Source: a virus | Lineage: Duplodnaviria; Heunggongvirae; Uroviricota; Caudoviricetes | Length of the DNA: 17,832 nt | Direction: 5' to 3' (one strand) | IMG/VR virus record: IMGVR_UViG_2703718823_000018 | Shown here: in pieces, positions 1 to 17,832 of the stretch | Layout: every line of letters starts with the position of its first letter | How positions within the stretch are numbered: position 1 is the stretch's first letter | Made by a program: the position numbers and the translations under genes | Notes under the pieces: generated by a model | Told to the model about the DNA's origin: nothing | What the model saw: only the letters and a program-made list of their open reading frames with translations | The model's database searches: none

Positions 1-318
1 GTCATATGTCTCCGGCAGCGGCAGCCCCTCGCCAAAAGACATCGAGTTGGACTGCCCGGCCAGCGCAATGACAAAGTAATATTCCGGTTCGCTGGTGGTG
101 CTGATAACAGCGCCACCATCACCCGACGGTTGCACCACCACAGGTGTGGTGACATTACCTTCTGCGACAATCGCCTGAATAAGTGCTGCGCCATCATCCG
201 TATACGAAGAAAACGGCCCGCCGTATGGTTGCCATCCTTCACGAATTTTTTGAGCAAGCGCATCCGCAAGGTCTGACGGCGATGCCGCCCTGACCACGTC
301 ATAGTGTTTAAATGCCAT
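1..318 (-). CDS. N-terminal part of a NanS-p-like prophage sialate O-acetylesterase (DUF1737-like N-terminus plus SGNH-hydrolase GQSN motif); gene continues past the window start
   Basis: ATG at 318-316 preceded by GGGAGGA. Translation MAFKHYDVVRAASPSDLADALAQKIREGWQPYGG...VIALAGQSNSMSFGEGLPLPETYD, open to position 1. The GQSN block is the typical SGNH esterase motif I. Not in the ORF track because it is truncated. Confidence 0.55.
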   Translation of the reverse strand, partial: MAFKHYDVVRAASPSDLADALAQKIREGWQPYGGPFSSYTDDGAALIQAIVAEGNVTTPVVVQPSGDGGAVISTTSEPEYYFVIALAGQSNSMSFGEGLPLPETYD

Positions 319-515
319 GAATCCTCCCGGCCGGGATAATGTTGTGAGTCAGATAAGGGGCGGGCTGAAGTCCGGAAGTTACAGGACAATGACAGAAGGA
401 AGACTACAGCCCGCAATACGAAAAAGGCCGCGCAGTTGCGCAGAGTGATTACTGTCGGGTATTATTCGCCAGCTGAAAAATTGATTACTTCACGTTTTGT
501 TGTTTATTCCTTGCT

Positions 516-544
516 GCCCGCGTCTCCCGGCGCGGGCTTTTTTT
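516..544 (+). terminator. Intrinsic terminator, plus-strand orientation
   Basis: 7-bp GC stem (gcccgcg 516-522 / cgcgggc 531-537) followed by T7 at 538-544. Confidence 0.5.
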
Positions 545-550
545 GCATGT

Positions 551-576
551 AAAAAGGCTCCTGCGATGAGGAGCCT
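551..576 (-). terminator. Intrinsic terminator, minus-strand orientation, downstream of the tRNA array
   Basis: Perfect 8-bp stem (aggctcct 555-562 / aggagcct 569-576); on the minus strand it is followed by TTTTT (complement of 551-555). Confidence 0.5.
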
Positions 577-883
577 GGATATATGCCTAATCTCTGTATA
601 CAGCATGATGCCGGGTGCCTCCCGGTGAGTTCAGTATCAGCACCTGAACCCGCACCAGATAAGGGATATAACCAACCACCTGTCGCTGATATGCCCCTCC
701 GCACAGGGGGATTCACCATGCCAGTTTCTTTTAACAAATACTCAGTCTGACAGGCAACTGTCAACTGACTGAATTGTGAGACATTTAAAATTTTCGGGGC
801 ATGACTGATACCCGGCTAACCACCTGATGCTTCCTTTTTTAGCAACAAACAGGTCCACCAAAGTGAGACAGAAAAAATAAGTG

Positions 884-960
884 TGGCGCGTTGTACTGGA
901 TTCGAACCAGTGACCGATTGCTTAGAAGGCAATTGCTCTGTCCGGCTGAGCTAACAACGC
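884..960 (-). tRNA. tRNA-Arg (anticodon UCU)
   Basis: Reverse complement gcgttgttagctcagccggacagagcaattgccttctaagcaatcggtcactggttcgaatccagtacaacgcgcca folds as a cloverleaf: 7-bp acceptor stem, TTCGAAT T-loop, anticodon loop cTTCTAa, 3' CCA. Confidence 0.85.
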
Positions 961-973
961 ATGATGCTGATAA

Positions 974-1050
974 TGGACCGCCATCGAGGACTCGAACCCC
1001 GCGCAGCCAGCTCCGAAGGCTGGCGCTCTATCCCGATGAGCTAATGGCGG
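974..1050 (-). tRNA. tRNA-Arg (anticodon UCG)
   Basis: Reverse complement ccgccattagctcatcgggatagagcgccagccttcggagctggctgcgcggggttcgagtcctcgatggcggtcca: acceptor ccgccat/atggcgg with a C1:G72 pair, anticodon loop cTTCGGa, TTCGAGT T-loop, CCA end. Confidence 0.75.
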
Positions 1051-1059
1051 TATGTGATA

Positions 1060-1135
1060 TGGTGGCCCTTGCTGGATTTGAACCAGCGACCTGGCGATTA
1101 TGAGTCGCTCGCTCTCACCACTGAGCTAAAGGGCC
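1060..1135 (-). tRNA. tRNA with CAU anticodon, most likely tRNA-Ile2 (ileX/ileZ-like); Met cannot be excluded from the anticodon alone
   Basis: Reverse complement ggccctttagctcagtggtgagagcgagcgactcataatcgccaggtcgctggttcaaatccagcaagggccacca: cloverleaf with anticodon loop cTCATAa. Closely resembles the E. coli ileX sequence as I recall it. The Ile-Arg-Arg trio downstream of Q is typical of lambdoid and Stx phages. Confidence 0.8.
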
Positions 1136-1175
1136 GGGCGCAGGATAATAACGGTACGTAACTAATCCTGCAATA

Positions 1176-2234
1176 TCATCCATTCTGACTGACTAAATCC
1201 TGTACTTCCCTGACCGTCTGCTCAAAACGTTCAGTCTCCAGCTCAACGCCAGTTGCACGACGCCCCAGCGCCATCGCAGCTTTGACTGTCGAACCCGACC
1301 CCATGAAGAAATCTGCAACCAGGTCACCCGGACGACTGCTCGCACTGATTATCTGCTGCAGCATTTCTGCCGGTTTTTCGCACGGATGTTTCCCGGGATA
1401 GTACTGCACCGGTTTATGCGTCCACACATCCGTGTACGGCACCTGCGCAGTTACGCCAAAATACCGCCGCAGATGCTTATATTCACTCTGCAGTTCCGCA
1501 TACTGCCGGTTCAGTGAAGTATACGTCTCCAGCAGCTGGTGGTGGGGCTTTTCCAGTTCACCGCGCTGATGCTTCTCTTCTGCCACCCGGGCAAACAGCG
1601 CCTGTAATTTCAGATAATCGCTTTCGTTCGGTAGCTGCCACTGACCGGCACTGAACCAGTGCGACACCATGTTTTTCTTTCCTGTGGCATCCACTATCTG
1701 TTTTGCCGTTATCCCCAGGGCAGCACGCGCATCACGAAAGTAAGCAATCAGCGGAGCCATCACATGCTGTTTCAGTGCCCTGCCCTTCGCCTCATACCCG
1801 GCATCTTTCGGGCGATACGGCCCCTGATAATGTTCCGCGAACAGAATGCGCTCTGTGGCGGGGAAATACGCCCTCAGGCTTTCCTTGTTGCACCCGTTCC
1901 AGCGTCCGGACGGCTTCGCCCAGATAATATGGTTCAGCACACTGAAGCGTTCACGCATCATGATTTCGATATCAGATGCCAGGCGATGGCCACAGAACAG
2001 GTAAAGACTTCCGGCAGGTTTCAGCACCCGCCAGAACTGCGCAAGACACTGGTCCAGCCATTTCAGGTAATCATCGTCGCCCTTCCACTGGTTATCCCAG
2101 CCCTCAGGCTTCACTTTAAAGTACGGCGGGTCCGTGACTATCAGGTCAACAGAATTTTCGGGTAACGACCGGATAAATTCCAGGCAGTCGGCGTTGATTA
2201 ACTCACAACTGGATATTTTTACAGTGTTAAACAT
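1176..2234 (-). CDS. Orphan DNA methyltransferase (N6-adenine or N4-cytosine, beta-class motif order)
   Basis: 352-aa ORF with motif IV VTDPPYF near the N-terminus and the AdoMet motif FFMGSGST near the C-terminus. No restriction endonuclease partner is visible. Confidence 0.8.
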   Translation of the reverse strand: MFNTVKISSCELINADCLEFIRSLPENSVDLIVTDPPYFKVKPEGWDNQWKGDDDYLKWLDQCLAQFWRVLKPAGSLYLFCGHRLASDIEIMMRERFSVLNHIIWAKPSGRWNGCNKESLRAYFPATERILFAEHYQGPYRPKDAGYEAKGRALKQHVMAPLIAYFRDARAALGITAKQIVDATGKKNMVSHWFSAGQWQLPNESDYLKLQALFARVAEEKHQRGELEKPHHQLLETYTSLNRQYAELQSEYKHLRRYFGVTAQVPYTDVWTHKPVQYYPGKHPCEKPAEMLQQIISASSRPGDLVADFFMGSGSTVKAAMALGRRATGVELETERFEQTVREVQDLVSQNG

Positions 2235-2370
2235 GGATCATTAAGCCTGTCTCTGATAGGCTCATTCTGCTTTTGCGCAAAGCAGTGGGCCTGAGGTTTG
2301 CTTGTGATCCGGACGCATGAGCAGATGGCTGGTGAGTGCCCCTAACACCCACCAGCCGCCCATTTACCAC

Positions 2371-2398
2371 AAATAAAAAAGCCTTCAGGACTGAAGGC
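2371..2398 (-). terminator. Intrinsic terminator, minus-strand orientation
   Basis: Stem gccttcag / ctgaaggc (2381-2398) with a 2-nt loop; on the minus strand it is followed by TTTTTTATTT (complement of 2371-2380). Overlaps the stop of the small ORF upstream. Confidence 0.5.
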
Positions 2399-2582
2399 GT
2401 CTGTAACAACCGAACTGATAGTCTGCCAGCCCCGCCATAACAAGCTGGGTCAGTATTAACTGGCAGCGTTCGCGTGAAAGGTACGTATTCTGTGCAATCT
2501 CCCCGACTGTCGCCGGTTCGGTGACGCTTAATTCATTAAACACCACTCTGGCGGTTTCGGTCATATCCTGCTGTTTCAGCAT
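2385..2582 (-). CDS. Small putative winged-helix DNA-binding protein (65 aa)
   Basis: ATG at 2582 (MLKQQDMTETARVVFNELSVTEPATVGEIAQNTYLSRERCQLILTQLVMAGLADYQFGCYRRLQS). The longer upstream extension in the ORF track overlaps a terminator hairpin and looks non-coding. The RBS is weak. Confidence 0.35.
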   Translation of the reverse strand: MLKQQDMTETARVVFNELSVTEPATVGEIAQNTYLSRERCQLILTQLVMAGLADYQFGCYRRLQS

Positions 2583-2703
2583 GTCTTTTTCCCTTTTCCG
2601 GTTAACGTGACACACCAATAACTCTTGTCGAAAAAGCCAGCAAGCTGAAAGAACGGTATTAATAACCACCAGCGAATTTATTGCGCTGCTGTATATTACG
2701 GAC

Positions 2704-2726
2704 ACAAAAAAACCACCTTCCGGTGG
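2704..2726 (-). terminator. Intrinsic terminator about 70 nt downstream of the Q-like gene; candidate tR'-like element
   Basis: On the minus strand: ccacc-GGAA-ggtgg hairpin followed by TTTTTTT (complement of 2705-2711). Confidence 0.45.
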
Positions 2727-2799
2727 CTTCCTTGTGCGAAAAAAACTTGCATTTCGCCTCGCGATACAGCCTTGCGAAGCTTATACGGATTGAAGCAGT

Positions 2800-3372
2800 T
2801 TATTGATCAGTTTGCAACATTTTTTTCTCTGTAACAAAAGCCATACGCATGGGGGCATGTAACATAAATTCAGATATCCCCAACCACTGATCAATTCGGC
2901 GTCTGCACGTAACCAACGTCCACTCAGGATGATCTGCATTTAACCTTTCGGCCATTTTCAGTTTGCTCATTCCCCGTCCTTCGTACCTTTGCCGGAGAAT
3001 ATTGATTAGTCCGGGATATTCCCCAAGCACCTCACTGATAACGCGATCAATAATCAACGCCTCTGTGTCTGTACAATGTGACAACCAGCTCTTCTGCTTC
3101 CCTCTGGTCATATCCCGAAAAAATGCCTCAAGTTCCGGTTTTTCCAGCCCGGATTTCTTCATTCTGCGTAAAACCTCATTAACTGCTGTTTTCGTCAGCT
3201 TTTTCGAAACCAGTAACCGGTTAAACATATTTCCGGATTTACCCCCACCGATATACGACCACCGCCCCCACATCCGTAATTTCCCCTGGATCCAGACTGC
3301 TTCCAGCGTGTTCAGGCGTAAATGTTCGCCGCTTTTGCCTGTAATTTCCGGATATATCATATTTACGCTCAC
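2800..3372 (-). CDS. Late-gene antiterminator Q-like protein
   Basis: 190-aa ORF immediately downstream of rusA and upstream of terminators and the tRNA array (canonical Q position). Contains RMWGRWSY, resembling the RWGAWA block of 21/DLP12-type Q proteins as I recall them. Start is either GTG at 3372 (GTGA overlap with the rusA stop) or ATG at 3360. Confidence 0.6.
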   Translation of the reverse strand: MSVNMIYPEITGKSGEHLRLNTLEAVWIQGKLRMWGRWSYIGGGKSGNMFNRLLVSKKLTKTAVNEVLRRMKKSGLEKPELEAFFRDMTRGKQKSWLSHCTDTEALIIDRVISEVLGEYPGLINILRQRYEGRGMSKLKMAERLNADHPEWTLVTCRRRIDQWLGISEFMLHAPMRMAFVTEKKMLQTDQ

Positions 3373-3734
3373 TCACTCTCAATTTTGTAAATCTTCACAC
3401 CCAGCCGACCACCAAGAACAAGCTGACCACGTACAATATTGATTTCATCAAACTGCTCATCGTCCATTAACAACCCCGCATGCGTAAGCGCATCCAGCGG
3501 TGCTTTCAGAATATTGTCCAGGTCACGGCGGCGCTTATCCGGTGGTTCTGCAATAATTTTTATTGCCAACCGTCCGGACAGGCTTAATTTCAAGCGCTGC
3601 TGGCGAACAATAAGCGCCACTGCCCGGCGATAACGCTCCCCGGCTTTTGATACAAAATATGTGCTGCCACGGCGTCGCCAGTAAGTGTTCACCGTCGGCG
3701 GGTAAGGCAAAACAAATTCTATGCGTTCGGTCAT
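3369..3734 (-). CDS. rusA: RusA-family Holliday junction resolvase
   Basis: 121 aa, MTERIEFVLPYPPTVNTYWRRRG...DKRRRDLDNILKAPLDALTHAGLLMDDEQ; the DxRRRDLDN acidic block is the RusA catalytic signature. ATG directly abuts the upstream stop (TAAATG). Confidence 0.85.
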   Translation of the reverse strand: MTERIEFVLPYPPTVNTYWRRRGSTYFVSKAGERYRRAVALIVRQQRLKLSLSGRLAIKIIAEPPDKRRRDLDNILKAPLDALTHAGLLMDDEQFDEINIVRGQLVLGGRLGVKIYKIESE

Positions 3735-4799
3735 TTATGCTTTCCACTTCAGAACACCCGAATTTCTCGCGTGCATTAAAAAACGAATCAGCAACAACAG
3801 CTGACTGCCGTGTTTCTCTTCAAAATCTTTTACTCCGGCGTGTAGTTCGTTATGGCATTTACGGCACAACGGAATAACAAACAAATCGTCAGCCTTTGTT
3901 CCCATACCTCCCAGTCCATGACCAATGATGTGATGCGGATCATCTGCCTGATTGCCACACGTCATGCATTTCTGCGTTTTTACCCAGCGCGTGTATACAG
4001 GCATCTCTTCCCGTTGTGGTTTCTGGCGCTGGAGATACTGAGCCGGAGATTCCGGATCAACGGCAATGCTGACCACCGTCTTTTCCTGTGGTGGGTTCTG
4101 TTGCTGGTGCTGGTGGACGTGAGGCGGTAGCGCAATATTTTTTGTGCGCTGCTTCAGTATGCTAGTGGCTGTCTGTTCTCCCGGTACGATGTCGCTCTCA
4201 CTGTATACGGAGCGGATTTTTTCCACCGGTAATCCCAGTGAACGACGCAATACAGACTCCGGAAGCGCATCAGCCACCTGATTGCAGACCGCCCACCAGG
4301 ATAATTCGGCCAGCGATAACTCCCTCTCCTGCGTACCGCTGATTGCGTGACGGATGACGTCAATCATCCATGCTGACAGGTTTTGATGAGCAAGTTGCCC
4401 GAGTGATTCGGATGTCTGGTCACGCAGCTGGTTGTCGCAGTGCCAGCACAACACCATCGCGCCGGTACCGTAACGATGTATGACGATTTCACTGTGATGA
4501 TAGTCACCATGAGGCCACTGGCAGGATTTGACATGACGCAACAGCCAGTCAGACAGTGCCCCAGCGCCACCAGCAGCACGAATCACCCGATCATCGCTGA
4601 AAAATGGCAGTAATGATTTATCCTCCGCCAGCGGCTGGCGAACAGCAGGGACGACTCCGGACGGCAGATTACGCATGCTTTTCGGTTCCGGCTCCACCAG
4701 TACTCGAGGGTTATGGAATACCTGCATGGATTCACGGCCTGGCTTAACGATAACCAGACCGAGTTCCGGTACCAGAACAGGTCGAAGTAATACCCGCAC
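3735..4799 (-). CDS. ydfU: DUF968-type protein with C-terminal HNH-like motif (YdfU-like)
   Basis: 354-aa ORF; C-terminus CMTCGNQADDPHHIIGHGLGGMGTKADDLFVIPLCRKCHNELH is an HNH/zinc-finger signature. Position between rem/hok and rusA/Q matches Qin. Annotated start is GTG at 4799 preceded by GGAGG; start uncertain. Confidence 0.65.
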   Translation of the reverse strand: MRVLLRPVLVPELGLVIVKPGRESMQVFHNPRVLVEPEPKSMRNLPSGVVPAVRQPLAEDKSLLPFFSDDRVIRAAGGAGALSDWLLRHVKSCQWPHGDYHHSEIVIHRYGTGAMVLCWHCDNQLRDQTSESLGQLAHQNLSAWMIDVIRHAISGTQERELSLAELSWWAVCNQVADALPESVLRRSLGLPVEKIRSVYSESDIVPGEQTATSILKQRTKNIALPPHVHQHQQQNPPQEKTVVSIAVDPESPAQYLQRQKPQREEMPVYTRWVKTQKCMTCGNQADDPHHIIGHGLGGMGTKADDLFVIPLCRKCHNELHAGVKDFEEKHGSQLLLLIRFLMHARNSGVLKWKA

Positions 4800-4800
4800 A

Positions 4801-5079
4801 TTACCTCCAGATCCGTTGCTGGAATGTGCGGGACGGACGCGCTGGCCGTTCGGAGTAAGGGAGCCTGACGGAGATTATCCAGTGACGGTAGTCGAGGCTA
4901 AGGGCTTTTTTAACCTCGCATCCGCGCCTGCGGTAACACTGAATGAGCCATTCGGCCTGTTCTTCAGTGCATGGGGGATGCTGGTACCAGTCTGACTTAA
5001 ATGCATGAGAATACCGCTCGTGCGTGTGGGCAAGAACGGTCGAATTATCATGATTGTAATATTTTGCGTTGCGTGCCAT
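4801..5079 (-). CDS. Hypothetical protein (92 aa), translationally coupled to the DUF968 gene
   Basis: ATG at 5079 with GGAGA 7 nt upstream; its stop TAA sits immediately before the DUF968 start. Family not recognised. Confidence 0.5.
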   Translation of the reverse strand: MARNAKYYNHDNSTVLAHTHERYSHAFKSDWYQHPPCTEEQAEWLIQCYRRRGCEVKKALSLDYRHWIISVRLPYSERPARPSRTFQQRIWR

Positions 5080-5145
5080 CGGTTTTCTCCGGTGGCACGG
5101 TGTTACTCAGCGGGAGTTCAGCCCCGCGCAAGATTGTAGATGAGT

Positions 5146-5397
5146 TTATTCTTCTGAAAAAGCAGAAAAGCCAGCTTTTATTCCGATCTCTTTCAATGCC
5201 TGTAATGAAGTGACAAACTCACCGTCGCGCAAGATAAATCCGTCCGTCACTCGGGCATCCACAAAATTAATTAACGCAGCCCCATTTTTTTGCAAACACA
5301 CAATGCGGTAATGACTAACAATATTTCCATTTTCAACGCACACAGCATAGAGGCCATCTTCACAAAAAATTTTACGCAGTTCTTCGATGTTCATCAT
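5146..5397 (-). CDS. rem: Small hypothetical protein (83 aa), Rem-like by size and position
   Basis: ATG at 5397 preceded by GGAAGG. 83 aa, the same length and the same position (between ydfU and hokD) as Rem of Qin; sequence identity is not verified. Confidence 0.45.
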   Translation of the reverse strand: MMNIEELRKIFCEDGLYAVCVENGNIVSHYRIVCLQKNGAALINFVDARVTDGFILRDGEFVTSLQALKEIGIKAGFSAFSEE

Positions 5398-5511
5398 CAG
5401 AATCCTTCCGGATAATTAGCTCTCCCCTTTAAGGGACCATCCCTCTTATCCCTGCGCGCTACTTAAGTATTTTTGATTCTATTCCGGCACCGTCCAGAAC
5501 TTCAAATGCGT

Positions 5512-5545
5512 TGAAAATAAAAACAAAAACCCGCCGAAGCGGGTT
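5512..5545 (-). terminator. Intrinsic terminator of the hok transcript
   Basis: On the minus strand: aacccgc-TTCG-gcgggtt hairpin followed by TTTTTGTTTTTATTTT. Confidence 0.55.
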
Positions 5546-5613
5546 AAGTGCGAGTGCGTTGAGGATGCCTGACTCATCAGAGGTGGCGAGGGATTTCTCC
5601 CCCGCCTGGTCTC

Positions 5614-5769
5614 TTACTCCTCAGGTTCGTAAGCTGTGAAGACAGTGACCTCCGTCTGGCCGGTTCGGATTCGTACCTCGCAGAGGTCTTTCCTCGTTAC
5701 CAGTGCCGTCACAATGACGGTAATACAGATGACGATCAGGGCGACTAACATCGCCTTTTGCTGCTTCAT
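5614..5769 (-). CDS. hokD: Hok/Gef-family type I toxin (HokD/RelF-like), 51 aa
   Basis: Translation MKQQKAMLVALIVICITVIVTALVTRKDLCEVRIRTGQTEVTVFTAYEPEE: transmembrane helix plus conserved RKDLCEVR and TEV..FTAYE blocks of Hok proteins. AGGAG 8 nt upstream of the ATG. Absent from the ORF track (below 60 aa). Confidence 0.9.
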   Translation of the reverse strand: MKQQKAMLVALIVICITVIVTALVTRKDLCEVRIRTGQTEVTVFTAYEPEE

Positions 5770-5825
5770 AGCCTGCTTCTCCTTGACCTTTCGGTCCGTA
5801 AGAGGCTAATCTCTATGTGTCGCAT
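5766..5825 (-). CDS. mok-like upstream ORF (19 codons) coupled to hok
   Basis: ATG at 5825 (MRHIEISLLRTERSRRSRL); its TGA overlaps the hok ATG (cTATGAag). The uORF start lies inside a hairpin (tctatg-tgtcg-cataga, 5812-5828). Analogous to mok but much shorter than plasmid R1 mok. Confidence 0.4.
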   Translation of the reverse strand: MRHIEISLLRTERSRRSRL

Positions 5826-6027
5826 AGATATGGCCTCAGATTAATGTTAAGCGTCTTGCAGGACGCGTAATGTTAACTGGGGCTTTTCTCTATCTGCCTT
5901 TTGGTGTTCATGCCTGAGACAGATAGCCTCAAGCACCCGCAGTTATTCTACTTAACTAAGATTTCCCCGCAAACCGTTTTTGTCCGGCACAGTAAATATC
6001 CAACTAAACCAATGGCGTTCGCTGTAT

Positions 6028-6207
6028 TTACCGCCAGTATTCAATGCACATGACCGCCATGAACACCCCTAAAAAAAGGGCATTTATATGTCCAAACATT
6101 AATATCAAAACATCAATTTTTTCCATATACCTTGCTGTGAAGATGATGGGCATACATGATGCGAACAACCAGAACGCAACAAACAAAAACTGCAATGCGT
6201 TTTTCAT
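6028..6207 (-). CDS. Small hydrophobic (two-helix) membrane protein, 59 aa, in an AT-rich island
   Basis: ATG at 6207 preceded by a GGGGG Shine-Dalgarno. Translation MKNALQFLFVAFWLFASCMPIIFTARYMEKIDVLILMFGHINALFLGVFMAVMCIEYWR has two hydrophobic segments. Surrounding DNA is visibly more AT-rich than the flanks. Confidence 0.35.
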   Translation of the reverse strand: MKNALQFLFVAFWLFASCMPIIFTARYMEKIDVLILMFGHINALFLGVFMAVMCIEYWR

Positions 6208-6327
6208 TATTCCCCCTACAATCAATGTGCAATAACATTTAAACACACCTCAATTTGGCCGGACATATAAATATCTAAACCAGAAAAAATCACTTACATA
6301 GCGTTACAAACTCTTTAGTCTAAATAT

Positions 6328-6843
6328 TCATCGTAAAACATCCTCCACGCTTATCAGTCCATTTCGTTTCAGGTAATCCATCGCCTTCTCCGGTAATTTG
6401 CAGTCCGGCTGAGCTTTTTTCAGTTGACTGACCAGTCGTTTAACCCACATTGTTAATTCGCTAACCTGATTGCCGGATGCTGGTGGATTGTCGGCTTTAC
6501 CCAGAATGGCAGCGCAGCAGGCCTCTCTGAGCACCCAGTCAACAGCATCCTTCCATGCTCCTGTTTCGACTGGCGGATTCTCACGCTTTACCTGTTCATA
6601 AAAGCGCACGGCTTTAACCAGTCCTTCTGATGTCACCGGGACTGGCGGGCCGATGAATAAGGCCTGAATTTCATAGTTCGGCCTGTCGTTACAATCCTCT
6701 TTTGTCGGTACATATTTCCAGTCACCAGCCCACGGCTTCCCCTGAAAGTCTGTAACGTCTTTTTTCACGTAGCGATATCGCCATGCAACTGGTTTTGCCT
6801 GCCCTGCCGTTTCATGCCCTTCCTGATAATTAATCTTGCTCAT
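6328..6843 (-). CDS. Hypothetical protein (171 aa)
   Basis: ATG at 6843 overlapping the stop of the upstream small ORF (ATGA). Codon composition looks coding; family not recognised. Confidence 0.6.
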   Translation of the reverse strand: MSKINYQEGHETAGQAKPVAWRYRYVKKDVTDFQGKPWAGDWKYVPTKEDCNDRPNYEIQALFIGPPVPVTSEGLVKAVRFYEQVKRENPPVETGAWKDAVDWVLREACCAAILGKADNPPASGNQVSELTMWVKRLVSQLKKAQPDCKLPEKAMDYLKRNGLISVEDVLR

Positions 6844-7016
6844 TCATCGCCCCACTCATCACAATATGCTTCGACCGGAGTTTTTCCTGCTTCATAATCA
6901 TCACGCCATGCTTCAGCATCAGCAGCACTGCCACCACGTAACTCTGCATAGTCCATTAACAGTTCATGCCATGCTTCAAAACTGACGTTGTATTTAGTTG
7001 AACCAAAATCAGCCAT
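6840..7016 (-). CDS. Small acidic protein (58 aa), not in the ORF track
   Basis: ATG at 7016 with AGGAAG upstream. Translation MADFGSTKYNVSFEAWHELLMDYAELRGGSAADAEAWRDDYEAGKTPVEAYCDEWGDE. Stop overlaps the next start (ATGA). Confidence 0.45.
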   Translation of the reverse strand: MADFGSTKYNVSFEAWHELLMDYAELRGGSAADAEAWRDDYEAGKTPVEAYCDEWGDE

Positions 7017-7191
7017 TTTGCTCTTCCTCTTCGTCTTTTATTTCGTGATATGAGTAATTGCAGTAGTTAAAGAAAATATCTTTTGCTTCGTCATGTATTT
7101 CATCAGGCGTCGCATCATCATCCACTTCGAATTCATCCTCGAAATCTCCACCGGCTATTCCCGTTTCAATAATTATTTTAAACTTTCGCAT
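7009..7191 (-). CDS. Small highly acidic protein (60 aa)
   Basis: ATG at 7191. MRKFKIIIETGIAGGDFEDEFEVDDDATPDEIHDEAKDIFFNYCNYSYHEIKDEEEEQNG is strongly D/E-rich. Overlaps the next gene start by 8 nt. Confidence 0.45.
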   Translation of the reverse strand: MRKFKIIIETGIAGGDFEDEFEVDDDATPDEIHDEAKDIFFNYCNYSYHEIKDEEEEQNG

Positions 7192-7284
7192 TTAACTACC
7201 GCCCTTTCGGGCGGCCTCCTGATGTTCTGAGGGTGCAGAAATCCCTCCGGTTAAGGATTAAATTTTTAACAGAGCTAAATTTAA

Positions 7285-7641
7285 TTATTCAGTTCTGGAT
7301 TTTGTCGCCCTGCGTATCCGCGCTTTCGCGTTACGCTCAATCTGAATTAGCTTTTCTATATTTTTTCGCCTTTCCCGCTCCTCCTGGCGCAAGTGCCTTA
7401 CATCATCTGCCAGTCTGGTTTCTCTTTTCGCCACAGAGAGCATCCAGTCAAATGGCTCCACAACTGCACCGCAGATTTTACAGCGGACCTGACGCTCTTT
7501 TTCGTCAACCCGGACAGAGGCGTGATGACAATATGGTCTTTCCGATGGCTCATAAAGAAAATTAACCTGATTACGAGGGTCATCCTCTTTTACCGGAAAT
7601 AAAACGATATTGCTTAACTCATCCTCTGGTTTTATTTCCAT
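7285..7641 (-). CDS. Hypothetical protein with putative zinc-ribbon (118 aa)
   Basis: ATG at 7641 with AGGAGAGG upstream. Contains C-H-H...C-x2-C (PYCHHASVRVDEKERQVRCKICG) and a basic C-terminal tail. Confidence 0.55.
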   Translation of the reverse strand: MEIKPEDELSNIVLFPVKEDDPRNQVNFLYEPSERPYCHHASVRVDEKERQVRCKICGAVVEPFDWMLSVAKRETRLADDVRHLRQEERERRKNIEKLIQIERNAKARIRRATKSRTE

Positions 7642-8080
7642 GCTCCTCTCCTTTGATGCGAATGCCAGAGACGCGTAATGCGTGTTCTAGGTCAATCAGG
7701 TAAAGCCAACTGCCATTTTCTTTAGGTATCATGACATGTCGCTCATCTGCATTTATCGGGTGTCCATATCGAAGGTCGTAGCGAGTCGGTAATTGAACTT
7801 CCCGCGCTTCCAGTTCAGCAATACGCTTGCTCCCATCAGAGATAACGCCTTCGTAATACTCACGCTGCTCTTTGAGTTGTGATTTTGCTTCTTCCAGTCC
7901 ATCCAGCAAATCAGCGATAATATCCGCTTCCCGATGACGGATGTGACGCTTAAACGCAGCAAGAGCCGCATCACAATCCCGTTCAGCATTTGGGCTGTCC
8001 GGGATAGCCTGATACCACGCCAGCGTCGACTGATAGTTTTGTGCTGCCTCACGAAGCGCCTCATAGTTAACCTCTCTCAT
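7619..8080 (-). CDS. Hypothetical protein (153 aa)
   Basis: ATG at 8080 with GGAGGTGG upstream; ATGA overlap with the upstream stop. Confidence 0.6.
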   Translation of the reverse strand: MREVNYEALREAAQNYQSTLAWYQAIPDSPNAERDCDAALAAFKRHIRHREADIIADLLDGLEEAKSQLKEQREYYEGVISDGSKRIAELEAREVQLPTRYDLRYGHPINADERHVMIPKENGSWLYLIDLEHALRVSGIRIKGEEHGNKTRG

Positions 8081-8373
8081 TGAGCCACCTCCTGATAAAT
8101 CACTGCATGCCCCAGTTTCTCCGCCAGTGCCAGCTCTGCCTTAGCGCCCGCTGACCGCTGCCAGCCATTCAGCATGTAAATCGCATCCACACAACGAATC
8201 ATTGCCATGCAAATATCCATGTAGTGCGGCTGTGTCAGCCCGTCCGGAAGTACTGCCGGGTTTAAGACGGTATGCCCTTCCCGTTTCAGTTCCTCTTCCG
8301 CCTTGTGAAACGCCTCACGGTTGAAATTTTCATATCCCGTCATTGGACCGGCAATATAAACTCTGCCCCTCAC
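8077..8373 (-). CDS. DUF4406-like protein (nucleoside 2-deoxyribosyltransferase-like fold), 98 aa
   Basis: GTG start at 8373 overlapping the upstream stop (GTGA), with AGGAGG 9 nt upstream. RVYIAGPMTGYENFN...VLNP is the characteristic N-terminal motif of this fold. The longer ORF-track start would overlap the upstream gene. Confidence 0.55.
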   Translation of the reverse strand: MRGRVYIAGPMTGYENFNREAFHKAEEELKREGHTVLNPAVLPDGLTQPHYMDICMAMIRCVDAIYMLNGWQRSAGAKAELALAEKLGHAVIYQEVAQ

Positions 8374-8762
8374 TCCATCACCTCCTGAAAGTTTCCCCGA
8401 TAGAACGCCAGCACACGCTGCATAACTTCGCTCTGGCGGCACTCACGACAAATTATGTTCTGCCGTCTGTTGTAACGACGTATTTCTCCGTCAGGTAACT
8501 TTCGAATCAGTGTCGGGTCAGCAGCCTTCTCCGGTATCTTACGCCATACGCGATACGCCTGCTCTGATGGAAATACCCCGCAACCAGAGAGCCAGACATC
8601 ACCACTGGCCGCAAGCGCACCAGATAAACGACGAATAGCGGTCTTACTGACACCCGTTTTATCTGCCAGTTGTCGAAAAGTTTCTCGTCCGCTCAGGCGC
8701 ACGAATTCCACAATGCGCGCCTTCACTTCTTCCCGCTCTTCTGGTGTAAATACTTTTGCCAT
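8370..8762 (-). CDS. Helix-turn-helix DNA-binding protein (130 aa)
   Basis: ATG at 8762 with GGAGG 5 nt upstream. HTH-like segment RETFRQLADKTGVSKTAIRRLSGAL and a C-x2-C pair near the C-terminus. Confidence 0.6.
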   Translation of the reverse strand: MAKVFTPEEREEVKARIVEFVRLSGRETFRQLADKTGVSKTAIRRLSGALAASGDVWLSGCGVFPSEQAYRVWRKIPEKAADPTLIRKLPDGEIRRYNRRQNIICRECRQSEVMQRVLAFYRGNFQEVME

Positions 8763-8777
8763 AAGCGCCTCCGGCAA

Positions 8778-9548
8778 TCACTTTTCCGATACAACACGGC
8801 GGGAAGAATCAGTAATCTGTCGAACAATATCCCGGTGCTTGTTCAGCTCCCGCAGCGCGGCGCAGACTCGCTCCCACTTCTGAACATCACTTTTCGCCCT
8901 GCGCAGCGCCAGGTTTGCCCTGCGAAGGGACGGAAAAATCAGCTCATCTGCTTGCGTTTCGGTAAACGATGGCAACGGCTGCACAATGTCCGCCACAGTT
9001 TCTGTTTTAATTTCTTCCTGTGTTGCGGCTTCCCGGACTGGTAACGCAGCACCTGCTGGCTGAGGAAAGGCCTTACCATCACTTTCCGTTACCAGCGCGG
9101 CTTTCGGCTCTGCTGGTAAATTATCGCCCGGCATGCAGTAACGAAATTTACCGTTCTGATTAACGCGTGCCAGCCGCCCCGTTGCGGTTACCACCGCCAG
9201 CGTGGAGGCAACCTTGCGAGTACTGACGCCGAACTTACCCGCCAGTTCCTCACACGTTTTAGCACCATCCTGACCGATAAACTCAATCATCATGTCTGCG
9301 GTAACTTTTTGTTCGACCTCTCCGGTCAGCATATCCTGTGCTTCAGATTTTACTGGCCGCTCTTCGGTTACCCGGGATTCACCTTCGCCAGCCAGAAACC
9401 AGGTGTGACCAGTTTTATCAACGACGCCATTTCTTTTGAGTTCCCACAGCTCGTTGAGAACCTCTTCACGACTGATATCAAGTCGCGCGGCCAGTTCTAC
9501 CGATGTGGCTTTTCCCATTGCTTTCAGTGCGTCAAATACGGTTTCCAT
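8778..9548 (-). CDS. Hypothetical protein with two tandem winged-helix-like repeats (256 aa)
   Basis: ATG at 9548 with GGAGG 8 nt upstream (the ORF-track start at 9566 is a TTG). Two similar segments, [30 protein letters not shown]... and [28 protein letters not shown]..., suggest an internal duplication. Confidence 0.6.
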
Positions 9549-9581
9549 TAAAATTTCCTCCGACAAAATCGTTTCTCAGAT

Positions 9582-10247
9582 TCAAATAAAACCAGCTGCC
9601 TTCCGGCGTTCGTATTCCTGTTTCAGCCGTTCAATTGGCGTTGGCCCTTGCGGGTGTTTCGCCCCTTCCAGTTGTCGTCGCACTGGCGGAACACTCATCC
9701 CGTTACCAACATGCTTTGCCCATTTCGTCAGTTGCCGTTCCGCAAGTCGTTTTAACTCACCCTGCGTCATCTGGCGCTCAATCCCTCTGGTACGCATTTC
9801 GAGGCAGATGTGGTACAGCACAGGCTGAGGCCACGGATATTTGTCGCTTCCGTCATATCGCCAGGACTCATCACGCCAGCGGCGGTACTCCTCCATCACA
9901 GCATCCACCGTCAGGCCAAATGGATTGGCCCCGCTTTCTGAAATCAGCGCCACAAACTCAGCCAGGTCCGGAGGCCATGTTTCACCCGCCCGGCAGCGGT
10001 CCATGCACTGGCGGCAGACCTGTCGGATTTGCTGCTCAGTCATCGCGCCAATCTGTGCAATCCAGAGCTTCGAAGGTGCGGCCCCGTTCTTCTGGGTCCA
10101 GCGGTTCGAATAAACCTCCCCCATGAGTTCCCACAGCTTCCAGACCGTTTCCGTCGCTGATAAATCCGTTTTCACGTTCCCACTGCTCACGTGCTGCCCG
10201 AATTTCCTGAACTGCCCGTGATGCGGTGCCACCTGGTGCTGCTGCAT
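9582..10247 (-). CDS. Replication protein P-like (DnaB helicase loader)
   Basis: ATG at 10247 with GGGGG 6 nt upstream. C-terminal two thirds align by eye to lambda P (PDLAEFVALI..., YPWPQPVLYHICLEM, LKRLAERQLTKWAKHVGNG). The N-terminal 212 nt overlap the 3' end of the O-like gene in another frame, so the true start is uncertain (an alternative ATG at 10043 overlaps the O stop). Confidence 0.7.
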   Translation of the reverse strand: MQQHQVAPHHGQFRKFGQHVSSGNVKTDLSATETVWKLWELMGEVYSNRWTQKNGAAPSKLWIAQIGAMTEQQIRQVCRQCMDRCRAGETWPPDLAEFVALISESGANPFGLTVDAVMEEYRRWRDESWRYDGSDKYPWPQPVLYHICLEMRTRGIERQMTQGELKRLAERQLTKWAKHVGNGMSVPPVRRQLEGAKHPQGPTPIERLKQEYERRKAAGFI

Positions 10248-11076
10248 GGTTTACCCCCTTGCTGACTGGTTTAACCTGCGCCCTGACGTGATTTACGTGA
10301 CGGGCGAATTTCTGCTCCCACTGAATCTGCGTAAACACTTTCCCCTCCGCTGCCCAGTAGTCCCGGAAGGCGGCAAGTTCAGCAGGTGTAAATTCTGTCT
10401 CCGGCAAAGCCATCCCCCACAACGCAGCCCGTCGTCGAAAATCCCGTGACGGATACCAGCTATCGGTCATCGGAAATTTTCCGATGGGTTCGCTCAGGCC
10501 ATCCAGGAATACAAGGGGTGCTGCCTGTAACGACAAAACTTCCTGCTCACTGGTCGGAGCACTCTCGCGTGCGTTATGTGTGGGGTTTAGATCTTTGGGT
10601 TCCTTTGGGTTCCGTGATCCGTTTTTGGGTGTCTTTGATGGAAAATTTGGGTGTCTTTGGTTATTTTCCATGCAGCTAAGAGTTCCGTTTTTGGGTCTGT
10701 TTTGTGCTGAAACATAACCATTTTCGGTACTGTTTTTATTAACAGCACCAATTTTACCCACCTTTAAAGACTCCCGTTTTTGGGTGTATTCAGGCTCGGC
10801 AACACTTTCTTCTACACCGATAAGTCGGTACACCACAATTTGCTTTGTTCTGCCTTTTCTCTCACCGGTATCAACAATTAACCCAATCTCCATCAGGTGT
10901 CGTAAGCTGTCCTGCACAGTCTTTTTGTTTAGTTCCGTTACTTCTGCCAGTGCAGATACAGACGGGTATGCACACAAATCGGCACCGCACATATCAGCAA
11001 GCCAGGTCAATACAGACTTACTGGATGAACTGCCGGTTTTCACCTTTTTAGCCCATCGTAGTGCATCGATACTCAT
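10036..11076 (-). CDS. Replication initiator O-like protein (N-terminal winged-helix, repeat-containing linker, DnaT-like C-terminal region)
   Basis: ATG at 11076 (MSIDALRWAKK...) with AGGGG upstream. Linker with PKNG repeats is encoded by the iteron DNA. The ORF-track start at 11151 would overlap the upstream gene by about 100 nt. Confidence 0.75.
   Translation of the reverse strand: MSIDALRWAKKVKTGSSSSKSVLTWLADMCGADLCAYPSVSALAEVTELNKKTVQDSLRHLMEIGLIVDTGERKGRTKQIVVYRLIGVEESVAEPEYTQKRESLKVGKIGAVNKNSTENGYVSAQNRPKNGTLSCMENNQRHPNFPSKTPKNGSRNPKEPKDLNPTHNARESAPTSEQEVLSLQAAPLVFLDGLSEPIGKFPMTDSWYPSRDFRRRAALWGMALPETEFTPAELAAFRDYWAAEGKVFTQIQWEQKFARHVNHVRAQVKPVSKGVNHAAAPGGTASRAVQEIRAAREQWERENGFISDGNGLEAVGTHGGGLFEPLDPEERGRTFEALDCTDWRDD
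10595..10787. repeat. Replication-origin iterons inside the O gene (six TTTGGGT-core repeats plus an AT-rich segment)
   Basis: TTTGGGT at 10595, 10604, 10624, 10646, 10690 and 10779; three share the longer form YCCGTTTTTGGGT. AT-rich stretch at 10711-10760 lies between the repeats. Same layout as ori-lambda. Confidence 0.65.
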
Positions 11077-11599
11077 ACAAACCCCTGGCAGACATTTGTT
11101 TATCTGCAAAGTAATATTGATATTGCTGACGATACGCATGCTTGAAAGCAATAGCTTTTTCTATAAGCTCGTCAGTCTCACGTTCCACAACAGCTGGATC
11201 CGCAAAAAGCAGCCCGGACTCCACCACATCGCCATATTCTTTGTTTAATCCGGCGATCATGTACGTAATGCTTTTTCCATCACTGATCTCACGATACAAC
11301 CTGAAATCACTAATTCGGATAGCCTCCATAATTGCCGGAATCAGCGCCGTGAATTTTTTCCGCTTATCCCTGGTGTCGATAGCTTTCCAGCGTTCGAATA
11401 TCTTCACCCGGTTAACGCCCAGCGCCCGTTGATCAACCTCGCCATCATTAAACGTGACGCGTTGAACATCGATGTTCGGGCGTTCTTTCAGAGCCCAGAA
11501 TGCTTCCGTGATTAATATCGTCGCTTGCTCCTGTGTCATTCCTGGTCGACATACCCAGGCATCCAGAGCCTCACAAACCTGTTCAGGGGTGATTTTCAT
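11048..11599 (-). CDS. YdaT-like (CII-position) regulatory protein, 183 aa
   Basis: ATG at 11599, overlapping the dicC-like stop by 17 nt. Contains IDTRDKRKKF, resembling the YdaT block as I recall it; occupies the cII position after Cro. Confidence 0.5.
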   Translation of the reverse strand: MKITPEQVCEALDAWVCRPGMTQEQATILITEAFWALKERPNIDVQRVTFNDGEVDQRALGVNRVKIFERWKAIDTRDKRKKFTALIPAIMEAIRISDFRLYREISDGKSITYMIAGLNKEYGDVVESGLLFADPAVVERETDELIEKAIAFKHAYRQQYQYYFADKQMSARGLYEYRCTTMG

Positions 11600-11810
11600 T
11601 GTTCAACCGCCCCGCCCGCTTTGCCTTACGATATTCGTCATAAACTTTGGGGTCGTACTGAAGTTCCCCGCCGGATGCCTCCTGTAGACGCATCGCGCGA
11701 CCTTCAGGAACCAGTTTCCCCCATGCAGCAACGCTTGCCAGCCTAACTCCTGCGGCATTGGCAAGCTTTGTTTTGCTGCCAAAAAACGCTATAGCATCAA
11801 TTTTCAACAT
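11583..11810 (-). CDS. dicC: DicC/YdaS-like Cro-type regulator (75 aa)
   Basis: ATG at 11810 with AAGGAG upstream. MLKIDAIAFFGSKTKLANAAGVRLASVAAWGKLVPEGRAMRLQEASGGELQYDPKVYDEYRK. Divergent from the dicA-like repressor across a 76-bp operator region. Confidence 0.7.
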   Translation of the reverse strand: MLKIDAIAFFGSKTKLANAAGVRLASVAAWGKLVPEGRAMRLQEASGGELQYDPKVYDEYRKAKRAGRLNNENHP

Positions 11811-11886
11811 ATCGAACTCCTTAGATTTTCCTAAGGAAACTAGATCGTAGAGAAACCTAAGTCAAGAAAAATTAGAATTACCTAAT
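11811..11886. promoter_or_regulatory. Divergent promoter/operator region between dicC-like and dicA-like genes
   Basis: Perfect palindrome CCTTAG-attttc-CTAAGG (11819-11836) plus further CCTAAG/CCTAAT half-sites at 11856 and 11881. The palindrome overlaps the dicC ribosome-binding site. Confidence 0.5.
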
Positions 11887-12294
11887 ATGAAAAACGAAAC
11901 CTTCGGTGCTCGCCTCTTATACAGGCGTAAAAAATTAAAACTGTCTCAGGCCGCATTAGGTAAGCTGGTCAAAGTGGCTCACGTAACAATTTCTCAATGG
12001 GAAAGAGATGAAACACAGCCAGCGGGGAAGAGATTATTCGCACTGAGCCAGGCGCTTCAGTGCTCGCCGACTTGGCTTCTTTTTGGAGATGAAGATAAGC
12101 AACCAGGCGAACCGATCTCAGATAATCAGCCAGTTAATCTGACAGAAGATCAAAAAGAGTTGCTTCAACTGTTCGACGCACTGCCTGAGTCAGAGCAAAA
12201 GGCTCTGTTGTCAGAGATGCGTGCTCGAGTTGAGAATTTCAACAAACTTTTTGAAGAACTACTCAAAGCTCGCAAAAGAAGCGCAAATAAATAA
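11887..12294 (+). CDS. dicA: DicA-like HTH (XRE-family) prophage repressor, 135 aa
   Basis: N-terminal HTH (LKLSQAALGKLVKVAHVTISQWERDETQP), no LexA-type peptidase domain; blocks such as FALSQALQCSPTWLLFGDEDKQP and MRARVENFNKLFEELLKARKR match my recollection of K-12 DicA (135 aa). Confidence 0.85.
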   Translation: MKNETFGARLLYRRKKLKLSQAALGKLVKVAHVTISQWERDETQPAGKRLFALSQALQCSPTWLLFGDEDKQPGEPISDNQPVNLTEDQKELLQLFDALPESEQKALLSEMRARVENFNKLFEELLKARKRSANK

Positions 12295-12359
12295 CCCCCC
12301 CTTTTTTTTTCGCCACTCTCTGTAATAAAAAGCACAAACTTTCAAATACTTGTGTTTTT

Positions 12360-12440
12360 TACATCAAAAAACTTAGGTTTTTCTACATAAAAAGCTTGAC
12401 CACAATTCTTAGGTTATTCTAAATTCTACTCATCAAGACA
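12360..12440 (+). promoter_or_regulatory. Candidate DicA-controlled promoter/operator of the ydfA-dicF-dicB operon
   Basis: Direct repeats aCTTAGGTTtTTCTAcat (from 12371) and tCTTAGGTTaTTCTAaat (from 12407) flank a TTGACC -35-like hexamer at 12396-12401. CTTAGG is the reverse complement of the CCTAAG half-site in the dicA-dicC region. Confidence 0.4.
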
Positions 12441-12501
12441 CCGCACGGTGTTCTCAGCAAACTGTTCCGCTCCCCCGGCGTTAAGGGGAAATGAGGTCAG
12501 C

Positions 12502-12654
12502 ATGGATACTATCGAGCTTGGCAACAGCGAATCTCTGGTATGCGGCGTGTTTCCCAACCAGGACGGCACGTTTACCGCGATGACGTATACCAGAAGCAAA
12601 ACGTTTAAAACTGAAGCTGGCGCGCGTCGCTGGTTAGCCAGAAACACTGACTGA
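12502..12654 (+). CDS. ydfA: YdfA-like small protein (50 aa)
   Basis: ATG at 12502 preceded by GAGGT. MDTIELGNSESLVCGVFPNQDGTFTAMTYTRSKTFKTEAGARRWLARNTD; first gene after dicA as in Qin. The ORF-track start further upstream lacks an RBS. Confidence 0.65.
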   Translation: MDTIELGNSESLVCGVFPNQDGTFTAMTYTRSKTFKTEAGARRWLARNTD

Positions 12655-12665
12655 TGAGGTTGACG

Positions 12666-13040
12666 ATGGAATTTAAAGATTTACCAGTACCATTCCAGGA
12701 AATGGCATCGAATGTGGTTCGCTCTCAACTGGCGACTCTTGACCTGAGTACCGTAGAAAAAGAAACAATCGACAATATATCCGGTAACGTACGCCGAGCC
12801 TTTATCGGGCTGTACGAAGAGAAGCAGCTCTCTGATAACCAGGATTTACATGAAAAATACTTTCTGGAATTAATGGACATCATTAATAAAGGATTTGGCT
12901 TGTTAATGAAAAAGAAAGGGATTCGAATAGCTCCCCTTGAAAATCATTTTACAGCAAGCAGTATTAATTCCTGTGATTTAAAGCATCACACATCCGATGG
13001 GAAAGTTGAATCAAACAACAAAATATCAATTAATCATTAA
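12666..13040 (+). CDS. Hypothetical protein (124 aa), AT-rich, inside the DicA-repressed operon
   Basis: ATG at 12666 with GAGG 8 nt upstream. Hydrophilic, no recognisable motif. Occupies the slot where K-12 Qin carries ydfB/ydfC, but is not obviously related to them. Confidence 0.5.
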   Translation: MEFKDLPVPFQEMASNVVRSQLATLDLSTVEKETIDNISGNVRRAFIGLYEEKQLSDNQDLHEKYFLELMDIINKGFGLLMKKKGIRIAPLENHFTASSINSCDLKHHTSDGKVESNNKISINH

Positions 13041-13344
13041 TTTATTCACAGGTGAGGTAGAGTGCGTGCGCCGGACACGGATAAGAATCCGGCACTGACA
13101 GTTAACTGAAAAGGATATATCCCTGAAAAGTCAGGGCATAACACGAAAGCGCCCGGCGAAGTTAGTCTCTCTGTATAGGTCGTCGTTAAATTTTCGTCGA
13201 CCGTGCGCTTCCGGTTGTGGCACTCCGCGAAATGGCGCGGAGGTAAGTATGGCGGGGTTATTCCTTCCCCGTTGAGGACACCGGGTTGTCAGGTTGACCA
13301 TACGCTTAAGTGACAACCCAGCTGCAACGCCCTCTGTTATCAAT

Positions 13345-13402
13345 TTTCTGGTGACGTTTGGCGGTATCAGTTTTACTCCGTGACTGCTCTGCCACCCTTT
13401 TT
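13345..13402 (+). ncRNA. dicF: DicF small RNA
   Basis: tttctggtgacgtttggcggtatcagttttactccgtgactgctctgccaccc followed by TTTTT matches my recollection of the 53-nt DicF sequence at all but about one position; located between ydfA and dicB as in Qin. Exact ends are approximate. Confidence 0.8.
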
Positions 13403-13406
13403 AAAG

Positions 13407-13567
13407 TGAATTTTGTGATGCGGTGAATGCGGCTATGCGCACGCGGAACAGTTAAAACCGTAAAGTGGTCTTTTACGGGGCGTAACGGGCATCCTTCTGT
13501 ATTCCGGCGTTAATTGTTAACTGGTTAACGTCACCTGGAGGCACCAGGCACCGCATCACAAAATTCA
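13407..13567 (+). repeat. 19-bp perfect inverted repeat bracketing the dicF-dicB spacer
   Basis: tgaattttgtgatgcggtg (13407-13425) is the exact reverse complement of caccgcatcacaaaattca (13549-13567); the arms are 123 nt apart and the second arm ends 5 nt before the dicB Shine-Dalgarno. Confidence 0.6.
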
Positions 13568-13584
13568 TTGTTGAGGACGCGATA

Positions 13585-13773
13585 ATGGAAACGTTATTAC
13601 CAAACGTTAATACGTCTGAAGGTTGTTTTGATATTGGTGTTCTGCTCAGTAACCGGGAGTTTACGGAAGATGCCATTAAGATGAGAAAATATGAACCTTA
13701 TCTTCTCAATGATAATTCCATACTTTCCAGAATTGCCCTTCTTGAACTTGGTATTATCGGAGAACAGCAGTGA
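13585..13773 (+). CDS. dicB: DicB-like cell-division inhibitor (62 aa)
   Basis: ATG at 13585 with GAGGA upstream. METLLPNVNTSEGCFDIGV...FTEDAI closely matches the DicB N-terminus as I recall it. Confidence 0.8.
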   Translation: METLLPNVNTSEGCFDIGVLLSNREFTEDAIKMRKYEPYLLNDNSILSRIALLELGIIGEQQ

Positions 13774-13958
13774 CTTCAGCATTTGCACTGGTGATGACCG
13801 TTTTTCTTATAACGGGTGAGCCACAAAATGTGATTACCGGAATTTATGACAGTAAGTCATCCTGCATTCAGGTAAGGGACGAACAAAAAATCCCCGGTGA
13901 ATGCCTCCCGTTAAAAAAAGTATCGCTGAACCTGAATAACGAAATACCGGCTGGATAA
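13770..13958 (+). CDS. ydfD: YdfD-like small membrane protein (62 aa)
   Basis: GTG start overlapping the dicB stop (GTGA). N-terminal hydrophobic segment SAFALVMTVFLITGEP and ...EQKIPGEC...EIPAG resemble Qin YdfD as I recall it. Confidence 0.6.
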   Translation: MTSAFALVMTVFLITGEPQNVITGIYDSKSSCIQVRDEQKIPGECLPLKKVSLNLNNEIPAG

Positions 13959-14053
13959 CCCGCCAGCCATATTAACGCCATACCAACGGATTAAAAATGC
14001 CAGCAATGGCAGGGATTCGTTCACCCTGAAATCTGTAATGAGGTTAAAACAAA

Positions 14054-16525
14054 ATGAGTAAAGTCTTTATTTGCGCCGCTATTCCTGACGAACTGGCAAC
14101 AAGGGAAGAAGGCGCTGTGGCTGTAGCCACAGCCATTGAAGCTGGCGACGAACGCCGTGCTCGAGCAAAATTTCACTGGCAATTCCTGGAACATTATCCG
14201 GCTGCTCAGGACTGCGCTTATAAATTTATTGTCTGCGAGGATAAACCCGGCATACCCCGCCCTGCCCTCGATTCCTGGGATACCGAATATATGCAGGAAA
14301 ATCGCTGGGATGAGGAGTCAGCTTCCTTTGTACCGGTCGAACCTGAATCCGATCCGATGAACGTCAATTTTGACAAGCTGTCCCCTGAAGTACAGAACGC
14401 AGTCCTGGTTAAATTCGACACATGCGAAAACATCACCGTTGATATGGTGATTAGCGCACAGGAATTACTACAGGAAGACATGGCAACATTCGGCGGACAT
14501 ATCGTTGAAGCGTTTATGAAAATGCCAGAAGTTAACTCCATGTATCCTGAACTTAAACTGCATGCCATCGGGTGGGTTAAGCATAAATGTGAGCCTGGCG
14601 CTAAATGGCCTGAAATTCAGGCAGAGATGCGCATCTGGAAAAAACGCCGCGAAGGTGAACGCAAGGAAACCGGAAAATACACGTCTGTTGTTGATCTCGC
14701 CCGTTCCAGAGTAAACCAACAGAACACTGAAAACGCTGCTGAAAAAAACGGAGCTGTCACTGTTGCCGTTCGCCGCGAATACAAACAGACATGGAAAACT
14801 CTCGACAATGAGCTGGCCTGCGCCCTCTGGCCCGGTGATGTGGATGCGGGAAACATTGACGGCAGCATCCATCGCTGGGCAAAAAATGAAGTTATCGACA
14901 ACGACCGCGAAGACTGGAAGCGTATCTCGGCATCAATGCGCAAACAGCCTGAAGCACTTGGCTATGACCGTCAGACTATTTTTGGCCTTGTCCGTGAACG
15001 TCCGATCGACATTCACAAAGATCCCGTGGCGCTGAACAAATACATCACTGAATACCTGACTACAAAGGGCGTGTTTGAAGATGAAGGAACAAATCAGAGC
15101 ACAACTAATACTCTCCCGTCGCCAGTACCAGAAGCTGATGCAGTGGAAACGGCAATGCCGGACAACGAAAAAACCGAATGCAAAGTGGAAGTCGAACCAT
15201 CTGTAGAGCGTGAGGGGCCGTTCTATTTCCTCTTCACCGACAAGGATGGCGAAAAATACGGTCGCGCAAACAAACTTTCTGGTCTGGATAAGGCGCTGGC
15301 TGCCGGGGCAACTGAAATCACGAAAGAAGAATATTTTGCCCGCAAAAACGGCACATACACAGGTTCACAACAAAATACTGATGCATCTGACACGACCGCA
15401 CAACCAGACCTGGTAAAAGTTACCGCTGACGAAGTAAACAAAATTATGCAGGCAGCCAGTATCAGCCAGCCTGACGCCGATAAGTTGCTTGCTGCCTCTC
15501 GCGGAGAATTTGTTGCAGGGATTAGCGACCCGAATGATCCGAAATGGGTAAAGGGGATTGAAACCCGCGATTCTGTAGACCAGAACCAGCAAGAATCGGA
15601 ACAGAACGACCAGAAAGCGGAACAAAACAGCCCAAATGCGTTACAAAACGAGCCAGAAACGAAACAACCTGAACCAGTAGTGCAACAGGAACCGGAAAAG
15701 ATCTGCACCGCCTGCGGTCAGACCGGCGGCGGCAACTGCCCTGATTGTGGCGCGGTGATGGGCGACGCAACATACCAGGAAACATTCGATGAAGAGTATC
15801 AGGTTGAAGTTCAGGAAGATGATCCGGAGGAAATGGAAGGCGCTGAACATCCACACAAGGAGAATGCTGGCAGCGCTCAGGATCACGCCAGCGATAGTGA
15901 AACTGGCGAGACGGCAGATCCCTTAATTACGGTGAACGGTCATCACGTTATCACATCCACCAGCAGGTTGTGGCACCATCTGATGATTGACCTTGAAACC
16001 ATGGGAAAAAATCCTGATGCCCCGATCATCTCAATAGGTGCAATATTTTTCGATCCGCAAACCGGAGATATGGGACCGGAATTTAGTAAGACTATCGATC
16101 TGGAAACTGCTGGCGGGGTCATTGATCGGGACACCATTAAATGGTGGCTTAAGCAATCACGCGAAGCGCAATCTGCCATTATGACCGATGAAATCCCGTT
16201 AGATGATGCACTGTTACAATTGCGGGAATTTATCGACGAAAACTCCGGTGAATTTTTTGTTCAGGTCTGGGGAAATGGAGCCAACTTCGACAACACGATT
16301 TTGCGCCGTTCATACGAACGGCAGGGGATCCCCTGCCCGTGGCGTTACTACAACGATCGCGATGTACGCACAATCGTTGAGCTGGGGAAAGCCATAGACT
16401 TCGATGCCAGAACTGTTACCCCATTCGAAGGTGAGCGCCATAATGCACTTGATGACGCCCGTTATCAGGCAAAATACGTTTCAGCTATCTGGCAAAAACT
16501 GATCCCGAGTCAGGCTGATTTTTAA
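14054..16525 (+). CDS. Large multidomain protein (823 aa) with C-terminal DEDDh 3'-5' exonuclease domain; possibly the full-length counterpart of K-12 ydfE
   Basis: Uninterrupted 2472-nt ORF. C-terminal about 200 aa carry DnaQ-like motifs: Exo I MIDLETMG, Exo II WGNGANFD, Exo III HNALDDARY. A C-x2-C-x8-C-x2-C zinc ribbon (CTACGQTGGGNCPDCG) and an acidic Q/E-rich linker precede it. N-terminal about 550 aa unrecognised. Confidence 0.8.
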   Translation: MSKVFICAAIPDELATREEGAVAVATAIEAGDERRARAKFHWQFLEHYPAAQDCAYKFIVCEDKPGIPRPALDSWDTEYMQENRWDEESASFVPVEPESDPMNVNFDKLSPEVQNAVLVKFDTCENITVDMVISAQELLQEDMATFGGHIVEAFMKMPEVNSMYPELKLHAIGWVKHKCEPGAKWPEIQAEMRIWKKRREGERKETGKYTSVVDLARSRVNQQNTENAAEKNGAVTVAVRREYKQTWKTLDNELACALWPGDVDAGNIDGSIHRWAKNEVIDNDREDWKRISASMRKQPEALGYDRQTIFGLVRERPIDIHKDPVALNKYITEYLTTKGVFEDEGTNQSTTNTLPSPVPEADAVETAMPDNEKTECKVEVEPSVEREGPFYFLFTDKDGEKYGRANKLSGLDKALAAGATEITKEEYFARKNGTYTGSQQNTDASDTTAQPDLVKVTADEVNKIMQAASISQPDADKLLAASRGEFVAGISDPNDPKWVKGIETRDSVDQNQQESEQNDQKAEQNSPNALQNEPETKQPEPVVQQEPEKICTACGQTGGGNCPDCGAVMGDATYQETFDEEYQVEVQEDDPEEMEGAEHPHKENAGSAQDHASDSETGETADPLITVNGHHVITSTSRLWHHLMIDLETMGKNPDAPIISIGAIFFDPQTGDMGPEFSKTIDLETAGGVIDRDTIKWWLKQSREAQSAIMTDEIPLDDALLQLREFIDENSGEFFVQVWGNGANFDNTILRRSYERQGIPCPWRYYNDRDVRTIVELGKAIDFDARTVTPFEGERHNALDDARYQAKYVSAIWQKLIPSQADF

Positions 16526-16592
16526 TGTTCAACCCATATCGCCGCCCACCAGCTATAGTGGCGGCGGTCATGCTGTAAAGGCACGTGACCAC

Positions 16593-16835
16593 ATGTACGA
16601 ATTAACTCTATCTCCAGCAGAGATTAAAGAGATCACGAAATACGAGCGATACACAAAACAGCAACACCAGTTAAGACTGCACGGCATCCCATTTGTAATC
16701 GGTCCTAAAAACGAACCAATAGTTCTACGCAGGGATATTCCACACGGACTGACAACGATGCCAAAAACATCTGAACTGGTTTCTGCTGAACCCGATTTTG
16801 AGGCACTGAACAATGGGAAGACCAAGAAAAAATAA
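16593..16835 (+). CDS. Putative excisionase-like protein (80 aa)
   Basis: Small ORF immediately upstream of the integrase, overlapping it by 23 nt; basic C-terminal tail. Assignment rests mainly on position; RBS is weak. Confidence 0.4.
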   Translation: MYELTLSPAEIKEITKYERYTKQQHQLRLHGIPFVIGPKNEPIVLRRDIPHGLTTMPKTSELVSAEPDFEALNNGKTKKK

Positions 16836-17832
16836 AAAAGATAATGTACTGCCACCGCGGGTTAGATCGAATGGTTACAGTTACGTGTGGAAACCAGAAG
16901 GAAGTACAAGAACTATAGGGCTAGGAAGAGTGCGGAAAACCAGCGTAGCTAAAGTCTGGCAAAATTATGAACTGGAAAAAGCAAAACTCCACAACATAAT
17001 GACCGTAGCTAAATTATGGCACATGTTTATGGACTCCCCTGCATTTACAGAACTGGCCCCCCGAACCCAAAAAGATTATCGACAACATCAGAAGGCGTTG
17101 CTGATGGTATTCGGAAAAGTGCTTGCTGATAATGTCAAAACTGAGCAGGTAAGAATTTTCATGGATAAACGAGGGCTTGAGAGCAAGACCCAGGCAAATC
17201 ATGAACTGGCAAGCCTGAGTCGAGTATACGGGTGGGGATATGAGCGTGGATACGTGAAGAATAACCCATGTAAAGGAGTCAGAAAATTCTCTCTTAAAGC
17301 CCGCACTGTTTACATCACCGATGAACAGTATGCAGCGATATATGCGGAAGCAATTCCACAGTTACGCATTGCAATGGAGATTTCCTATCTCTGTGCGGCA
17401 AGGCTCGGTGATGTGCTTGAGTTGAAATGGCAGGATATTATGGATAAAGGGATCTACATTGAGCAAAACAAAACCGGCACCAAACAAATCAAGGAATGGT
17501 CACCGCGATTACGTACAGCGATCCAGTTAGCCCGAAATGTATCTTCCTGTACATGCGAATATGTGATCAATACAACCAAAGGCGGGAAAGTCATAGCTAA
17601 AACGCTGAACAACTGGTGGAATCAGGCTAAACGCTCAGCCGAGCAAAAAGTTGGCGTTCCGTTCGGGTGCAATTTTCACGACATAAAAGCCAAGGGGATC
17701 TCAGATTACGAAGGCAGCAGTCGCGACAAACAAATTTTCAGCGGGCATAAAACAGAAAATCAGGTGTTGATTTACGATCGTAAAACAAAAATCACACCAA
17801 CACTGGATCTGCCGCTCGTGGTTAGCAAGTAG
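16813..17832 (+). CDS. Tyrosine site-specific recombinase (phage integrase), 339 aa
   Basis: C-terminal catalytic region with AARLGD, FHDIKAKG and SGHKTENQVLIYDR (catalytic Tyr); the last block resembles the lambda Int C-terminus. Stop codon TAG is the last three bases of the window. Confidence 0.85.
   Translation: MGRPRKNKKDNVLPPRVRSNGYSYVWKPEGSTRTIGLGRVRKTSVAKVWQNYELEKAKLHNIMTVAKLWHMFMDSPAFTELAPRTQKDYRQHQKALLMVFGKVLADNVKTEQVRIFMDKRGLESKTQANHELASLSRVYGWGYERGYVKNNPCKGVRKFSLKARTVYITDEQYAAIYAEAIPQLRIAMEISYLCAARLGDVLELKWQDIMDKGIYIEQNKTGTKQIKEWSPRLRTAIQLARNVSSCTCEYVINTTKGGKVIAKTLNNWWNQAKRSAEQKVGVPFGCNFHDIKAKGISDYEGSSRDKQIFSGHKTENQVLIYDRKTKITPTLDLPLVVSK

Follow-up and report, generated by a model that had tools for sequence, protein, structure and literature searches.

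M.EcoGII and M.EcoGI are prophage-borne DNA methyltransferases of E. coli O104:H4 strain C227-11, which share 333 of 349 residues and are treated as one close family. M.EcoGII methylates adenine whatever the sequence context; in lysogens it is silent, and its constitutive expression is deleterious. A very similar enzyme was reported by Murray et al. in phage 1720a-02; the flanking small ORF, the terminators and the leader discussed below are not described in that publication (PMC5778455). This family already has commercial use as a reagent and is a textbook case of phage "Trojan horse" anti-restriction, and identification of one more copy by itself adds nothing. The late genes of phages lambda, 82, 21, 933W and H-19B are headed, directly after Q, by a unit composed of a late promoter (pR'), a Q-utilisation site (qut) and a terminator (tR'). 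In lambda, 82 and 21 it is well established that RNA polymerase modified by Q resists terminators further downstream. Phages lambda, 21, 82, P22 and the Stx phages are also known to make short RNAs that run from pR' to tR', examples being the lambda 6S RNA and StxS (PMC7547250). In phage Mu, the adenine-modifying enzyme Mom is likewise promiscuous, anti-restriction in function, silent in lysogens and toxic if mis-expressed, and its gene has a small ORF (com) just upstream and a structured region before the start codon. The C-protein controllers of restriction-modification systems are also encoded by small ORFs directly upstream of a methyltransferase gene; these are Xre-type helix-turn-helix proteins that time the restriction enzyme via C-boxes. 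Lambdoid late operons reportedly also carry morons, described by Hendrix and colleagues as inserted promoter-gene-terminator units.

The window analysed here is the whole stretch of 17,832 nucleotides of IMG/VR record IMGVR_UViG_2703718823_000018, and the region of interest is the late-operon start of an ordinary lambdoid E. coli prophage (Table 1). On the minus strand, a Q-like gene is followed by a hairpin with a T7 run, a 65-aa ORF, a hairpin with a T6 run, a 352-aa methyltransferase gene and three tRNA genes, and every element that an earlier note on this DNA had named was found on this strand where the note had placed it. The widely shared set of small gene, leader and methyltransferase gene, with its terminators, is referred to here as the cassette; the tRNA genes (884..1135) come directly after it. 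Genes for DUF968 and RusA proteins precede the Q-like gene, as in O157:H7 prophages. Of 5426 complete E. coli genomes, 3307 match the cassette whole or in part, as do 292 phage records. In SfV, mEp460, phiNP, P27, Stx2a_1447 and O157:H7 it always lies between a Q gene and the lysis or stx genes, and phage 1720a-02 also carries it whole. It travels as a unit behind different Q types, with one or two extra genes separating it from Q in some phages. In many Stx2 phages stx2 lies downstream, and as the cassette then stands between the late promoter and stx2, its two terminators and leader would lie on the path of the toxin transcripts. The cassette is very common and its enzyme, judged by identity, is a near-copy of M.EcoGII; gene and position are known, the control elements alone being undescribed so far.

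Table 1. Features of the late-operon start, in order of position in the window
Feature	Position	Strand	Basis or detail
tRNA Arg-TCT, argO-like	884-960	-	ARAGORN, Rfam, RefSeq/phage annotation of homologues
tRNA Arg-TCG, argN-like	974-1050	-	ARAGORN, Rfam, RefSeq/phage annotation of homologues
tRNA, anticodon CAT, ileZ-like	1060-1135	-	ARAGORN, Rfam; annotated Ile in RefSeq
Orphan beta-class N6-adenine DNA methyltransferase, 352 aa, M.EcoGII orthologue	1176-2234	-	PF01555, M.EcoGII identity
Untranslated methyltransferase leader, ~135 nt	2235..2374	-	Conservation, fold energy
Chi site inside leader	2349-2356	-	Within invariant 21-mer
Terminator 2	2375-2398	-	Hairpin 2381-2398, T6 at 2375-2380
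65-aa winged-helix protein gene	2385-2582	-	dN/dS, homologues, AlphaFold
Promoter-like block pair upstream of small ORF	2615..2643	-	TTGCTG 2638-2643, TATTGG 2615-2620
Chi octamer GCTGGTGG	2666-2673	-	Between terminator 1 and small ORF
Terminator 1, tR'-like, hairpin and T7	2703-2736	-	Folding energy, homologues
Near-invariant 28-nt block GCTTCGCAAGGCTGTATCGCGAGGCGAA	2753-2780	-	qut-like part of candidate pR' unit
Candidate pR' and qut-like block	2753..2817	-	Conserved across Q-type relatives
-10-like TTCAAT	2789-2794	-	Part of candidate pR'
TG	2796-2797	-	Part of candidate pR'
-35-like TTGCAA	2812-2817	-	Part of candidate pR'
Q-like late antiterminator gene, DUF1133 family	2800-3372	-	RefSeq start is the ATG at 3360

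The methyltransferase matches the profile PF01555 over residues 29-340 (E 7e-44; 150.9 bits, cutoff 26.7) and possesses the motifs VTDPPYF at residues 33-39 and FFMGSGS near residue 310, the position of DPPY N-terminal to FxGxG being the order of beta-class N6/N4 enzymes. Its relatives in the PDB include M.RsrI, CcrM and M.MboIIA. Like M.EcoGII it is a beta-class orphan in a lambdoid prophage, as the earlier note had proposed: a scan of the other ORFs, which beyond position 4800 covered those of at least 90 aa, gave no restriction-enzyme domain. Over the full length 327 of 349 residues (94%, E 0.0) are identical to M.EcoGII, which makes the two orthologues, the reference being a machine-read text of the SUPREM supplement (PMC11551740) in which some of the differences may be reading errors. 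The two differ in length (352 residues here, 349 in M.EcoGII) and by about 20 substitutions, 22 of the 349 aligned positions being different, many of them central. At the nucleotide level the gene is 97.8% identical to that of phage 1720a-02, whose enzyme belongs to the same family. M.EcoGIX was considered as a relative and dropped, as the literature gives it as plasmid-borne and single-strand specific.

The Q-like ORF has its stronger Pfam match to DUF1133 (E 4e-104) and a weaker one to Phage_antitermQ of the phage-82 type (PF06530; 32.3 bits, cutoff 26, E 1e-7, residues 72-148). In one survey DUF1133 is classed as a Q antiterminator on HHpred evidence; a literature search gave nothing specific on a DUF1133 Q. 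The late promoter that the earlier note had supposed between Q and the first terminator has a candidate there, in the form of a promoter-like block whose conservation is specific to the Q type. Phage 673R7, O157:H7 strain 2149 and E. coli Z1323 carry this block with hardly any change, even though their Q genes have different 3' ends and the identity of the Q proteins is only 74%; kept across these relatives are TTG, a 17-nt spacer and TTCAAT, followed by the near-invariant 28-nt stretch. The block was found in 1536 of the 5426 E. coli genomes, always at the head of the late region and co-varying with Q type. Over a quarter of the complete genomes of E. coli have a DUF1133-type Q with its putative qut site, both uncharacterised. 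The proposed -10 is without the usual A at position 2, and a consensus promoter scan flagged no minus-strand site, the candidate pR' included. At permissive thresholds, Rfam gave no family for the RNA that would follow Q (pR'-tR').

Both hairpins are G+C-rich and directly followed by a U-run on the transcribed strand, as expected of intrinsic terminators. Terminator 1 has the core stem CCACC/GGTGG at 2713-2726 and its T7 run at 2706-2712, and the extended 16-bp hairpin has an energy of -23.9 kcal/mol (z -6.15), with none of 200 shuffles as stable. In 673R7 and Z1323 a different hairpin with a T-run is found at equal distance from the conserved block, every aligned cassette has a terminator at its 5' edge with stems that vary, and the annotation of SfV places one there too. 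Terminator 2, whose hairpin includes the stop codon of the small ORF (2385-2387), was flagged on the minus strand by a terminator scan; by energy alone it is of modest stability (-11.2 kcal/mol, z -1.9; a 7-bp stem with 4 GC pairs). In 36 of 46 scanned loci, including loci without the small ORF, a hairpin with compensating stems stands immediately before the leader, and the tail has at least five T in only 19 of the 46. In 4 kb there are 10 terminator-like sites, where shuffled sequence has 4.1 +/- 1.7. Homologous cassettes have both hairpins again at matching positions, with stems that differ in sequence and compensate, and the hairpins therefore represent more than chance.

The conserved promoter-like block after Q and the terminator together support a pR'/qut/tR' unit. 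Like the characterised units it lies directly after Q, heads the late genes and co-varies with Q type, and its promoter-like element leads into an initial transcribed region that is conserved and, about 75 nt on, into a strong intrinsic terminator. Unlike them, its Q is of the DUF1133 subfamily, with only a distant match to the phage-82-type Pfam family, and its candidate site is unrelated in sequence to characterised qut sites. Because of this support, Q-gated late expression of the methyltransferase, from a late-operon entry with pR'/qut and two terminators, is the best reading and probably the correct one. A late promoter and Q-utilisation site would lie just after the DUF1133-type Q gene, and terminator 1 would end the pR' transcripts after about 75 nt, in the way of the lambda 6S RNA or StxS. 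The small winged-helix gene, with a weak promoter and terminator 2 of its own, would have the layout of a moron. After induction only Q-modified RNA polymerase would pass both terminators, with the consequence that the methyltransferase would be made late in lytic growth; it would be off in the lysogen, where it would be harmful. Most adenines of the progeny DNA would then be methylated, which may provide broad protection against the adenine-methylation-sensitive restriction systems of the next host. Late, Q-dependent expression had also been put forward in the earlier note, and it fits what is published on the 94%-identical M.EcoGII, namely its silence in lysogens and its toxicity on constitutive expression. 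A literature search gave nothing specific on transcripts or expression of the cassette. For the silencing of a harmful methyltransferase in the lysogen, there are now concrete candidate elements, namely the pR'/tR' pair, the moron-like gene with its terminator and a leader without a Shine-Dalgarno sequence.

This leader is more conserved than either coding sequence, with a median nucleotide identity to 42 distant loci of 80% against 71% for the methyltransferase gene and 69% for the small ORF. In 66 of 68 viral-contig copies of the leader the methyltransferase ATG follows, at +130 to +133. Homologues of the leader show single-base indels, and in-frame TAA and TGA codons at -9 and -6 led to the rejection of an N-terminal extension of the methyltransferase. 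A leader peptide (MGGWWV...) was also rejected, as its codons are invariant even at synonymous sites, indels shift its stop and it has no Shine-Dalgarno sequence. The predicted fold energy is -57.5 kcal/mol (z -3.75). One base pair occurs as CG, AU and UA types, and the covariation score of one leader model exceeds all 500 shuffles; of two explicit folds, one shows modest covariation and the second, equally compatible, shows none, and no structure is claimed. Rfam gave only chance-level matches over 2200-2860 (best 26 bits against a gathering score of 100), leaving the leader without a family. The covariance model found no copy beside the most divergent methyltransferases (L031, L043, L052, L055), which confines the leader to the enterobacterial clade. 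Neither this leader nor the promoter-like blocks upstream of the small ORF had been noticed in the earlier note.

It is rather unlikely that control of the enzyme is mainly post-transcriptional, with the folded leader holding down translation of a toxic enzyme whose start codon has no Shine-Dalgarno sequence, until a factor relieves the block late, possibly the small protein in an RNA-level role like that of Com at Mu mom. Such control would be compatible with Q gating. The strong conservation of the leader, its fixed distance to the ATG, its stable fold and some covariation point in this direction, as does a review that draws a parallel with Mom; however, the covariation comes from very few pairs, and the predicted accessibility of the start region, at 0.35-0.55, is only moderately low. 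Part of the conservation may also be at the DNA level, given that a Chi site lies within the invariant 21-mer, and the small ORF is dispensable in some loci. The resemblance to Mu com-mom appears to be functional only: no homology to Com or Mom in sequence or fold was found, Com binds RNA as a zinc-finger protein and Mom does not belong to the SAM methyltransferases, whereas the small protein here is a winged helix that some loci lack. A tentative suggestion is that the leader is an undescribed cis-regulatory element dedicated to M.EcoGII-type genes, serving by analogy with Com/Mom as a second safety lock. A lock of this kind could act with or without the small winged-helix protein.

The AlphaFold model of the small protein has a pLDDT of 89.3, with four of the five models scoring much lower. 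It shows helices at residues 4-17, 26-33 and 37-49 and strands at 53-56 and 59-62, an H1-H2-H3-wing topology in agreement with the winged-helix order (H1-S1-H2-H3-S2-wing-S3). [quoted passage not shown] Upstream of the gene, an alignment of 23 cassettes reveals two conserved blocks at fixed spacing, the 17-nt spacer itself being variable in sequence. Their match to the sigma-70 consensus is weak, and the promoter scan did not flag them. The presence of these blocks suggests that terminator 2 ends the small ORF's own transcript, and the putative weak promoter and own terminator would make the gene a self-contained moron. As in lambdoid morons, promoter-like blocks stand upstream and a hairpin terminator downstream, the unit lies inside the late operon, and the small ORF is present or absent independently of its neighbours, being missing from about a dozen loci that retain leader and methyltransferase.

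The same blocks could be taken to mean that the cassette regulates itself, the small protein controlling transcription of its own gene and of the methyltransferase from a promoter inside the cassette in the manner of a C protein and largely without Q. Travel of the cassette behind different Q types and the wHTH fold would suit this, and since over half of the homologous loci have only a weak U-tract after hairpin 2 or none, read-through from the putative small-ORF promoter could there reach the methyltransferase without Q. This is nevertheless unlikely, as M.EcoGII is silent in lysogens, the loci without the small ORF keep leader and methyltransferase, and in Stx2a_1447 a 10-nt deletion takes out the -35-like block and leaves the rest of the cassette intact. 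The likeness to C proteins is limited to a small ORF of DNA-binding type immediately before a methyltransferase gene; unlike in those systems, no restriction gene or nuclease partner was found among the ORFs scanned in the window, the fold is not of the Xre type and the two genes are divided by a terminator. The weakness of the promoter match also speaks against self-regulation.

As for the activity of the enzyme, this copy is assumed to methylate adenine non-specifically, as its characterised orthologue does. The earlier note had expected a target motif and would have counted the lack of one as a refutation; at 94% identity to a non-specific enzyme a motif search is likely to yield none, and such a result would refute nothing. 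The differences to M.EcoGII, many of which are central, could speak for a sequence-specific or regulatory (epigenetic) function of this copy; such a function is very improbable, given that M.EcoGI, with 333 of 349 residues shared with M.EcoGII, is placed with it in one close family and that some of the differences seen here may come from the machine reading.

The earlier note had also allowed that the 65-aa ORF may not be real, the two terminators merely defining short non-coding Q-utilisation transcripts. The ORF is short, its Pfam match is sub-threshold and short pR'-tR' RNAs are common in lambdoid phages, but this reading is already contradicted by the data: dN/dS is 0.06-0.16 where dS is unsaturated (dS is saturated in distant pairs), a 3-codon indel of the mEp460 type preserves the frame, start codon and ribosome-binding site are conserved, and the protein has 335 clusters in the protein database as well as a confident wHTH model. 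Purifying selection and conservation of the protein across Enterobacterales, with about 37% to 98% identity to homologues in other phages and genera, indicate that the small ORF is a real gene, and the identical frame in a 99% identical genome is annotated in RefSeq as WP_000917768.1. An overlapping 60-aa ORF (2227-2409) was dropped, as it shows single-base indels in homologues and no Pfam match. With the TrmB profile (PF01978) the small protein scores 16.5 bits, below the cutoff of 25.6. NCBI names many of its copies "TrmB family transcriptional regulator" despite this sub-cutoff score. Several homologous cassettes also keep the Chi octamer that precedes the small ORF on the far side of its promoter-like blocks.

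The window belongs to a lambdoid (Rac/Qin-like) E. coli prophage. At its right end, the plus strand encodes an integrase, a large exonuclease-domain protein and a cI-like repressor, and leftwards on the minus strand lie replication genes, hok/sok, DUF968, RusA, the Q-like gene and the cassette region. A stretch 99.3% identical occurs in E. coli DETEC-S792, where the RefSeq annotation has the same genes. Every element listed in the earlier note was found, all on the minus strand. After the hokD/sok toxin-antitoxin locus (sok 106.7 bits) comes a weak isrK-like match, whose 24 bits fall short of the gathering score. The space separating the tRNAs from the esterase gene has a full-length match (174.6 bits) to the STnc100 sRNA family (Rfam RF02076). 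In Stx2 phages stx2AB takes this position; the present prophage is without stx genes.

Features of the cassette region and its surroundings (window positions)
Feature	Position	Strand	Remarks
DUF1737/SASA-type carbohydrate esterase gene	1-318	minus	start only, runs past left window end; nanS-p-like gene of Stx phages
STnc100 sRNA	545-750	minus	
Three tRNA genes		minus	3′ of methyltransferase gene
Methyltransferase, 352 aa	1176-2234	minus	DPPY before FxGxG, the beta-class order
4-codon upstream ORF	2227-2241	minus	
Leader	2235-2374	minus	
Terminator 2 hairpin	2381-2398	minus	six T after; small ORF stop codon within; flagged by terminator scan
Small winged-helix ORF, 65 aa	2385-2582	minus	
Promoter-like blocks of small ORF	2638-2643 and 2615-2620	minus	fixed 17-nt variable spacer
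Terminator 1	2703-2736	minus	
Post-Q block	2753-2817	minus	
Q-like ORF	2800-3372	minus	DUF1133 protein; also above Pfam threshold for phage-82-type Q family
isrK-like match	5524-5605	minus	
hokD/sok	5614-5938	minus	
Chi sites	91, 1535, 4109, 6479	plus	
Chi sites	2349, 2666, 4567, 15957, 16546	minus	

The methyltransferase had been read as an orphan beta-class enzyme. Its motif order bears out the class, and none of the ORFs scanned contained a restriction-enzyme domain. It is identical at 327 of 349 positions (94%) to M.EcoGII (reference sequence printed in the supplement of PMC11551740), a non-specific adenine methyltransferase from an E. coli O104:H4 prophage (PMC5778455). The best phage match is phage 1720a-02, with 97.8% nucleotide identity over the tRNAs, methyltransferase, leader and small ORF; Murray et al. 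(PMC5778455) named this phage as having a very similar enzyme. The gene is therefore already known. According to the same authors, M.EcoGII methylates adenine in any context, it and its twin M.EcoGI are unexpressed in the lysogen during normal growth, and constitutive M.EcoGII expression is deleterious. Searching the methylome for a target motif, and taking the lack of one as refutation, as the earlier note advised, do not fit this family. A 4-codon ORF (ATG ATC CAT GTT TAA) overlaps the methyltransferase start codon in this lineage only.

The late promoter probably sits in a conserved block directly after Q, before terminator 1. Phage vB_EcoS-673R7 encodes a Q only 74% identical to that of the window, with a 3′ coding end that differs in DNA; the 52 nt from the Q stop codon onward are near-identical, and a different hairpin and T-run follow at equal distance. 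O157:H7 strain 2149 and E. coli Z1323 have likewise kept the block, with a different hairpin and T-run at equal distance. Common to all four are an A-tract, TTG, a 17-nt spacer and TTCAAT or TTGAAT (with TG before it in three), and then a near-invariant stretch, GCTTCGCAA(A/G)GCTGTATCGCGAGGCGAA. In Z1323 (locus L057, 639-1501) a module of isrK/C4-antisense RNA and an anti-repressor-like ORF6N gene separates the DUF1133 Q gene from the block, an arrangement like antQ-isrK-anrP of Gifsy-1; despite this insertion the block directly heads the late genes. It is present in 1536 of 5426 E. coli genomes. The pattern matches a pR′/qut/tR′ unit with a predicted transcript of ~75 nt, like the short pR′ RNAs documented for lambda, 21, 82, P22 and Stx phages (PMC7547250). 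The placement of a late promoter between Q and terminator 1 is thus favored by a conserved promoter-like block at a kept distance, but a simple sigma-70 scan reported no promoter on the minus strand. The candidate −10 TTCAAT also does not carry the A normally found at position 2, and for both reasons the start site is treated as a prediction.

Terminator 1 has its hairpin 74 bases past the Q stop codon, followed by seven T, and its extended 16-bp stem folds at −23.9 kcal/mol (z −6.15). A hairpin and T-run mark the 5′ edge of every cassette aligned, with stems that differ yet are self-consistent (CCACC/GGTGG, CCCGC/GCGGG, CCTCG/CGGGG). Of 46 loci scanned, 36 have a G+C-rich hairpin with compensating stems just 5′ of the leader, among them loci that lack the small ORF; at least five T in the next eight bases were found in only 19 of the 46, the window lineage having a full U-tract.

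The suggestion that the 65-aa ORF may be unreal does not hold up. It has homologs at protein identities of about 37% to 98%, the mEp460-type form has a three-codon insertion that keeps the frame, and those comparisons with the window in which dS is unsaturated give a dN/dS of 0.06-0.16. In most distant pairs dS is saturated and dN is still 0.08-0.2. By these comparisons the ORF is a real gene. The protein database has 335 clusters of its product, and NCBI calls many of them 'TrmB family transcriptional regulator'; the Pfam TrmB profile matches the protein below threshold. The best of five AlphaFold models (pLDDT 89) shows a canonical winged helix, for which Foldseek returned generic wHTH domains only. 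About a dozen loci retain the hairpin, leader and methyltransferase and are without the ORF (L012, L013, L014, L015, L017, L018, L020, L021, L024, L034, L051; locus positions about 2700-3000), a terminator directly adjoining the leader in L012 and L018. The ORF therefore counts as accessory to the cassette and not as an obligatory partner.

In the stretch from terminator 1 to the small ORF, 23 cassettes have two blocks in common at an unvarying distance: CTTGCTG and, after 17 variable bases, (T)TATCTG or TATTGG with GTATGTCA following; Stx2a_1447 (L002) has lost the first block through a 10-nt deletion. As the match to consensus is weak, these blocks are offered only as a hypothetical promoter. 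If they are one, the small gene would make up a promoter-gene-terminator unit complete in itself, and the terminator between it and the methyltransferase would be explained, barring its transcripts from the toxic gene.

The best conserved part of the cassette is the leader, 135-140 nt from hairpin 2 to the methyltransferase ATG, with a median identity to 42 distant loci of 80%; the corresponding values are 71% (methyltransferase CDS) and 69% (small ORF). Single-base indels, in-frame stops just 5′ of the ATG and unconserved overlapping ORFs indicate that it is non-coding. No Shine-Dalgarno sequence precedes the ATG and no Rfam family matches the leader. In viral contigs, an invariant leader 21-mer has the ATG at +130 to +133 in 66 of 68 copies. 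The leader folds at −57.5 kcal/mol (z −3.75), and RNAalifold with pair counts gave some covariation (one pair being CG 21, AU 8, UA 5, UG 4; one compensatory change in a long-range helix), the covariation score of this model lying above all 500 shuffles. A second fold, close to the minimum-energy structures of single sequences, is just as compatible and has no covariation, so no single structure is taken as settled. Sequence conservation is regarded as solid, covariation support for any one fold as thin. The 21-mer contains a Chi octamer (GCTGGTGG), and the window (17.8 kb) has nine against ~0.5 (0.49) expected from shuffles; constraint at the DNA level may thus account for part of the leader's conservation.

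The best-supported reading is that of a doubly insulated late gene. A late promoter after Q would run into terminator 1, the small accessory gene would end at its own terminator, and only Q-modified polymerase, after induction, would reach the leader and methyltransferase; promiscuous adenine methylation of progeny DNA would then give broad anti-restriction. Gene identities, terminators, conservation and position come from this analysis; non-specific activity, lysogen silence and toxicity of M.EcoGII, and the short pR′ RNAs, come from the literature. Q dependence, the positions of the promoters and what the small protein and the leader do are inferred. The main idea of the earlier note, late expression under Q to modify progeny DNA, agrees with the existing proposal of the M.EcoGII authors. 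The finding is real but ordinary, a near-copy of a characterized enzyme located where lambdoid prophages usually have it, and modest interest remains in the control architecture around it.

Of 5426 complete E. coli genomes, 3307 match some part of 800-3400 and 641 have at least 80% of it. Matches also came from 292 phage records; most of these are Stx2a, Stx2c, Stx2d and Stx2e converting phages, in which stx2AB comes after the tRNAs. In SfV, mEp460 and Citrobacter phiNP the small ORF and methyltransferase have Q on one side and the lysis genes on the other, and the DUF968-RusA-DUF1133 context recurs unchanged in an O157:H7 prophage. Forty-eight loci were retrieved from other species, mostly Enterobacterales; nearly all have protein identities of 57-99%, and a single outlier has 36%. 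Two Chi sites of the cassette region, that of the leader 21-mer and a second between terminator 1 and the small ORF, are oriented along late transcription.

What the first reader, a model, noticed from the sequence alone, without database searches (positions are those of the whole stretch)
5512..5950. Stand-alone hokD-like type I toxin with a 19-codon mok-like uORF and candidate antisense promoter, without relBE
In K-12 Qin, hokD (relF) is the last gene of the relB-relE-hokD operon. Here a near-identical Hok ORF is present but no RelE/RelB-sized ORFs lie upstream. Instead there is a short uORF whose stop overlaps the hok ATG, a hairpin sequestering the uORF start, and on the opposite strand a good -35 (TTGACC, 5783-5788) with a plausible -10 (GCTAAT, 5805-5810) that would drive a Sok-like antisense RNA across the uORF start. 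This looks like an autonomous hok/sok-type module, a different regulatory wiring from the K-12 locus.
Basis: partly seen in the sequence, partly recalled or inferred. Interest (0 to 1): 0.45.

Follow-up and report, generated by a model that had tools for sequence, protein, structure and literature searches.

The report
Complete prophage hok/sok toxin-antitoxin module

Summary
Window 5975-5520 (minus strand) holds a complete hok/sok module.

- **Toxin:** a 51-aa Hok (48/51 identical to K-12 HokD; Pfam HOK_GEF, E 1e-22).
- **Leader:** it matches Rfam RF01794 at 106.7 bits (gathering score 59).
- **Leader ORF:** a 19-codon mok whose UGA overlaps the hok AUG.
- **RNA switch:** the tac, ucb, dcb and fbi elements fold as in the plasmid R1 model.
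- **Antisense RNA:** a promoter and a terminator hairpin for a ~72-nt Sok RNA lie on the plus strand.
- **relBE:** no RelB or RelE is encoded anywhere in the window.

K-12 hokD matches only from about 14 nt upstream of the ATG. K-12 is therefore the truncated form and this locus is the intact form.

It is not new. 3,760 of 5,426 complete E. coli genomes carry such a leader. 777 records carry this allele at >=99% identity. The 89%-identical hokW-sokW of prophage Sp5 has been tested experimentally.

Two refinements:
- The family-conserved Sok -10 is TAATCT (5807-5812), not GCTAAT.
- mok here is a minority frame variant: 75 of 82 sampled relatives have an in-frame 70-codon mok. Published R1 data show mok needs translating only up to the hok start.

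Verdict: interpretation supported, already known, low interest.

The parts
5945..5972 (-). hok promoter: candidate -35 TTGCGG (5972-5967), 16-nt spacer, -10 TAGAAT (5950-5945)
   Evidence: Sequence read. The -10 aligns with R1 hok TATGAT, which mutagenesis validated as the R1 -10 box (PMC9841398). GTTAAGTAGAAT is conserved in mEp460 and Min27. The -35 is weak (3 of 6) and is an inference.
5927..5938 (-). 5' end of hok mRNA and tac element (GGGUGCUUGAGG)
   Evidence: This is the first position of the Rfam RF01794 match. It aligns with the R1 5' end GGCGCTTGAGG. It is invariant in 66 homologues. It pairs with fbi in the full-length MFE fold and with ucb in the 3'-truncated fold.
5879..5885 (-). 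ucb / anti-SD (AAGCCCC)
   Evidence: It pairs with the mok SD in the full-length fold and with tac in the fold truncated at 5566 or 5575.
5834..5837 (-). mok Shine-Dalgarno (GAGG)
   Evidence: Invariant in 66 homologues. It is the same GAGG as the R1 mok SD (PMC9841398). It is sequestered in the full-length fold.
5766..5825 (-). mok leader ORF: 19 codons plus a UGA that overlaps the hok AUG (AUGA)
   Evidence: The ATG is homologous to the mok ATG of hokW, mEp460 and R1-type loci. Relative to the majority, a 2-nt deletion and a 1-nt insertion put it in a different frame.
5802..5806 (-). dcb (GCCUC)
   Evidence: Together with the adjacent UU (GCCUCUU) it pairs with the hok SD region in the full-length fold (helix 6, 100% paired in 66 sequences). 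It pairs with the mok SD in the fold truncated at 5566.
5778..5783 (-). hok Shine-Dalgarno (AGGAGA)
   Evidence: Invariant in the alignment. K-12 homology begins here.
5614..5769 (-). hok toxin gene (HokD-type, 51 aa)
   Evidence: Pfam PF01848, 79.7 bits. The same locus is annotated hokD in RefSeq genomes.
5552..5564 (-). fbi element (CCUCAACGCACUC)
   Evidence: It forms 12 base pairs with one bulge with tac in the MFE fold of the 417-nt mRNA (-164.1 kcal/mol, z -6.47). The helix is 100% paired across 66 homologues.
5520..5545 (-). intrinsic terminator of hok mRNA
   Evidence: AACCCGCTTCGGCGGGTT followed by a T run.
5783..5812 (+). Sok promoter: -35 TTGACC (5783-5788), 18-nt spacer, -10 TAATCT (5807-5812)
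   Evidence: The homologous motif is TTGCCT-17-TAACCT in 60 of 66 homologues and TTGCGC-17-TATCCT in the R1-type locus (read). In hokW-sokW, mutating the sokW promoter unleashes toxicity (PMC8621323).
5819..5891 (+). predicted Sok antisense RNA (~72 nt): single-stranded 5' tail, long hairpin, U-rich end
   Evidence: Fold -30.8 kcal/mol, z -5.54. It is complementary to the mok SD and AUG. The length agrees with the 71-nt sokW complementarity (PMC8621323). The ends are inferred, not mapped.

Best explanation
[quoted passage not shown] It sits in the early-right (nin-like) region of a Qin-like lambdoid prophage of E. coli, between small unannotated phage genes and rem/DUF968.

Proposed mechanism, by homology with plasmid R1 hok/sok and Sp5 hokW-sokW:
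1. A ~417-nt hok mRNA starts at 5938 and ends at the terminator near 5522.
2. In the full-length RNA, the 5' tac element pairs with the 3' fbi element, ucb sequesters the mok SD, and GCCUCUU sequesters the hok SD. The RNA is then neither translated nor bound by Sok.
3. Slow 3' trimming removes fbi. tac then re-pairs with ucb and the mok SD moves into the SD/dcb target hairpin.
4. While the prophage is present, an unstable ~72-nt Sok RNA made from the plus strand (about 5819-5891) pairs with the mok SD/AUG region. This blocks mok translation and triggers RNase III decay.
5. When Sok is depleted, ribosomes translate the 19-codon mok through the helix that hides the hok SD. They terminate at the UGA of AUGA and hok is translated. 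The 51-aa membrane toxin is made.

Shown here: sequence homology, all elements present, and in-silico folds consistent with the switch.
Inferred: transcription start sites, 3' processing, Sok instability, toxicity, and the biological role. The role could be prophage maintenance, help with lysis or release after induction as for hokW, or phage exclusion.
For: - Rfam RF01794: 106.7 bits against a gathering score of 59, E 8.8e-24.
- Pfam HOK_GEF: E 1.2e-22.
- Full-length fold: tac/fbi 12 bp, z -6.47.
- Truncated fold: tac/ucb plus mok SD/dcb with the hok SD free.
- The predicted structure is 96% paired across 66 distinct homologues, against 35-43% when the partners are slid. The tac/fbi and hok-SD helices are 100% paired.
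- The Sok fold has z -5.54.
- The Sok promoter hexamers are conserved next to a hypervariable stretch.
- R1 mutagenesis shows mok must be translated only up to the hok initiation region, and stops after the hok start have no effect (PMC9841398).
- This allele is >=99% identical in 777 E. coli records.
Against: - No expression data exist for this locus.
- Neither promoter reaches the simple sigma-70 scan threshold. The Sok -10 matches the consensus at 3 of 6 positions, and the 18-nt spacer is one longer than in the majority.
- The truncated-RNA fold depends on where the 3' end is placed: one of three cut points gave a different fold.
- mok is frame-shifted relative to 75 of 82 sampled relatives. 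Coupling efficiency could therefore differ or be lost.
- From my own knowledge (Pedersen & Gerdes 1999; also summarised in bioRxiv 10.1101/2025.08.07.668861), several chromosomal hok loci tested did not mediate post-segregational killing.
Confidence: 0.88

Rival explanations
1. It is a decaying or silenced hok/sok copy. The -2/+1 indels that shift mok out of the usual frame would be a lesion that uncouples mok from hok. The toxin would then never be made, and the cassette would be a passenger fossil like several K-12 hok loci.
For: - 75 of 82 sampled relatives keep mok in frame with hok (70 codons). Only the window, L001 and L039 have the 19-codon form.
- One group (L038 type) carries the same +1 insertion but restores the frame with a -1 deletion. 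This hints at selection for the in-frame form.
- Other decayed copies exist: L017 has the mok ATG changed to ATA, L028 has an IS upstream, and K-12 lacks the leader.
Against: - In R1, mok itself is out of frame with hok, and stops placed after the hok start have no effect. Only translation up to the hok initiation region is needed (PMC9841398).
- Here mok stays open exactly up to the hok AUG (AUGA), a classic coupling arrangement.
- The hok ORF, both SDs, tac, ucb, dcb, fbi, the terminator and the Sok promoter are all intact.
- The allele is present at >=99% identity in 777 records.
Confidence: 0.1
2. It is the 3' remnant of a relB-relE-hokD operon from which relBE was deleted. It would lack a promoter and regulation of its own.
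For: Downstream context is the same as in K-12 Qin: hokD, rem, DUF968 and the Q antiterminator.
Against: - The 170 nt upstream of hok are homologous to the leaders of R1 hok and hokW and to Rfam RF01794, not to relE.
- K-12 homology begins only at about 5783.
- There is no relB or relE similarity anywhere in the window.
- 3,760 of 5,426 genomes carry leader-bearing copies.
Confidence: 0.01
3. The cassette is mainly a phage-expressed gene. On this view it is read through from the prophage early-right operon upon induction, and its own promoter and Sok control are secondary. Its role would be to assist host lysis and phage release rather than addiction.
For: - hok lies on the same strand as the surrounding early-right genes: DUF968 at 3735-4799, Rem at 5146-5397, and the ORFs at 6328-7641.
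- In Sp5, mitomycin C triggers HokW production and deleting hokW-sokW reduces phage release (PMC8621323).
Against: - This concerns biological role rather than a different identity.
- Read-through transcripts would lack the precise tac 5' end on which the switch depends.
- All the autonomous elements are conserved.
Confidence: 0.3

Closest known systems
hokW-sokW of Sakai prophage 5 (Stx2 phage) and related Stx phages such as Min27 mokW
   Same: - Same HokD-type 51-aa toxin.
- About 89% nucleotide identity over the whole module.
- Same tac, ucb, mok SD, dcb and fbi elements and the same Sok promoter position.
- Also located in a lambdoid prophage.
- Shown experimentally to be a type I TA whose antitoxin needs RNase III and Hfq (PMC8621323).
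   Different: - mokW is 70 codons and in frame with hokW, making it an N-extended Hok (annotated as 213 nt in Min27). Here mok is 19 codons and stops at AUGA.
- The Sok promoter is TTGCCT-17-TAACCT there and TTGACC-18-TAATCT here.
- The sequence of the mok-AUG hairpin, which the Sok 5' tail targets, differs.
- The Min27 3' end downstream of fbi differs.
hok/sok (parB) of plasmid R1 and IncF plasmids
   Same: - Same architecture and the same order of elements.
- The -10 of hok, the tac 5' end, mok SD GAGG, GCCTCTTAC, CAAGGAGAAG and fbi all align.
- There are 19 mok codons upstream of the hok start in both (PMC9841398).
   Different: - Hok is only distantly similar. The hokW paper gives 44% identity between HokW and R1 Hok.
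- The leader hairpin here carries a 21-nt insertion relative to the R1-type locus (the Rfam alignment shows a 16-nt insertion).
- R1 mok runs on for 70 codons in another frame.
- R1 hok/sok is on a plasmid, not a prophage.
hokD (relF) of E. coli K-12 Qin prophage, the last gene of relB-relE-hokD
   Same: - Toxin 48/51 identical.
- Identical SD, 3' UTR, fbi and terminator.
- Same downstream neighbours, rem and DUF968.
   Different: K-12 lacks everything upstream of about -14: hok promoter, tac, ucb, mok, the Sok target and the Sok -10. These are replaced by relE. The window has all of them and no relBE.

Membership tests
[quoted passage not shown] | Hok/Gef-family toxin ORF of about 50 aa with an N-terminal transmembrane helix | tested here: met
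   PF01848 at 79.7 bits (cut-off 22), E 1.2e-22, covering residues 6-47.
[quoted passage not shown] | A leader upstream of hok that matches the hok-leader/Sok covariance model | tested here: met
   RF01794 at 106.7 bits (gathering score 59), full-length model 1-157, window 5938..5767, ending at the hok AUG.
[quoted passage not shown] | A mok reading frame with its own SD that starts about 57 nt upstream and is open at least to the hok translation initiation region | tested here: met
   GAGG at 5837-5834; ATG at 5825; 19 codons; UGA overlaps the hok AUG. It is shorter than the usual 70 codons, but it meets the functional requirement defined for R1 (PMC9841398).
[quoted passage not shown] | Long-range tac/fbi pairing between the 5' and 3' ends of the full-length mRNA | tested here: met
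   In silico only. 5938-5927 pairs with 5564-5552 in the MFE fold. The helix is 100% paired in 66 homologues, with no two-sided covariation because the sequences are too similar.
[quoted passage not shown] | Refolding of the 3'-truncated mRNA into tac/ucb and mok SD/dcb stems | tested here: inconclusive
   The tac/ucb stem is predicted for truncation at 5566 and at 5575. Both the tac/ucb and the mok SD/dcb stems form only at 5566. Neither forms at 5570. The real 3' processing site is unknown.
[quoted passage not shown] | An antisense Sok gene, with promoter and terminator hairpin, opposite the mok initiation region | tested here: met
   Sequence level only. TTGACC-18-TAATCT at the position homologous to the R1 and hokW Sok promoters. 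Hairpin plus U-rich tail, -30.8 kcal/mol, z -5.54.
[quoted passage not shown] | Toxicity of Hok, instability of Sok, RNase III cleavage of the duplex, and killing when Sok is lost | not testable with these tools
   Shown only for homologues: hokW-sokW (PMC8621323) and R1 (PMC9841398).
relB-relE-hokD operon (K-12 Qin configuration) | relB and relE genes immediately upstream of hokD, which lacks a leader of its own | tested here: not met
   tblastn of RelB and RelE finds nothing in the window. The upstream 170 nt is a hok leader.

The most novel reading that the evidence does not exclude
The most novel reading not excluded has two parts.

1. The 19-codon mok ending in AUGA may be a functional, naturally selected alternative way of coupling mok to hok, by pure termination-reinitiation and with no Mok-Hok fusion or overlapping product. 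It would co-exist in E. coli populations with the 70-codon in-frame form.

2. The hypervariable mok-AUG hairpin, which is the target of the Sok 5' tail (window about 5833-5812), may reflect diversification into mutually orthogonal Sok/hok specificities. This would let the several prophage-borne copies in one genome avoid cross-protecting each other.

To my knowledge neither point has been stated explicitly for the hokD/hokW lineage. The recent Hok survey deliberately left mok and Sok unanalysed (bioRxiv 10.1101/2025.08.07.668861).
Probability: 0.4. Interest if true: 0.3.

Novelty: already known. Interest (0 to 1): 0.15.

Why it matters
It matters little for discovery. It mainly corrects a K-12-centred expectation: the "normal" hokD-type locus is a full hok/sok cassette on lambdoid prophages, and relBE-hokD is a derived truncation.

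Practical value:
- RefSeq annotates only the hokD CDS at such loci, so mok and Sok could be added.
- The short-mok allele is a natural test of the rule, derived from plasmid R1, that mok needs to be translated only up to the hok start.

Tried and rejected
- **relBE remnant hypothesis.** Rejected by the alignment with K-12 and by tblastn.
Considered. It is not conserved: GCTAAC with a 15-nt spacer in 60 of 66 homologues. I prefer TAATCT.
- **Simple promoter scan.** It found neither the hok nor the Sok promoter, so the promoter calls rest on homology.
- **Supplementary primers of the hokW paper.** I looked for them to pin down the mutated sokW -10, but no supplement is held.
- **Literature search for mok frame and length variation.** It returned only fungal Monascus mok genes.
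- **Covariation for tac/fbi.** The 66 homologues are too similar (94% mean column identity), so there are only one-sided G-C to G-U changes. The conserved pairing is consistent with the structure but is not independent proof.
- **In-frame N-terminal extension of Hok in this allele.** Excluded, because frame 0 has no start codon upstream of the hok ATG before the next in-frame stop (ORF list).
- **Not used.** I ran no structure prediction or large protein searches, because identity was already unambiguous.

Full report
**What is there**

On the minus strand, window 5769..5614 encodes a 51-aa peptide, MKQQKAMLVALIVICITVIVTALVTRKDLCEVRIRTGQTEVTVFTAYEPEE.
- It matches Pfam HOK_GEF at 79.7 bits, E 1.2e-22.
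- It is 48/51 identical to K-12 HokD.

The 172 nt upstream, 5938..5767, match the Rfam model RF01794 end to end at 106.7 bits (gathering score 59, E 8.8e-24). This model is called "sok" but is built in the hok-mRNA sense and ends at the hok AUG. An intrinsic terminator, AACCCGCTTCGGCGGGTT followed by a T run, lies at 5545-5520.

- ATG at 5825, preceded by GAGG at 5837-5834.
- 19 codons, MRHIEISLLRTERSRRSRL.
- UGA at 5768-5766, overlapping the hok AUG as AUGA.

**No relBE, and the direction of the K-12 difference**

tblastn of K-12 RelB and RelE against the whole window finds nothing beyond a 7-residue hit at E 3.3.

In K-12 derivatives the order is relB, relE, hokD, rem, DUF968, Q. The window and its best genomic match have hokD, rem, DUF968 with unrelated small phage genes upstream.

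A megablast of window 6060-5440 matches K-12 only from query position 278, which is window 5783. The multiple alignment shows K-12 joining at AGGAGAAGCAGGCTATG, with the 3' end of relE upstream.

The window's upstream 170 nt aligns with the leaders of mEp460, Min27 (hokW) and an R1-type IncFII hok. K-12 hokD is therefore the form that lost its leader.

**Regulatory anatomy**

The 417-nt RNA from 5938 to 5522 folds at -164.1 kcal/mol, z -6.47 against shuffles. In this fold:
- The 5' GGGUGCUUGAGG (tac, 5938-5927) forms 12 pairs with CCUCAACGCACUC (fbi, 5564-5552).
- The mok SD is paired with GCCCC (ucb).
- The hok SD is paired with GCCUCUU.

When the RNA is truncated at 5566 the fold switches:
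- tac pairs with AAGCCCC (5885-5879).
- The mok SD pairs with GCCUC (dcb, 5806-5802).
- The hok SD becomes free.

This is the closed-to-open switch described for R1 (PMC9841398). One of three truncation points did not give this fold, so I treat the step as consistent rather than shown.

I projected the full-length fold onto an alignment of 66 distinct homologous mRNAs.
- 96.1% of cells are paired, against 35-43% for slid partners.
- The tac/fbi and hok-SD helices are 100% paired.
- Two-sided covariation is sparse because the sequences are 94% identical on average.

The hok -10, TAGAAT (5950-5945), aligns with R1 TATGAT, which mutagenesis validated (PMC9841398).

**Sok**

On the plus strand, 60 of 66 homologues read TTGCCT-17-TAACCT. 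The window reads TTGACC-18-TAATCT (5783-5788 and 5807-5812). The R1-type locus has TTGCGC-17-TATCCT at the same place.

I therefore take TAATCT as the -10 and about 5819 as the start.

Window 5819-5892 folds into a single-stranded 5' tail plus a long hairpin followed by CUUUUCUCU (-30.8 kcal/mol, z -5.54). This is complementary to the mok SD and AUG. The length agrees with the 71-nt complementarity reported for sokW (PMC8621323).

**How common, and what is known**

- The 621-nt query matches 4,938 of 5,426 complete E. coli genomes, and 2,524 of them over at least 80% of its length.
- The leader-specific 84-nt segment (5757-5840) matches 3,760 genomes.
- 777 records carry that segment at >=99% identity.
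- The 2.3-kb context is in 886 genomes.
- In phage records the homologous genes are annotated MokW, HokD, gef or host killer protein, in Stx phages, mEp460 and others.

hokW-sokW of Sp5, about 89% identical to this module, has been studied directly. It is a type I TA with its own sokW promoter, it depends on RNase III and Hfq, and it contributes to growth arrest and phage release after mitomycin C (PMC8621323). A recent survey reports that hok is enriched in prophages (bioRxiv 10.1101/2025.08.07.668861).

The module is therefore already known.

**The one slightly unusual feature**

I sampled 82 loci with enough upstream sequence: 80 IMG/VR loci chosen for Hok similarity, plus reference loci.
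- 75 have the mok ATG at -57, in frame with hok. This gives 70 codons, an N-extended Hok, as annotated for Min27 mokW.
- Only the window, L001 and L039 have the 19-codon form.

The difference comes from a 2-nt deletion just after ATGC and a 1-nt insertion (GGTCAAGG against GG-CAAGG). The L038 group carries the same insertion but compensates with a 1-nt deletion and stays in frame.

In R1 itself, mok is in yet another frame: 19 codons upstream of the hok start, 70 in all. Stops placed after the hok start have no effect, while stops before it abolish toxicity. The published conclusion is that mok must be translated only up to the hok initiation region (PMC9841398).

The window's mok satisfies exactly that requirement. 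It runs through GCCUCUU, the partner of the hok SD, and terminates on the hok AUG. I therefore judge the allele functional by inference, confidence about 0.85-0.9. "Decayed copy" is the main rival, at about 0.1.

The allele's frequency, 777 records, argues against a recent lesion. Clonal over-sampling could inflate that number.

**Mechanism and role**

The steps are set out in the best explanation.
- Shown here: homology, the presence and conservation of every element, and folds compatible with the switch.
- Inferred: transcript ends, 3' processing, Sok turnover, toxicity and biological role.

**Verdict**

The novelty class is "already known", and interest is low.

Noticed in passing
window 5833-5812 (alignment A2 columns 107-130): Among 66 distinct hokD/hokW-type mRNAs, sequence variability peaks sharply at the mok-AUG hairpin, which the Sok 5' tail targets. 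In contrast tac, both SDs, the hok CDS and fbi are almost invariant. Genomes carry up to 8-9 copies. This could reflect diversification of Sok/hok pairing specificity.
   Followed up: partly
L002 2443-2515; L028 1129-1201; L019 1100-1201: Three leader-less hokD copies all break just 5' of the hok SD and share ACAGGAG instead of CAAGGAG. They are K-12 with relE upstream, L028 with a 362-aa transposase-like ORF upstream, and L019 with unrelated sequence upstream. They may share a truncated ancestor or a recombination hotspot.
   Followed up: partly
L017, about 57 nt upstream of hok (locus position ~1144): This IMG/VR copy has the mok start codon changed from ATG to ATA, so it is probably an inactivated cassette.
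   Followed up: no
window 13346-13397 (+): DicF antisense sRNA, Rfam RF00039 at 70.1 bits. It lies on the opposite strand from hok, as in the Qin prophage layout.
   Followed up: no
window 545-750 (-) and 884-1135 (-): STnc100 sRNA (RF02076, 174.6 bits), and a cluster of three tRNA genes: Arg-tct, Arg-tcg and a CAT-anticodon tRNA called Met. They lie beyond DUF968 (3735-4799), at the downstream end of the minus-strand genes.
   Followed up: no
window 6028-6246 (-): A 72-aa strongly hydrophobic ORF lies immediately upstream of the hok promoter. It has no Pfam match. It is conserved with the hok locus in many genomes as a hypothetical protein.
   Followed up: no
RefSeq records matched: PGAP annotates only the hokD CDS at these loci. 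Neither mok nor the Sok RNA is annotated, although Rfam RF01794 detects the leader.
   Followed up: no

Follow-up and report, generated by a model that had tools for sequence, protein, structure and literature searches.

The window analysed here, a stretch of 17,832 nucleotides, belongs to a Qin-like lambdoid prophage of E. coli, of which it forms the left arm. Its genes are ordered int, xis-like, exonuclease, dicB with DicF and cI-like, then cro and ydaT, followed by O-like, P, a string of nin-type genes, a 171-aa phrog_660 gene, the 59-codon reading frame described here (ORF59) and hok/sok; beyond these lie rem, DUF968, rusA, a Q-like antiterminator and tRNAs. ORF59 points the same way as the PR early-right operon and falls in its nin-type, delayed-early region, in keeping with a sequence-only reading of this DNA that had assigned it to a prophage early region. 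The features of the locus are as follows:

5614..5769, minus strand: hok (HokD-type) toxin CDS, 51 aa (Pfam HOK_GEF, E=1e-22)
5767..5938, minus strand: hok mRNA 5' region and sok antisense gene (Rfam RF01794, full length, 106.7 bits)
5945..5972, minus strand: probable hok promoter, TTGCGG-16 nt-TAGAAT, assigned by eye
5986..6027, minus strand: 3' flank of the ORF59 cassette, holding the homology limits
6028..6207, minus strand: ORF59 CDS, 59 aa plus stop, recognised from sequence, hydropathy, AlphaFold2 and a second lineage
6044..6235, plus strand: antisense ATG ORF of 63 aa, judged spurious
6071..6077, minus strand: T7 homopolymer in ORF59 codons 44-46, the break point of rare frameshifted alleles
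6208..6327, minus strand: AT-rich leader or spacer of 120 nt (GC 0.32) that travels with ORF59
6212..6216, minus strand: Shine-Dalgarno sequence GGGGG, 4 nt 5' of the ORF59 ATG
6328..6843, minus strand: upstream neighbour, a 171-aa phage protein (phrog_660) whose stop is the 5' boundary of the cassette

ORF59 starts with an ATG at 6207 and ends with a TAA at 6030-6028 on the minus strand; its translated product of 59 aa is MKNALQFLFVAFWLFASCMPIIFTARYMEKIDVLILMFGHINALFLGVFMAVMCIEYWR. The frame lies where the sequence-only reading had put it and is preceded, as that reading had said, by GGGGG as its Shine-Dalgarno sequence, which is GGAGG in other alleles. A 72-aa form initiated at an upstream GTG was considered and dropped: in the second lineage described below a stop lies 5 codons before the ATG, and since that lineage lacks the 13-codon extension the start can be fixed at the ATG.

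The ORF59 protein is strongly hydrophobic (GRAVY of 1.2). Hydropathy delimits two hydrophobic segments, at residues ~4-25 and ~33-55, joined by a charged loop (R26 to D32), and AlphaFold2 run on the family alignment predicts helices at 2-25 and 30-58 with a mean pLDDT of 72.8. On the basis of the basic N-terminus (K2 in the window allele; R2/K3 in the second lineage) and the neutral-to-acidic loop, the protein is probably a helical hairpin with both termini in the cytoplasm (N-in/C-in).

The interval 6028-6330 has a GC content of 0.353 (0.378 within ORF59 at 6028-6207 and 0.317 in the spacer at 6208-6327), compared to 0.494 for the upstream gene (6328-6843), 0.507 for the hok/sok locus and 0.487 for the window as a whole. 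The AT-rich island remarked on earlier is thus plainly visible, at ~0.35 GC against ~0.50 in its flanks. A palindrome, CTTTAGACTAAAG, is located in the leader just past the stop codon of the phrog_660 gene. The ORF59 strand of the window allele shows no sigma-70 consensus promoter, and no terminator-like site is found in either intergenic stretch, the one separating ORF59 from its upstream neighbour or the one separating it from hok. The hok neighbour is a complete locus, as had been claimed, with the Hok/Gef CDS recognised by Pfam and the sok/hok element by Rfam. The hok +1 at ~5938 corresponds to the start of the Rfam model, and 56 nt separate the ORF59 stop from the putative hok promoter that follows it.

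Annotation pipelines pass over this gene. RefSeq (PGAP) leaves the ORF59 interval without annotation in every RefSeq genome inspected, while GenBank submitters have named the product "hypothetical" or "membrane protein" (UniRef A0A0J2DWW3); some phage GenBank records instead annotate the antisense strand over ORF59 ("hypothetical protein", "hornerin"). A Pfam search up to E=10 gives no match for the protein (HOK_GEF, GhoT, OrtT and holin families included), the family has no significant match in PHROGs or NCBIfam, and neither lineage has a match in PADLOC at E<=1. Foldseek against the PDB returns generic helical hairpins only, at E>3. Rfam, at gathering and at permissive thresholds, finds nothing other than the hok/sok element (positions 5940-6400 of the window and the second-lineage locus being empty), and a literature search by sequence, UniProt identifier and topic gave nothing on the ORF59 protein.

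As an in-frame reading of a T-rich strand tends to yield hydrophobic "proteins", ORF59 might have arisen by chance in a spacer that is T-rich and AT-rich, the segment being conserved as DNA or simply young. Several observations within the lineage of the window agree with such an origin. The length of ORF59 is not significant against dinucleotide shuffles of the region, 11-14% of which contain an equal or longer frame (P 0.10-0.14); an antisense frame of similar size is present; PGAP makes no call there; and polymorphism within the lineage is almost wholly nonsynonymous. The last point comes from 270 full-length copies taken from genomes, IMG/VR and metagenomes, in which 1 synonymous and 14 nonsynonymous polymorphisms were found for both lineages together (1:10 in the window lineage and 0:4 in its sister), the amino acid swaps being mostly I/V, M/I and A/V. 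There is no synonymous excess within lineages over these 270 copies, and neutrality fits (P=0.18); a McDonald-Kreitman-type contrast of polymorphism with between-lineage divergence gives P=0.057. Such nearly all-nonsynonymous variation could reflect relaxed constraint, although within-lineage dN/dS has no power at so low a divergence. A comparison of ORF59 diversity with that of its flanks was discarded as biased, the loci having been picked by ORF similarity.

The segment is widespread and mostly intact. A 361-nt segment carrying ORF59 is present in 1570 of the 5426 complete E. coli genomes, in every case at an identity of at least 95%, and inducible phages, PhiR42_1 among them, carry the window lineage as well. 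Disruption in relatives with no signature of selection, which would speak against a functional gene, is not the pattern observed: the frame is uninterrupted in 269 of the 270 copies and disrupted in one, and selection is evident between lineages (see below). Truncated alleles are found on 1-11 contigs each, many of them broken at the T7 run (6071-6077), whereas each intact major allele is found on 1000 or more; the alleles frameshifted at this run come mostly from read-assembled data.

A second lineage (P0037/P0042) came to light when 1.84 billion representative proteins were searched exhaustively with phmmer; it is likewise 59 aa long and is 44% identical to the window protein over its full length without gaps. 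Its sequence is MRKILMYLCISIWIVISCVPIILTSEYLTEASIMALMFGHANALCIGVFISIIYIECWR. The corresponding locus is present in 1045 of the 5426 E. coli genomes, again without RefSeq/PGAP annotation, and its carriers belong to phylogroup B2, among them ATCC 11775 (the type strain), LF82 and the ST131 strain EC958. In these strains it lies in an AT-rich, decayed prophage remnant of ~2 kb, between ttcA with an integrase fragment on one side and uspF on the other, a position that is the Rac attachment site. Both lineages can occur in one chromosome (e.g. Ecol_AZ146), and neither is present in K-12 MG1655. The second lineage has the Shine-Dalgarno sequence AGGGA 6 nt before its ATG and, by eye, a promoter-like extended -10 element (TGaCATAAT or TGaTATAAT) ~75 nt upstream.

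The two coding sequences share 60% nucleotide identity, with dN of 0.44, dS of 2.3 (saturated) and dN/dS of ~0.19. Identity at the three codon positions is 58%, 72% and 50%, and 14 of the 26 identical residues are specified by different codons. In 20,000 column permutations, the observed amino acid identity (25/58) compares to 16.3+-2.6 in permuted alignments (P=0.00075), and the BLOSUM62 score of 157 (permuted 41.6+-19.2, z ~6) was reached by none. The remaining five frames, antisense included, score between 3 and 64 and contain stops. Residues common to the lineages are W13, S17-C18-x-P20-I21-I22-x-T24, Y27, L36-M-F-G-H-x-N-A-L44, G47-V-F49 and I55-E-x-W-R59, of which S17-C18-x-P20 forms the best conserved block. 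From the cross-lineage dN/dS, the codon differences and the permutation test, we conclude that the ORF59 frame has been under long-term purifying selection at the protein level, the conservation being measured in one deep comparison of two lineages. This selection, together with the two segments seen by hydropathy and AlphaFold2, bears out the earlier description of a gene for a small two-helix membrane protein.

The comparison of the two lineages also weighs heavily on the possibility of a chance ORF. Protein conservation is specific to this frame, with length, start and stop all kept despite 40% nucleotide divergence; both frames remain free of stops in only 0.04% of permutations; and a Shine-Dalgarno sequence is found in both lineages. 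On this evidence, a chance origin is strongly disfavoured and essentially excluded. The antisense frame of 63 aa fares differently, as it contains stops in the corresponding frame of the second lineage and shows low similarity across lineages; it was rejected as a gene. The claim that ORF59 is the only convincing ORF of the interval therefore needs rewording: the antisense ATG ORF is also long, and it is the comparative evidence, not length, that makes ORF59 convincing. No third lineage was found by profile search, by tblastn of phage genomes, by a scan of one genome per GTDB species, or by degenerate motif scans of IMG/VR and metagenomes, and by these searches the family appears to occur in E. 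coli and Shigella only.

Homology between the two lineages spans window positions ~6327 to ~6006. It includes ORF59 with ~22 nt past its stop and a leader that aligns weakly, though better than shuffled sequence (global z 2.8-3.4); homology with hok loci lacking ORF59 restarts at ~5985. In the second lineage a remnant of the hok CDS lies 55 nt after the ORF59 stop: positions 6235-6300 of one such locus (L094) are 79% identical to window positions 5701-5636 and are interrupted by an in-frame stop, and a deletion has removed the hok promoter, sok and the N-terminal codons of hok. These phylogroup B2 strains thus carry a dead hok and an intact ORF59 homologue without a partner gene. As a hok remnant adjoins ORF59 in this lineage too, the adjacency must be older than the lineage split, for which dS is saturated, and the ORF59-hok linkage is, as judged from these two loci, ancient.

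Comparison with related prophages at this site, which had been suggested as a check for insertion or deletion, uncovered an alternative insert of 84 nt. In E. coli O22:H8 strain 154, this cassette replaces 5986..6327 between a phrog_660 gene and a hok locus that are the same as in the window; in an O157:H7 prophage, the same cassette type occupies that position behind a different upstream gene. The insert has a GC content of 0.54 and encodes a hydrophobic, single-helix peptide of 27 aa, MTWPEAFITVGIAMAVALVVYSICRWG; its ATG overlaps the stop codon of the preceding gene. In locus L103 the upstream gene and the hok locus are held apart by the 84-nt cassette, which indicates replacement as opposed to simple insertion. 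Many other hok loci match the window no further than ~5958-5985. A further arrangement is seen in K-12-like Qin prophages, in which an insertion at the hok start codon has brought in relBE-ydfV-flxA-ydfW together with an IS fragment: here ORF59 retains the orphaned hok promoter and sok region, hokD is found in the relBE operon and the hok CDS is 3.3 kb from ORF59. In MG1655, ORF59 has been lost. Because the same slot holds a different insert in relatives, ORF59 with its 120-nt leader can be described, at the level of sequence, as an exchangeable and replaceable accessory cassette of ~340 bp with foreign composition. The earlier suggestion of horizontally acquired cargo fits this picture in so far as the GC content is distinct and the cassette is exchangeable among relatives; the accompanying ideas of H-NS silencing and of a toxin, lysis modulator or superinfection-exclusion factor are conjectural.

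The long association with hok raises the question of whether ORF59 is a working part of a prophage hok module, for example by tempering Hok or by insulating the hok promoter from read-through of the early operon. The adjacency predates the lineage split, and in other hok-bearing prophages the slot is filled by another small hydrophobic ORF, that of 27 aa. Against this, hok/sok functions alone on plasmids, and plasmid loci as well as many chromosomal ones match the window only up to the 5' end of the hok mRNA. The hok CDS lies at a distance of 3.3 kb in K-12-like Qin, ORF59 persists in the B2 strains where hok is dead, and the interval between ORF59 and hok contains no terminator. We therefore regard such a role as very unlikely. 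The broader proposition that upstream small hydrophobic ORFs (ORF59 and the 27-aa peptide) are third components of prophage hok/sok modules is, in our estimate, quite unlikely as well. If it were true, these would be membrane partners that set the threshold of Hok killing or couple Hok to early-operon expression, and the survival of the ORF59-hok adjacency since the lineage split would be explained.

A second possibility is that ORF59 is itself a membrane-damaging toxin, either GhoT/OrtT-like or an unconventional type I toxin, which would depolarise the membrane and complement or back up hok. The protein is small (59 aa) and very hydrophobic with two helices, it adjoins a type I toxin locus in two lineages, and it is AT-rich and unannotated like many small toxins. 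None of the expected companions is found, however. Neither lineage matches a toxin family in Pfam at E<=10, and Rfam detects no antisense RNA for ORF59 in the window or in the second-lineage locus. A conserved antisense promoter was considered and dropped, the single promoter-like antisense site of the second lineage being absent from the window. The leader RNAs fold like their shuffles (z +0.1 to -1.3; +0.11 and -0.99 for the leader folding scores), so that a sequestered Shine-Dalgarno sequence is not indicated, and RNA folding of the 3' flank is unremarkable. Moreover, the B2 remnant lost hok and kept an intact ORF59, an outcome that is easier to understand with a harmless or useful protein. 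A toxin function is accordingly judged unlikely.

Comparison with known toxins leads in the same direction. Like Hok/Gef, ORF59 is small, hydrophobic and prophage-borne, and the two are immediate neighbours in two lineages; unlike Hok/Gef, it has two helices instead of one, no Pfam HOK_GEF match, and neither a sok-like antisense RNA nor a fold-back leader. It resembles GhoT and OrtT (two-helix toxins of 57 aa) in size and in its predicted hairpin, but shows no sequence relationship to them in Pfam to E=10, has no GhoS-like partner and occurs in another genomic context.

The N-terminal helix could alternatively be a lipoprotein signal peptide, cut by signal peptidase II between S17 and C18 to leave a lipidated peptide of 42 residues. 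Residues 1-17 would then be removed and the protein would be anchored by one C-terminal helix (33-55). Both lineages pass PROSITE PS00013, having a K or R within the first 7 residues, followed by an uncharged stretch and Cys18; the lipobox reads LFAS/C or IVIS/C (the slash marking the cut), 81 of 83 family members pass, and S17 and C18 are invariant within the best conserved block. PS00013 is unspecific for hydrophobic N-termini, however: of 50 background ORFs of this kind from the fetched loci, 16 satisfy it too. The hydrophobic run goes on for 7 residues past the Cys (MPIIFTA or VPIILTS), and a long hydrophobic run after the Cys is unusual in mature lipoproteins. The window lineage has Phe at position -3, and AlphaFold2 predicts one continuous helix over residues 2-25. 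Cleavage at Cys18, and with it a single-helix anchor, are thus improbable, and a hairpin of two helices is preferred.

ORF59 was also compared to other small membrane proteins. DUF4212/TIGR03647 (the small subunit of sodium:solute symporters) is likewise a two-helix membrane protein of ~60-80 aa, and the second lineage gives weak full-length HMM matches to it (E 0.03-0.07). These reach 14 bits against curated cut-offs of 26-30, the window protein gives no match, and no symporter gene is near ORF59; the match is most likely compositional. Class II holins and pinholins share with ORF59 a small size, two predicted transmembrane helices and a phage origin, but ORF59 lacks a holin family match and a charged C-terminal tail, and its place in the nin-type region is a long way from the lysis cassette, where a separate holin is encoded.

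Prophages are known to carry small membrane-protein morons, and ORF59 resembles this class. Morons are defined by GC contrast, by presence or absence among relatives, and by their own promoter and terminator (PMC3594210). The ORF59 cassette has a GC content of 0.36 compared to 0.49-0.51 in its flanks, and it is variably present; no sigma-70 consensus promoter or terminator of its own flanks ORF59 in the window. HK97 gp15, a small inner-membrane moron protein, confers superinfection exclusion (PMC3594210). Like gp15, ORF59 is a small membrane protein of a lambdoid prophage, encoded in a cassette that differs in GC content from its neighbours and that is present, absent or replaced among relatives, and a homologue is also found in the chromosome outside an intact prophage. 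Unlike gp15, it lies in the early-right region instead of the tail operon, and its sequence resembles neither gp15/YebO nor any PHROG. ORF59 represents a family that is new and unannotated, though of a familiar kind.

Taken together, we propose that ORF59 is a real gene encoding a 59-residue inner-membrane protein, carried on a moron-type cassette and having a modulator or exclusion role; we assign a probability of about 0.6 to this statement as a whole. That a real membrane-protein gene is present on an accessory cassette is, taken by itself, very probable. The cassette is located downstream of the last early gene and upstream of the hok/sok promoter in Qin-like lambdoid prophages. Given its orientation with the PR operon and the lack of a preceding terminator, ORF59 is probably transcribed with the delayed-early genes upon induction, and perhaps also weakly in lysogens from its own AT-rich leader. 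The product would probably insert in the inner membrane as an N-in/C-in hairpin.

The conserved residues within the helices are polar or small (S17, C18, P20, T24, G39, H40/Y40, N42 and G47), a pattern typical of specific helix packing as opposed to detergent-like toxins. In a predicted hairpin, this suggests that the helices make specific contacts, either between copies of the protein or with some larger membrane protein, and do not damage the membrane non-specifically. The residue pattern, the hairpin and the persistence without a partner after loss of the toxin favour an accessory modulator or an exclusion-type function at the inner membrane, similar to that of HK97 gp15. As this more specific role is drawn from analogy and from the residue pattern, we offer it tentatively, as one possibility.

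ORF59 provides a concrete case of a conserved small membrane protein that has been missed by annotation and is prevalent in E. coli. K-12, which is free of both lineages, offers a clean null background for its study. The old linkage of ORF59 to hok/sok also opens the question of what travels with prophage toxin loci.

The hok/sok locus of the window, downstream of ORF59 (the 59-aa two-helix membrane protein ORF at 6028..6207, minus strand), is intact and lacks any insertion. In contrast, at the loci of the K-12-like Qin prophage (L004) and phage PhiR42_1 (L002), an insert comprising relB-relE, ydfV, flxA, ydfW and an ISNCY/IS fragment is found precisely at the hok start codon, which places the hokD CDS in the relBE operon. 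The hok promoter, sok and the 5' UTR are left as an orphan beside ORF59, 3.3 kb from the hokD CDS.

Window ~5768-5783: breakpoint of the relBE-containing insertion (L004, L002).

In prophages of O22:H8 (L103) and O157:H7 (L104), the slot immediately 5' of the hok promoter is occupied by a short cassette encoding a 27-aa single-helix peptide, MTWPEAFITVGIAMAVALVVYSICRWG, the ATG of which overlaps the stop of the upstream gene (ATGA), whichever gene that is. The two copies are separated by two synonymous differences and one nonsynonymous difference, and the peptide ORF is unannotated in both.

L103 2678-2761 (L104, same position), minus strand: 84-nt GC-rich cassette replacing window 5986-6327.

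Other RNA genes in the window are usual features of Qin-like prophages:

Window 545-750, minus strand: sRNA STnc100 (Rfam, 174.6 bits).
Window 887-1135, minus strand: three tRNA genes lying 3' of the Q-like gene (Rfam).
Window 13346-13397, plus strand: DicF, immunity-left region (Rfam, 70.1 bits).

Three phage GenBank records annotate a CDS opposite ORF59, named either "hypothetical protein" or "hornerin". This frame is not conserved in the second ORF59 lineage (lineage 2), and the CDS was probably mis-annotated; RefSeq PGAP leaves both strands unannotated here. In the protein database, frameshifted alleles of ORF59 mostly depart at a T7 homopolymer and terminate in ...FFRGVHGGHVH. Read-assembled (Logan) data are the source of almost all of these, so sequencing error rather than slippage may account for them.

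Window 6044-6235, plus strand: antisense CDS (PV340562.1, ON470612.1, ON470619.1).
Window 6071-6077, minus strand: T7 run, ORF59 codons 44-46.

The lineage-2 island is located in the ttcA-uspF interval of the phylogroup B2 chromosome. At L094, its sole intact reading frame is the 59-aa ORF; integrase and ABC-3 permease fragments are also present, as is a hok remnant 55 nt 3' of the ORF, which carries an in-frame stop and no longer retains the promoter, sok or N-terminus.

L094 6235-6300, plus strand: hok CDS remnant, 79% identity to window 5701-5636.
Window 6309-6321, minus strand, and L094 ~5876-5888: palindrome directly 3' of the upstream gene stop.
L094 5917-5927 (L097, a second lineage-2 locus, same position): extended -10-like element, ~75 nt upstream of the lineage-2 ATG.

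In the window lineage the palindrome is CTTTAGACTAAAG; its lineage-2 counterpart, CTTCAGTCTGAAG, differs by T>C and A>G substitutions that preserve symmetry, although with only two lineages this retention could be chance. The palindrome might serve as a binding site for a protein or form a weak hairpin. The lineage-2 element reads TGaCATAAT or TGaTATAAT and is absent from the aligned window sequence, TGATTTTTT. The chromosomal copy may carry a promoter of its own, with the prophage copy dependent on the early operon.

Follow-up and report, generated by a model that had tools for sequence, protein, structure and literature searches.

The window analysed here, a stretch of 17,832 nucleotides from a Caudoviricetes virus (IMG/VR record IMGVR_UViG_2703718823_000018), contains a chain of eight small open reading frames (ORFs) on the minus strand, which we labeled O1–O8 starting from the side of the replication gene P. 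They tile positions 6328–9548 with the lengths and strand given in a preliminary description of this DNA, and 108 of the 3221 bases are non-coding. A gap of 33 nt in the sequence separates P from O1, and a gap of 15 nt, containing GGAGG, separates O1 from O2. O2 and O3 share a GTGA overlap, O3 and O4 an ATGA overlap, as do O7 and O8; O4 and O5 overlap by 23 nt and O6 and O7 by 8 nt (ATGGCTGA). Coupling by overlaps and strong Shine-Dalgarno sequences had been claimed for the chain, and five of the seven internal junctions are indeed overlaps, while a purine-rich Shine-Dalgarno sequence precedes all eight starts. The 93-nt gap between O5 and O6 interrupts the coupling.

Table 1 Positions of the eight ORFs, the O6 start element and the neighboring replication gene in the window
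Feature	Position	Strand	Description
P	9582–10043		Replication gene; Pfam Phage_lambda_P
O1	8778–9548	-	256 aa, ATG start
O2	8370–8762	-	130 aa, ATG start
O3	8077–8373	-	98 aa, GTG start within GTGA overlap
O4	7619–8080	-	153 aa
O5	7285–7641	-	118 aa
O6 start element	7192–7225	-	Shine-Dalgarno, hairpin and ATG, from sequence
O6	7009–7191	-	60 aa
O7	6840–7016	-	58 aa
O8	6328–6843	-	171 aa

These are genuine genes and not chance ORFs, since three kinds of evidence converge. An E. coli prophage in NZ_CP075697, where it adjoins yccA, is 100% identical, and NCBI PGAP (RefSeq) calls exactly the same eight CDS in it. All eight ORFs matched PHROG families (E 2e-22 to 8.5e-136). Finally, codon comparison with diverged phage copies gave pN/pS values of 0.00–0.49 for every ORF, indicating purifying selection. 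Together with the junctions, these results agree with the earlier reading of the chain as genuine, tightly coupled genes. The profile and structure searches that had been proposed for each ORF placed all eight in known families, with no match to a solved structure. The fold-level guesses made at first sight (a helix-turn-helix (HTH), a duplicated winged helix, a zinc ribbon and DUF4406) were borne out by Pfam, alignment and AlphaFold2. Beyond these guesses no characterised family had been recognised, which proved incorrect for two ORFs: O2 is homologous to lambda Ren, and O4 belongs to the Ea22 family.

O1 is a DUF1627/YdaW protein (PF07789, E 9.2e-99, 328 bits against a gathering cut-off of 28.1; phrog_630, E 8.5e-136; pN/pS 0.30–0.49). 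It comprises two winged helices, at about residues 1–57 and 84–140, and a helical C-terminal DUF1627 part; sub-threshold Pfam HTH matches fall at residues 2–48 and 86–133. Over residues 1–154, which span both winged helices, it is 60% identical to YdaW of K-12. Weak PDB matches (E 0.075–0.8) were to the Z-alpha domains of ADAR1, E3 and PKZ. We looked for the conserved Asn and Tyr of helix 3 and the Pro and Trp of the wing, and by eye the equivalents of Asn173 and Tyr177 are conserved in neither domain, so O1 was rejected as a Z-alpha protein.

O2 is a DUF977/LygF protein (E 3.1e-41) with a predicted winged helix and a C-terminal motif, and by sequence a homologue of lambda Ren (BLASTP E 4e-9, 29% identity over 90 aa). 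Both O2 and Ren matched phrog_142, ‘Ren-like exclusion protein’ (E 5.6e-43 and 1.6e-41, respectively), and share the C-terminal motif ECRQS..M.RVLA.Y; Ren had no match to Pfam DUF977. Lambda Ren is known for conferring resistance to Rex exclusion, and lambda ren mutants become Rex-sensitive. The two genes also agree in position. Lambda ren lies directly after P. In the pR operon here P is followed by O1 and then by O2, which places O2, too, behind the replication genes; in PhiR42_1, 689R5 and PhiR5_2, LygF comes directly after O or DnaC/YdaW. The two systems differ in that O1 stands between P and O2, in length (96 aa for Ren, 130 aa for O2) and in that this prophage has no annotated rexAB. O1 and O2 travel with the replication module and fill the ren slot of lambda; both are probably small factors that bind nucleic acids or proteins and serve to protect phage replication or to adjust it.

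O3 is a DUF4406 protein (PF14359, E 7.7e-38, 129 bits against a gathering cut-off of 22; 582 homologues; pN/pS 0.09–0.13). Its family annotation (phrog_355, ‘nucleoside 2-deoxyribosyltransferase’, E 3.7e-48) and Pfam matches below the cut-off (DUF1937, E 1.6e-4; Nuc_deoxyrib_tr, PF05014, E 0.042) would place it as N-(deoxy)ribosyltransferase-like. The invariant residues include Y6, G9, P10, M11 and G13, and S74, G76, A77, A79, E80 and K86. They form an N-terminal motif, YIAGPM, and a C-terminal one, S.GA.AE, whose Glu is invariant. By eye, both resemble the motifs of nucleoside 2-deoxyribosyltransferase/Rcl-type N-glycosidases; E80 was likened to the catalytic Glu by eye only, and O3 differs from these enzymes in having only 98 residues. 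Profile comparison with the 1F8X enzyme in hhalign gave a probability of 0.6%, and neither the single sequence nor the profile matched the PDB. The probable role of O3 is that of a small N-glycosidase or transferase with nucleosides or nucleotides as substrates. Elsewhere, DUF4406 genes occur in P22-like ea regions and in P2/186-like early operons, with methylases and exonucleases as neighbors.

O4 is assigned by sequence to the Ead/Ea22 family (PF13935, E 9.5e-12, 46.1 bits against a cut-off of 27; phrog_250, E 1.3e-40). Ea22 is described as pro-lysogenic in its effect and as having a coiled coil between its N-terminal domain and a C-terminal domain that is variable (PMC10834534, PMC7093339); the latter differs among phages (PMC10834534). 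O4 has the N-terminal motif of the MSEIN.QALREAAE type and a predicted coiled coil, EQREYYEGVISDGSKRIA.LE. BLASTP aligned it with lambda Ea22 over residues 1–108 only (E 8e-17), with no alignment past residue 108, and its C-terminal domain is unrelated to the solved one of lambda Ea22. The last 16 residues matched separate PHROGs, and no PDB sequence matched O4.

O5 (phrog_1621, E 2e-56; pN/pS 0.08–0.13) has 151 homologues across Enterobacterales. In 40 sequences C38, H40, C54 and C57 are invariant, and LR.EE..RR.NI.KLIQIERNAKARIRR is invariant or almost so. The AlphaFold2 model (mean pLDDT 75; 76–96 in the blocks covering the helix) has beta strands at residues 43–46 and 51–54, beta residues at 60–61 and a single long helix at residues 63–117 (55 residues), whose C-terminal half is conserved and basic. 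The closest fold is the N-terminal zinc ribbon of TFIIB, with a probability of 0.94 but an E value of 0.25, and Pfam Zn_Ribbon_TF scored 21.6 bits, under its cut-off of 29. With four conserved ligands in two knuckles and a modeled ribbon fold, O5 contains a CHCC zinc ribbon; its N-terminus is conserved, acidic and apparently disordered.

O6 and O7 are both acidic, O6 strongly so (pI 4.05 and 4.06, respectively). By sequence, O6 is assigned to DUF7167 (PF23768, E 7.9e-15, 55.1 bits against a gathering cut-off of 24.4; phrog_1997, E 9e-31; pN/pS 0–0.12). Its start element consists of an AGGAGG Shine-Dalgarno sequence, a hairpin with a GAAA loop (GCCGCCC/GGGCGGT), found in both the MFE and the centroid fold, and an ATG 23 nt past the Shine-Dalgarno sequence. 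These 34 nt are identical in phages 689R5 and ArgO145 despite a different upstream gene. O7 had no Pfam match and aligned with the C-terminal part of phrog_519 (profile positions 76–137 of 143, E 2e-22); its pN/pS was 0.05–0.25 in three of four comparisons and undefined in the fourth, which had no synonymous differences.

O8 is a mosaic. Alignment divides it into four segments that can be exchanged, namely an N-terminal tag resembling Ea22, a beta module (residues 18–62) and two helical modules (residues 66–114 and 115–171). It belongs to phrog_660 (E 1.2e-74) and has no Pfam family. Many of its 1643 homologues cover just 56–67% of it, and some bear DUF551 or Ead_Ea22 domains. Among E. coli genomes a partial match was found in 2100, and a match over at least 80% of the length in only 295. 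AlphaFold2 gave low confidence overall, with only the region of the beta module (blocks 21–60) confident at pLDDT 82–84.

The preliminary description had called for comparative genomics to separate variable from core ORFs. Counting an ORF as present when at least 80% of its length was matched, we found each one in 295–1751 of 5,426 complete E. coli genomes (5–32%), and the whole combination in 189 (3.5%); no phage record carried at least 80% of the block. The block is therefore a mosaic of independently mobile modules, not one functional system. Gene order differs in each of Rac-SA53, 689R5, pPE4, PhiR5_2 and PhiR42_1. Among the closest known arrangements is that of a Rac-type prophage (ydaV-ydaW-lygF-rac19-ead-rac21-rac22 in Rac-SA53, KU052037): a P-like gene, DUF1627/YdaW, LygF/DUF977, DUF4406 and Ead/Ea22 follow each other in the same order, with hok downstream, but after ead come rac21, rac22 and IS1 where the window has O5–O8. 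The Rac prophage of K-12 differs in being truncated within ydaW.

The second half of the block has relatives in a different operon. The exo-xis (pL) region of the Stx phage ArgO145 has an O4/O5/O6/O7/Ea22 cassette between exo and int, where Ea22-like genes flank those for O5, O6 and O7. In the present prophage the cassette follows P in the pR operon instead. Products of the exo-xis region of Stx phages bias the decision between lysis and lysogeny. O4–O8 form an ‘ea-type’ cassette, made up of the O4 coiled coil, O5, the acidic O6 and O7, and O8 with its Ea22-type N-terminus. The matches to ArgO145 and related Stx phages covered query positions 495–1341 (6822–7668 of the window), with one edge in the opening codons of O8 and the other some 27 nt ahead of the O5 start. 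Modules are probably swapped by recombination at conserved gene-boundary sequences; the exchange sites would be the Ea22 N-terminal codons, ...IRIKGEE with the Shine-Dalgarno sequence in front of O5, and the Shine-Dalgarno hairpin of O6. Because every ORF is catalogued and recurs in E. coli, with hundreds to thousands of sequenced genomes carrying it, the novelty of the block is low: it is an ordinary set of common lambda-like prophage genes of catalogued families with predicted functions only.

The block had been placed between the replication genes and hok, and it does lie between P and hokD, although not directly beside the latter. About 560 bases (5770–6327) separate O8 from hokD; this stretch holds an Rfam sok match (5767–5938) and an unannotated small hydrophobic ORF. 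Beyond hok, downstream, come the nin-type genes of the prophage as recognised by Pfam (DUF968/HNH, RusA and a Q-like DUF1133). RefSeq annotates a cI-like gene (11887–12294), then DUF1391 and a hypothetical gene, and no rexAB in its version of this prophage. A consensus scan of the coding strand inside the block found neither promoter-like nor terminator-like sites, in keeping with co-transcription. A weak terminator-like hairpin at the end of P (9591–9607) counts against a single message. From the sequence, O1–O8 are probably co-expressed, and most likely belong to one message with the replication genes (a DnaT-like O, then P). Translation would proceed by coupling, through stop/start overlaps, with each Shine-Dalgarno sequence contained in the 3' end of the preceding gene. 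The best explanation, which we regard as likely, is that the block makes up the accessory genes of the early-right (pR) operon in a Rac/Qin-type lambdoid E. coli prophage.

We also considered whether the block might be a counter-defence or host-takeover island, in which each small protein neutralises host or resident-prophage immunity. YdaW would then counter toxins of the retron type, and the Ren homologue abortive infection of the Rex kind; O6 and O7, both acidic, would mimic DNA or protein, and DUF4406 would destroy a nucleotide that serves as signal or substrate. Many anti-defence genes are, like these, early, small, variable and mosaic. The 60% identity of O1 to K-12 YdaW is of interest here, since K-12 ydaW, when over-expressed, was among the prophage ‘blockers’ found for the retron-Sen2 toxin RcaT (bioRxiv 10.1101/2020.06.22.160242); that result, however, came from an over-expression screen and concerns the product of a truncated pseudogene. 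Likewise, O2 is homologous to Ren, which interacts with Rex proteins in two-hybrid assays (bioRxiv 10.1101/2021.04.19.439022), but no rexAB is annotated after the cI-like gene. An acidic pI on its own is weak evidence. PADLOC returned no significant match to an anti-defence or defence model, only sub-threshold ones of HTH type (best E 3.9e-5, 21.6 bits), and the structure searches gave no match. We consider such an island, with the roles listed, rather unlikely.

A defence or toxin-antitoxin cassette, expressed in the lysogen and protecting the host against other phages, seems improbable. It could draw on the hok/sok locus beside the block, on the PHROG class of the Ren family (‘moron, auxiliary metabolic gene and host takeover’) and on the DUF977 domains sometimes fused to Fic toxins (PMC2686095). 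PADLOC gave it no significant match either, and because the block contains no promoter consensus, its genes should rely for expression on pR, which is repressed. The GC content, 0.43–0.54 across most of the block with the exception of a low-GC patch at 6001–6500, is not moron-like, and the genes overlap with early lytic genes.

The least probable reading is that of a functional equivalent of the lambda nin region, supplying helpers such as NinB/Orf, NinG/Rap, NinI or Roi. The preliminary description had called the block a nin-region equivalent, and by position this holds: like ninB–ninI, which are mosaic among lambdoid phages, it consists of small overlapping genes on one strand, downstream of P and upstream of Q. 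Homology does not bear it out. BLASTP at E ≤ 1 found no match between the eight ORFs and lambda NinB, C, D, E, F, G, H or I; lambda Q, O and P gave no match either, only Ren and Ea22 did, and no ORF matched a Nin Pfam family. Assignment of all the ORFs to such nin functions would have refuted the preliminary description; none of the eight is NinB/Orf, NinG/Rap or another Nin protein. With the RusA junction resolvase, the DUF968/HNH nuclease and the Q-like protein encoded by separate genes beyond hok, and with Stx phages carrying relatives of O4–O8 in their pL exo-xis region, the nin reading is, on sequence grounds, largely refuted. Only O5 has relatives inside the classical nin region, just before Q: in other Enterobacterales they stand beside RusA, NinG, NinH and Q, and in Serratia, Yersinia, Klebsiella and Erwinia prophages they lie directly upstream of Q.

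The block, eight consecutive minus-strand ORFs (O1 to O8, with O1 first after the replication gene P), is best read as an accessory part of the early pR operon, coupled in translation and composed of independently mobile modules and not of one system. All eight ORFs were found exactly where a preliminary description of the sequence had put them, at the lengths it gave. We read the junctions off the reverse-complement sequence. O2/O3 is a GTGA overlap, O3/O4 and O7/O8 are ATGA overlaps, and O4/O5 and O6/O7 overlap by 23 and 8 nt; a gap of 15 nt containing GGAGG separates O1 from O2, and one of 93 nt separates O5 from O6. With a purine-rich Shine-Dalgarno sequence at every one of the eight starts and only 108 of 3221 bases non-coding, the tight coupling proposed earlier is supported. 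So is the claim that the genes are genuine: NCBI calls the same eight CDS in an identical prophage, and when their codons were compared with those of diverged copies from six phage records, pN/pS came out at 0.00–0.49 for all of them. A consensus scan of the coding strand found no promoter- or terminator-like sequence inside the block, and Rfam, at gathering thresholds, found no RNA family within 6328–9548.

Positions of the block, its neighbours and related features (window coordinates unless a locus is named)
Feature	Position	Strand	Description	Source
O1	8778-9548	-	256 aa	
O2	8370-8762	-	130 aa	
O3	8077-8373	-	98 aa, GTG start	
O4	7619-8080	-	153 aa	
O5	7285-7641	-	118 aa	
O6	7009-7191	-	60 aa	
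O7	6840-7016	-	58 aa	
O8	6328-6843	-	171 aa	
Cro	11583-11810		upstream of block	Pfam
DnaT-like initiator	10036-11076		upstream of block	Pfam
lambda-P-like P	9582-10043		upstream of block	Pfam
hokD and sok	5614-5938		beyond O8	sok by Rfam
DUF968/HNH	3735-4799		beyond hokD/sok	Pfam
RusA	3369-3734		beyond hokD/sok	Pfam
Q-like DUF1133 protein	2800-3372		beyond hokD/sok	Pfam
STnc100 sRNA	545-750	-		Rfam
three tRNA genes	887-1135	-		Rfam
sok	5767-5938	-		Rfam
DicF	13346-13397	+		Rfam
hairpin at the end of P	9591-9607	-	before O1	
O6 start element	7192-7225	-	34 nt	
end of O4	7619-7668	-	last 16 codons	
small ORF	6028-6246	-	59-72 aa; alternative ATG at 6207	
O5 homologues in L010, L011 (Serratia), L012 (Yersinia), L014, L015 (Klebsiella), L018 (Erwinia)	5001-5400 of each locus			
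O5 homologue in L013 (Yersinia)	4536-4922 of the locus			

The block is 100% identical to the prophage integrated beside yccA in E. coli STEC2018-607, where the NCBI calls are, in order, DUF1627, DUF977, DUF4406, ead/Ea22-like, hypothetical, DUF7167, hypothetical and hypothetical. DicF and dicB are present on the other arm of the window's prophage, which identifies it as a lambdoid prophage of the Rac/Qin type. According to a 2026 preprint, the STnc100 sRNA is related to the PasD sRNAs, and DUF1627 genes are typical neighbours of PasA and PasC. Within the last codons of P lies a weak terminator-like hairpin with a 5-bp stem and TTTATTT after it. Read-through into the block could be attenuated there, in a way loosely comparable to lambda tR2. 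At the other end, between O8 and sok/hok, we observed an unannotated small ORF with a GGGGGA Shine-Dalgarno-like sequence in a low-GC patch (GC 0.40 over 6001–6500). Its product (MKNALQFLFVAFWLFASCMPIIF...MAVMCIEYWR) is very hydrophobic and has the look of a pair of transmembrane helices. The ORF had no match in Pfam, PHROG, NCBIfam or PADLOC, and RefSeq has no annotation for it in the identical prophage.

The preliminary description had called the block a nin-region equivalent. This holds for its position only and is otherwise imprecise: searches of the eight ORFs against lambda NinB–NinI, Q, O and P returned no match to any of these proteins. The closest known counterparts are the Rac-type ydaW-lygF-ead region, lambda Ren, lambda Ea22 with the exo-xis region and, in position alone, the lambda nin region. 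The ORFs gave only sub-threshold helix-turn-helix matches to PADLOC and NCBIfam models, and PDB sequence searches with O1, O2, O3, O4, O5 and O8 found nothing significant. The same description had recognised no characterised family. The products are indeed uncharacterised and accessory, and its fold guesses agree with the family and profile results, but the homologies of O2 to Ren and of O4 to Ea22 had been missed. The literature yielded no functional study of DUF4406, DUF7167, PF13935 or PF14359.

O1 belongs to Pfam DUF1627 (E 9.2e-99), has two further, sub-threshold winged-helix signals, and shares 60% identity with K-12 YdaW across residues 1–154. O2 matches both Pfam DUF977 (E 3.1e-41) and the phage protein family phrog_142, labelled 'Ren-like exclusion protein' (E 5.6e-43). 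Lambda Ren itself falls in phrog_142 (E 1.6e-41), yet has no Pfam DUF977 match. Since O2 also aligns with lambda Ren (E 4e-9) over a region that contains the C-terminal ECRQS..M.RVLA.Y motif, we conclude that DUF977/LygF is the Ren family, a link that gives a name and a testable phenotype to thousands of 'DUF977 family' annotations. The O2 N-terminus shows weak similarity to the second winged helix of O1 (E 5e-4). The two would be a Ren-type winged-helix pair tied to replication. A Z-alpha reading of both was rejected for lack of conservation at the key contact residues and of significant E-values. Genetics has linked Ren to resistance against Rex exclusion. A two-hybrid assay has detected a Ren–Rex protein interaction (bioRxiv 10.1101/2021.04.19.439022), and K-12 ydaW relieved a retron toxin in an over-expression screen (bioRxiv 10.1101/2020.06.22.160242), a hint that O1 may inhibit a retron-type toxin.

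O3 is a DUF4406 protein (E 7.7e-38). Its 582 homologues come from Enterobacterales and Vibrio, and their YIAGPM-type and S.GA.AE motifs are invariant. The PHROG label for the family is nucleoside 2-deoxyribosyltransferase. In hhalign, the DUF4406 profile matched the L. leichmannii enzyme (sequence identical to 1F8X) with a probability of 0.6%, and we therefore claim no direct link to it. Neither the single sequence nor a 30-sequence DUF4406 profile found a PDB sequence relative. Elsewhere, a P22-like ea region and a P2/186-like early operon carry DUF4406 genes, beside methylases and an exonuclease. O3 is probably a small enzyme working on nucleosides or nucleotides.

By Pfam, O4 is an Ead/Ea22-family protein. 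It shares an N-terminal motif and a coiled coil with lambda Ea22 (E 8e-17), but not the C-terminal domain. Ea22 has three domains, of which the C-terminal one is variable, so O4 fits the published picture (PMC10834534). O4 to O8 are probably 'ea-type' genes; in lambda and Stx phages, such genes tilt the balance between lysis and lysogeny (PMC7093339). Genes of the ea/exo-xis kind, studied in Stx phages for their effect on lysogeny and toxin-phage induction, are also found in the pR operon of Rac/Qin-type prophages. Both the start of O5 and its Shine-Dalgarno sequence fall within the last 16 codons of O4 (...GIRIKGEEHGNKTRG); the 16 residues match separate families, phrog_37408 and phrog_19884. 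Truncated O8-type proteins of other genomes, in a protein alignment, end in the same ...I(G/R)IKGE/D motif, and the shared sequence looks like a conserved gene boundary used in module exchange.

O6 (DUF7167) and O7 (phrog_519) are both very acidic, with pI values of 4.05 and 4.06. The O6 Shine-Dalgarno sequence, AGGAGG, stands 23 nt from the ATG, with a GAAA-loop hairpin (GCCGCCC/GGGCGGT) between them; if folded, the hairpin would set it about 7 nt from the ATG. T4 genes 25 and 38 have a split Shine-Dalgarno arrangement, which this element resembles. The 34-nt element is identical in 689R5 and ArgO145 despite a differing upstream gene. O8 belongs to phrog_660, and its 1643 homologues are built of four exchangeable segments, some joined to DUF551 or Ead_Ea22 domains. 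Its AlphaFold2 model (pLDDT 56) is confident only in a beta module at about residues 18–62 (blocks 21–60), and a Foldseek search of this low-confidence model against the PDB gave a meaningless best E of 0.65.

O5 (phrog_1621) has a clear architecture: a conserved acidic N-terminal peptide, a CHCC zinc ribbon and a 55-residue helix whose C-terminal half is basic and conserved. In an alignment of 40 sequences C38, H40, C54 and C57 are invariant and the basic helix is very conserved. The AlphaFold2 model (mean pLDDT 75) shows a small beta ribbon and the single 55-residue helix, preceded by a low-confidence, probably disordered N-terminus; Foldseek against the PDB and BFVD found only a generic TFIIB-type zinc ribbon at non-significant E-values. 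In lambda, orf73 of the exo-xis region is TraR-like. A TraR/DksA-like reading of O5 lacks Pfam support and is speculation only. In Serratia, Yersinia, Klebsiella and Erwinia prophages the O5 homologue has a constant place, distal in the nin region. In all loci but one its gene shares 4 nt with the end of RusA, NinG, NinH or YbcO (the last in one of two Klebsiella loci). The antiterminator slot follows directly, at times after one small ORF, and across the four genera it has three unrelated types of occupant: in three genera a protein of Pfam Q type PF03589 or PF06530, and in Serratia a 204-aa protein with no Pfam assignment. In Salmonella (L016, L017), as in the window, the homologue lies instead downstream of DUF1627-DUF977. 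In several genera of enterobacteria the family is a conserved gene immediately ahead of Q; with its architecture and site, it may be a transcription-linked factor that has gone unrecognised in lambdoid phages.

We counted the complete E. coli genomes matching each part of the block.

Complete E. coli genomes matching each part of the block (megablast, 5,426 genomes)
Part	Any match	80% or more
O1	2722	1570
O2	994	538
O3	1210	1202
O4	1092	837
O5	1679	1679
O6+O7	1909	1751
O8	2100	295
whole 3.2-kb block	3771	189

No phage record contained 80% or more of the block. Gene order differs between elements: P, YdaW, LygF, DUF4406, Ead, rac21, rac22 in Rac-SA53; O, short LygF, a 99-aa O3 homologue, Ea22, O5, O6, O7, a shorter O8 and a second Ea22 gene in 689R5; P, YdaW, Ead, O6, O7 and an O8 variant in pPE4; O, DnaC, YdaW, LygF, further genes and NinB in PhiR5_2; and O, LygF, methyltransferase in PhiR42_1. 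By these orders, YdaW and LygF move along with the replication module, in the slot that ren has in lambda; the rest is shuffled. In the Stx phage ArgO145, an Ea22-like gene, O5, an extra gene, O6, O7 and another Ea22-like gene lie between exo and int, the pL exo-xis region. Homology breakpoints coincide with gene boundaries; matches to Stx phages span window 6822–7668, from the first codons of O8 to a point some 27 nt upstream of where O5 starts. Such conserved boundary sequences illustrate the way the modules are shuffled.

Every gene belongs to a family already catalogued, and all are widespread among sequenced E. coli genomes; the block is therefore known and ordinary. Its discovery value is small: genes, families and lambdoid early-region mosaicism are all on record, and 189 complete E. 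coli genomes carry the exact block. We consider it unlikely that at least one product is a new counter-defence or regulatory factor, whether O1 as a retron-toxin blocker or O5 as an unrecognised factor linked to Q or transcription.

The pPE4 record (PP818812, 'Actinobacillus phage vB_Apl-pPE4', L007) is assigned to Actinobacillus pleuropneumoniae and has about 90% nucleotide identity to the window's early region, in a shared part that includes ydaT, P, YdaW, Ead and hok. Its host assignment looks doubtful, or the transfer very recent. Collinearity between the window and NZ_CP075697, an E. coli genome with an identical copy of the block, does not extend beyond these 3.2 kb: the offset shifts by about 367 bases between hokD and a 92-aa ORF upstream of DUF968 (window ~4800–5600, ~7840–8440 in the comparison prophage, L001), and an indel therefore separates the two prophages in that interval.

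Follow-up and report, generated by a model that had tools for sequence, protein, structure and literature searches.

A DUF4406 gene in the early operon of an Escherichia coli lambdoid prophage encodes a minimal protein of the nucleoside 2-deoxyribosyltransferase superfamily, possibly a deoxynucleotide N-glycosidase

What does a gene of 98 codons, overlapping its neighbours on both sides in the early region of a lambdoid prophage, encode, and is its product likely to be an active enzyme? The question is raised by a 17,832-nucleotide stretch of DNA from a virus of the class Caudoviricetes (IMG/VR record IMGVR_UViG_2703718823_000018), hereafter called the window. The gene belongs to the DUF4406 family and is already known as a routine accessory gene of a common, annotated family: RefSeq holds an identical protein (WP_062850911.1, "DUF4406 domain-containing protein"), a close copy of the gene occurs in 1,210 of 5,426 complete E. 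coli genomes (22%), and a relative is present in 519 phage records. No biochemical assay of any DUF4406 protein was found in the literature, where the terms DUF4406, PF14359 and DUF1937 led to annotation mentions or to nothing.

A coupled accessory gene and its surroundings

The gene, its junctions and its two neighbours are laid out in the window as follows.

8077..8373, minus strand: DUF4406 gene, starting with GTG and coding for 98 aa before its stop (translation, PF14359 match, RefSeq CDS WP_062850911.1)
8370..8373, minus strand: GTGA overlap, in which the GTG start (8373..8371) and the TGA stop of the DUF977 gene (8372..8370) have TG in common
8381..8386, minus strand: Shine-Dalgarno sequence AGGAGG of the DUF4406 gene, 7 nt 5' of the GTG and within the end of the DUF977 gene
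8077..8080, minus strand: ATGA overlap between the DUF4406 TGA (8079..8077) and the ATG of the Ead/Ea22-like gene (8080..8078)
8093..8088, minus strand: Shine-Dalgarno sequence AGGAGG of the Ead/Ea22-like gene, followed by 7 nt and the ATG (read from the sequence)
8370..8762, minus strand: upstream gene for a DUF977 HTH protein ("LygF"; Pfam DUF977, E 3.6e-41)
7619..8080, minus strand: downstream Ead/Ea22-like gene, 153 aa (Pfam Ead_Ea22, E 9.5e-12; RefSeq annotation)

The reverse complement of 8077..8373 is open without an internal stop and translates into 98 aa, beginning V(M)RGRVYIAGPMTGYENFN and ending IYQEVAQ before the stop codon. The list of open reading frames also offers a 121-aa frame with a GTG at 8442, which was rejected as the DUF4406 gene because homologues begin M-K/R-[IV]-Y just ahead of strand beta1 and because RefSeq/PGAP places the gene on exactly these 297 nt in the prophage of E. 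coli STEC2018-607, which is 100% identical. Matches to Pfam and PHROG, together with the dN/dS ratio, far exceed chance and identify the frame as a genuine gene; the ratio of 0.12, obtained from 24 distinct alleles, indicates purifying selection.

The initial annotation had placed the gene in an early operon, joined by 4-nt overlaps to an HTH protein upstream and a 153-aa protein downstream, and this arrangement was upheld throughout. Both overlaps are read in the sequence, and the same gene stands in the RefSeq-annotated identical prophage. The upstream product is a DUF977 protein with HTH-type matches (RefSeq start, ATG at 8762) that is filed under PHROG 142, "Ren-like exclusion protein," and the downstream product is Ead/Ea22-like by its Pfam match. 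In related prophage loci, the CAGGAGG...GTGAGG junction is conserved, and nearly all of 80 such loci have the GTG start with its GTGA overlap, including those with other upstream genes. DUF977 directly precedes the gene in 59 of the 80, the Ead/Ea22-like gene lies downstream in 40, and the ATGA junction with the downstream gene is found in 38. The overlaps and Shine-Dalgarno sites make co-translation with both neighbours plausible, and we regard the gene as a genuine, translationally coupled accessory gene that an E. coli lambdoid prophage carries in its rightward early (pR) operon.

Beyond these prophages, DUF4406 is widespread in the early and DNA-metabolism regions of phages, both lytic and temperate, with very different hosts. 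The surroundings of its relatives include genes of replication, recombination and nucleotide metabolism (DNA polymerase III beta, RusA, MazG-like proteins, an exonuclease and a dNMP kinase). Among the ORFs flanking the gene in 80 diverse viral loci, 73 upstream and 73 downstream, no conserved gene partner was detected, and no informative second Pfam domain was present in 48 long family members, so that the physiological substrate is not constrained by genomic association.

Family membership and predicted fold

The DUF4406 assignment and a fold like that of nucleoside 2-deoxyribosyltransferases (NDTs) had initially been proposed from the motif RVYIAGPMTG, which is indeed present in the translation, and both proposals are borne out. 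The protein matches Pfam DUF4406 (PF14359) with 129.2 bits and E 7.7e-38, far above the curated gathering score of 22 bits and over essentially the full length of the model (residues 4-93 on profile positions 2-91 of 91), and it matches PHROG 355, "nucleoside 2-deoxyribosyltransferase," with E 3.7e-48. The family comprises about 19,000 clusters at 50% identity, mostly of phage origin in the search made. Other labels that phage members carry, namely dCMP deaminase, MazG-like pyrophosphatase and hydrolase, were rejected as mis-annotations of proteins that consist of DUF4406 only. Some viral proteins with this fold are named as carriers of a "dATP/dGTP diphosphohydrolase N-terminal domain."

An AlphaFold2 monomer model of the 98-aa protein (pLDDT 91.3, pTM 0.85) predicts a flavodoxin-like alpha/beta fold of the NDT superfamily. 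The 31 best Foldseek matches in the PDB are all enzymes of this superfamily, with query-normalised TM scores of 0.62-0.78; the top matches include the Trypanosoma brucei NDT (2a0k; E 2.8e-5, TM 0.74), NDTs of Leishmania and Chroococcidiopsis, human DNPH1, MilB and BcmB. TIR domains (SPARTA, RPPT TIR) appear among the weaker matches. The model has four strands and the chain ends five residues past beta4, whereas five strands in the order 2-1-3-4-5 are the norm in the superfamily, whose enzymes are homodimers or higher oligomers made up of dimers; since the protein ends after beta4, it lacks the C-terminal helical extension that serves the active site of the partner subunit. All conserved polar residues lie at the C-termini of strands or the N-termini of helices of the model.

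At the sequence level, a search of the PDB with the single protein or with a narrow alignment of its own clade (A1) gave nothing meaningful. The broad DUF4406 profile (A3) recovered 2a0k as the sole significant sequence-profile match (E 9.8e-5), pairing Tyr6 with Tyr, Gly76 with Gly and Glu80 with the nucleophilic Glu. The superfamily has a further small branch without a characterised member, DUF1937 (PF09152), represented in the PDB by a hypothetical protein of P. aeruginosa (1t1j). It has the comparable motif L-x-G-W-x-x-S-x-G-x-x-x-E and matches weakly but consistently in the C-terminal half: the Pfam match (E 1.6e-4) covers residues 50-93 only and is below the gathering threshold, and 1t1j scores E 0.27 with the broad profile.

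A predicted active site with an unusual cysteine

Conservation was scored in the 147 nearest cluster representatives and in 80 distant viral members, 78 of which were scored at the Tyr and Asp positions. Among the representatives, G9 and S74 are conserved at 100%, E80, G76 and Y51 at 99% and A77 at 96%, and the same holds for the 80 distant members. The protein encoded in the window carries all the family-conserved positions: Y-I-A-G-P-M-[TS]-G, N18, F22, N-P-A after beta2, and G-W-x-x-S-x-G-A-x-x-E. The codons for the putative catalytic residues are located as follows.

8356..8358, minus strand: Tyr6 (beta1), counterpart of DNPH1 Y24 and MilB F17, the triad residue and 2'-OH discriminator
8209..8211, minus strand: Cys55 (helix 2), where DNPH1 has its general-acid Asp (D80) and the T. 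brucei enzyme an Asn
8134..8154, minus strand: S74-A-G76-A77-K-A-E80, containing the Ser/Gly predicted to bind phosphate and the nucleophilic Glu of the S-x-G-x-x-x-E motif

The catalytic Glu, whose presence the initial annotation had proposed to check, is found as E80, which pairs with the nucleophile of 2a0k and with E104 of DNPH1. In the superfamily, this Glu opens the helix that follows beta3, within [DS]-x-G-x-x-x-E, and the general acid is carried by the helix preceding beta3. An hhalign comparison with the single human DNPH1 sequence, statistically weak alone (E 0.047), equates Y6/C55/S74/G76/E80 with Y24/D80/S98/G100/E104. These residue equivalences rest on alignments that are consistent but of low identity. 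The beta1 Tyr/Phe is described as the triad residue that also discriminates the 2'-OH (PMC10603095, PMC4081090, PMC12884076); at position 6, Tyr accounts for 86% and Phe for 13% of the 147 representatives, and Tyr is found in 78 of 78 distant members.

In place of a general-acid Asp, the aligned residue is Cys55, both against D80 in hhalign and against the Asn of 2a0k in hmmsearch. Of the nearest representatives, 66% have Cys at this position and 15% have Asp; Asp is present in 73 of 78 distant members, and Cys55 is nearly invariant in the narrow alignment of the protein's own enterobacterial and vibrio clade. On the evidence of these alignments, DUF4406 divides into an Asp-type and a Cys-type branch; the Cys could lower or alter activity. 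This substitution and the absence of the C-terminal third of the canonical fold are the two features of the protein that go beyond the initial annotation.

A candidate deoxynucleotide N-glycosidase and the alternatives

The reading that we prefer, with a probability of roughly 0.4, is that the protein is a minimal, active and retaining dNMP N-glycosidase-like enzyme that edits or sanitises the nucleotide pool early in infection. Its mode of action would resemble that of DNPH1/Rcl, MilB and the phage enzyme DmtZ. A 2'-deoxynucleoside 5'-monophosphate would bind at the C-terminal edge of the parallel sheet, with its phosphate gripped by the G9-P-M-T-G13 loop, S74/G76 and probably R19, and with its base stacked on M11. 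Glu80, oriented by Tyr6, would attack C1' to form a covalent deoxyribose-5-phosphate-enzyme ester, and this ester would be resolved either by water, making the protein a hydrolase, or by another base, in a phosphodeoxyribosyl transfer. Cys55 would stand at the site of the general-acid Asp/Asn of the other enzymes, and the proposed role would be the editing or sanitising of the dNMP pool during phage replication.

The first comparison is with DNPH1/Rcl, a 2'-deoxynucleoside 5'-phosphate N-hydrolase (PDB 8qhq, 8qhr, 4fyh). Both proteins have the flavodoxin-like fold (Foldseek TM 0.66-0.73), the beta1 Tyr, a Gly-rich loop after beta1 and S-x-G-x-x-x-E with a phosphate-binding Ser (S98 in DNPH1) and the nucleophilic Glu (PMC10603095). 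They differ in length (about 145 aa in DNPH1/Rcl, 98 aa here), with about 20% identity; DNPH1 has a fifth strand and a helical extension that gives S128' to the partner site (PMC10603095), both absent here, as well as D80 in place of Cys55 and an E55/H56 element and shielding loop with no counterpart in the protein of the window.

MilB, BcmB and BlsM, N-glycosidases of CMP and hmCMP (PDB 4jem, 4ohb, 4jen, 5vto), provide the second comparison. In MilB, the phosphate is bound by S97/G99 and the nucleophile is E103 (PMC4081090), so spaced that S97-x-G99-x-x-x-E103 corresponds to S74-x-G76-x-x-x-E80, and the distance from the Asp position to the Glu is 25 residues in both proteins (C55 to E80 here). 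The spacing in beta1 is likewise identical, with F17-L-G-A-P-F22-R23 against Y6-I-A-G-P-M11-T12 (PMC4081090). MilB differs in having Phe rather than Tyr as the 2'-OH discriminator, Asp78 rather than Cys55 and Arg23 rather than Thr12; it is also five-stranded, about 170 aa long and encoded in antibiotic biosynthesis clusters, not phage operons. The replacement F17Y is reported to move the specificity of MilB from CMP to dCMP (PMC4081090), and by analogy with this precedent, the alignment of Y6-I-A-G-P-M-T with the MilB segment suggests a preference for deoxy substrates.

Z-genome phages (Gordonia phage Ghobes, Arthrobacter phage Wayne) offer a phage precedent: their NDT-superfamily enzyme DmtZ both hydrolyses dAMP and transfers dR5P, has a Tyr6/Asn77/Glu103 triad, in which the middle residue is also not Asp, and is linked to dNTP pyrophosphohydrolases (PMC12884076). 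DmtZ is described as having no sequence similarity to database entries and was compared here through its published description; it is about 145 aa long, five-stranded, often fused to the dUTPase-like DutZ and tied to PurZ0 phages (PMC12884076), whereas the prophage in the window has no Z-pathway genes. The partner site is closed by S128' in DNPH1 (PMC10603095) and by Trp124' in DmtZ, a closing Trp/Tyr being described for DmtZ and NDT (PMC12884076). The preferred reading also draws on the purifying selection and on the position of relatives among genes of replication, recombination and nucleotide metabolism. Against it stand Cys55, the missing C-terminal extension and the absence of a conserved gene partner, and it is not obvious why a lambdoid phage whose DNA is unmodified would need to destroy dNMPs.

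The alternative that survives best, although unlikely, is that the protein is a true NDT that swaps bases between deoxynucleosides for salvage, as many phage records name it. NDTs (PF05014; T. brucei 2a0k, L. mexicana 6qai, C. thermalis 8pqr, L. leichmannii) are the best structural matches, with aligned Tyr, Gly and nucleophilic Glu; the sole significant PDB sequence match is one of them, in which the general-acid position is also not Asp (Asn in T. brucei); the PHROG 355 name agrees; and some phage PF05014 NDTs transfer purines (bioRxiv 10.1101/2025.10.22.683976). However, PF05014 itself was not reached at E 0.01, and the substrates of NDTs are nucleosides without a phosphate. NDTs also continue for about 50 further residues at the C-terminus, and the C-terminal tail needed to complete their active site is absent from the model. 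The invariant Ser falls where transferases have an Asp in contact with the unphosphorylated sugar: the alignment with 2a0k sets S-x-G-x-x-x-E against D-C-G-T-A-F-E, and NDTs in general have D-x-G-T-x-x-E against S-x-G-A-x-x-E here. In DNPH1 and MilB, that Ser is reported to bind the 5'-phosphate (PMC10603095, PMC4081090), and the invariant S-x-G-x-x-x-E would be the signature of 5'-phosphate-binding N-glycosidases, as opposed to D-x-G-x-x-x-E of nucleoside transferases. We favour an active enzyme on 5'-phosphorylated deoxynucleotides over a nucleoside transferase.

Rather improbable is an anti-defence or host-takeover protein whose NDT/TIR-like pocket sponges or cleaves a nucleotide-derived immune signal or an NAD-related molecule. 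The gene is an accessory part of an early operon, adjoins the PHROG "Ren-like exclusion protein" and has neighbours that differ between phages; its fold is kin to TIR domains, NDT-like effectors are reportedly active in retron immunity, and Cys55 and the absent C-terminal extension suggest a pocket unlike that of housekeeping enzymes. Yet the PADLOC defence models gave no match to the protein, no paper tying DUF4406 to defence was found, the near-invariant Glu, Ser and Tyr favour classic catalysis over plain binding, and the occurrence in lytic and temperate phages of diverse hosts fits a general metabolic role better.

A ribonucleotide substrate, as for a CMP/hmCMP-type or LOG-like NMP N-glycosidase, is quite doubtful. 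The structural and weak sequence matches include MilB, BcmB and BlsM, which have two motifs in common with the protein, S-x-G-x-x-x-E and the loop G-P-[FM]-x (PMC4081090), and the minority of family members with Phe at position 6 would suit such a substrate, but the protein itself has Tyr6, the residue that the reported F17Y change introduces into MilB and the deoxy-specific state in DNPH1 and DmtZ (PMC10603095, PMC12884076). It is similarly improbable that the Y-M-D-I-C clade of enterobacteria and vibrios, rather than being a weakened form of dNMP hydrolase, is a distinct type of enzyme, in which a four-stranded minimal NDT fold, a Tyr/Cys/Glu site and an Arg in a different position (R19, not R53) would support a chemistry or substrate outside the characterised NDT superfamily; candidate substrates would be nucleotide analogues that arise by damage or are made in defence, and immune signals derived from nucleotides. 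A catalytically dead remnant kept as a structural or regulatory nucleotide-binding module, the second option of the initial annotation, would account for the Asp-to-Cys change in the triad and the missing third of the fold, but stands little chance against the near-invariance of Glu80, Ser74, Gly76 and Tyr6 over thousands of clusters, the conservation of Cys55 within its clade, the low dN/dS and the Asn at the Asp site of the active TbPDT and DmtZ (PMC12884076).

That the protein is a dNMP N-glycosidase working through a covalent intermediate on Glu80 is a concrete and cheaply testable hypothesis for a large family. If the Y-M-D-I-C clade were a distinct type of enzyme, the gene would represent a phage counter-defence or pool-sanitising function. 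If the proposed N-glycosidase activity is real, thousands of phage genes now called "hypothetical" or mislabelled could be renamed, and DUF4406 would provide phages with a second route, after DmtZ, for cutting bases off nucleotides.

Gene structure and prophage setting

The window covers the immunity-to-nin part of an E. coli lambdoid prophage, in which a CI-like repressor faces a leftward string of genes encoding, in order, Cro-like, YdaT-like, DnaT-domain O-like, lambda-P-like, DUF1627, DUF977, and DUF4406 proteins, followed by an Ead/Ea22-like gene, several small ORFs, hok/sok, DUF968, RusA, and a DUF1133 protein. From the cro region to 5545, a simple scan of the minus strand detected no convincing terminator, and thus the DUF4406 gene lies inside the rightward early operon.

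Features of the DUF4406 gene and its surroundings
8373..8077, minus: DUF4406 CDS, 98 codons plus stop, translated as V(M)RGRVYIAGPMTGYENFNREAFHKAEEELKREGHTVLNPAVLPDGLTQPHYMDICMAMIRCVDAIYMLNGWQRSAGAKAELALAEKLGHAVIYQEVAQ
8373..8371, minus: GTG start, overlapping the upstream gene's TGA (8372..8370)
8386..8381, minus: AGGAGG before this GTG, spacing 7 nt
8079..8077, minus: TGA stop, overlapping the next gene's ATG (8080..8078)
8093..8088, minus: AGGAGG before the downstream ATG, spacing 7 nt
8370..8777, minus: DUF977 gene; longest-ORF start TTG at 8777, abutting the DUF1627 stop
11887..12294, plus: CI-like repressor
5767..5938, minus: sok antisense RNA region, Rfam 107 bits
5614..5769, minus: hokD-type toxin ORF, 51 aa, embedded in the early operon
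5545..5528, minus: terminator-like hairpin, the strongest of the region, after hok/sok
1176..2234: DNA methylase gene
884..1135, minus: three phage tRNA genes, Met-CAT, Arg-TCG, and Arg-TCT
545..750, minus: sRNA STnc100
13346..13397, plus: DicF antisense sRNA, Rfam 70 bits, upstream of DicB
13585..13773, plus: DicB cell-division inhibitor, 62 aa
14054..16525, plus: 'exonuclease', 823 aa

The initial annotation described an early-operon DUF4406 gene with a nucleoside 2'-deoxyribosyltransferase (NDT)-like fold, starting with GTG at 8373 and joined to its neighbors by GTGA and ATGA overlaps, and this observation on 8077..8373 holds in every detail. Both overlaps are read directly in the sequence, gene order and the terminator scan place the gene in the early operon, and the start is borne out by homologues, which begin M-K/R-[IV]-Y just ahead of the first strand, and by RefSeq, which calls the exact 297-nt gene in the 100% identical E. 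coli STEC2018-607 prophage. On the same two grounds, the longer frame in the ORF listing, from a GTG at 8442, was rejected.

Nearly all loci in the 80 closest viral contigs retain the GTG start and GTGA overlap, including those with a different upstream gene; DUF977 is the upstream neighbor in 59 and the Ead/Ea22-like gene the downstream neighbor in 40. Both junctions (8374..8389 and 8081..8096, minus strand) share a cassette consisting of CAGGAGGTG, a few nucleotides, and a start codon overlapping the preceding stop, which suggests modular gene shuffling at a standard coupling joint. Because this Shine-Dalgarno cassette is used twice, the DUF977 (...FQEVME) and DUF4406 (...YQEVAQ) proteins both end with 'QEV', the Shine-Dalgarno sequence read as codons.

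RefSeq starts DUF977 at the ATG at 8762 (MAKVF...), leaving a 15-nt gap to DUF1627; phage Rac-SA53 names the protein 'LygF', and its PHROG is 'Ren-like exclusion protein'. The Ead/Ea22-like protein (7619..8080) weakly matches the MucB_RseB N-terminal domain (E 4.4e-5), which probably accounts for the probably spurious label 'sigma-E factor regulatory protein RseB domain-containing protein' on its homologue in some RefSeq genomes. DicF and DicB represent a dicB operon of the Qin/Rac type, located on the prophage's leftward-early side. The DUF1133 (Q-like antiterminator-like) protein and the methylase gene are followed downstream by the three tRNAs and STnc100, a layout typical of Stx-type lambdoid phages. 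The last ~175 residues of the 823-aa 'exonuclease' are an Rv2179c-like 3'-5' exoribonuclease domain (E 7.9e-67); its first 640 residues, acidic and of low complexity, gave no match.

Family, fold, and distribution

The Pfam DUF4406 model is matched over its whole length (E 7.7e-38), securing the family assignment; the DUF1937 match is sub-threshold, the Pfam scan gave no match to PF05014, and no NCBIfam or PADLOC model matched. The protein also matches PHROG 355, 'nucleoside 2-deoxyribosyltransferase' (E 3.7e-48). The AlphaFold2 model (42 homologues; pLDDT 91.3, pTM 0.85) comprises strands beta1 (4-8), beta2 (35-37), beta3 (64-67), and beta4 (90-93) and helices alpha1 (19-31), alpha2 (48-59), and alpha3 (75-87). 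The 31 best Foldseek matches in the PDB are all NDT-superfamily enzymes, namely, deoxyribosyltransferases of T. brucei, Leishmania, Chroococcidiopsis, Bacillus, and Desulfotalea along with human and rat DNPH1, MilB, and BcmB, with TIR domains appearing only lower in the ranking. A profile built from 78 diverse DUF4406 proteins reached T. brucei NDT at E 9.8e-5, which, together with the Foldseek result, confirms the NDT-like fold.

Glucokinase regulatory protein binds sugar phosphates. Residues 34-52 of the DUF4406 protein (window 8218..8274; conserved V-L-N-P-A-x-L-P-D-G-L-[ST]) repeatedly gave weak matches (E 0.2-1.7) to the mammalian form of this protein (FVLNPAIGPEGLSGS, residues ~245-260 of 4lc9/4bb9), probably by chance.

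The family includes 18,975 clusters at 50% identity with E<=1e-3 (7,668 with E<=1e-10). Close copies, always annotated DUF4406, are present in 1,210 of 5,426 complete E. coli genomes, up to four in each, and 519 phage records, with Arthrobacter, Vibrio, Gordonia, Mycobacterium, and Pseudomonas as the main hosts, hold relatives. In annotated phages, the gene sits among early, DNA-metabolism genes: ReqiDocB7 has DNA pol III beta, RusA, and a MazG-like protein beside it; Lego and Warda have an exonuclease and a dNMP kinase; Optimus has PAPS reductase and a MazG-like protein; and LESphi3, DelRio, and Coral have DNA methylases. Across 80 diverse viral loci (73 upstream and 73 downstream ORFs), no dominant partner emerged; matches included C5 methylase (7), helicase domains, RusA, metallophosphoesterases, and dATP/dGTP pyrophosphohydrolase domains (2). 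BFVD names viral proteins with this fold (216 and 462 aa) as having a dATP/dGTP diphosphohydrolase N-terminal domain, hinting at occasional fusion to dNTP pyrophosphohydrolases; the long members scanned contained no informative second domain. The GenBank labels 'deoxycytidylate deaminase', 'MazG-like pyrophosphatase', and 'hydrolase' on DUF4406-only phage proteins look like propagated mis-annotations: Pfam finds only DUF4406 at the viral loci L083:3001-3537, L084:2938-3345, and L085:2977-3357 (plus a faint DUF1937 match in the last, from Optimus), and L171:2001-2387 and L172:1998-2363 were so judged by length (128 and 121 aa).

Predicted active site

The catalytic Glu, which the initial annotation singled out for checking, is present as Glu80, aligned with the T. 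brucei nucleophile and with E104 of human DNPH1 (sequence verified against PDB chains); it is conserved in 99% of 147 cluster representatives and in 78 of 80 distant viral members. Strongly conserved polar residues (N18, R19, N38, Y51, S74, and E80) all map in the model to strand C-termini or helix N-termini, the ligand-binding side of Rossmann-like folds.

Together with Glu80, the invariant Ser74 and Gly76 make up an S-x-G-x-x-x-E motif shared with DNPH1 (S98, G100, E104), where S98 contacts the phosphate (PMC10603095), and with MilB (S97, G99, E103), where both S97 and G99 do so (PMC4081090), whereas the true nucleoside transferases in the profile alignment have D-C-G-T-A-F-E. It is chiefly for this likeness that we favor a substrate with a 5'-phosphate rather than the 'deoxyribosyltransferase' label. 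The triad Tyr, Y24 in DNPH1, is aligned to Tyr6, which by motif spacing (Y6-I-A-G-P-M-T versus F17-L-G-A-P-F22-R23) is also the counterpart of MilB F17; because F17Y switches MilB from CMP to dCMP (PMC4081090), Tyr6 argues for a 2'-deoxy substrate.

The third triad position is Cys55 in alignments, in place of the general-acid Asp of DNPH1 (D80) and MilB (D78) or the Asn of TbPDT and DmtZ. Of the nearest 147 representatives, 66% have Cys here and 15% have Asp, whereas the residue is Asp in 73 of 78 among the 80 distant loci (L091-L170), which were retrieved using an alignment of family members from actinophages and Pseudomonas phages. Thus, DUF4406 as a whole has the classic Tyr/Asp/Glu triad, and the conserved Cys is a clade feature of the enterobacterial/vibrio branch. 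Asp-type loci carry [YC]-M-R-x-D-[IL], in which residue 53 is Arg, and have Phe/Tyr at 19 (N-[FY] at 18-19), versus Y-M-D-I-C and N18-R19 in the Cys-type clade (codons 8209..8211, 8215..8217, and 8317..8319, minus strand); the Arg appears to have moved from helix 2 to helix 1 as Asp became Cys.

Lactobacillus NDT donates its C-terminal carboxylate to the neighboring subunit's site. The modeled DUF4406 protein ends five residues past beta4, without a fifth strand or the C-terminal extension that contributes S128' to the neighboring site in DNPH1 (PMC10603095) and Trp124' in DmtZ (PMC12884076).

Proposed activity and its alternatives

The best-supported reading, to which we assign a probability of roughly 0.4, is a minimal, probably dimeric, retaining N-glycosidase acting on a 2'-deoxynucleoside 5'-monophosphate. 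S74/G76 and the G-P-M-T-G loop, perhaps along with R19, would hold the phosphate; Glu80, oriented by Tyr6, would attack C1'; and the covalent intermediate would be resolved by water or base, with Cys55 standing in for the general acid. Among phage enzymes, DmtZ is the nearest functional parallel; it hydrolyzes dAMP, transfers dR5P, and has a Tyr/Asn/Glu triad (PMC12884076). The gene itself, its fold, and its residue conservation are established; its activity, substrate, and role are inferred. A true nucleoside transferase is unlikely, given the replacement of Asp by Ser in the motif and the missing C-terminal tail, and an anti-defence protein that binds or cleaves a nucleotide-derived signal is slightly less likely still. 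A ribonucleotide N-glycosidase, disfavored by Tyr6, and an inactive module, disfavored by near-invariant catalytic residues and a dN/dS of about 0.12 (24 distinct 297-nt alleles), both seem improbable.

RefSeq holds the identical protein as 'DUF4406 domain-containing protein', the kinship with NDTs is already reflected in PHROG and many phage annotations, and identification of the gene is nothing new; a literature search found no biochemical study of any family member. The finding is correct and ordinary, and what is added here is small: the case that the substrate may be a phosphorylated deoxy compound, and the split of the family into Asp-type and Cys-type members.

Follow-up and report, generated by a model that had tools for sequence, protein, structure and literature searches.

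The window analysed here, a stretch of 17,832 nucleotides of DNA from the virus IMGVR_UViG_2703718823_000018, carries on its minus strand an early replication operon in which the gene for a predicted replication initiator (O) runs into the gene for a lambda P-type helicase loader (P). The operon order is Rac-type, with genes for a repressor, a Cro-like protein and a YdaT-like protein followed by the initiator, the loader and a DUF1627 protein. The features of the O-P junction are as follows:

11076-10036, minus strand: initiator ORF, from the ATG at 11076 to the TGA at 10038-10036; an upstream TTG at 11151 begins the mechanical ORF
9582-10247, minus strand: loader (P) ORF of 221 aa, from the ATG at 10247-10245 to the stop at 9582
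10036-10247, minus strand: overlap of 212 nt, probably dual-coding, formed by the last 70 initiator codons and the first 70 loader codons
10260-10254, minus strand: Shine-Dalgarno sequence for P, AAGGGGG, inside the O coding sequence, with a 6-nt spacer to the ATG at 10247
10167-10247, minus strand: sub-segment dominated by O, P codons 1 to ~27
10036-10166, minus strand: sub-segment dominated by P, P codons ~28-70
10122-10124, minus strand: internal ATG at P codon 42, a possible alternative start
10041-10043, minus strand: internal ATG at P codon 69, the RefSeq/PGAP start, which forms ATGACTGA with the O stop and would give an 8-nt overlap

A first-pass annotation of this DNA had described a 212-nt out-of-frame overlap between O-like and P-like genes, with the O-like frame open through to 10036 and a P start at the ATG at 10247 behind a GGGGG Shine-Dalgarno sequence. 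All of its coordinates were exact on recheck. The P frame is the O frame +1, with P codon position 3 lying on O codon position 1, and is closed by a TAA at 10253-10251, between the Shine-Dalgarno sequence and the ATG at 10247. Two further in-frame P ATGs follow within the overlap, at 10124 and 10043, the second of which has no Shine-Dalgarno sequence upstream. Read from the ATG at 10247 the loader begins with MQQHQVAPHHGQFR..., and the overlap-encoded end of the initiator reads ...TFEALDCTDWRDD.

The initiator and loader proteins

The initiator (346 aa from the ATG at 11076) comprises an N-terminal HTH, a linker with direct repeats, a DnaT-like domain and a 70-aa tail; its ORF has coordinates identical to those of RefSeq WP_000020541.1. 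DnaT (aa 201-267, 6.5e-17) is the sole Pfam family to score above its cutoff. HTH_36, RP-C and HVO_A0114 appear as sub-threshold matches, and the lambda-O family is absent among the Pfam matches of the protein. Its best PHROG family is phrog_1032 'replication initiation protein' (1.7e-90), while the PHROG 'replication initiation O-like' families match weakly (4e-12) and over aa 1-178 only. The label 'O-like' given in the first-pass annotation is appropriate as regards gene position and PHROG family, but does not extend to Pfam membership of the lambda O family. Judged by position and PHROG assignment, the upstream gene is an initiator, but it is no homolog of lambda O. Where the gene encodes the linker, at 10612-10790, ~TCCGTTTTTGGGT occurs as four direct repeats, which are candidate iterons. 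When O aa 195-346 was used to look for homologs, most of the hits were partial sequences from close relatives, and they added no new genomic context.

The loader scores 59.3 bits on Pfam Phage_lambda_P (PF06992; cutoff 26) over aa 55-188, and over aa 19-221 it matches phrog_109 'P-like helicase loader' (2e-63). Homologs of 212-223 aa, with 48-78% identity, span 96-100% of the 221-aa ORF. In an AF2 model of the loader (33 sequences, pLDDT 67.6), aa 1-29 are predicted to be disordered (pLDDT <50) and are followed by helical domains, with helices at 29-54, 60-67, 71-86 and onward. The top Foldseek hits of this model are the lambda P chains in the DnaB complex 9oa1 (E 6e-5, 199-219 columns), and no unrelated structure was found by Foldseek below E 0.25. 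Lambda P has a disordered arm at its N-terminus, domain I (residues 1-29/39), two compact helical domains, among them domain II (about 30-119), and a C-terminal arm (PMC12661323), and the model of the loader resembles this fold. By Pfam, PHROG and Foldseek alike, the downstream protein is a true lambda P homolog, with a predicted role in loading DnaB.

Similarity to lambda P had been proposed to extend into the overlap, and our alignments bear this out. The match between WIAQIG and lambda WVLAF holds, with W62 invariant in alignment A1, which takes in lambda P and phiV10 P, and across alignments A1 and A2 there is no or almost no variation at W39, K53, N54, G55, P58 and W62. In phiV10, Tyrion and related phages the P gene has no long overlap and adjoins a DnaT-like gene at an ordinary junction of 4 nt; their P proteins can be aligned from window-protein aa 18. 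On this homology, the P frame upstream of 10043 is real protein.

Conservation of the overlap across lineages

Among complete E. coli genomes the region is present in 1276 records, with matches in 1272 of 5426 genomes, and the prophage in E. coli DA33137 is identical to the window over the overlap stretch. An assembly artefact is ruled out by the number of complete E. coli records that carry the region.

The P frame and the upstream ORF were then located in several phages and at 34 loci, each from a different GTDB species. At 30 of the 34 species loci the first P-frame ATG lies 149-224 nt before the initiator stop, mostly at 212 or 215 nt. An overlap within the same range and in the same relative frame is also found in Citrobacter phage Chris1 and in Vibrio phage D62, the P of D62 being only 27-30% identical. 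Lengths among 123 fetched loci were mostly 212, 209 or 215 nt. The genera with the overlap are Escherichia, Citrobacter, Enterobacter, Klebsiella, Pluralibacter, Phytobacter, Kluyvera, Pectobacterium, Salmonella, Scandinavium, Buttiauxella, Erwinia, Samsonia, Limnobaculum, Rouxiella and Serratia. Another five types of Vibrio phage show an overlap of 113-230 nt, with initiators of the HTH, O-like or DUF1376 kind. In total, the same overlap in the same relative frame was found in 23 non-redundant enterobacterial lineages and six Vibrio phage types, with lengths of 113-230 nt, mostly 212/215.

The long overlap was found here only with this lambda-P-like loader subfamily; in the distant P relatives lambda, phiV10 and L040-L043 the overlap is at most 19 nt and the initiators have other tails. 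Within the subfamily, the unit made up of the tail and the loader stands behind unrelated initiator bodies, namely DnaT-like, DUF1376 and O-like HTH proteins.

Several fused initiator-loader proteins (P0119, P0103, P0084 and phrog_15931) were considered as natural fusions or cases of programmed frameshifting and rejected. The P0119 contig, the one contig examined, is riddled with frame breaks, and the fused proteins look like artefacts or pseudogenes.

Open frames compared with chance

Stop codons were counted over 1574 overlap codons in 23 lineages less than 90% identical to one another, with the same frames outside the overlap as a control. Stop density in the control was 0.0365 per codon for the P frame in initiator-only DNA and 0.0516 per codon for the O frame in loader-only DNA, giving expected totals within the overlap of 57.5 (P frame) and 81.2 (O frame). 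The observed number was 0 in either frame.

In a resampling test one protein was held fixed while its synonymous codons were resampled. The probability of an open frame by chance was 0.006-0.11 per lineage for the O frame and 0.03-0.39 for the P frame. For the window alone it was 0.04 for the O frame given the P protein and 0.32 for the P frame given the O protein, so that one sequence by itself is only suggestive. Over the last 35 codons, the O frame would be open by chance with a probability of 0.09-0.37 per lineage (product 1e-15, the lineages being related), and over the first 35 codons the corresponding range for the P frame is 0.11-0.94. Products of per-lineage probabilities overstate significance because the lineages share ancestry; with as few as ten independent lineages, the O-frame result would nevertheless be decisive, and that for the first part of the P frame suggestive.

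The first-pass annotation had named homologs with an O-frame stop near 10247, the window being a clear indel variant, as one observation that would speak against its reading. No lineage has an O-frame stop before 10036, and because of this the initiator must include the 70-aa tail. The overlap is neither chance nor error.

Constraint passes from one frame to the other

Codon-position conservation in O and P orthologs had been suggested as a check on the overlap, and its outcome is that the dominant frame switches mid-overlap. Among 52 close sequences, diversity over P codons 1 to ~27 peaks at P position 2, which is the O wobble position (0.115 vs 0.018 and 0.040), and from P codon ~28 on it peaks at P position 3 (0.109 vs 0.003 and 0.006), like the rest of P.

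Selection in each frame was assessed with OLGenie-style NN/NS/SN/SS counts, using fictitious-frame controls and both a close and a wider set of sequences. In the first half of the overlap, O-frame dNN/dNS was 0.08-0.15 (close) and 0.40-0.42 (wider), compared with a control of 0.75/1.31 in loader-only DNA. The O-synonymous rate in the same segment was halved (0.14/0.35 vs 0.29/0.63 in initiator-only DNA). P-frame dNN/dSN was 0.42/0.61 vs a control of 0.86/0.96, where the interval on the value of 0.61 (0.39-0.98) barely excludes 1. Because of these dNN/dNS, dNN/dSN and O-synonymous rates, the first half is strongly constrained in O and weakly in P. The signal of purifying selection on O is clear for the first ~27 shared codons, while at the amino-acid level the constraint that can be attributed to P in the same codons is weak.

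The second half gives a P-frame dNN/dSN of 0.011/0.13, so that the last ~43 shared codons are clearly under purifying selection for P, and P-synonymous sites there evolve only ~20% slower than elsewhere in P. A cruder test, in which codon identity at identical P residues was 0.49 in the overlap vs 0.42 outside, yielded a small excess; as this synonymous-codon signal was weak, it was replaced by the NN/NS/SN/SS rates and codon-position diversity given above.

The same division is visible in the protein motifs. The proximal O motif '(I/V)(R/A)AAR..ER' recurs from E. coli to Vibrio phages, opposite a P N-terminus that is unalignable and Gln-rich, the richness in Gln arising because O-frame GCA GCA reads as CAG CAG. 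Opposite the O helix described below, this part of P is Gln/His-rich. A distal O motif, 'LFEPLD.EERG..LD..DW', was considered as a mark of O-frame selection and discarded, since P-synonymous resampling gives nearly the same similarity; the distal NLFEPLDPEERG is there because it is forced by EIYSNRWTQKNG of P (W-T, for example, forces D).

Predicted structure matches the split constraint, with the ordered part of each protein placed opposite the disordered part of the other. In an AF2 model of initiator aa 195-346 the DnaT domain is predicted with confidence (pLDDT 80-92); beyond it come a lone helix at aa 286-302 (SRAVQEIRAAREQWERE, encoded at about 10171-10221, pLDDT ~55) and a disordered acidic end at aa 305-346 (pLDDT <50). 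The helix contains the conserved motif SRAVQEIRAAR, or SRAVQxIRAAR, from the first part of the overlap. O helix 286-302 lies opposite the disordered P 1-29, and P helix 29-54 lies opposite the disordered O 305-346. Confidence is moderate for the two models, both of which have a mean pLDDT of 67-68.

It is possible, though rather less likely than not, that the distal part of the initiator tail (the last ~40 aa) is translated but functionless, a read-through extension that followed the loss of an ancestral stop and has been tolerated as disordered sequence. This agrees with the null result for O amino-acid-level selection in the second half, where O-frame dNN/dNS equals the fictitious-frame control, and with an O-frame similarity between deep pairs of 30.5%, barely above the 26.1% expected from P conservation alone. 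The O variants found there (R/W, E/K, P/S and F/L) are exactly those produced by P wobble substitutions, the tail is predicted to be disordered, and its end point varies in some lineages. Same-strand overlaps, moreover, arise most often by 3'-elongation of the upstream gene (PMC3887535).

Against a functionless end, the O frame is open in 23/23 lineages though P-synonymous changes could close it, and from E. coli to Vibrio phages the tail has a net acidic character and stops at about the same codon. Power to detect selection at the amino-acid level is also low in 35 codons pinned by P. The suggestion in the first-pass annotation that the O tail was created by loss of a stop, with 3' elongation of the gene, is plausible as an origin for the distal ~40 codons only, at which O shows no amino-acid constraint apart from that due to P; the proximal tail is under purifying selection.

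Position of the loader start

An ATG stands at the aligned P start in 23/23 lineages. Each is preceded by a purine-rich, Shine-Dalgarno-like run (23/23), which is GGAGG, GAGG or GGGGG in most and weaker in a few, and in 22/23 a P-frame stop lies 3-57 nt upstream of this first ATG. The O residues read across the ATG are variable, being H/N/Y/D/S and then A/V/G/E (xAT Gxx), while the ATG itself is invariant, a pattern expected if the ATG, and not the initiator residue, is under selection. From this pattern of conservation we consider it likely that the start used in vivo is the ATG at 10247.

Database records place the start of the loader inconsistently, and none of the annotations rests on experiment. 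RefSeq/PGAP begins the E. coli loader at 10043, which gives a product of 153 aa, 68 residues short at the N-terminus. In Salmonella, Citrobacter and Klebsiella the RefSeq products begin at the equivalent of codon 42 and are 180-181 aa long, and the PPompW and Chris1 phage records have still later starts, with products of 140 and 136 aa and no overlap. Long forms are annotated in Symbiopectobacterium and one Salmonella (215-217 aa), and 221-aa E. coli versions are found in GenBank.

A start at codon 42 (ATG 10124) would leave 41 upstream P codons as an untranslated open frame and shorten the overlap, and we think it unlikely. This ATG is almost as conserved as the first one, being present in 21/23 lineages, in agreement with the RefSeq products of several genera; P aa 1-29, furthermore, are predicted to be disordered and are weakly constrained at the amino-acid level. 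However, the codon is CTG in two lineages, Vibrio phage D62 among them, and it sits in the middle of predicted helix 29-54, downstream of the invariant W39, where conservation of Met can be structural. Its GGAGG-like run ends only ~2 nt before the ATG, whereas the first ATG has a Shine-Dalgarno sequence of its own. The 41 upstream codons are open in every lineage and, in 22/23, bounded by the P-frame stop 3-57 nt before the first ATG, and the O-synonymous rate is halved across this stretch. Even if codon 42 were the start, ~89 nt would be dual-coding.

Least probable is the RefSeq model, also raised in the first-pass annotation, in which the loader starts at 10043 coupled to the initiator stop and the longer P ORF is fortuitous: the PGAP annotation in E. 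coli, the ATGAnTGA arrangement in many Enterobacteriaceae lineages and a direct phmmer alignment with lambda P that begins at aa 72 are in its favour, but codon 69 is ATG in 17/23 lineages and CTG, TTG, TGT, CTC or CTA in the other 6, residue 69 is Leu in many homologs, the ATG is without a Shine-Dalgarno sequence, the P frame upstream of it shows conservation at the protein level and homology to P proteins whose genes lack the overlap, and helices 29-54 and 60-67 would be deleted, so that about half of the domain II equivalent would be lost and a folded domain cut. The ATG at 10043 cannot be the start of the family, as judged from its absence in these lineages, while a minor short isoform from it could be made in the E. 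coli clade.

Discussion

Our results favour a start at 10247 and, with it, a reading in which the 212 nt are quite likely to be a genuine and old dual-coding segment of the early replication operon. The first-pass annotation had put forward translation of both frames as one alternative, and this is the one that best agrees with the homology of the P frame, the conserved ATG and Shine-Dalgarno sequence, the lack of an O-frame stop and the purifying selection on the proximal O tail.

We propose the following general mechanism. Ribosomes translating the initiator, with its HTH and DnaT-like domain, would read through to the TGA at 10036, and other ribosomes would initiate separately at the internal Shine-Dalgarno sequence and ATG (10260-10245), in the +1 frame, producing the 221-aa loader. 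The first ~27 shared codons would be constrained by the initiator, in which they encode the short '(I/V)(R/A)AAR..ER' helix, and would supply the loader with a disordered N-terminal arm. The last ~43 would be constrained by the loader, in which they encode the first two helices of domain II, and would give the initiator a disordered acidic end whose sequence is dictated by the loader frame while its own frame is kept open.

In lambda, the C-domain of O and parts of P are the regions that recognise each other or DnaB. We speculate that, in the proteins described here, the tail helix and the N-terminal arm of the loader mediate contacts between initiator, loader and DnaB. Because the tail-plus-loader cassette is combined with at least three unrelated initiator bodies, the tail helix (SRAVQxIRAAR) is a candidate adaptor between the initiator and the loader or DnaB. 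If both mutual-recognition arms are encoded by shared DNA, recombination in mosaic prophages could not separate a cognate pair, because the initiator tail and the loader arm lie in the same sequence. That the overlap is a linkage device of this kind, and not an accident of compaction, is an attractive idea to which we nonetheless give little credence at present.

Overlapping genes in viruses, including the 'segregated model' of constraint and their enrichment in disorder, have been reviewed (PMC8227390). As in segregated overlaps of the HIV-1 tat/rev type, one frame is dominant in each sub-segment and the protein in the other frame is disordered. The present case differs in that it lies where two old, functionally coupled genes meet end to end in a dsDNA prophage, and in that the dominant frame switches once, mid-overlap. 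The class to which it belongs, same-strand overprinting with segregated constraint, is known; what is new is an unusually old and widespread case within a well-studied module. It is rare for two old genes of bacteria or phages to share ~70 codons in different frames and for the arrangement to be conserved, and such cases are commonly put down to faulty annotation. No earlier description of this overlap was found in the literature searched, coverage of which was incomplete, so that this absence is not proof.

The lambda O-P module provides the closest comparison in gene order: in both cases an initiator gene is followed by a helicase-loader gene in an early rightward operon, and the candidate iterons of the window lie inside its initiator gene. 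Lambda O and P had been said to overlap by a few bases, and the measured value is 4 nt, in contrast to the 212 nt seen here. The window initiator also differs from lambda O in its HTH and DnaT-like domain and its distinct tail, and it falls outside the Pfam lambda-O family.

In phages of the phiV10/epsilon15 type, too, an initiator with a DnaT domain is paired with a P-type loader, and the N-terminal region of their P aligns with window loader aa 18-90. Their genes, however, meet at a 4-nt ATGA junction as annotated (<=19 nt when counted from the first ATG), with no long overlap, and the initiator tail is different (HWNSPEAWEDFL). The Rac prophage of E. coli K-12 shares the layout racR/ydaS/ydaT/initiator/loader/ydaW-like DUF1627, which the YdaT-like and DUF1627 neighbours in the window match. 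In Rac, YdaU belongs to DUF1376 and a gap of 6 nt separates its gene from that of the DnaC-like ATPase YdaV, and ydaU-ydaV has neither the tail motif nor the overlap.

The virus-derived Vibrio loaders VdhL1/2 adjoin lambda-O-like genes and have ~30% identity to some PF06992 proteins (PMC11087808). The Vibrio phage P-like ORFs with the overlap fit this description, a likeness drawn from the description only. The overlap is not mentioned in the VdhL1/2 paper, in which the word 'overlap' has 0 occurrences (PMC11087808).

Spanning Enterobacterales prophages and Vibrio phages, the overlap serves as a compact model, provided by nature, of the sharing of DNA between two proteins. It also has a practical consequence, in that cloning or modelling the E. 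coli loader from its RefSeq record would yield a protein with a truncated domain II.

Modular exchange between initiator and loader

Comparison among Rac-like prophages shows that the point of the operon at which the replication initiator meets the helicase loader is subject to modular exchange. The K-12 Rac ydaU-ydaV pair (L124 1620-3230) consists of a DUF1376 initiator, a 6-nt gap and then a DnaC-like ATPase, and both the tail motif and the out-of-frame initiator-loader overlap are absent from this E. coli K-12 locus. In other Rac-like prophages (Rac-SA53, L005), by contrast, the tail-plus-P cassette, comprising the initiator C-terminal tail and the lambda-P-like loader, is joined to DUF1376 or DnaT-like bodies, and it is this difference in partners that points to exchange.

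Databases also contain 'fused' initiator-loader proteins (P0119, P0103, P0084), and a single PHROG profile, phrog_15931, matches both residues 161-345 of the initiator and residues 3-221 of the loader. They do not appear to be natural fusions: the contig coding for P0119 (locus L130 1248-2760) has many frame breaks throughout, in Leclercia (L037 2474-2689) the loader N-terminus is joined to the initiator tail by a frameshift, and these cases look like pseudogenes or sequencing errors.

Gene overlaps within and beyond the operon

Two further overlaps lie upstream on the same strand, both of which are also present in the RefSeq annotation of an identical prophage:

11810-11583, minus strand, Cro-like gene; 17-nt overlap with the YdaT-like start (11583-11599)
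11599-11048, minus strand, YdaT-like gene; 29-nt overlap with the initiator start (11048-11076)

Overlaps of short to medium length are thus usual in this operon.

A P-like ORF with the same initiator-loader overlap is found in the Vibrio phages D62, vB_VpM-pA2SJ1, 199E37-1, D59, Vaitephage and 1.183.O (L009, L125-L129). The VdhL1/2 helicase loaders adjoin O-like genes and share ~30% identity with some proteins of the lambda P family PF06992 (PMC11087808). The overlap-carrying phage ORFs may be the viral relatives of these loaders, and chromosomal vdhL loci might contain the same overlap.

Candidate iterons in the initiator gene

The linker-coding part of the initiator gene contains a repeat array:

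10612-10790, plus strand, four direct repeats of approximately TCCGTTTTTGGGT (gene strand, ACCCAAAAACGGA), at spacings of 66, 33 and 56 nt

Three copies of TTTGGGTGTCTTTG occur in the same region in addition to these, and the repeats code for the recurrent 'PKNG' peptides of the linker. They resemble origin iterons; these candidates lie within the initiator gene, just as the lambda ori sits within O.

Annotated loader starts

For homologs (L001, L003-L005, L007; proteins P0015-P0061), the loader start given in RefSeq, in GenBank and in phage entries varies with both annotator and genus.

Loader lengths in homolog records
136 or 140 aa: phage records
153 aa: E. coli, PGAP
180-181 aa: Salmonella, Citrobacter, Klebsiella
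215-217 aa: Symbiopectobacterium and one Salmonella
221 aa: E. coli, GenBank

Follow-up and report, generated by a model that had tools for sequence, protein, structure and literature searches.

A probable modular accessory gene between ydfA and DicF in the early-left operon of a lambdoid prophage

The early-left operons of lambdoid phages and prophages contain short genes of which many are poorly known. Extra genes of lambdoid phages that possess their own promoter and terminator are called morons, according to the definition of Hendrix and colleagues. In Escherichia coli K-12, the promoter dicBp is repressed 22-fold by DicA (bioRxiv 10.1101/2023.04.14.536235). Northern blots and RT-PCR have also revealed a transcript there that extends from ydfA to dicF (bioRxiv 10.1101/2023.04.14.536235; PMC5069750). 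Balasubramanian et al. 2016 (PMC5069750) already described, in broad terms, that the region upstream of dicF is variable. Nearly all of the work on this operon uses K-12, which does not carry the 124-amino-acid gene described here.

The DNA analysed in this study, which we call the window, is a stretch of 17,832 nucleotides. It carries the immunity region and the early-left genes of a lambdoid prophage that appears to be complete. From position 6300 to its end at 17832, the window shares 99.99% identity with E. coli STEC2018-607 (NZ_CP075697.1). The left part (1-6300) is only 81-87% identical to that genome or is missing from it, and the drop in identity therefore places a mosaic boundary near 5100-5520. 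Since the leftmost 5.5 kb are unlike that strain, the window derives from a different strain that has a related prophage. The operon of interest corresponds to the pL operon of lambda and to the dicBF operon of Qin. The genes and RNAs of the window that are needed below are as follows.

545-750, minus strand: STnc100 sRNA
887-1135, minus strand: three tRNA genes
5767-5938, minus strand: sok of a hok/sok locus
11583-11810, minus strand: cro/dicC-like gene (RefSeq annotation)
11887-12294, plus strand: gene of a DicA-like HTH repressor of 135 aa (Pfam HTH_3, 4e-14), 63% identical to K-12 DicA
12502-12654, plus strand: ydfA, the first gene of the operon (Pfam DUF1391, 2e-27; RefSeq WP_073977924.1)
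12657-12660, plus strand: GAGG ribosome-binding site, read from the sequence, 5 nt before the ATG at 12666
12666-13040, plus strand: the 124-aa ORF (RefSeq WP_016237926.1; PHROG 6937)
13041-13345, plus strand: structured untranslated leader (DicF precursor) of 305 nt, conserved with K-12 Qin in the alignment
13346-13397, plus strand: DicF sRNA (Rfam RF00039, 70.1 bits, E = 6e-14)
13585-13773, plus strand: dicB (Pfam DicB, 3.7e-38)
13770-13958, plus strand: ydfD-like gene (DUF1482)
14054-16525, plus strand: gene of an 823-aa exonuclease with an Rv2179c-like domain
right end of the window: xis-like gene and integrase (RefSeq annotation)

As shown in this list, the ORF lies on the same strand as dicF and dicB, between them and the putatively repressor-controlled promoter, within a conserved backbone. 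The 823-aa protein deserves a separate remark. Its Rv2179c-like 3'-5' exoribonuclease domain occupies residues 641-813 only, no Pfam match was obtained for its N-terminal 640 residues, and ydfE of K-12 is a truncated pseudogene of the same gene.

The open frame itself runs from 12654 to 13040 (128 aa), and the annotated and conserved start is the ATG at 12666, which gives a protein of 124 aa beginning with MEFKDLP. All homologues start with MEFKDLP or MQFKDLP, and the GAGG site is conserved among the relatives together with this start. RefSeq contains the same 375-nt CDS and the identical protein under the name 'hypothetical protein'. A first-pass annotation of the sequence had described the ORF as more AT-rich than its neighbours, preceded by a reasonable ribosome-binding site and followed by about 300 nt of structured leader before DicF. 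All of these descriptions were borne out. That is, the GC content of the ORF is 37.3%, against 51.6% for ydfA, 51.8% for the DicF leader and 48.7% for the window, and this value is in the lowest 1% of 375-nt windows. The bulk of the AT-richness comes from the 3' half. dicB is as AT-rich as the ORF (37.6% GC). The leader measures 305 nt, and the segment 13041-13400 folds better than all 100 of 100 dinucleotide shuffles (z = -2.5).

The locus was then aligned with Qin of K-12. The two sequences agree at most positions as far as the end of ydfA and then once more from about position 13050; in between, the ORF fills the interval that is occupied by ydfB and ydfC in Qin, with no recognisable nucleotide similarity to either gene. 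The N-module profile, which represents the N-terminal part of the protein, also found no match among the ORFs of the Qin locus. Kinship to YdfB or YdfC was thus rejected, and the earlier impression that the product is unlike these two proteins proved correct. We also considered whether a degenerate remnant of the ORF start follows ydfC in K-12; about 13 of 26 positions match by our own count on the alignment, which is too weak.

Among 5426 complete E. coli genomes, where presence was defined as coverage of at least 80% of the probe or ORF, the 124-aa ORF was present in 723 and parts of it in 1357. The junction of ydfA with the ORF (151-nt probe) was covered in 558 genomes and that of ydfC with the ORF in 830. 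The ORF starts 11 nt past the stop codon of ydfA, or 22 nt past that of ydfC in other loci, and its downstream junction leads directly into the DicF leader. The order ydfA-ydfB-ydfC, followed by the ORF or a 106-aa variant, DicF and dicB, is found in loci L009 (O169:H41), L010 (O157:H7) and L012. Since ydfB, ydfC and the 124-aa gene occur together in many genomes, they are not alternatives. The first-pass annotation had placed the ORF where Qin has ydfB and ydfC; the position is right, but the ORF is not a substitute for these genes.

The backbone of ydfA, DicF and dicB was found in 4658 genomes at 11,085 places. When only the flanks were used as the query, the cargo between ydfA and the DicF leader measured about 0, 390, 510-560, 710-790, 890 or 1000 nt. 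Its contents were ydfB and ydfC alone (K-12), the ORF alone (the window), both, or either of them with a small convergent antisense ORF. The 124-aa gene was found beside repressors of the DicA type, the RacR type and other types. The comparison across related prophages that had been proposed at the outset therefore revealed presence/absence polymorphism, and it shows that the gene is an optional cassette that does not depend on ydfB and ydfC. The place which it occupies, from ydfA to the DicF leader, is a cargo slot with several states. Between about one in seven and one in four of the complete E. coli genomes have a gene with the N-module directly upstream of DicF, and the carriers include ST131, O157:H7 and other STEC lineages.

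Several further observations were made in these loci. The small antisense ORFs of other prophages (minus strand; L008 2865-3086, L006 4386-4619 and L011 2799-3236) run towards the N-module gene and overlap its 3' end by 11-23 nt. Two of them gave matches to phrog_7249 and phrog_10348, families of unknown function, and no match was obtained for the others; the window has no such ORFs. In L007 (2668-3635; E. coli FDAARGOS_1293), an 855-nt gene of a Rha-family regulator, preceded by a partial duplicate of dicB, lies between DicF and an intact dicB, and the same layout is seen in many ST131 genomes. This insert therefore marks a second variable slot in the operon, which is absent from the window.

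The end of YdfA also varies with the cargo. Comparing positions 12630-12654 of the window with L002, L009 and L010, we found that the protein ends in ...LARNTD (50 aa) where the N-module gene comes directly after it and in ...LERNSGE (51 aa) before ydfB. The last codons of ydfA thus change with the downstream cargo, which places a recombination joint within the 3'-terminal part of ydfA. The ORF annotated at the position of ydfA in PPompW prophages has 118 aa (phrog_21318). YdfA, the product of the first gene after the pL-like promoter, ends with an arginine-rich stretch (GARRWLARN). Transcription of the operon has to pass the DicF terminator before it arrives at dicB, exo and int. It is pure speculation on our part that YdfA or the structured leader might have a role in antitermination.

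In order to judge whether the ORF encodes a protein, we compared seven alleles, namely that of the window, two from E. albertii and four from E. coli. The reading frame is kept in alleles that diverge by up to 15% in DNA. In pairs with enough substitutions, dN/dS was 0.1-0.36, a range that applies to the conserved 5' part as well as to the AT-rich 3' part; the values for the C-terminal half, 0.2-0.36, indicate purifying and not diversifying selection. The 124-aa alleles end in ISINH, and this is the case even for those that carry internal insertions or deletions. The ORF is thus under purifying selection, which argues that it is a genuine protein-coding accessory gene. The first-pass annotation had pointed out that the ORF might show no coding-like conservation, or might be a conserved ydfC homologue of ordinary base composition present in all relatives. 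Conservation of the coding type is present, and no such homologue was found: the gene is unrelated to ydfC, accessory and AT-rich.

The profile search that had been suggested along with these points gave a full-length match to phrog_6937, in which residues 1-124 align with profile positions 1-124 of 124 (E = 1.6e-76, 255 bits). The N-terminal 53-63 residues also match PHROGs 1363, 2151, 9419 and 33007. All five PHROGs are listed as 'unknown function', and the 124-aa protein is a member of PHROG 6937 from which it shows no difference. That is, the protein is already catalogued (WP_016237926.1 / PHROG 6937) as a common, uncharacterised 'hypothetical protein'. The matches divide the gene into two parts.

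12666-12824, plus strand: conserved N-terminal module, aa 1-53; predicted helical hairpin; 44.7% GC; common to proteins with unrelated C-termini
12825-13040, plus strand: type-specific C-terminal half, aa 54-124; 31.9% GC; predicted helix 61-84, low-confidence tail, conserved ISINH end

The structure was predicted with AF2 using a 26-sequence alignment, and the mean pLDDT was 62. Helices 8-23 and 32-55, which form a two-helix hairpin in the first 53-60 residues or so, were obtained at pLDDT 81-87. The values were 51-60 for residues 51-90, about 59 for the helix at 61-84 and below 50 for the tail at 88-124, so that the model is of low confidence beyond residue 55. The protein (14.1 kDa, pI 5.9, without a hydrophobic segment) is thus predicted to be mildly acidic and soluble, with a short polar linker that joins the hairpin to a third amphipathic helix, followed by the low-confidence tail.

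The N-terminal module is present in proteins of 60-208 aa from Escherichia and Salmonella prophages, the C-termini of which are unrelated; by our count, at least eight unrelated C-terminal types are joined to the same module. In the search of complete E. coli genomes, nucleotide matches stop at ORF positions 113, 160, 181, 244 and 317, which indicates mosaic joints inside the gene; some genomes match the ORF over 1-113, 1-160 or 1-181 only. Some of the alternative C-termini are diverged families themselves (e.g. P0129, P0143 and P0145) and are therefore not mere read-through. Taken together, these results show a narrow Escherichia/Salmonella prophage family in which recombination has joined one N-terminal module to at least eight unrelated C-terminal parts. 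Stx phages also have the conserved module, at identities as low as about 40% and in a different genomic context. In the Stx2 phage P13374, ORF16 is a 131-aa relative from the exo-xis region with 46% identity over the module; it sits between a DUF2303 gene and ea22-like genes, again in the early-left operon. The full 124-aa type had no record in a collection of 50,697 phages, and a scan of the contigs of species genomes found it in two E. albertii loci only.

Searches for a function gave little. No match to the 124-aa protein was found with the profiles of Pfam, NCBIfam and PADLOC; a sub-threshold match to Pfam VLPT was rejected as noise. The sequence-profile search of the PDB gave nothing below E = 0.35, and Foldseek with the AF2 model found no match in the PDB. 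In BFVD, the sole Foldseek match was a 52-aa homologue from phage phi191, which is itself uncharacterised. Among 1.84 billion representative proteins, 39 matches were obtained at E <= 0.001, and those to the N-module were uncharacterised proteins; the matches of the N-module profile were all hypothetical proteins of Escherichia and Salmonella. Pfam found no domain in ten longer family members with other C-termini, and the fusion partners therefore offer no functional hint. A literature search by peptide, accession and PHROG identifiers found no mention of the 124-aa protein, and one on the function of ydfB and ydfC gave nothing useful.

We then considered how the gene would be expressed. The promoter and operator-like elements of the window are listed here.

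11820-11833 (plus strand), 11848-11861 (minus strand), 11873-11886 (minus strand): three operator-like repeats between the cro/dicC-like and dicA-like genes; consensus CTTAGGTTNTTCTA
12372-12425, plus strand: dicBp-like promoter region, with TTGACC-18-TAAATT at 12396-12425
12372-12385 and 12408-12421: two exact operator-like repeats at the dicBp-like promoter, one of which overlaps the -10 region

The 17.8-kb window contains the 14-nt motif five times, where 0.34 occurrences are expected, and all five copies are either between dicC and dicA or at the ydfA promoter; inverted-repeat pairs link these two regions. Judged by sequence, the five repeats have the OR/OL-type operator layout of a lambdoid immunity region. 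The TTGACC hexamer of the -35 region is conserved with dicBp of K-12 in the alignment. In a consensus scan, TTGACC-18-TAAATT was the sole promoter-like site on the plus strand between the repressor gene and DicF, and the same scan found no promoter-like or terminator-like site on this strand between ydfA and DicF. We infer from homology and motifs that the ORF is probably co-transcribed from the dicBp-like promoter and repressed by the DicA-like protein, although this repressor is only 63% identical to DicA of K-12, where repression and co-transcription were measured. Since this promoter carries operator-like repeats in common with the dicC-dicA immunity region, the earlier proposal that the gene is expressed only when repression is lifted seems a reasonable one.

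From the above results, we think it probable that the ORF is a genuine accessory gene of the lambdoid early-left operon, namely an optional cassette that is expressed upon derepression and belongs to a modular family with an N-terminal hairpin. The mechanism can be considered as follows. The DicA-like repressor, bound at the operator-like repeats, would keep the promoter at 12396-12425 off. Upon derepression, the ORF would be transcribed from this promoter together with ydfA, DicF, dicB, ydfD and the gene of the 823-aa exonuclease, and the protein would be made early in lytic development. The position of the gene in the early-left operon of an apparently complete lambdoid prophage argues for such early lytic expression and against lysogenic conversion. 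The protein may alternatively be present at a low level in stationary phase, as reported for dicBp in K-12.

As for its role, the product is most likely a small cytoplasmic early protein that acts through binding to other proteins. The hairpin may be a constant module for docking or dimerisation, and the exchangeable C-terminus may set which host or phage protein is bound, by analogy with the host-directed early proteins DicB and YdfD. We regard this division of labour as possible but doubtful; the mosaic pattern is the one observation that suggests it, and functionless recombination at a conserved stretch could mimic such a pattern. A bolder and unlikely extension is that the proteins with the MEFKDLP module are polymorphic early prophage effectors, in which the hairpin is a scaffold for swappable 'warheads', each directed to a certain host protein or defence system. 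If this is true, the lambdoid prophages of E. coli would exchange effectors at a dedicated hot spot, namely the interval from ydfA to DicF.

Other explanations have to be weighed against this accessory-gene reading. The protein may inhibit the growth or division of the host or act in superinfection exclusion, and would then be allied in function to DicF, DicB and YdfD. The same operon encodes three products for which toxicity or an effect on division or lysis has been reported (PMC5069750; the ydfD annotation is 'lysis protein'), and DicB also protects against phage (PMC6832061). On the other hand, the toxicity of the operon was studied by deletions of dicF and dicB in K-12, where the ORF does not occur (PMC5069750). 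The 124-aa protein, moreover, does not resemble DicB, Kil or YdfD and lacks a membrane segment, and we consider such a role rather improbable.

It can also be supposed that the gene encodes a putative anti-defence protein, that is, one made early to block an immunity system of the host, in which case the variable C-termini would be the outcome of an arms race. This is plausible from the position of the ORF in the first-transcribed operon, where such inhibitors occur; Ral and Gam of lambda are examples found there. A small, AT-rich, variably present gene whose family has many alternative C-termini would also suit the idea. The protein, however, resembles no known protein in Pfam, NCBIfam, PADLOC, the PDB or Foldseek, and the selection on its C-terminal half is of the purifying and not of the diversifying kind. 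We think that an anti-defence function is quite improbable at present.

A third explanation denies the protein any function: the ORF would be a by-product of recombination, or a translated spacer that shields the transcript from Rho or RNase E and tunes the output of DicF and dicB. The mosaic joints inside the gene agree with this, as do several frameshifted or truncated variants (P0049, P0073 and P0093) and the very low confidence with which the C-terminal 37 residues are predicted. But dN/dS is well under 1 in both halves, the ISINH terminus survives internal insertions and deletions, and the N-module is maintained in Stx phages in another genomic context; we find a functionless protein very unlikely. 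Least credible of all is that the ORF is a classical moron or a gene for lysogenic conversion, with a promoter of its own that is active while the prophage is repressed. The GC content below that of the flanks and the presence/absence polymorphism between colinear prophages speak for it. Against it are the lack of any flanking plus-strand promoter-like or terminator-like site in the consensus scan, the short distances from the ydfA or ydfC stop codon, and a 3' junction that passes directly into the DicF leader.

Returning to the reading of the ORF as an optional early gene, we think that the gain is modest. The gene is real, optional, modular and independent of ydfB and ydfC, and is otherwise an ordinary accessory gene of a mosaic prophage. 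Because the N-module gene occurs in pathogenic lineages and is absent from K-12, the results obtained in K-12 may not cover the full output of the operon in those strains.

Finally, the gene can be compared with the systems mentioned at the beginning. It resembles ydfB and ydfC of K-12 Qin in that their products are small and of unknown function, and in that they lie in the same interval from ydfA to the DicF leader and are transcribed from dicBp, or in the case of the ORF probably from its dicBp-like counterpart; it differs in that YdfB (42 aa) and YdfC (72 aa) show no similarity to it by profile or nucleotide alignment. The ORFs of the pL/exo-xis region of lambda (orf60a, orf63, orf61 and ea22) are likewise short, variably present and poorly known early-left genes, but the N-module profile had no match at E < 1 among the ORFs of lambda 27.5-36 kb, and kinship to orf60a, orf61 and orf63 was rejected. 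With the lambdoid morons it shares the nature of an extra gene of atypical base composition between conserved neighbours, whereas it lies within a putatively repressed early operon and shows no promoter-like or terminator-like site of its own.

Follow-up and report, generated by a model that had tools for sequence, protein, structure and literature searches.

Between the small RNA gene dicF and the division-inhibitor gene dicB, the stretch of viral DNA analysed here (17,832 nt, referred to below as the window) carries a long inverted repeat. This raises the question of whether the repeat acts as RNA or as DNA, and of what is enclosed between its arms. A repeat search placed the arms at 13407–13425 (TGAATTTTGTGATGCGGTG) and 13549–13567 (CACCGCATCACAAAATTCA), each 19 nt long, 100% complementary and spaced by 123 nt. 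This was the longest perfect inverted repeat of the 17.8-kb window, the runner-up measuring 12 nt, and the longest repeat in 200 dinucleotide-preserving shuffles was mostly 10–12 nt, with a maximum of 14 nt. As RNA, the helix runs to 21 consecutive pairs, since the 19 pairs of the repeat are continued by G13406·U13568 and A13405–U13569, and the minimum free energy (MFE) fold of positions 13340–13600 includes all of them (−93.6 kcal/mol, z = −4.6). A helix of 21 bp is far beyond chance. An earlier note on this DNA had reported a perfect 19-bp repeat around the dicF-dicB spacer, a 3′ arm whose end (13567) lies 5 nt ahead of the dicB Shine-Dalgarno sequence (SD) and smaller hairpins inside the 123-nt loop, and all of these observations were reproduced, the last of them by folding.

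The features of the locus are collected in Table 1.

Table 1. Coordinates of DicF, of the helices of the dicF-dicB core and of dicB in the window
Feature	Position	Strand	Evidence or remark
DicF small RNA with Rho-independent terminator hairpin and T-run	13346..13402	+	Rfam RF00039, 70.1 bits (gathering threshold, 48)
Extended P1, 5′ strand (A13405, G13406, then perfect arm 13407–13425)	13405..13425	+	Repeat search, fold, covariation
Junction AAU and hairpin P2 (GCGGCUAUGCGCACGC)	13426..13444	+	Helix 2: paired in 98% of cells across 31 sequences
Pseudoknot 5′ strand CAGUUAA	13449..13455	+	Pairs with P4 loop, 13517–13523
Variable middle region (P3)	13458..13505	+	In this allele, hairpin CCGUAAAGUGGUCUUUUACGG at 13458–13478
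Hairpin P4 (GGCGUUAA / UUAACGUC), loop with UUAACUG at 13517–13523	13506..13532	+	Helix 3: 5 of 8 pairs changed on both sides
Hairpin P5 (CCUGG-AGGCA-CCAGG), within the near-invariant 3′ box UCACCNGGAGGCACCNGGCACC	13534..13548	+	U-A to G-C swap in 3 sequences
Extended P1, 3′ strand (perfect arm 13549–13567, then U13568, U13569)	13549..13569	+	Repeat search, fold, covariation
dicB Shine-Dalgarno GAGGA	13573..13577	+	Outside helix, 5 nt past perfect arm
dicB allele, 62 aa, ATG at 13585	13585..13773	+	Pfam DicB PF05358, 129.5 bits

The match to the DicF family itself spans 13346–13397 and the T-run stops at 13402, and both the score and the terminator hairpin identify this RNA as DicF. Only 2 nt separate the end of the DicF terminator from the long helix, which is therefore confined to transcripts that read through the terminator. 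Downstream of GGUG, the last four nucleotides of the left arm, the AAU junction and hairpin P2 complete a conserved 5′ box (GGUGAAU plus hairpin, 13422–13444), and the exact 3′ box is found at 13532–13552 (two matches in the window against 0.00 expected). The locus is common, with 4642 of 5426 complete E. coli genomes matching positions 13300–13800 at a median of two places per genome. The Qin orthologue of K-12 is about 90% identical over window positions 13300–13696 (covering the spacer and the beginning of dicB) and is placed identically with respect to DicF and dicB. Its arms are identical to those of the window save for two C/U differences, one C-to-U change in each arm, both of which still pair as G·U; the stem is thus perfectly Watson-Crick in the present allele and contains two G·U pairs in K-12. 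The middle region P3 is shorter and of different sequence in K-12, the present allele being 13 nt longer, and the C-terminal half of DicB is also unlike that of K-12.

Upstream of DicF, positions 11887–13040 (+) encode a DicA-like repressor followed by ORFs of 68 and 128 aa, where K-12 has ydfA-ydfB-ydfC. The 501 bp around the repeat are 100% identical to strain S19-651, in which the upstream genes differ again (relBE and ydfABC). On sequence comparison, the early-left operon reads as a mosaic around a conserved dicF-core-dicB block. Elsewhere in the window, a sok antitoxin RNA at 5767–5938 (−) (Rfam RF01794, 106.7 bits) implies that this prophage also has a toxin-antitoxin locus of the hok/sok type.

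The helix was also considered as an intrinsic terminator and rejected as such: there is no terminator-like site on the plus strand in 13405–13580, and the helix is followed by GUUGAGGACG. On the minus strand, the P3 hairpin at 13458–13478 does score as terminator-like (CCGTAAAAGACCACTTTACGG followed by TTTTAACTGT). K-12 is without this hairpin, and the score is probably incidental.

With 21 pairs (13405–13425 with 13549–13569), the helix reaches the length of an RNase III substrate, which is about two turns, or 20–22 bp and more. In K-12, an RNase III-made 3′ end gives rise to a 72-nt DicF (Faubladier, Cam and Bouche 1990, as cited in Balasubramanian et al. 2016, PMC5069750, and Ponath et al. 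2022, PMC9438474), and dicA-dicF-dicB is named among the intergenic substrates of RNase III in a 2009 review (PMC2777011). The main DicF species is described as 53 nt long and as stopping at the DicF terminator, before the stem is reached, the 72-nt form coming only from read-through transcripts. Counted from the DicF 5′ end (13345/6), the 72-nt end maps to about 13416, or up to ~13420 if U residues of the terminator are counted in the 53-nt form, values that are arithmetic from secondary citations and carry an uncertainty of ±4 nt. The 3′ end of the 72-nt form would then lie within the left arm (13405–13425), ~12 bp from the base of the helix.

A comparison of rnc mutant and wild-type RNA-seq data (Gordon et al. 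2017, PMC5371410, Table S1) lists MG1655 position 1649470 as 'intergenic dicF-dicB', marked as known, with 26 reads in the rnc mutant versus 0 in both wild-type replicates. Mapped via a K-12-like record, this position corresponds to about 13433 of the window, 8 nt beyond the left arm, in the loop. The record has DicF starting at 1649382, in agreement with the MG1655 coordinate. As the RNA-seq peaks merge sites within 400 bp and are unstranded, the peak backs RNase III action in the spacer rather than any precise site, and the dicF-dicB site is inseparable in these data from a known RNase III site further upstream. The latter is a different site, at which a cut upstream of DicF gives a 190-nt species its 5′ end (Ragunathan et al. 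2023, PMC10448788). It is the sole RNase III site mapped in that paper, the stem in the dicF-dicB spacer being absent from the mapped sites, and the main text of an RNase III 5′P-mapping study (PMC6212723) names DicF solely in a citation. The sequence around the known upstream site of Qin (GUGCGCUUCCGGUUGU, window 13203–13215) is conserved in the Rac prophage of E. coli BW25113 (GUGCGCCUCCGGUUGU, 1491–1502 of locus L125), and the table of PMC5371410 includes a peak in the kilR-sieB spacer at 1418510 (about 1477 of L125), close to this conserved Rac sequence.

As far as these secondary citations reach, the finding as it had first been posed is the K-12 RNase III site of 1990, already known, and on its own it re-discovers that result and changes nothing. 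The proposal of an RNase III processing site is upheld in substance by the K-12 literature, through the 72-nt end placed in the left arm by arithmetic and the rnc/wild-type peak in the spacer, and is not new. The accompanying proposal that processing releases DicF is only partly right, as it applies to the 72-nt form made from read-through transcripts and not to the main 53-nt DicF with its terminator-made end.

A different picture emerged from the sequence between the arms. Whereas the earlier note had treated the 123-nt loop as a spacer, our analysis points to a conserved structured RNA module. In a permissive Rfam scan, positions 13395–13617 matched STnc100 (RF02076) with 36.8 bits (E = 2.2e-6), below the gathering score of 47. 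Among 4227 Rfam families, STnc100 alone matched the core, at this sub-threshold level, and no tRNA-like, ribozyme or riboswitch match was obtained; the K-12 Rac copy scored 28 bits against the same family. Compared with the topologies of HDV-like and other ribozymes and with the tRNA-like fold, the core has a helix order that does not fit.

Viral contigs were then scanned for the 3′ box (TCACCNGGAGGCACCNGGCA), yielding at least 120 loci. In the matches listed, the family consists of a 5′ box (GGUGAAU plus hairpin), a variable middle, an almost invariant 3′ box and a closing helix, P1, the sequence of which varies freely yet stays complementary (GCAUGGUG/CACCAUGC, CUACGGUG/CACCGUAG, GCUGCUGUG/CACAGCAGC). 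RNAalifold applied to 62 non-dicB-type copies among the matches listed predicted P1, P2, a 3-bp base of P3, P4 and P5, with changes on both sides at 13 of 27 predicted pairs. In addition, the strand after P2 can pair with the loop of P4 to form a pseudoknot, which comprises 7 bp in the window. Among the listed matches, a cognate pseudoknot of at least 6 bp was present in 49 of 54 distinct copies, made up of more than 20 different sequence pairs, and cognate strands paired over 7.0 bp on average versus 5.2 bp for non-cognate combinations.

A covariance model built exclusively from non-dicB-type copies detected window positions 13412–13562 with 68.6 bits (E about 2.5e-18), the K-12 Qin spacer with 63.1, the K-12 Rac copy with 58 and a copy in phage P7 with 72.8 bits. 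Because the 3′ box, which the window has as well, served to select the training loci, all of these scores are inflated. With the superfamily delimited as here, the core has both boxes, the covarying helices P1, P2, P4 and P5 and the pseudoknot. Judged by sequence and predicted structure, the 123-nt loop is a divergent member of the STnc100/PasD family of prophage RNAs.

A true STnc100 copy was also identified in the same window at 545–750 (−) (174.6 bits), just downstream of three tRNA genes (887–1135 (−)), so that the window holds two members of one RNA family in two contexts. Beside the tRNA genes lies a 352-aa ORF (1176–2234 (−)), presumably encoding a DNA methyltransferase, and the STnc100-tRNA-ORF layout (545–2234) resembles the late region of Stx-type lambdoid phages.

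Members of the family fall into two forms according to the length of P1. Among the matches listed, P1 measured 6–10 bp in stand-alone copies and 20–23 bp in three clades, every copy of the latter kind (by instance count) carrying a dicB-type 5′ box. Stand-alone copies have features of independent genes. With a match threshold of at least 9 of 12, a sigma-70-like promoter was found at 15 of 64 distinct stand-alone (STnc-type) copies versus 0 of 21 embedded dicB-type copies among the matches listed. The −10 elements of these promoters end 7–10 nt before GGUG (12 of them at 8 nt), a spacing that places the start of transcription at the base of the short P1. In three loci (L095 4362–5520, L024 355–1006 and L042 1708–2359), STnc100-like copies follow one another in tandem, at least three to an array and spaced by roughly 253 nt; in the first of these, every unit carries a single-stranded tail and a Rho-independent terminator of its own, and variable region and tail differ from unit to unit. 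Many stand-alone copies have tRNA genes nearby, although none lie inside the tandem arrays. The copy in P7, for instance, has an 8-bp P1 and is located between tRNA genes and a terB homologue, with neither dicF nor dicB. The dicF-dicB core does not qualify as a stand-alone gene with promoter and Rho-independent terminator of its own: what follows it is the dicB SD, and no terminator.

The long stem is maintained as RNA. In 31 distinct long-stem sequences among the matches listed, the 21-bp helix was 98.9% paired and 9 of its 21 pairs were changed on both sides, most of this covariation being contributed by a few clades. The observed level was reached in 0 of 500 shuffles, and slid controls paired at 32–42%. 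In one clade (L031, L036 and L089), a stem of 20–22 bp with a largely different outer part (CAACAGACCUUGCAAUGCAGUG and its complement) encloses a related core, and 9 of 21 aligned stem pairs differ on both sides; KilR-type copies have a stem of 22–23 bp with one bulged A. Across the 31 sequences, G·U pairs occur at four helix positions (columns 7, 12, 22 and 23). Since G·U would become A·C in minus-strand RNA and a mismatch in DNA, selection acts on the plus-strand RNA. From this pattern of substitution, the long stem reads as a specialised, lengthened version of the family's P1.

The same data bear on the idea that the repeat is a feature of the DNA, either the terminal inverted repeats of a miniature mobile element or a split palindrome bound by a protein. 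Such a reading could appeal to the fact that a 161-bp unit with perfect 19-bp repeats is also met without dicF and dicB, for example in phages P7 and D6 (in D6, no annotated feature lies under the match to the repeat-bounded stretch); in Shigella phage POCJ13, the stretch is located directly upstream of a Kil septation-inhibitor gene. We regard it as very improbable, however, as there is no target-site duplication (the flanks are AAAG and TTGT), substitutions keep the pairing via G·U, which is workable only in plus-strand RNA, copies in other contexts are without long arms, as with the 8-bp P1 of P7, and the arms merely prolong, on its outer side, a helix for which covariation is seen throughout the RNA family. 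A miniature inverted-repeat transposable element was rejected on the same flanks and on arms that vary by G·U-preserving and compensatory changes.

Acting as RNA, the helix need not be cut. It could be a protective or insulating hairpin that blocks 3′-exonucleases or Rho loading, or that holds the core in shape. The helix is indeed very stable and directly follows a terminator, and kilR in the Rac prophage is silenced by Rho/NusG. Yet cores of the family fold with a P1 of 6–10 bp, which means that 21 bp are not needed for folding, and RNase III-dependent ends and coverage differences have been reported for the dicF-dicB spacer (PMC5069750 and PMC9438474, citing earlier work, and PMC5371410), so that a hairpin without cleavage seems improbable to us.

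Further information came from the genes downstream. Long-stem copies sit at a fixed distance upstream of division-inhibitor genes: among the matches listed, and counted without deduplication, 39 of 42 long-stem instances precede genes of the DicB, KilR or lambda-Kil type. DicB (Pfam PF05358) follows in 30 of these 42 listed instances, a KilR-type protein (phrog_294, 'Kil protein for bacterial septation inhibition') in six, and a lambda-Kil-like protein (Pfam PF06301, 41.5 bits), preceded by a hydrophobic ORF of 36 aa, in three; the three exceptions precede a Rha/Ash-family protein (two) or a protein of unknown function. By comparison, 83 short-stem STnc-type instances among the matches listed had 300 nt or more of sequence downstream, and not one of them stood before such an inhibitor gene. 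The association is partly phylogenetic. DicB, KilR and lambda Kil are unrelated in sequence, however, and it is therefore not simply a matter of one conserved block. K-12 has two copies, one in Qin (dicF-core-dicB) and one in Rac, where a DicF-like hairpin (39 bits) is followed by a long-stem core and then by kilR.

The DicF-like hairpin upstream of kilR (1507–1577 of L125) is preceded by AUUGCUGUGUGUAGUC, which matches 16 nt of the RprA consensus exactly (Rfam RprA, 28 bits, E = 0.45), and this region could be a prophage RNA sharing a sequence block with RprA. In the window, the 5′ seed of DicF (GGUGACGUU, 13350–13358) is complementary at 9 of 9 positions to AACGUCACC (13527–13535) at the P4/P5 junction of the core, and ACGUUUGG (13354–13361) is complementary at 8 of 8 positions to dicB codons 6–8 (13600–13607). 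By base complementarity, DicF might pair in cis or in trans with the core or with dicB mRNA. In the DicF-like RNA of Rac, however, the seed is another one and no matching change was found, so that these complementarities may be due to chance; a conserved switch based on pairing of the DicF seed with the core was rejected for this reason.

Taken together, we think it likely that the inverted repeat is a lengthened P1 of an STnc100/PasD-type pseudoknotted module, located between the DicF terminator and dicB and cut by RNase III. Most transcripts would stop at the DicF terminator. In those that read through, the arms would pair into the 21-bp duplex and RNase III, whose action at this locus is reported for K-12, would cut ~12 bp from the base of the helix, the position in the present allele being extrapolated from K-12. 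If both strands are cut, the usual geometry of the enzyme, with a 2-nt stagger, would put the cut in the 3′ strand at about 13559/13560. The expected products would be the 72-nt form of DicF, a core RNA of ~143 nt (about 13417–13559) and a dicB mRNA whose newly made 5′ end would lie about 25 nt ahead of its AUG. A cut at about 13416/13417 would leave GAUGCGGUG, that is a P1 of 9 bp, within the length range of the family's stand-alone P1. Cleavage would uncouple the division-inhibitor cistron from the upstream RNA. The counts of 0 wild-type versus 26 rnc mutant reads inside the core argue against a stable excised core, in exponential LB cultures, with very low expression and unstranded reads.

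The proximity of the helix to the dicB start had also suggested a translational switch, in which the helix or an alternative pairing masks and unmasks the ribosome-binding site and cleavage or melting turns DicB on. RNase III-dependent activation of translation has precedents in lambda cIII and adhE. The former is also described in the 2009 review (PMC2777011). Apart from the short distance between the 3′ arm and the SD, the MFE fold of the read-through RNA contains a weak pairing of GAGG with CCUU of the terminator tail. This 4-bp pairing competes with the terminator hairpin, however, both SD and AUG lie outside the helix, and KilR-type copies have their SD some 10 nt more distant from it. 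Partition-function calculations gave unpaired probabilities of 0.14–0.20 for the SD in the uncut and 0.22–0.24 in the cut RNA, and of 0.33–0.35 and 0.38–0.39, respectively, for the region from −20 to +15. With accessibility predicted to change so little on cleavage, the claim of a switch in the earlier note finds no support in the folding, an operator sequestering the ribosome-binding site was rejected on the same grounds, and we consider translational switching unlikely. Under the preferred reading of an RNase III-cut P1, cleavage would probably set the stability of dicB mRNA rather than unmask its ribosome-binding site.

A broader proposal is more tentative, and we hold it to be possible though somewhat short of an even chance: that the Qin operon dicBF and, in parallel, the Rac operon kilR and the lambda-Kil operons found in other prophages encode an additional, so far overlooked product, a pseudoknotted STnc100/PasD-type RNA of ~140 nt, excised by RNase III from read-through transcripts via a P1 purposely extended to 20–23 bp, and that this module has been recruited repeatedly directly upstream of three unrelated families of FtsZ-ring inhibitors, controlling them or acting together with them on the host.

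Association of PasD with Hfq and base pairing in trans have been reported from RIL-seq in EPEC, according to a recent preprint (Zhu, Shabalina and Storz, bioRxiv 2026, 10.64898/2026.05.13.724894). Neither dicF nor dicB occurs in the text of that preprint, and they are unnamed in the STnc100 passages of an OMV paper and in the opening lines of the abstracts of other STnc100 literature. Within this body of text, the family membership of the dicF-dicB spacer, the pseudoknot, the existence of two forms and the link to division inhibitors appear to be undescribed. What the present analysis adds is of moderate value and does not amount to a new kind of system: the dicBF operon and the Rac kilR locus are tied to the recently described STnc100/PasD family, a covarying pseudoknot is added to the model of that family, and its members are divided into genes that stand alone, some of them equipped with a promoter and a terminator, and operon inserts predicted to be excised by RNase III. 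That the long-stem form lies almost exclusively ahead of three unrelated inhibitors offers a testable handle on how prophages restrain toxic genes, and the presence of two copies in E. coli K-12, in Qin and Rac, makes the experiments easy to do.

Several known systems invite comparison. With STnc100/PasD, the dicF-dicB core shares the 5′ box, the 3′ box, the order of helices P1 to P5 and the pseudoknot; it differs in its score, which falls below the gathering threshold, in having neither promoter nor terminator of its own, in a P1 of 21 rather than 6–10 bp, and in its location in an early-left operon, STnc100/PasD genes being found near tRNA, Q or lysis genes. Like CJnc190 of Campylobacter (PMC8687705) and ManS of Salmonella (PMC11745405), the core is a candidate for sRNA-like release by RNase III and not by RNase E. 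Unlike in those two cases, action of the released core in trans is purely hypothetical.

In rrn precursors, the stems flanking 16S and 23S rRNA are cut by RNase III. As in those stems, the flanks of a structured RNA pair here into a long helix, and RNase III cutting both strands would release the enclosed RNA, which differs from rRNA in measuring only about 120 nt and in that its release is predicted. At the early R sites of T7, in the lambda N leader and at lambda sib, host RNase III cuts intercistronic hairpins and thereby sets the stability or translation of neighbouring cistrons. The helix described here is likewise a hairpin for host RNase III between cistrons of a phage early transcript. 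The T7 and lambda sites are simple local hairpins, whereas the dicF-dicB helix closes a 123-nt pseudoknotted domain that itself belongs, by the comparisons above, to a conserved RNA family.

Follow-up and report, generated by a model that had tools for sequence, protein, structure and literature searches.

We found that the gene directly upstream of the excisionase gene of this prophage encodes an 823-aa fusion protein, the full-length form of YdfE. Homology searches showed that the protein has kept the scaffold of RecE, with the PD-(D/E)XK 5'-3' nuclease swapped for a DEDDh exonuclease domain of the DexA/Rv2179c type. As only the nuclease domain differs from RecE, the protein is best described as a domain swap on a RecE scaffold. 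Rather than a classical recombinase, it is a variant form of a known protein. In the window (the whole stretch of DNA analysed, 17,832 nucleotides) the gene has no annealase partner and Chi sites are frequent. We propose, with a probability of about 0.45, that the fusion is an annealase-independent 3'-5' exonuclease of DNA ends that is made on prophage induction.

The fusion gene and its distribution

Reading of the sequence gave a single, intact ORF with an ATG start, preceded by a Shine-Dalgarno motif (Table 1), and the 823-aa fusion gene observed in the recombination slot is confirmed as real. An identical protein is present in NCBI under the name 'exonuclease', and its 90%-identity cluster has 18,012 members. 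In PHROGs, phrog_2082 was matched end to end, and newer Pfam releases already name the parts of the protein YdfE_N and YdfE_C. The first homologue search with the 823-aa protein returned E. coli proteins only, all of them 89-99% identical. The preliminary description of this DNA had stated that K-12 carries a truncated copy and that the full-length protein is poorly studied. Both statements stand: ydfE of K-12 is an IS2-interrupted pseudogene, with 91% identity to residues 1-255, and a search of the literature on ydfE and on DEDDh nucleases together with RecE yielded no study of the function of the full-length protein.

The fusion junction was detected in 4072 of 5426 complete E. coli genomes (~75%), often in more than one copy. 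Full length was retained in 71 of the 75 non-edge homologues, with few loci truncated or split, and dN/dS lay between 0.09 and 0.44 across every module. The fusion gene is under purifying selection.

Table 1. Features of the fusion gene and its surroundings, with positions numbered from the first letter of the window
Feature	Position	Strand	Evidence
DicF sRNA	13346..13397	+	Rfam
dicB	13585..13773	+	RefSeq annotation of identical locus, PHROGs
ydfD/DUF1482	13770..13958	+	RefSeq annotation of identical locus, PHROGs
Shine-Dalgarno GAGG	14040..14043	+	ATG 10 nt downstream (sequence read)
Full-length YdfE, RecE scaffold/DEDDh exonuclease fusion, 823 aa	14054..16525	+	ORF and translation
N1 module, residues 1-205, alpha/beta and helical; YdfE_N; distant homologue of RecE N-terminal domain (PF06630)	14054..14668	+	AF2, hhalign
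M module, residues 236-345, helical	14759..15088	+	BLAST, alignment, AF2, dN/dS
Small beta-hairpin/helix domain within linker, residues 385-435	15206..15358	+	AF2 pLDDT 94-97
Conserved peptide, C4 zinc ribbon and acidic linker, residues 470-626	15461..15931	+	BLASTP
C4 zinc ribbon, C551-C565	15704..15748	+	Cysteine positions
Chi site at scaffold/nuclease junction, 30 nt past end of recE homology	15957..15964	-	Sequence read
Predicted DEDDh 3'-5' exonuclease domain, residues 641-813, PF16473, DexA/Rv2179c family	15974..16492	+	Pfam
Excisionase, DUF4224	16593..16835	+	RefSeq annotation of identical locus, PHROGs
Tyrosine integrase	16813..17832	+	RefSeq annotation of identical locus, PHROGs

The RecE-type scaffold

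The N-terminal part of the protein, the zinc ribbon and the acidic linker had been described as being of unrecognised function. Relatives do exist for this sequence: BLASTP, hhalign and NCBIfam showed residues 1-626 to be homologous to RecE 1-592 throughout. At the N-terminus, hhalign aligned residues 15-206 with RecE 12-223 at a probability of 98.9% (E 2e-17). BLASTP covered K-12 RecE 278-592 (2e-63), with residues 385-435 forming a gap in the alignment. Residues 470-626 were ~90% identical to RecE 448-592 by BLASTP, and nt 1365-1772 of recE showed 77.8% DNA identity to the zinc ribbon/linker segment. The ribbon itself consists of C551/C554/C562/C565 and is followed by the acidic linker, both elements having been correctly spotted in the preliminary description. 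The NCBIfam RecE model NF007259 matched residues 226-626 with 288 bits, whereas 1269 bits are required for a RecE equivalog. The homology does not extend beyond RecE residue 592, and the nuclease domain of RecE, which is PF12684-like, begins just past this residue (~593-866; limits from PMC11611040).

Structure prediction with AlphaFold2 (AF2) gave pLDDT values of 88-98 for the N1 module and 94-98 for the M module, for which dN/dS was ~0.1 and 0.10-0.17, respectively; a single-sequence AlphaFold2 model of the whole 823-aa protein had a mean pLDDT of 34. BLAST mapping on 33 long representatives found the M module conserved in all long family members. The family is modular, and either type of N-module occurred among the representatives with DEDDh, with PD-(D/E)XK or with no recognisable nuclease. 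One representative (P0128) joins a RecE N-terminus at 100% identity to the DEDDh domain at 96%.

The DEDDh nuclease domain

The nuclease had been taken for a DnaQ-like enzyme rather than one of the lambda Exo/RecE fold, and a profile search bore this out. PF16473 (Rv2179c-like) matched residues 641-813 with 224.8 bits (cutoff 27, E 7.9e-67) over positions 1-177 of its 177, and no Pfam match to PD-(D/E)XK was found in the 823-aa protein. All of the DnaQ-like motifs named beforehand are present, namely MIDLET (D646, E648), GANFD (D746) and HNALDDA (H796, D801), and these residues were conserved wherever covered in nine family members, which included gp34 of phage LLS and an EcD-like protein. In a PDB sequence search (E <= 10), T4 DexA (8KEL) was the sole DEDDh structure matched (E 6e-8). 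Identification of the domain as a DEDDh exonuclease is well supported by these sequence matches. Known members of the DEDDh fold have 3'-5' polarity, and the same polarity is predicted for the C-terminal nuclease from its fold.

T4 DexA (8KEL/8KEN) has the Pfam family and the DEDDh catalytic set in common with this domain. Identity between the two is low, and DexA is a stand-alone protein of 227 aa from a virulent phage, whereas the domain described here belongs to a temperate phage and is joined to a scaffold of 626 residues. Two further stand-alone proteins were homologous to the C-terminal domain. LLS gp34 was 58% identical and, like the fusion gene, lies directly upstream of xis-int. An EcD-like 189-aa protein, whose ORF was recovered via the primers of PMC12153337 and which was equated with EcD from these primers and A78, not from accession HAK9828821.1, was 37.7% identical to residues 644-816 (E 1e-34). 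Unlike the fusion, neither protein has a RecE-type scaffold, and EcD is encoded in a P2-like early operon. We also considered an internal start at M644, which would release a stand-alone nuclease similar to EcD and gp34, but rejected it as there was no convincing ribosome-binding site at that position.

Gene neighbourhood and annealase partnership

The slot assigned to the gene in the preliminary description, between division-inhibition genes and xis-int, was recovered by annotation: the exonuclease gene is flanked by dicB-ydfD and by xis-int, with no gene intervening between it and xis. Neither a promoter-like site nor a + strand terminator was found in the gap between ydfD and the exonuclease gene. 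We infer that the latter is transcribed within the early-left (dicB) operon, as its final cargo gene, and that induction of the prophage should therefore lead to synthesis of the protein. In the Rac prophage, RecE (exonuclease VIII) occupies an equivalent slot, after kil/division-inhibition genes and before xis-int, and its N1, M and zinc-ribbon/acidic-linker parts are homologous to those of the fusion. The two differ in that RecE is a PD-(D/E)XK enzyme of 5'-3' polarity and the fusion carries an unrelated DEDDh domain of predicted 3'-5' polarity, and in that no recT lies 3' of the fusion gene.

The absence of an annealase gene had been noted for positions 13958-16593, and we found none there or elsewhere in the window. 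PHROGs scans of the 20 window ORFs gave no match to annealase families, and no tblastn match to RecT, Bet, Erf, lambda Exo, Gam or Abc2 was obtained in the 17.8 kb. Within the same 17.8 kb, no annealase, lambda Exo/RecE-type nuclease, SSB or anti-RecBCD gene was found in the early-left operon. We extended the comparison to related loci, which were gathered with an alignment of the M module, the full-length alignment being short of conserved stretches. RecT, Bet, Erf, Exo, Gam and Abc2 were absent from 85 close loci and RecT was present in 76 of 80 Rac-type loci, both counts coming mostly from near-identical E. coli prophages. When lineages were compared in a small table (8 + 6), a RecT-family gene stood immediately next in 7 of the 8 PD-(D/E)XK lineages and in 0 of the 6 DEDDh lineages (Fisher p = 0.005). 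The remaining PD-(D/E)XK lineage has a 271-aa phrog_3657 protein in the RecT slot; in all six DEDDh lineages the nuclease gene is followed directly by xis/int. Across the related lineages examined, the annealase goes with the PD-(D/E)XK domain rather than with the scaffold, which explains why no annealase is found here.

Chi density

Nine Chi sites were counted in the 17.8 kb, against 0.49 expected from shuffled sequences. This amounts to one site per 1.98 kb, compared with one per 4.6 kb on average in E. coli. Rac-type loci are Chi-poor, in contrast to the Chi-rich prophages that carry the fusion gene. The density is close to that of phage LLS, which has one Chi site per 1.86 kb, is without a Rec module and grows better with RecBCD (PMC12315714). 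The prophage resembles the LLS functional type (Zheng et al. 2025, PMC12315714) both in this combination of high Chi density with the lack of a Rec module and in having a DnaQ-type nuclease gene adjoining int, an arrangement noted for some phages in the same work. It differs in the RecE-scaffold fusion, which is not described in PMC12315714, and its RecBCD dependence is predicted. Since the visible 17.8 kb of the prophage contain no recombination module and are Chi-rich, its recombination most likely proceeds via host RecBCD/RecA.

Proposed role and alternative explanations

According to our proposal, the protein would be made on induction from the early-left (dicB) operon and would remove nucleotides from DNA 3' ends without a dedicated annealase, with host RecBCD/RecA covering prophage recombination. 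The exonuclease may then serve in accessory trimming of DNA ends, by analogy with the 3'-end degradation by DexA in T4 double-strand-break repair, and the RecE-type scaffold would bring the nuclease to RecE's own target. The scaffold shared with RecE also points to DNA ends rather than signalling nucleotides. We infer that DNA and not RNA is the substrate. Two statements of PMC12315714 count against the proposal, namely that 3'-5' exonucleases usually inhibit homologous recombination and that int-proximal DnaQ-type genes are not counted as recombination functions; so does the mixture of RNases and DNases in PF16473.

The main rival, which we regard as unlikely, is a defence nuclease of the HREX/EcD type that would degrade modified (e.g. 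5hmC) DNA of superinfecting T-even-like phages and so shield the lysogen. EcD, an E. coli homologue of DexA, degrades T4 DNA that contains 5hmC and leaves unmodified DNA intact; its expression from a plasmid gives protection against T4 (PMC12153337). The homology of the EcD-like protein to the C-terminal domain and the extreme commonness of the fusion gene in E. coli are in line with such a role. Ala78 of EcD (D90 in DexA) occupies a position said to prevent tetramer formation (PMC12153337), and MAFFT aligned A719 of the fusion with it, but HMMER aligned DexA D90 with D718. In the sequence alignment, the Trp that recognises 5hmC in DexA (W152), which is also Trp in EcD and LLS gp34, is replaced by Tyr766 in the fusion and by Tyr or Cys in its nearest relatives. 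The early-left operon in which the gene lies is repressed, and no separate promoter-like site was found for the gene; PADLOC returned only a weak generic DEDDh match, and defence leaves the RecE scaffold unexplained. As EcD too belongs to an early operon, that of P2-like prophages, its own natural role may likewise be a phage function.

The preliminary description had suggested a role in anti-defence, host takeover or the degradation of nucleic-acid signals. Such a nuclease would act on RNA, immune signalling nucleotides or nucleic acids made by defence systems, e.g. retron/DRT cDNA, and not on DNA ends in replication or recombination. We consider this quite improbable. PF16473 is named after the exoribonuclease Rv2179c and contains RNases such as this one as well as DNases such as DexA, the protein often carries the RefSeq label 3'-5' exoribonuclease, and homologues are common among phages, both virulent and temperate, with 753 phage records. 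The closest solved or characterised relatives, T4 DexA and EcD, are nevertheless DNases (PMC12153337), the scaffold is common to RecE, a nuclease of dsDNA ends, and no similarity to known anti-CBASS, anti-Pycsar or ring nucleases was found in any library searched. That the protein is a recombination exonuclease whose partner was missed is very improbable. Such a partner could be an annealase that is encoded in another part of the prophage and went unrecognised, or the N-terminal scaffold could itself have annealing/mediator activity. Position and scaffold are as in RecE, and full-length RecE, rather than its nuclease domain alone, enhances linear-linear recombination, as PMC11611040 relates in citing Fu et al. 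2012; the phrog_3657 protein in the RecT slot suggests that unrecognised partners may exist. Against this stand the direct passage from nuclease to xis/int in every DEDDh lineage, the lack of annealase-family matches among the window ORFs and a scaffold model in which no Rad52, RecT or Erf-like fold was found. A 3'-5' polarity would moreover destroy the 3' tails that annealases need, and the high density of Chi sites agrees with a dependence on RecBCD. That the gene is a remnant of prophage recombination, decaying or chimeric and now functionless, is extremely improbable. The truncated K-12 copy, the few truncated or split loci and the mosaic structure of the gene might suggest decay, but we rejected a fusion artefact or relic in view of the intactness of the homologues and the dN/dS values, and the catalytic residues are conserved in a gene carried by about three quarters of the genomes.

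A bolder extension of our proposal, distinctly unlikely in our judgement, is that the RecE-type body (N1, M and zinc ribbon) acts autonomously as a targeting platform, directed to DNA ends or a host factor, with interchangeable cargo. The platform might carry a 5'-3' nuclease accompanied by RecT, a 3'-5' nuclease that has no partner, or neither nuclease. The DEDDh form would then represent a third lambdoid strategy, in which 3' ends are trimmed to feed or tune the RecBCD-Chi pathway.

Significance

The fusion gene is among the commonest prophage genes of E. coli, yet we found no study of it in the literature. Its prophages are linked by our results to the recently described lambdoid phages that are Chi-rich, lack a Rec module and use RecBCD. 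The findings also bear on the claim that E. coli homologues of DexA are bacterial defence genes, as EcD and the fusion are both prophage early-operon genes. For RecE itself, they indicate that its large N-terminal region has a role that depends neither on RecT nor on the type of nuclease attached. The natural domain swaps offer a route to study the long-unexplained function of this N-terminus, and the targeting platform, if true, would provide the first handle on what its 590 residues do.

Gene, nuclease domain and setting

The exonuclease gene, full-length ydfE, is one uninterrupted ORF of 823 codons, with GAGG ten bases 5' of the ATG. The motifs listed in the preliminary description (DLET, GANFD, HNALDDA) are all present in the translation, as MIDLET (D646, E648), GANFD (D746) and HNALDDA (H796, D801), and Pfam PF16473 (Rv2179c-like 3'-5' exoribonuclease domain) matched residues 641-813 over its whole profile (224.8 bits, cutoff 27). 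In a PDB sequence search T4 DexA (8KEL/8KEN, E 6e-8) was the sole DEDDh structure matched. A CxxC...CxxC zinc ribbon (C551, C554, C562, C565) is followed by an acidic stretch.

The prophage is an E. coli lambdoid element adjoining yccA at its integration site. Its early-left operon runs on the plus strand from a DicA-like repressor through two small genes, DicF RNA, dicB, ydfD/DUF1482 and the exonuclease gene to a DUF4224 excisionase and the integrase. No promoter-like site or plus-strand terminator was found between ydfD and the exonuclease gene, so the latter is probably co-transcribed with the dicB operon on induction. As had been proposed, K-12 Qin carries only a truncated ydfE, a pseudogene cut by IS2 and 91% identical to residues 1-255. 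The two small genes have no assigned function; relBE or ydfA-ydfC stand in their place in other strains. The DUF4406 gene of the window has a further match in a PHROG family resembling nucleoside 2-deoxyribosyltransferases.

The protein is under constraint, with dN/dS of 0.09-0.44 across all modules and about 0.1 for the N1 and M modules (M, residues 236-345). Non-edge homologues were full length in 71 of 75 cases, and the five catalytic residues are kept in all family members covering them. Clustering at 90% identity puts the protein in a group of 18,012. DNA for the zinc-ribbon linker and DEDDh domain was covered to at least 80% in 4072/5426 complete E. coli genomes, with a median of two and a maximum of nine matching places per genome.

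Features in the window and in loci of relatives (L-numbers)
Locus	Position	Strand	Feature
Window	545-750	-	STnc100 sRNA (Rfam)
Window	887-1135	-	three tRNA genes (Rfam)
Window	5614-5938	-	hokD/sok toxin-antitoxin locus (Rfam)
Window	8077-8442	-	DUF4406 gene
Window	11887-12294	+	DicA-like repressor
Window	12448-12654	+	phrog_751 gene
Window	12654-13040	+	phrog_6937 gene
Window	13346-13397	+	DicF sRNA (Rfam)
Window	14054-16525	+	exonuclease gene
Window	91, 1535, 4109, 6479	+	Chi sites
Window	2349, 2666, 4567, 15957 (to 15964), 16546	-	Chi sites
L012	7347-9620		scaffold gene, no recognisable nuclease domain
L013	7347-9608		scaffold gene, no recognisable nuclease domain
L213	5001-7109		scaffold gene, no recognisable nuclease domain
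L121	4359-4709	-	DUF4406 gene beside EcD-like gene, P2-like prophage
L205	6242-8695		split scaffold gene
L208	7565-8380	+	phrog_3657 gene after P0225

A RecE scaffold with an exchanged nuclease

The N-terminal part, about 550 residues of which had been described as of unrecognised function, proved homologous to the N-terminal region of RecE, itself termed 'of unknown function' (RecE nuclease domain, residues 564-866; PMC11611040). The NCBIfam RecE equivalog model aligned to residues 226-626 (288 bits, far under its 1269 cutoff), and BLASTP matched residues 262-626 to K-12 RecE 278-592 (2e-63), with the conserved peptide, zinc ribbon and acidic linker about 90% identical. At the DNA level nucleotides 1425-1874 of the gene are 77.8% identical to recE, the homology ending right before the RecE nuclease domain. 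Residues 1-225 gave no BLAST match to RecE; in a profile-profile comparison of YdfE-type with RecE-type N-modules, residues 15-206 aligned with RecE 12-223 (98.9% probability, E 2e-17). Together these comparisons indicate that residues 1-626 correspond to RecE 1-592, the catalytic domain alone being non-homologous. Newer Pfam releases name the N-terminal parts YdfE_N (PF27430) and YdfE_C (PF27432). One minus-strand Chi site (15957) lies 30 nt past the end of the recE homology, at the scaffold/DEDDh junction; it might have favoured domain exchange, or its place there may be coincidence.

An exhaustive HMMER search found only 246 clusters among 1.84 billion representatives, which suggests a narrow family; relatives with a traceable organism were all enterobacterial. 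Domain mapping showed that long members carry a YdfE-like or RecE-like N-module, then the M module (in all), linker and zinc ribbon, and one of three C-terminal ends: DEDDh, PD-(D/E)XK or no recognisable domain. 'RecE-2' proteins (PMC12315714) match the third type. The representative P0128 joins a RecE N-terminus (100% identity) to a DEDDh domain (96% identity), which indicates that swaps are recent and recurrent.

Members of about 700-790 aa with no recognisable C-terminal nuclease domain were found at L012, L013 and L213, and further as P0125, P0129, P0133, P0134, P0151, P0179, P0182 and P0214; at L012 and L013, the loci from Erwinia and Pantoea, a Sipho_Gp157 gene comes next. On one metagenomic contig (L205) the scaffold gene is split into a 230-aa ORF (PF06630 + YdfE_C) and a 564-aa ORF (PF06630 + PF16473), an arrangement that may reflect duplication or a frameshift.

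Annealase genes accompany the nuclease type

The preliminary description had also noted the lack of an annealase partner, and PHROGs scans of 20 window ORFs detected no annealase, SSB or anti-RecBCD gene, only RusA and a DUF968/HNH protein. A RecT-family gene immediately follows 7/8 PD-(D/E)XK lineages (K-12 RecE, L009, L015, P0245, P0195, P0267 and the YdfE-type P0130) versus 0/6 DEDDh lineages (Fisher p = 0.005), the latter (window type, L005, P0241, P0264, P0139, P0122) running straight into xis and/or int. Among close relatives, whose counts are not phylogenetically independent, RecT was present in 76/80 Rac-type loci, and none of RecT, Bet, Erf, lambda Exo, Gam or Abc2 was found in 85 DEDDh loci with flanks of up to 8 kb. 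In the lineages examined annealase presence goes with nuclease type, not scaffold. ORF, motifs, setting and annealase absence all bear out the original observation.

In the remaining PD-(D/E)XK lineage, P0225, the next gene, in place of RecT, encodes a 271-aa, Pfam-less protein (phrog_3657) of unassigned function, a candidate unrecognised annealase.

Defence or DNA processing

The earlier interpretation is partly supported; host takeover, signal degradation and anti-defence, the roles it put forward, found neither support nor contradiction. T4 DexA is a 3'-5' DNA exonuclease; EcD (HREX), a homologue from E. coli published as a bacterial defence exonuclease, degrades DNA only when it carries 5hmC and, expressed from a plasmid, protects against T4 (Kang et al., PMC12153337). 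The primers of Kang et al. lead to a 189-aa ORF (MIDTET...TPFLNI), which we equated with EcD by these primers and Ala78; its identity to YdfE residues 644-816 is 37.7%. This ORF belongs to the early operon of P2-like prophages (L121, IMGVR_UViG_2671181127_000013; L100, L105, L115, L116, L118), with a Cox-like gene and DUF4754 upstream and Dam methylase, DUF4406 and replication protein GPA downstream. At the 5hmC-recognition Trp position full-length YdfE has Tyr766, with Tyr or Cys in its nearest relatives. On these grounds a defence role for full-length YdfE is possible but not indicated. L105 shares one IMG genome with L016, which is 100% identical to the window's M module.

The prophage is Chi-rich and, within the 17.8 kb of the window, has no phage recombination (Rec) module. 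Nine Chi sites were counted versus 0.49 expected from shuffles, or one per 1.98 kb; the published spacing is 1.86 kb per site in phage LLS and 4.6 kb in E. coli (Zheng et al., PMC12315714). Mean Chi per kb was 0.28 in DEDDh-type and 0.04 in Rac-type loci. Lambdoid phages without a Rec module were shown to be Chi-rich, RecBCD enhances LLS growth, and DnaQ-type nuclease genes were noted near int and not counted as belonging to the Rec module (Zheng et al., PMC12315714). LLS gp34, directly upstream of xis-int, is a stand-alone homologue of the C-terminal DEDDh domain (58% identity).

By identity and architecture full-length YdfE is well established as a RecE-scaffold member with a swapped nuclease of opposite polarity and no annealase partner. 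We infer that during lytic development it would trim 3' ends of DNA independently of an annealase, beside host RecBCD-Chi recombination.
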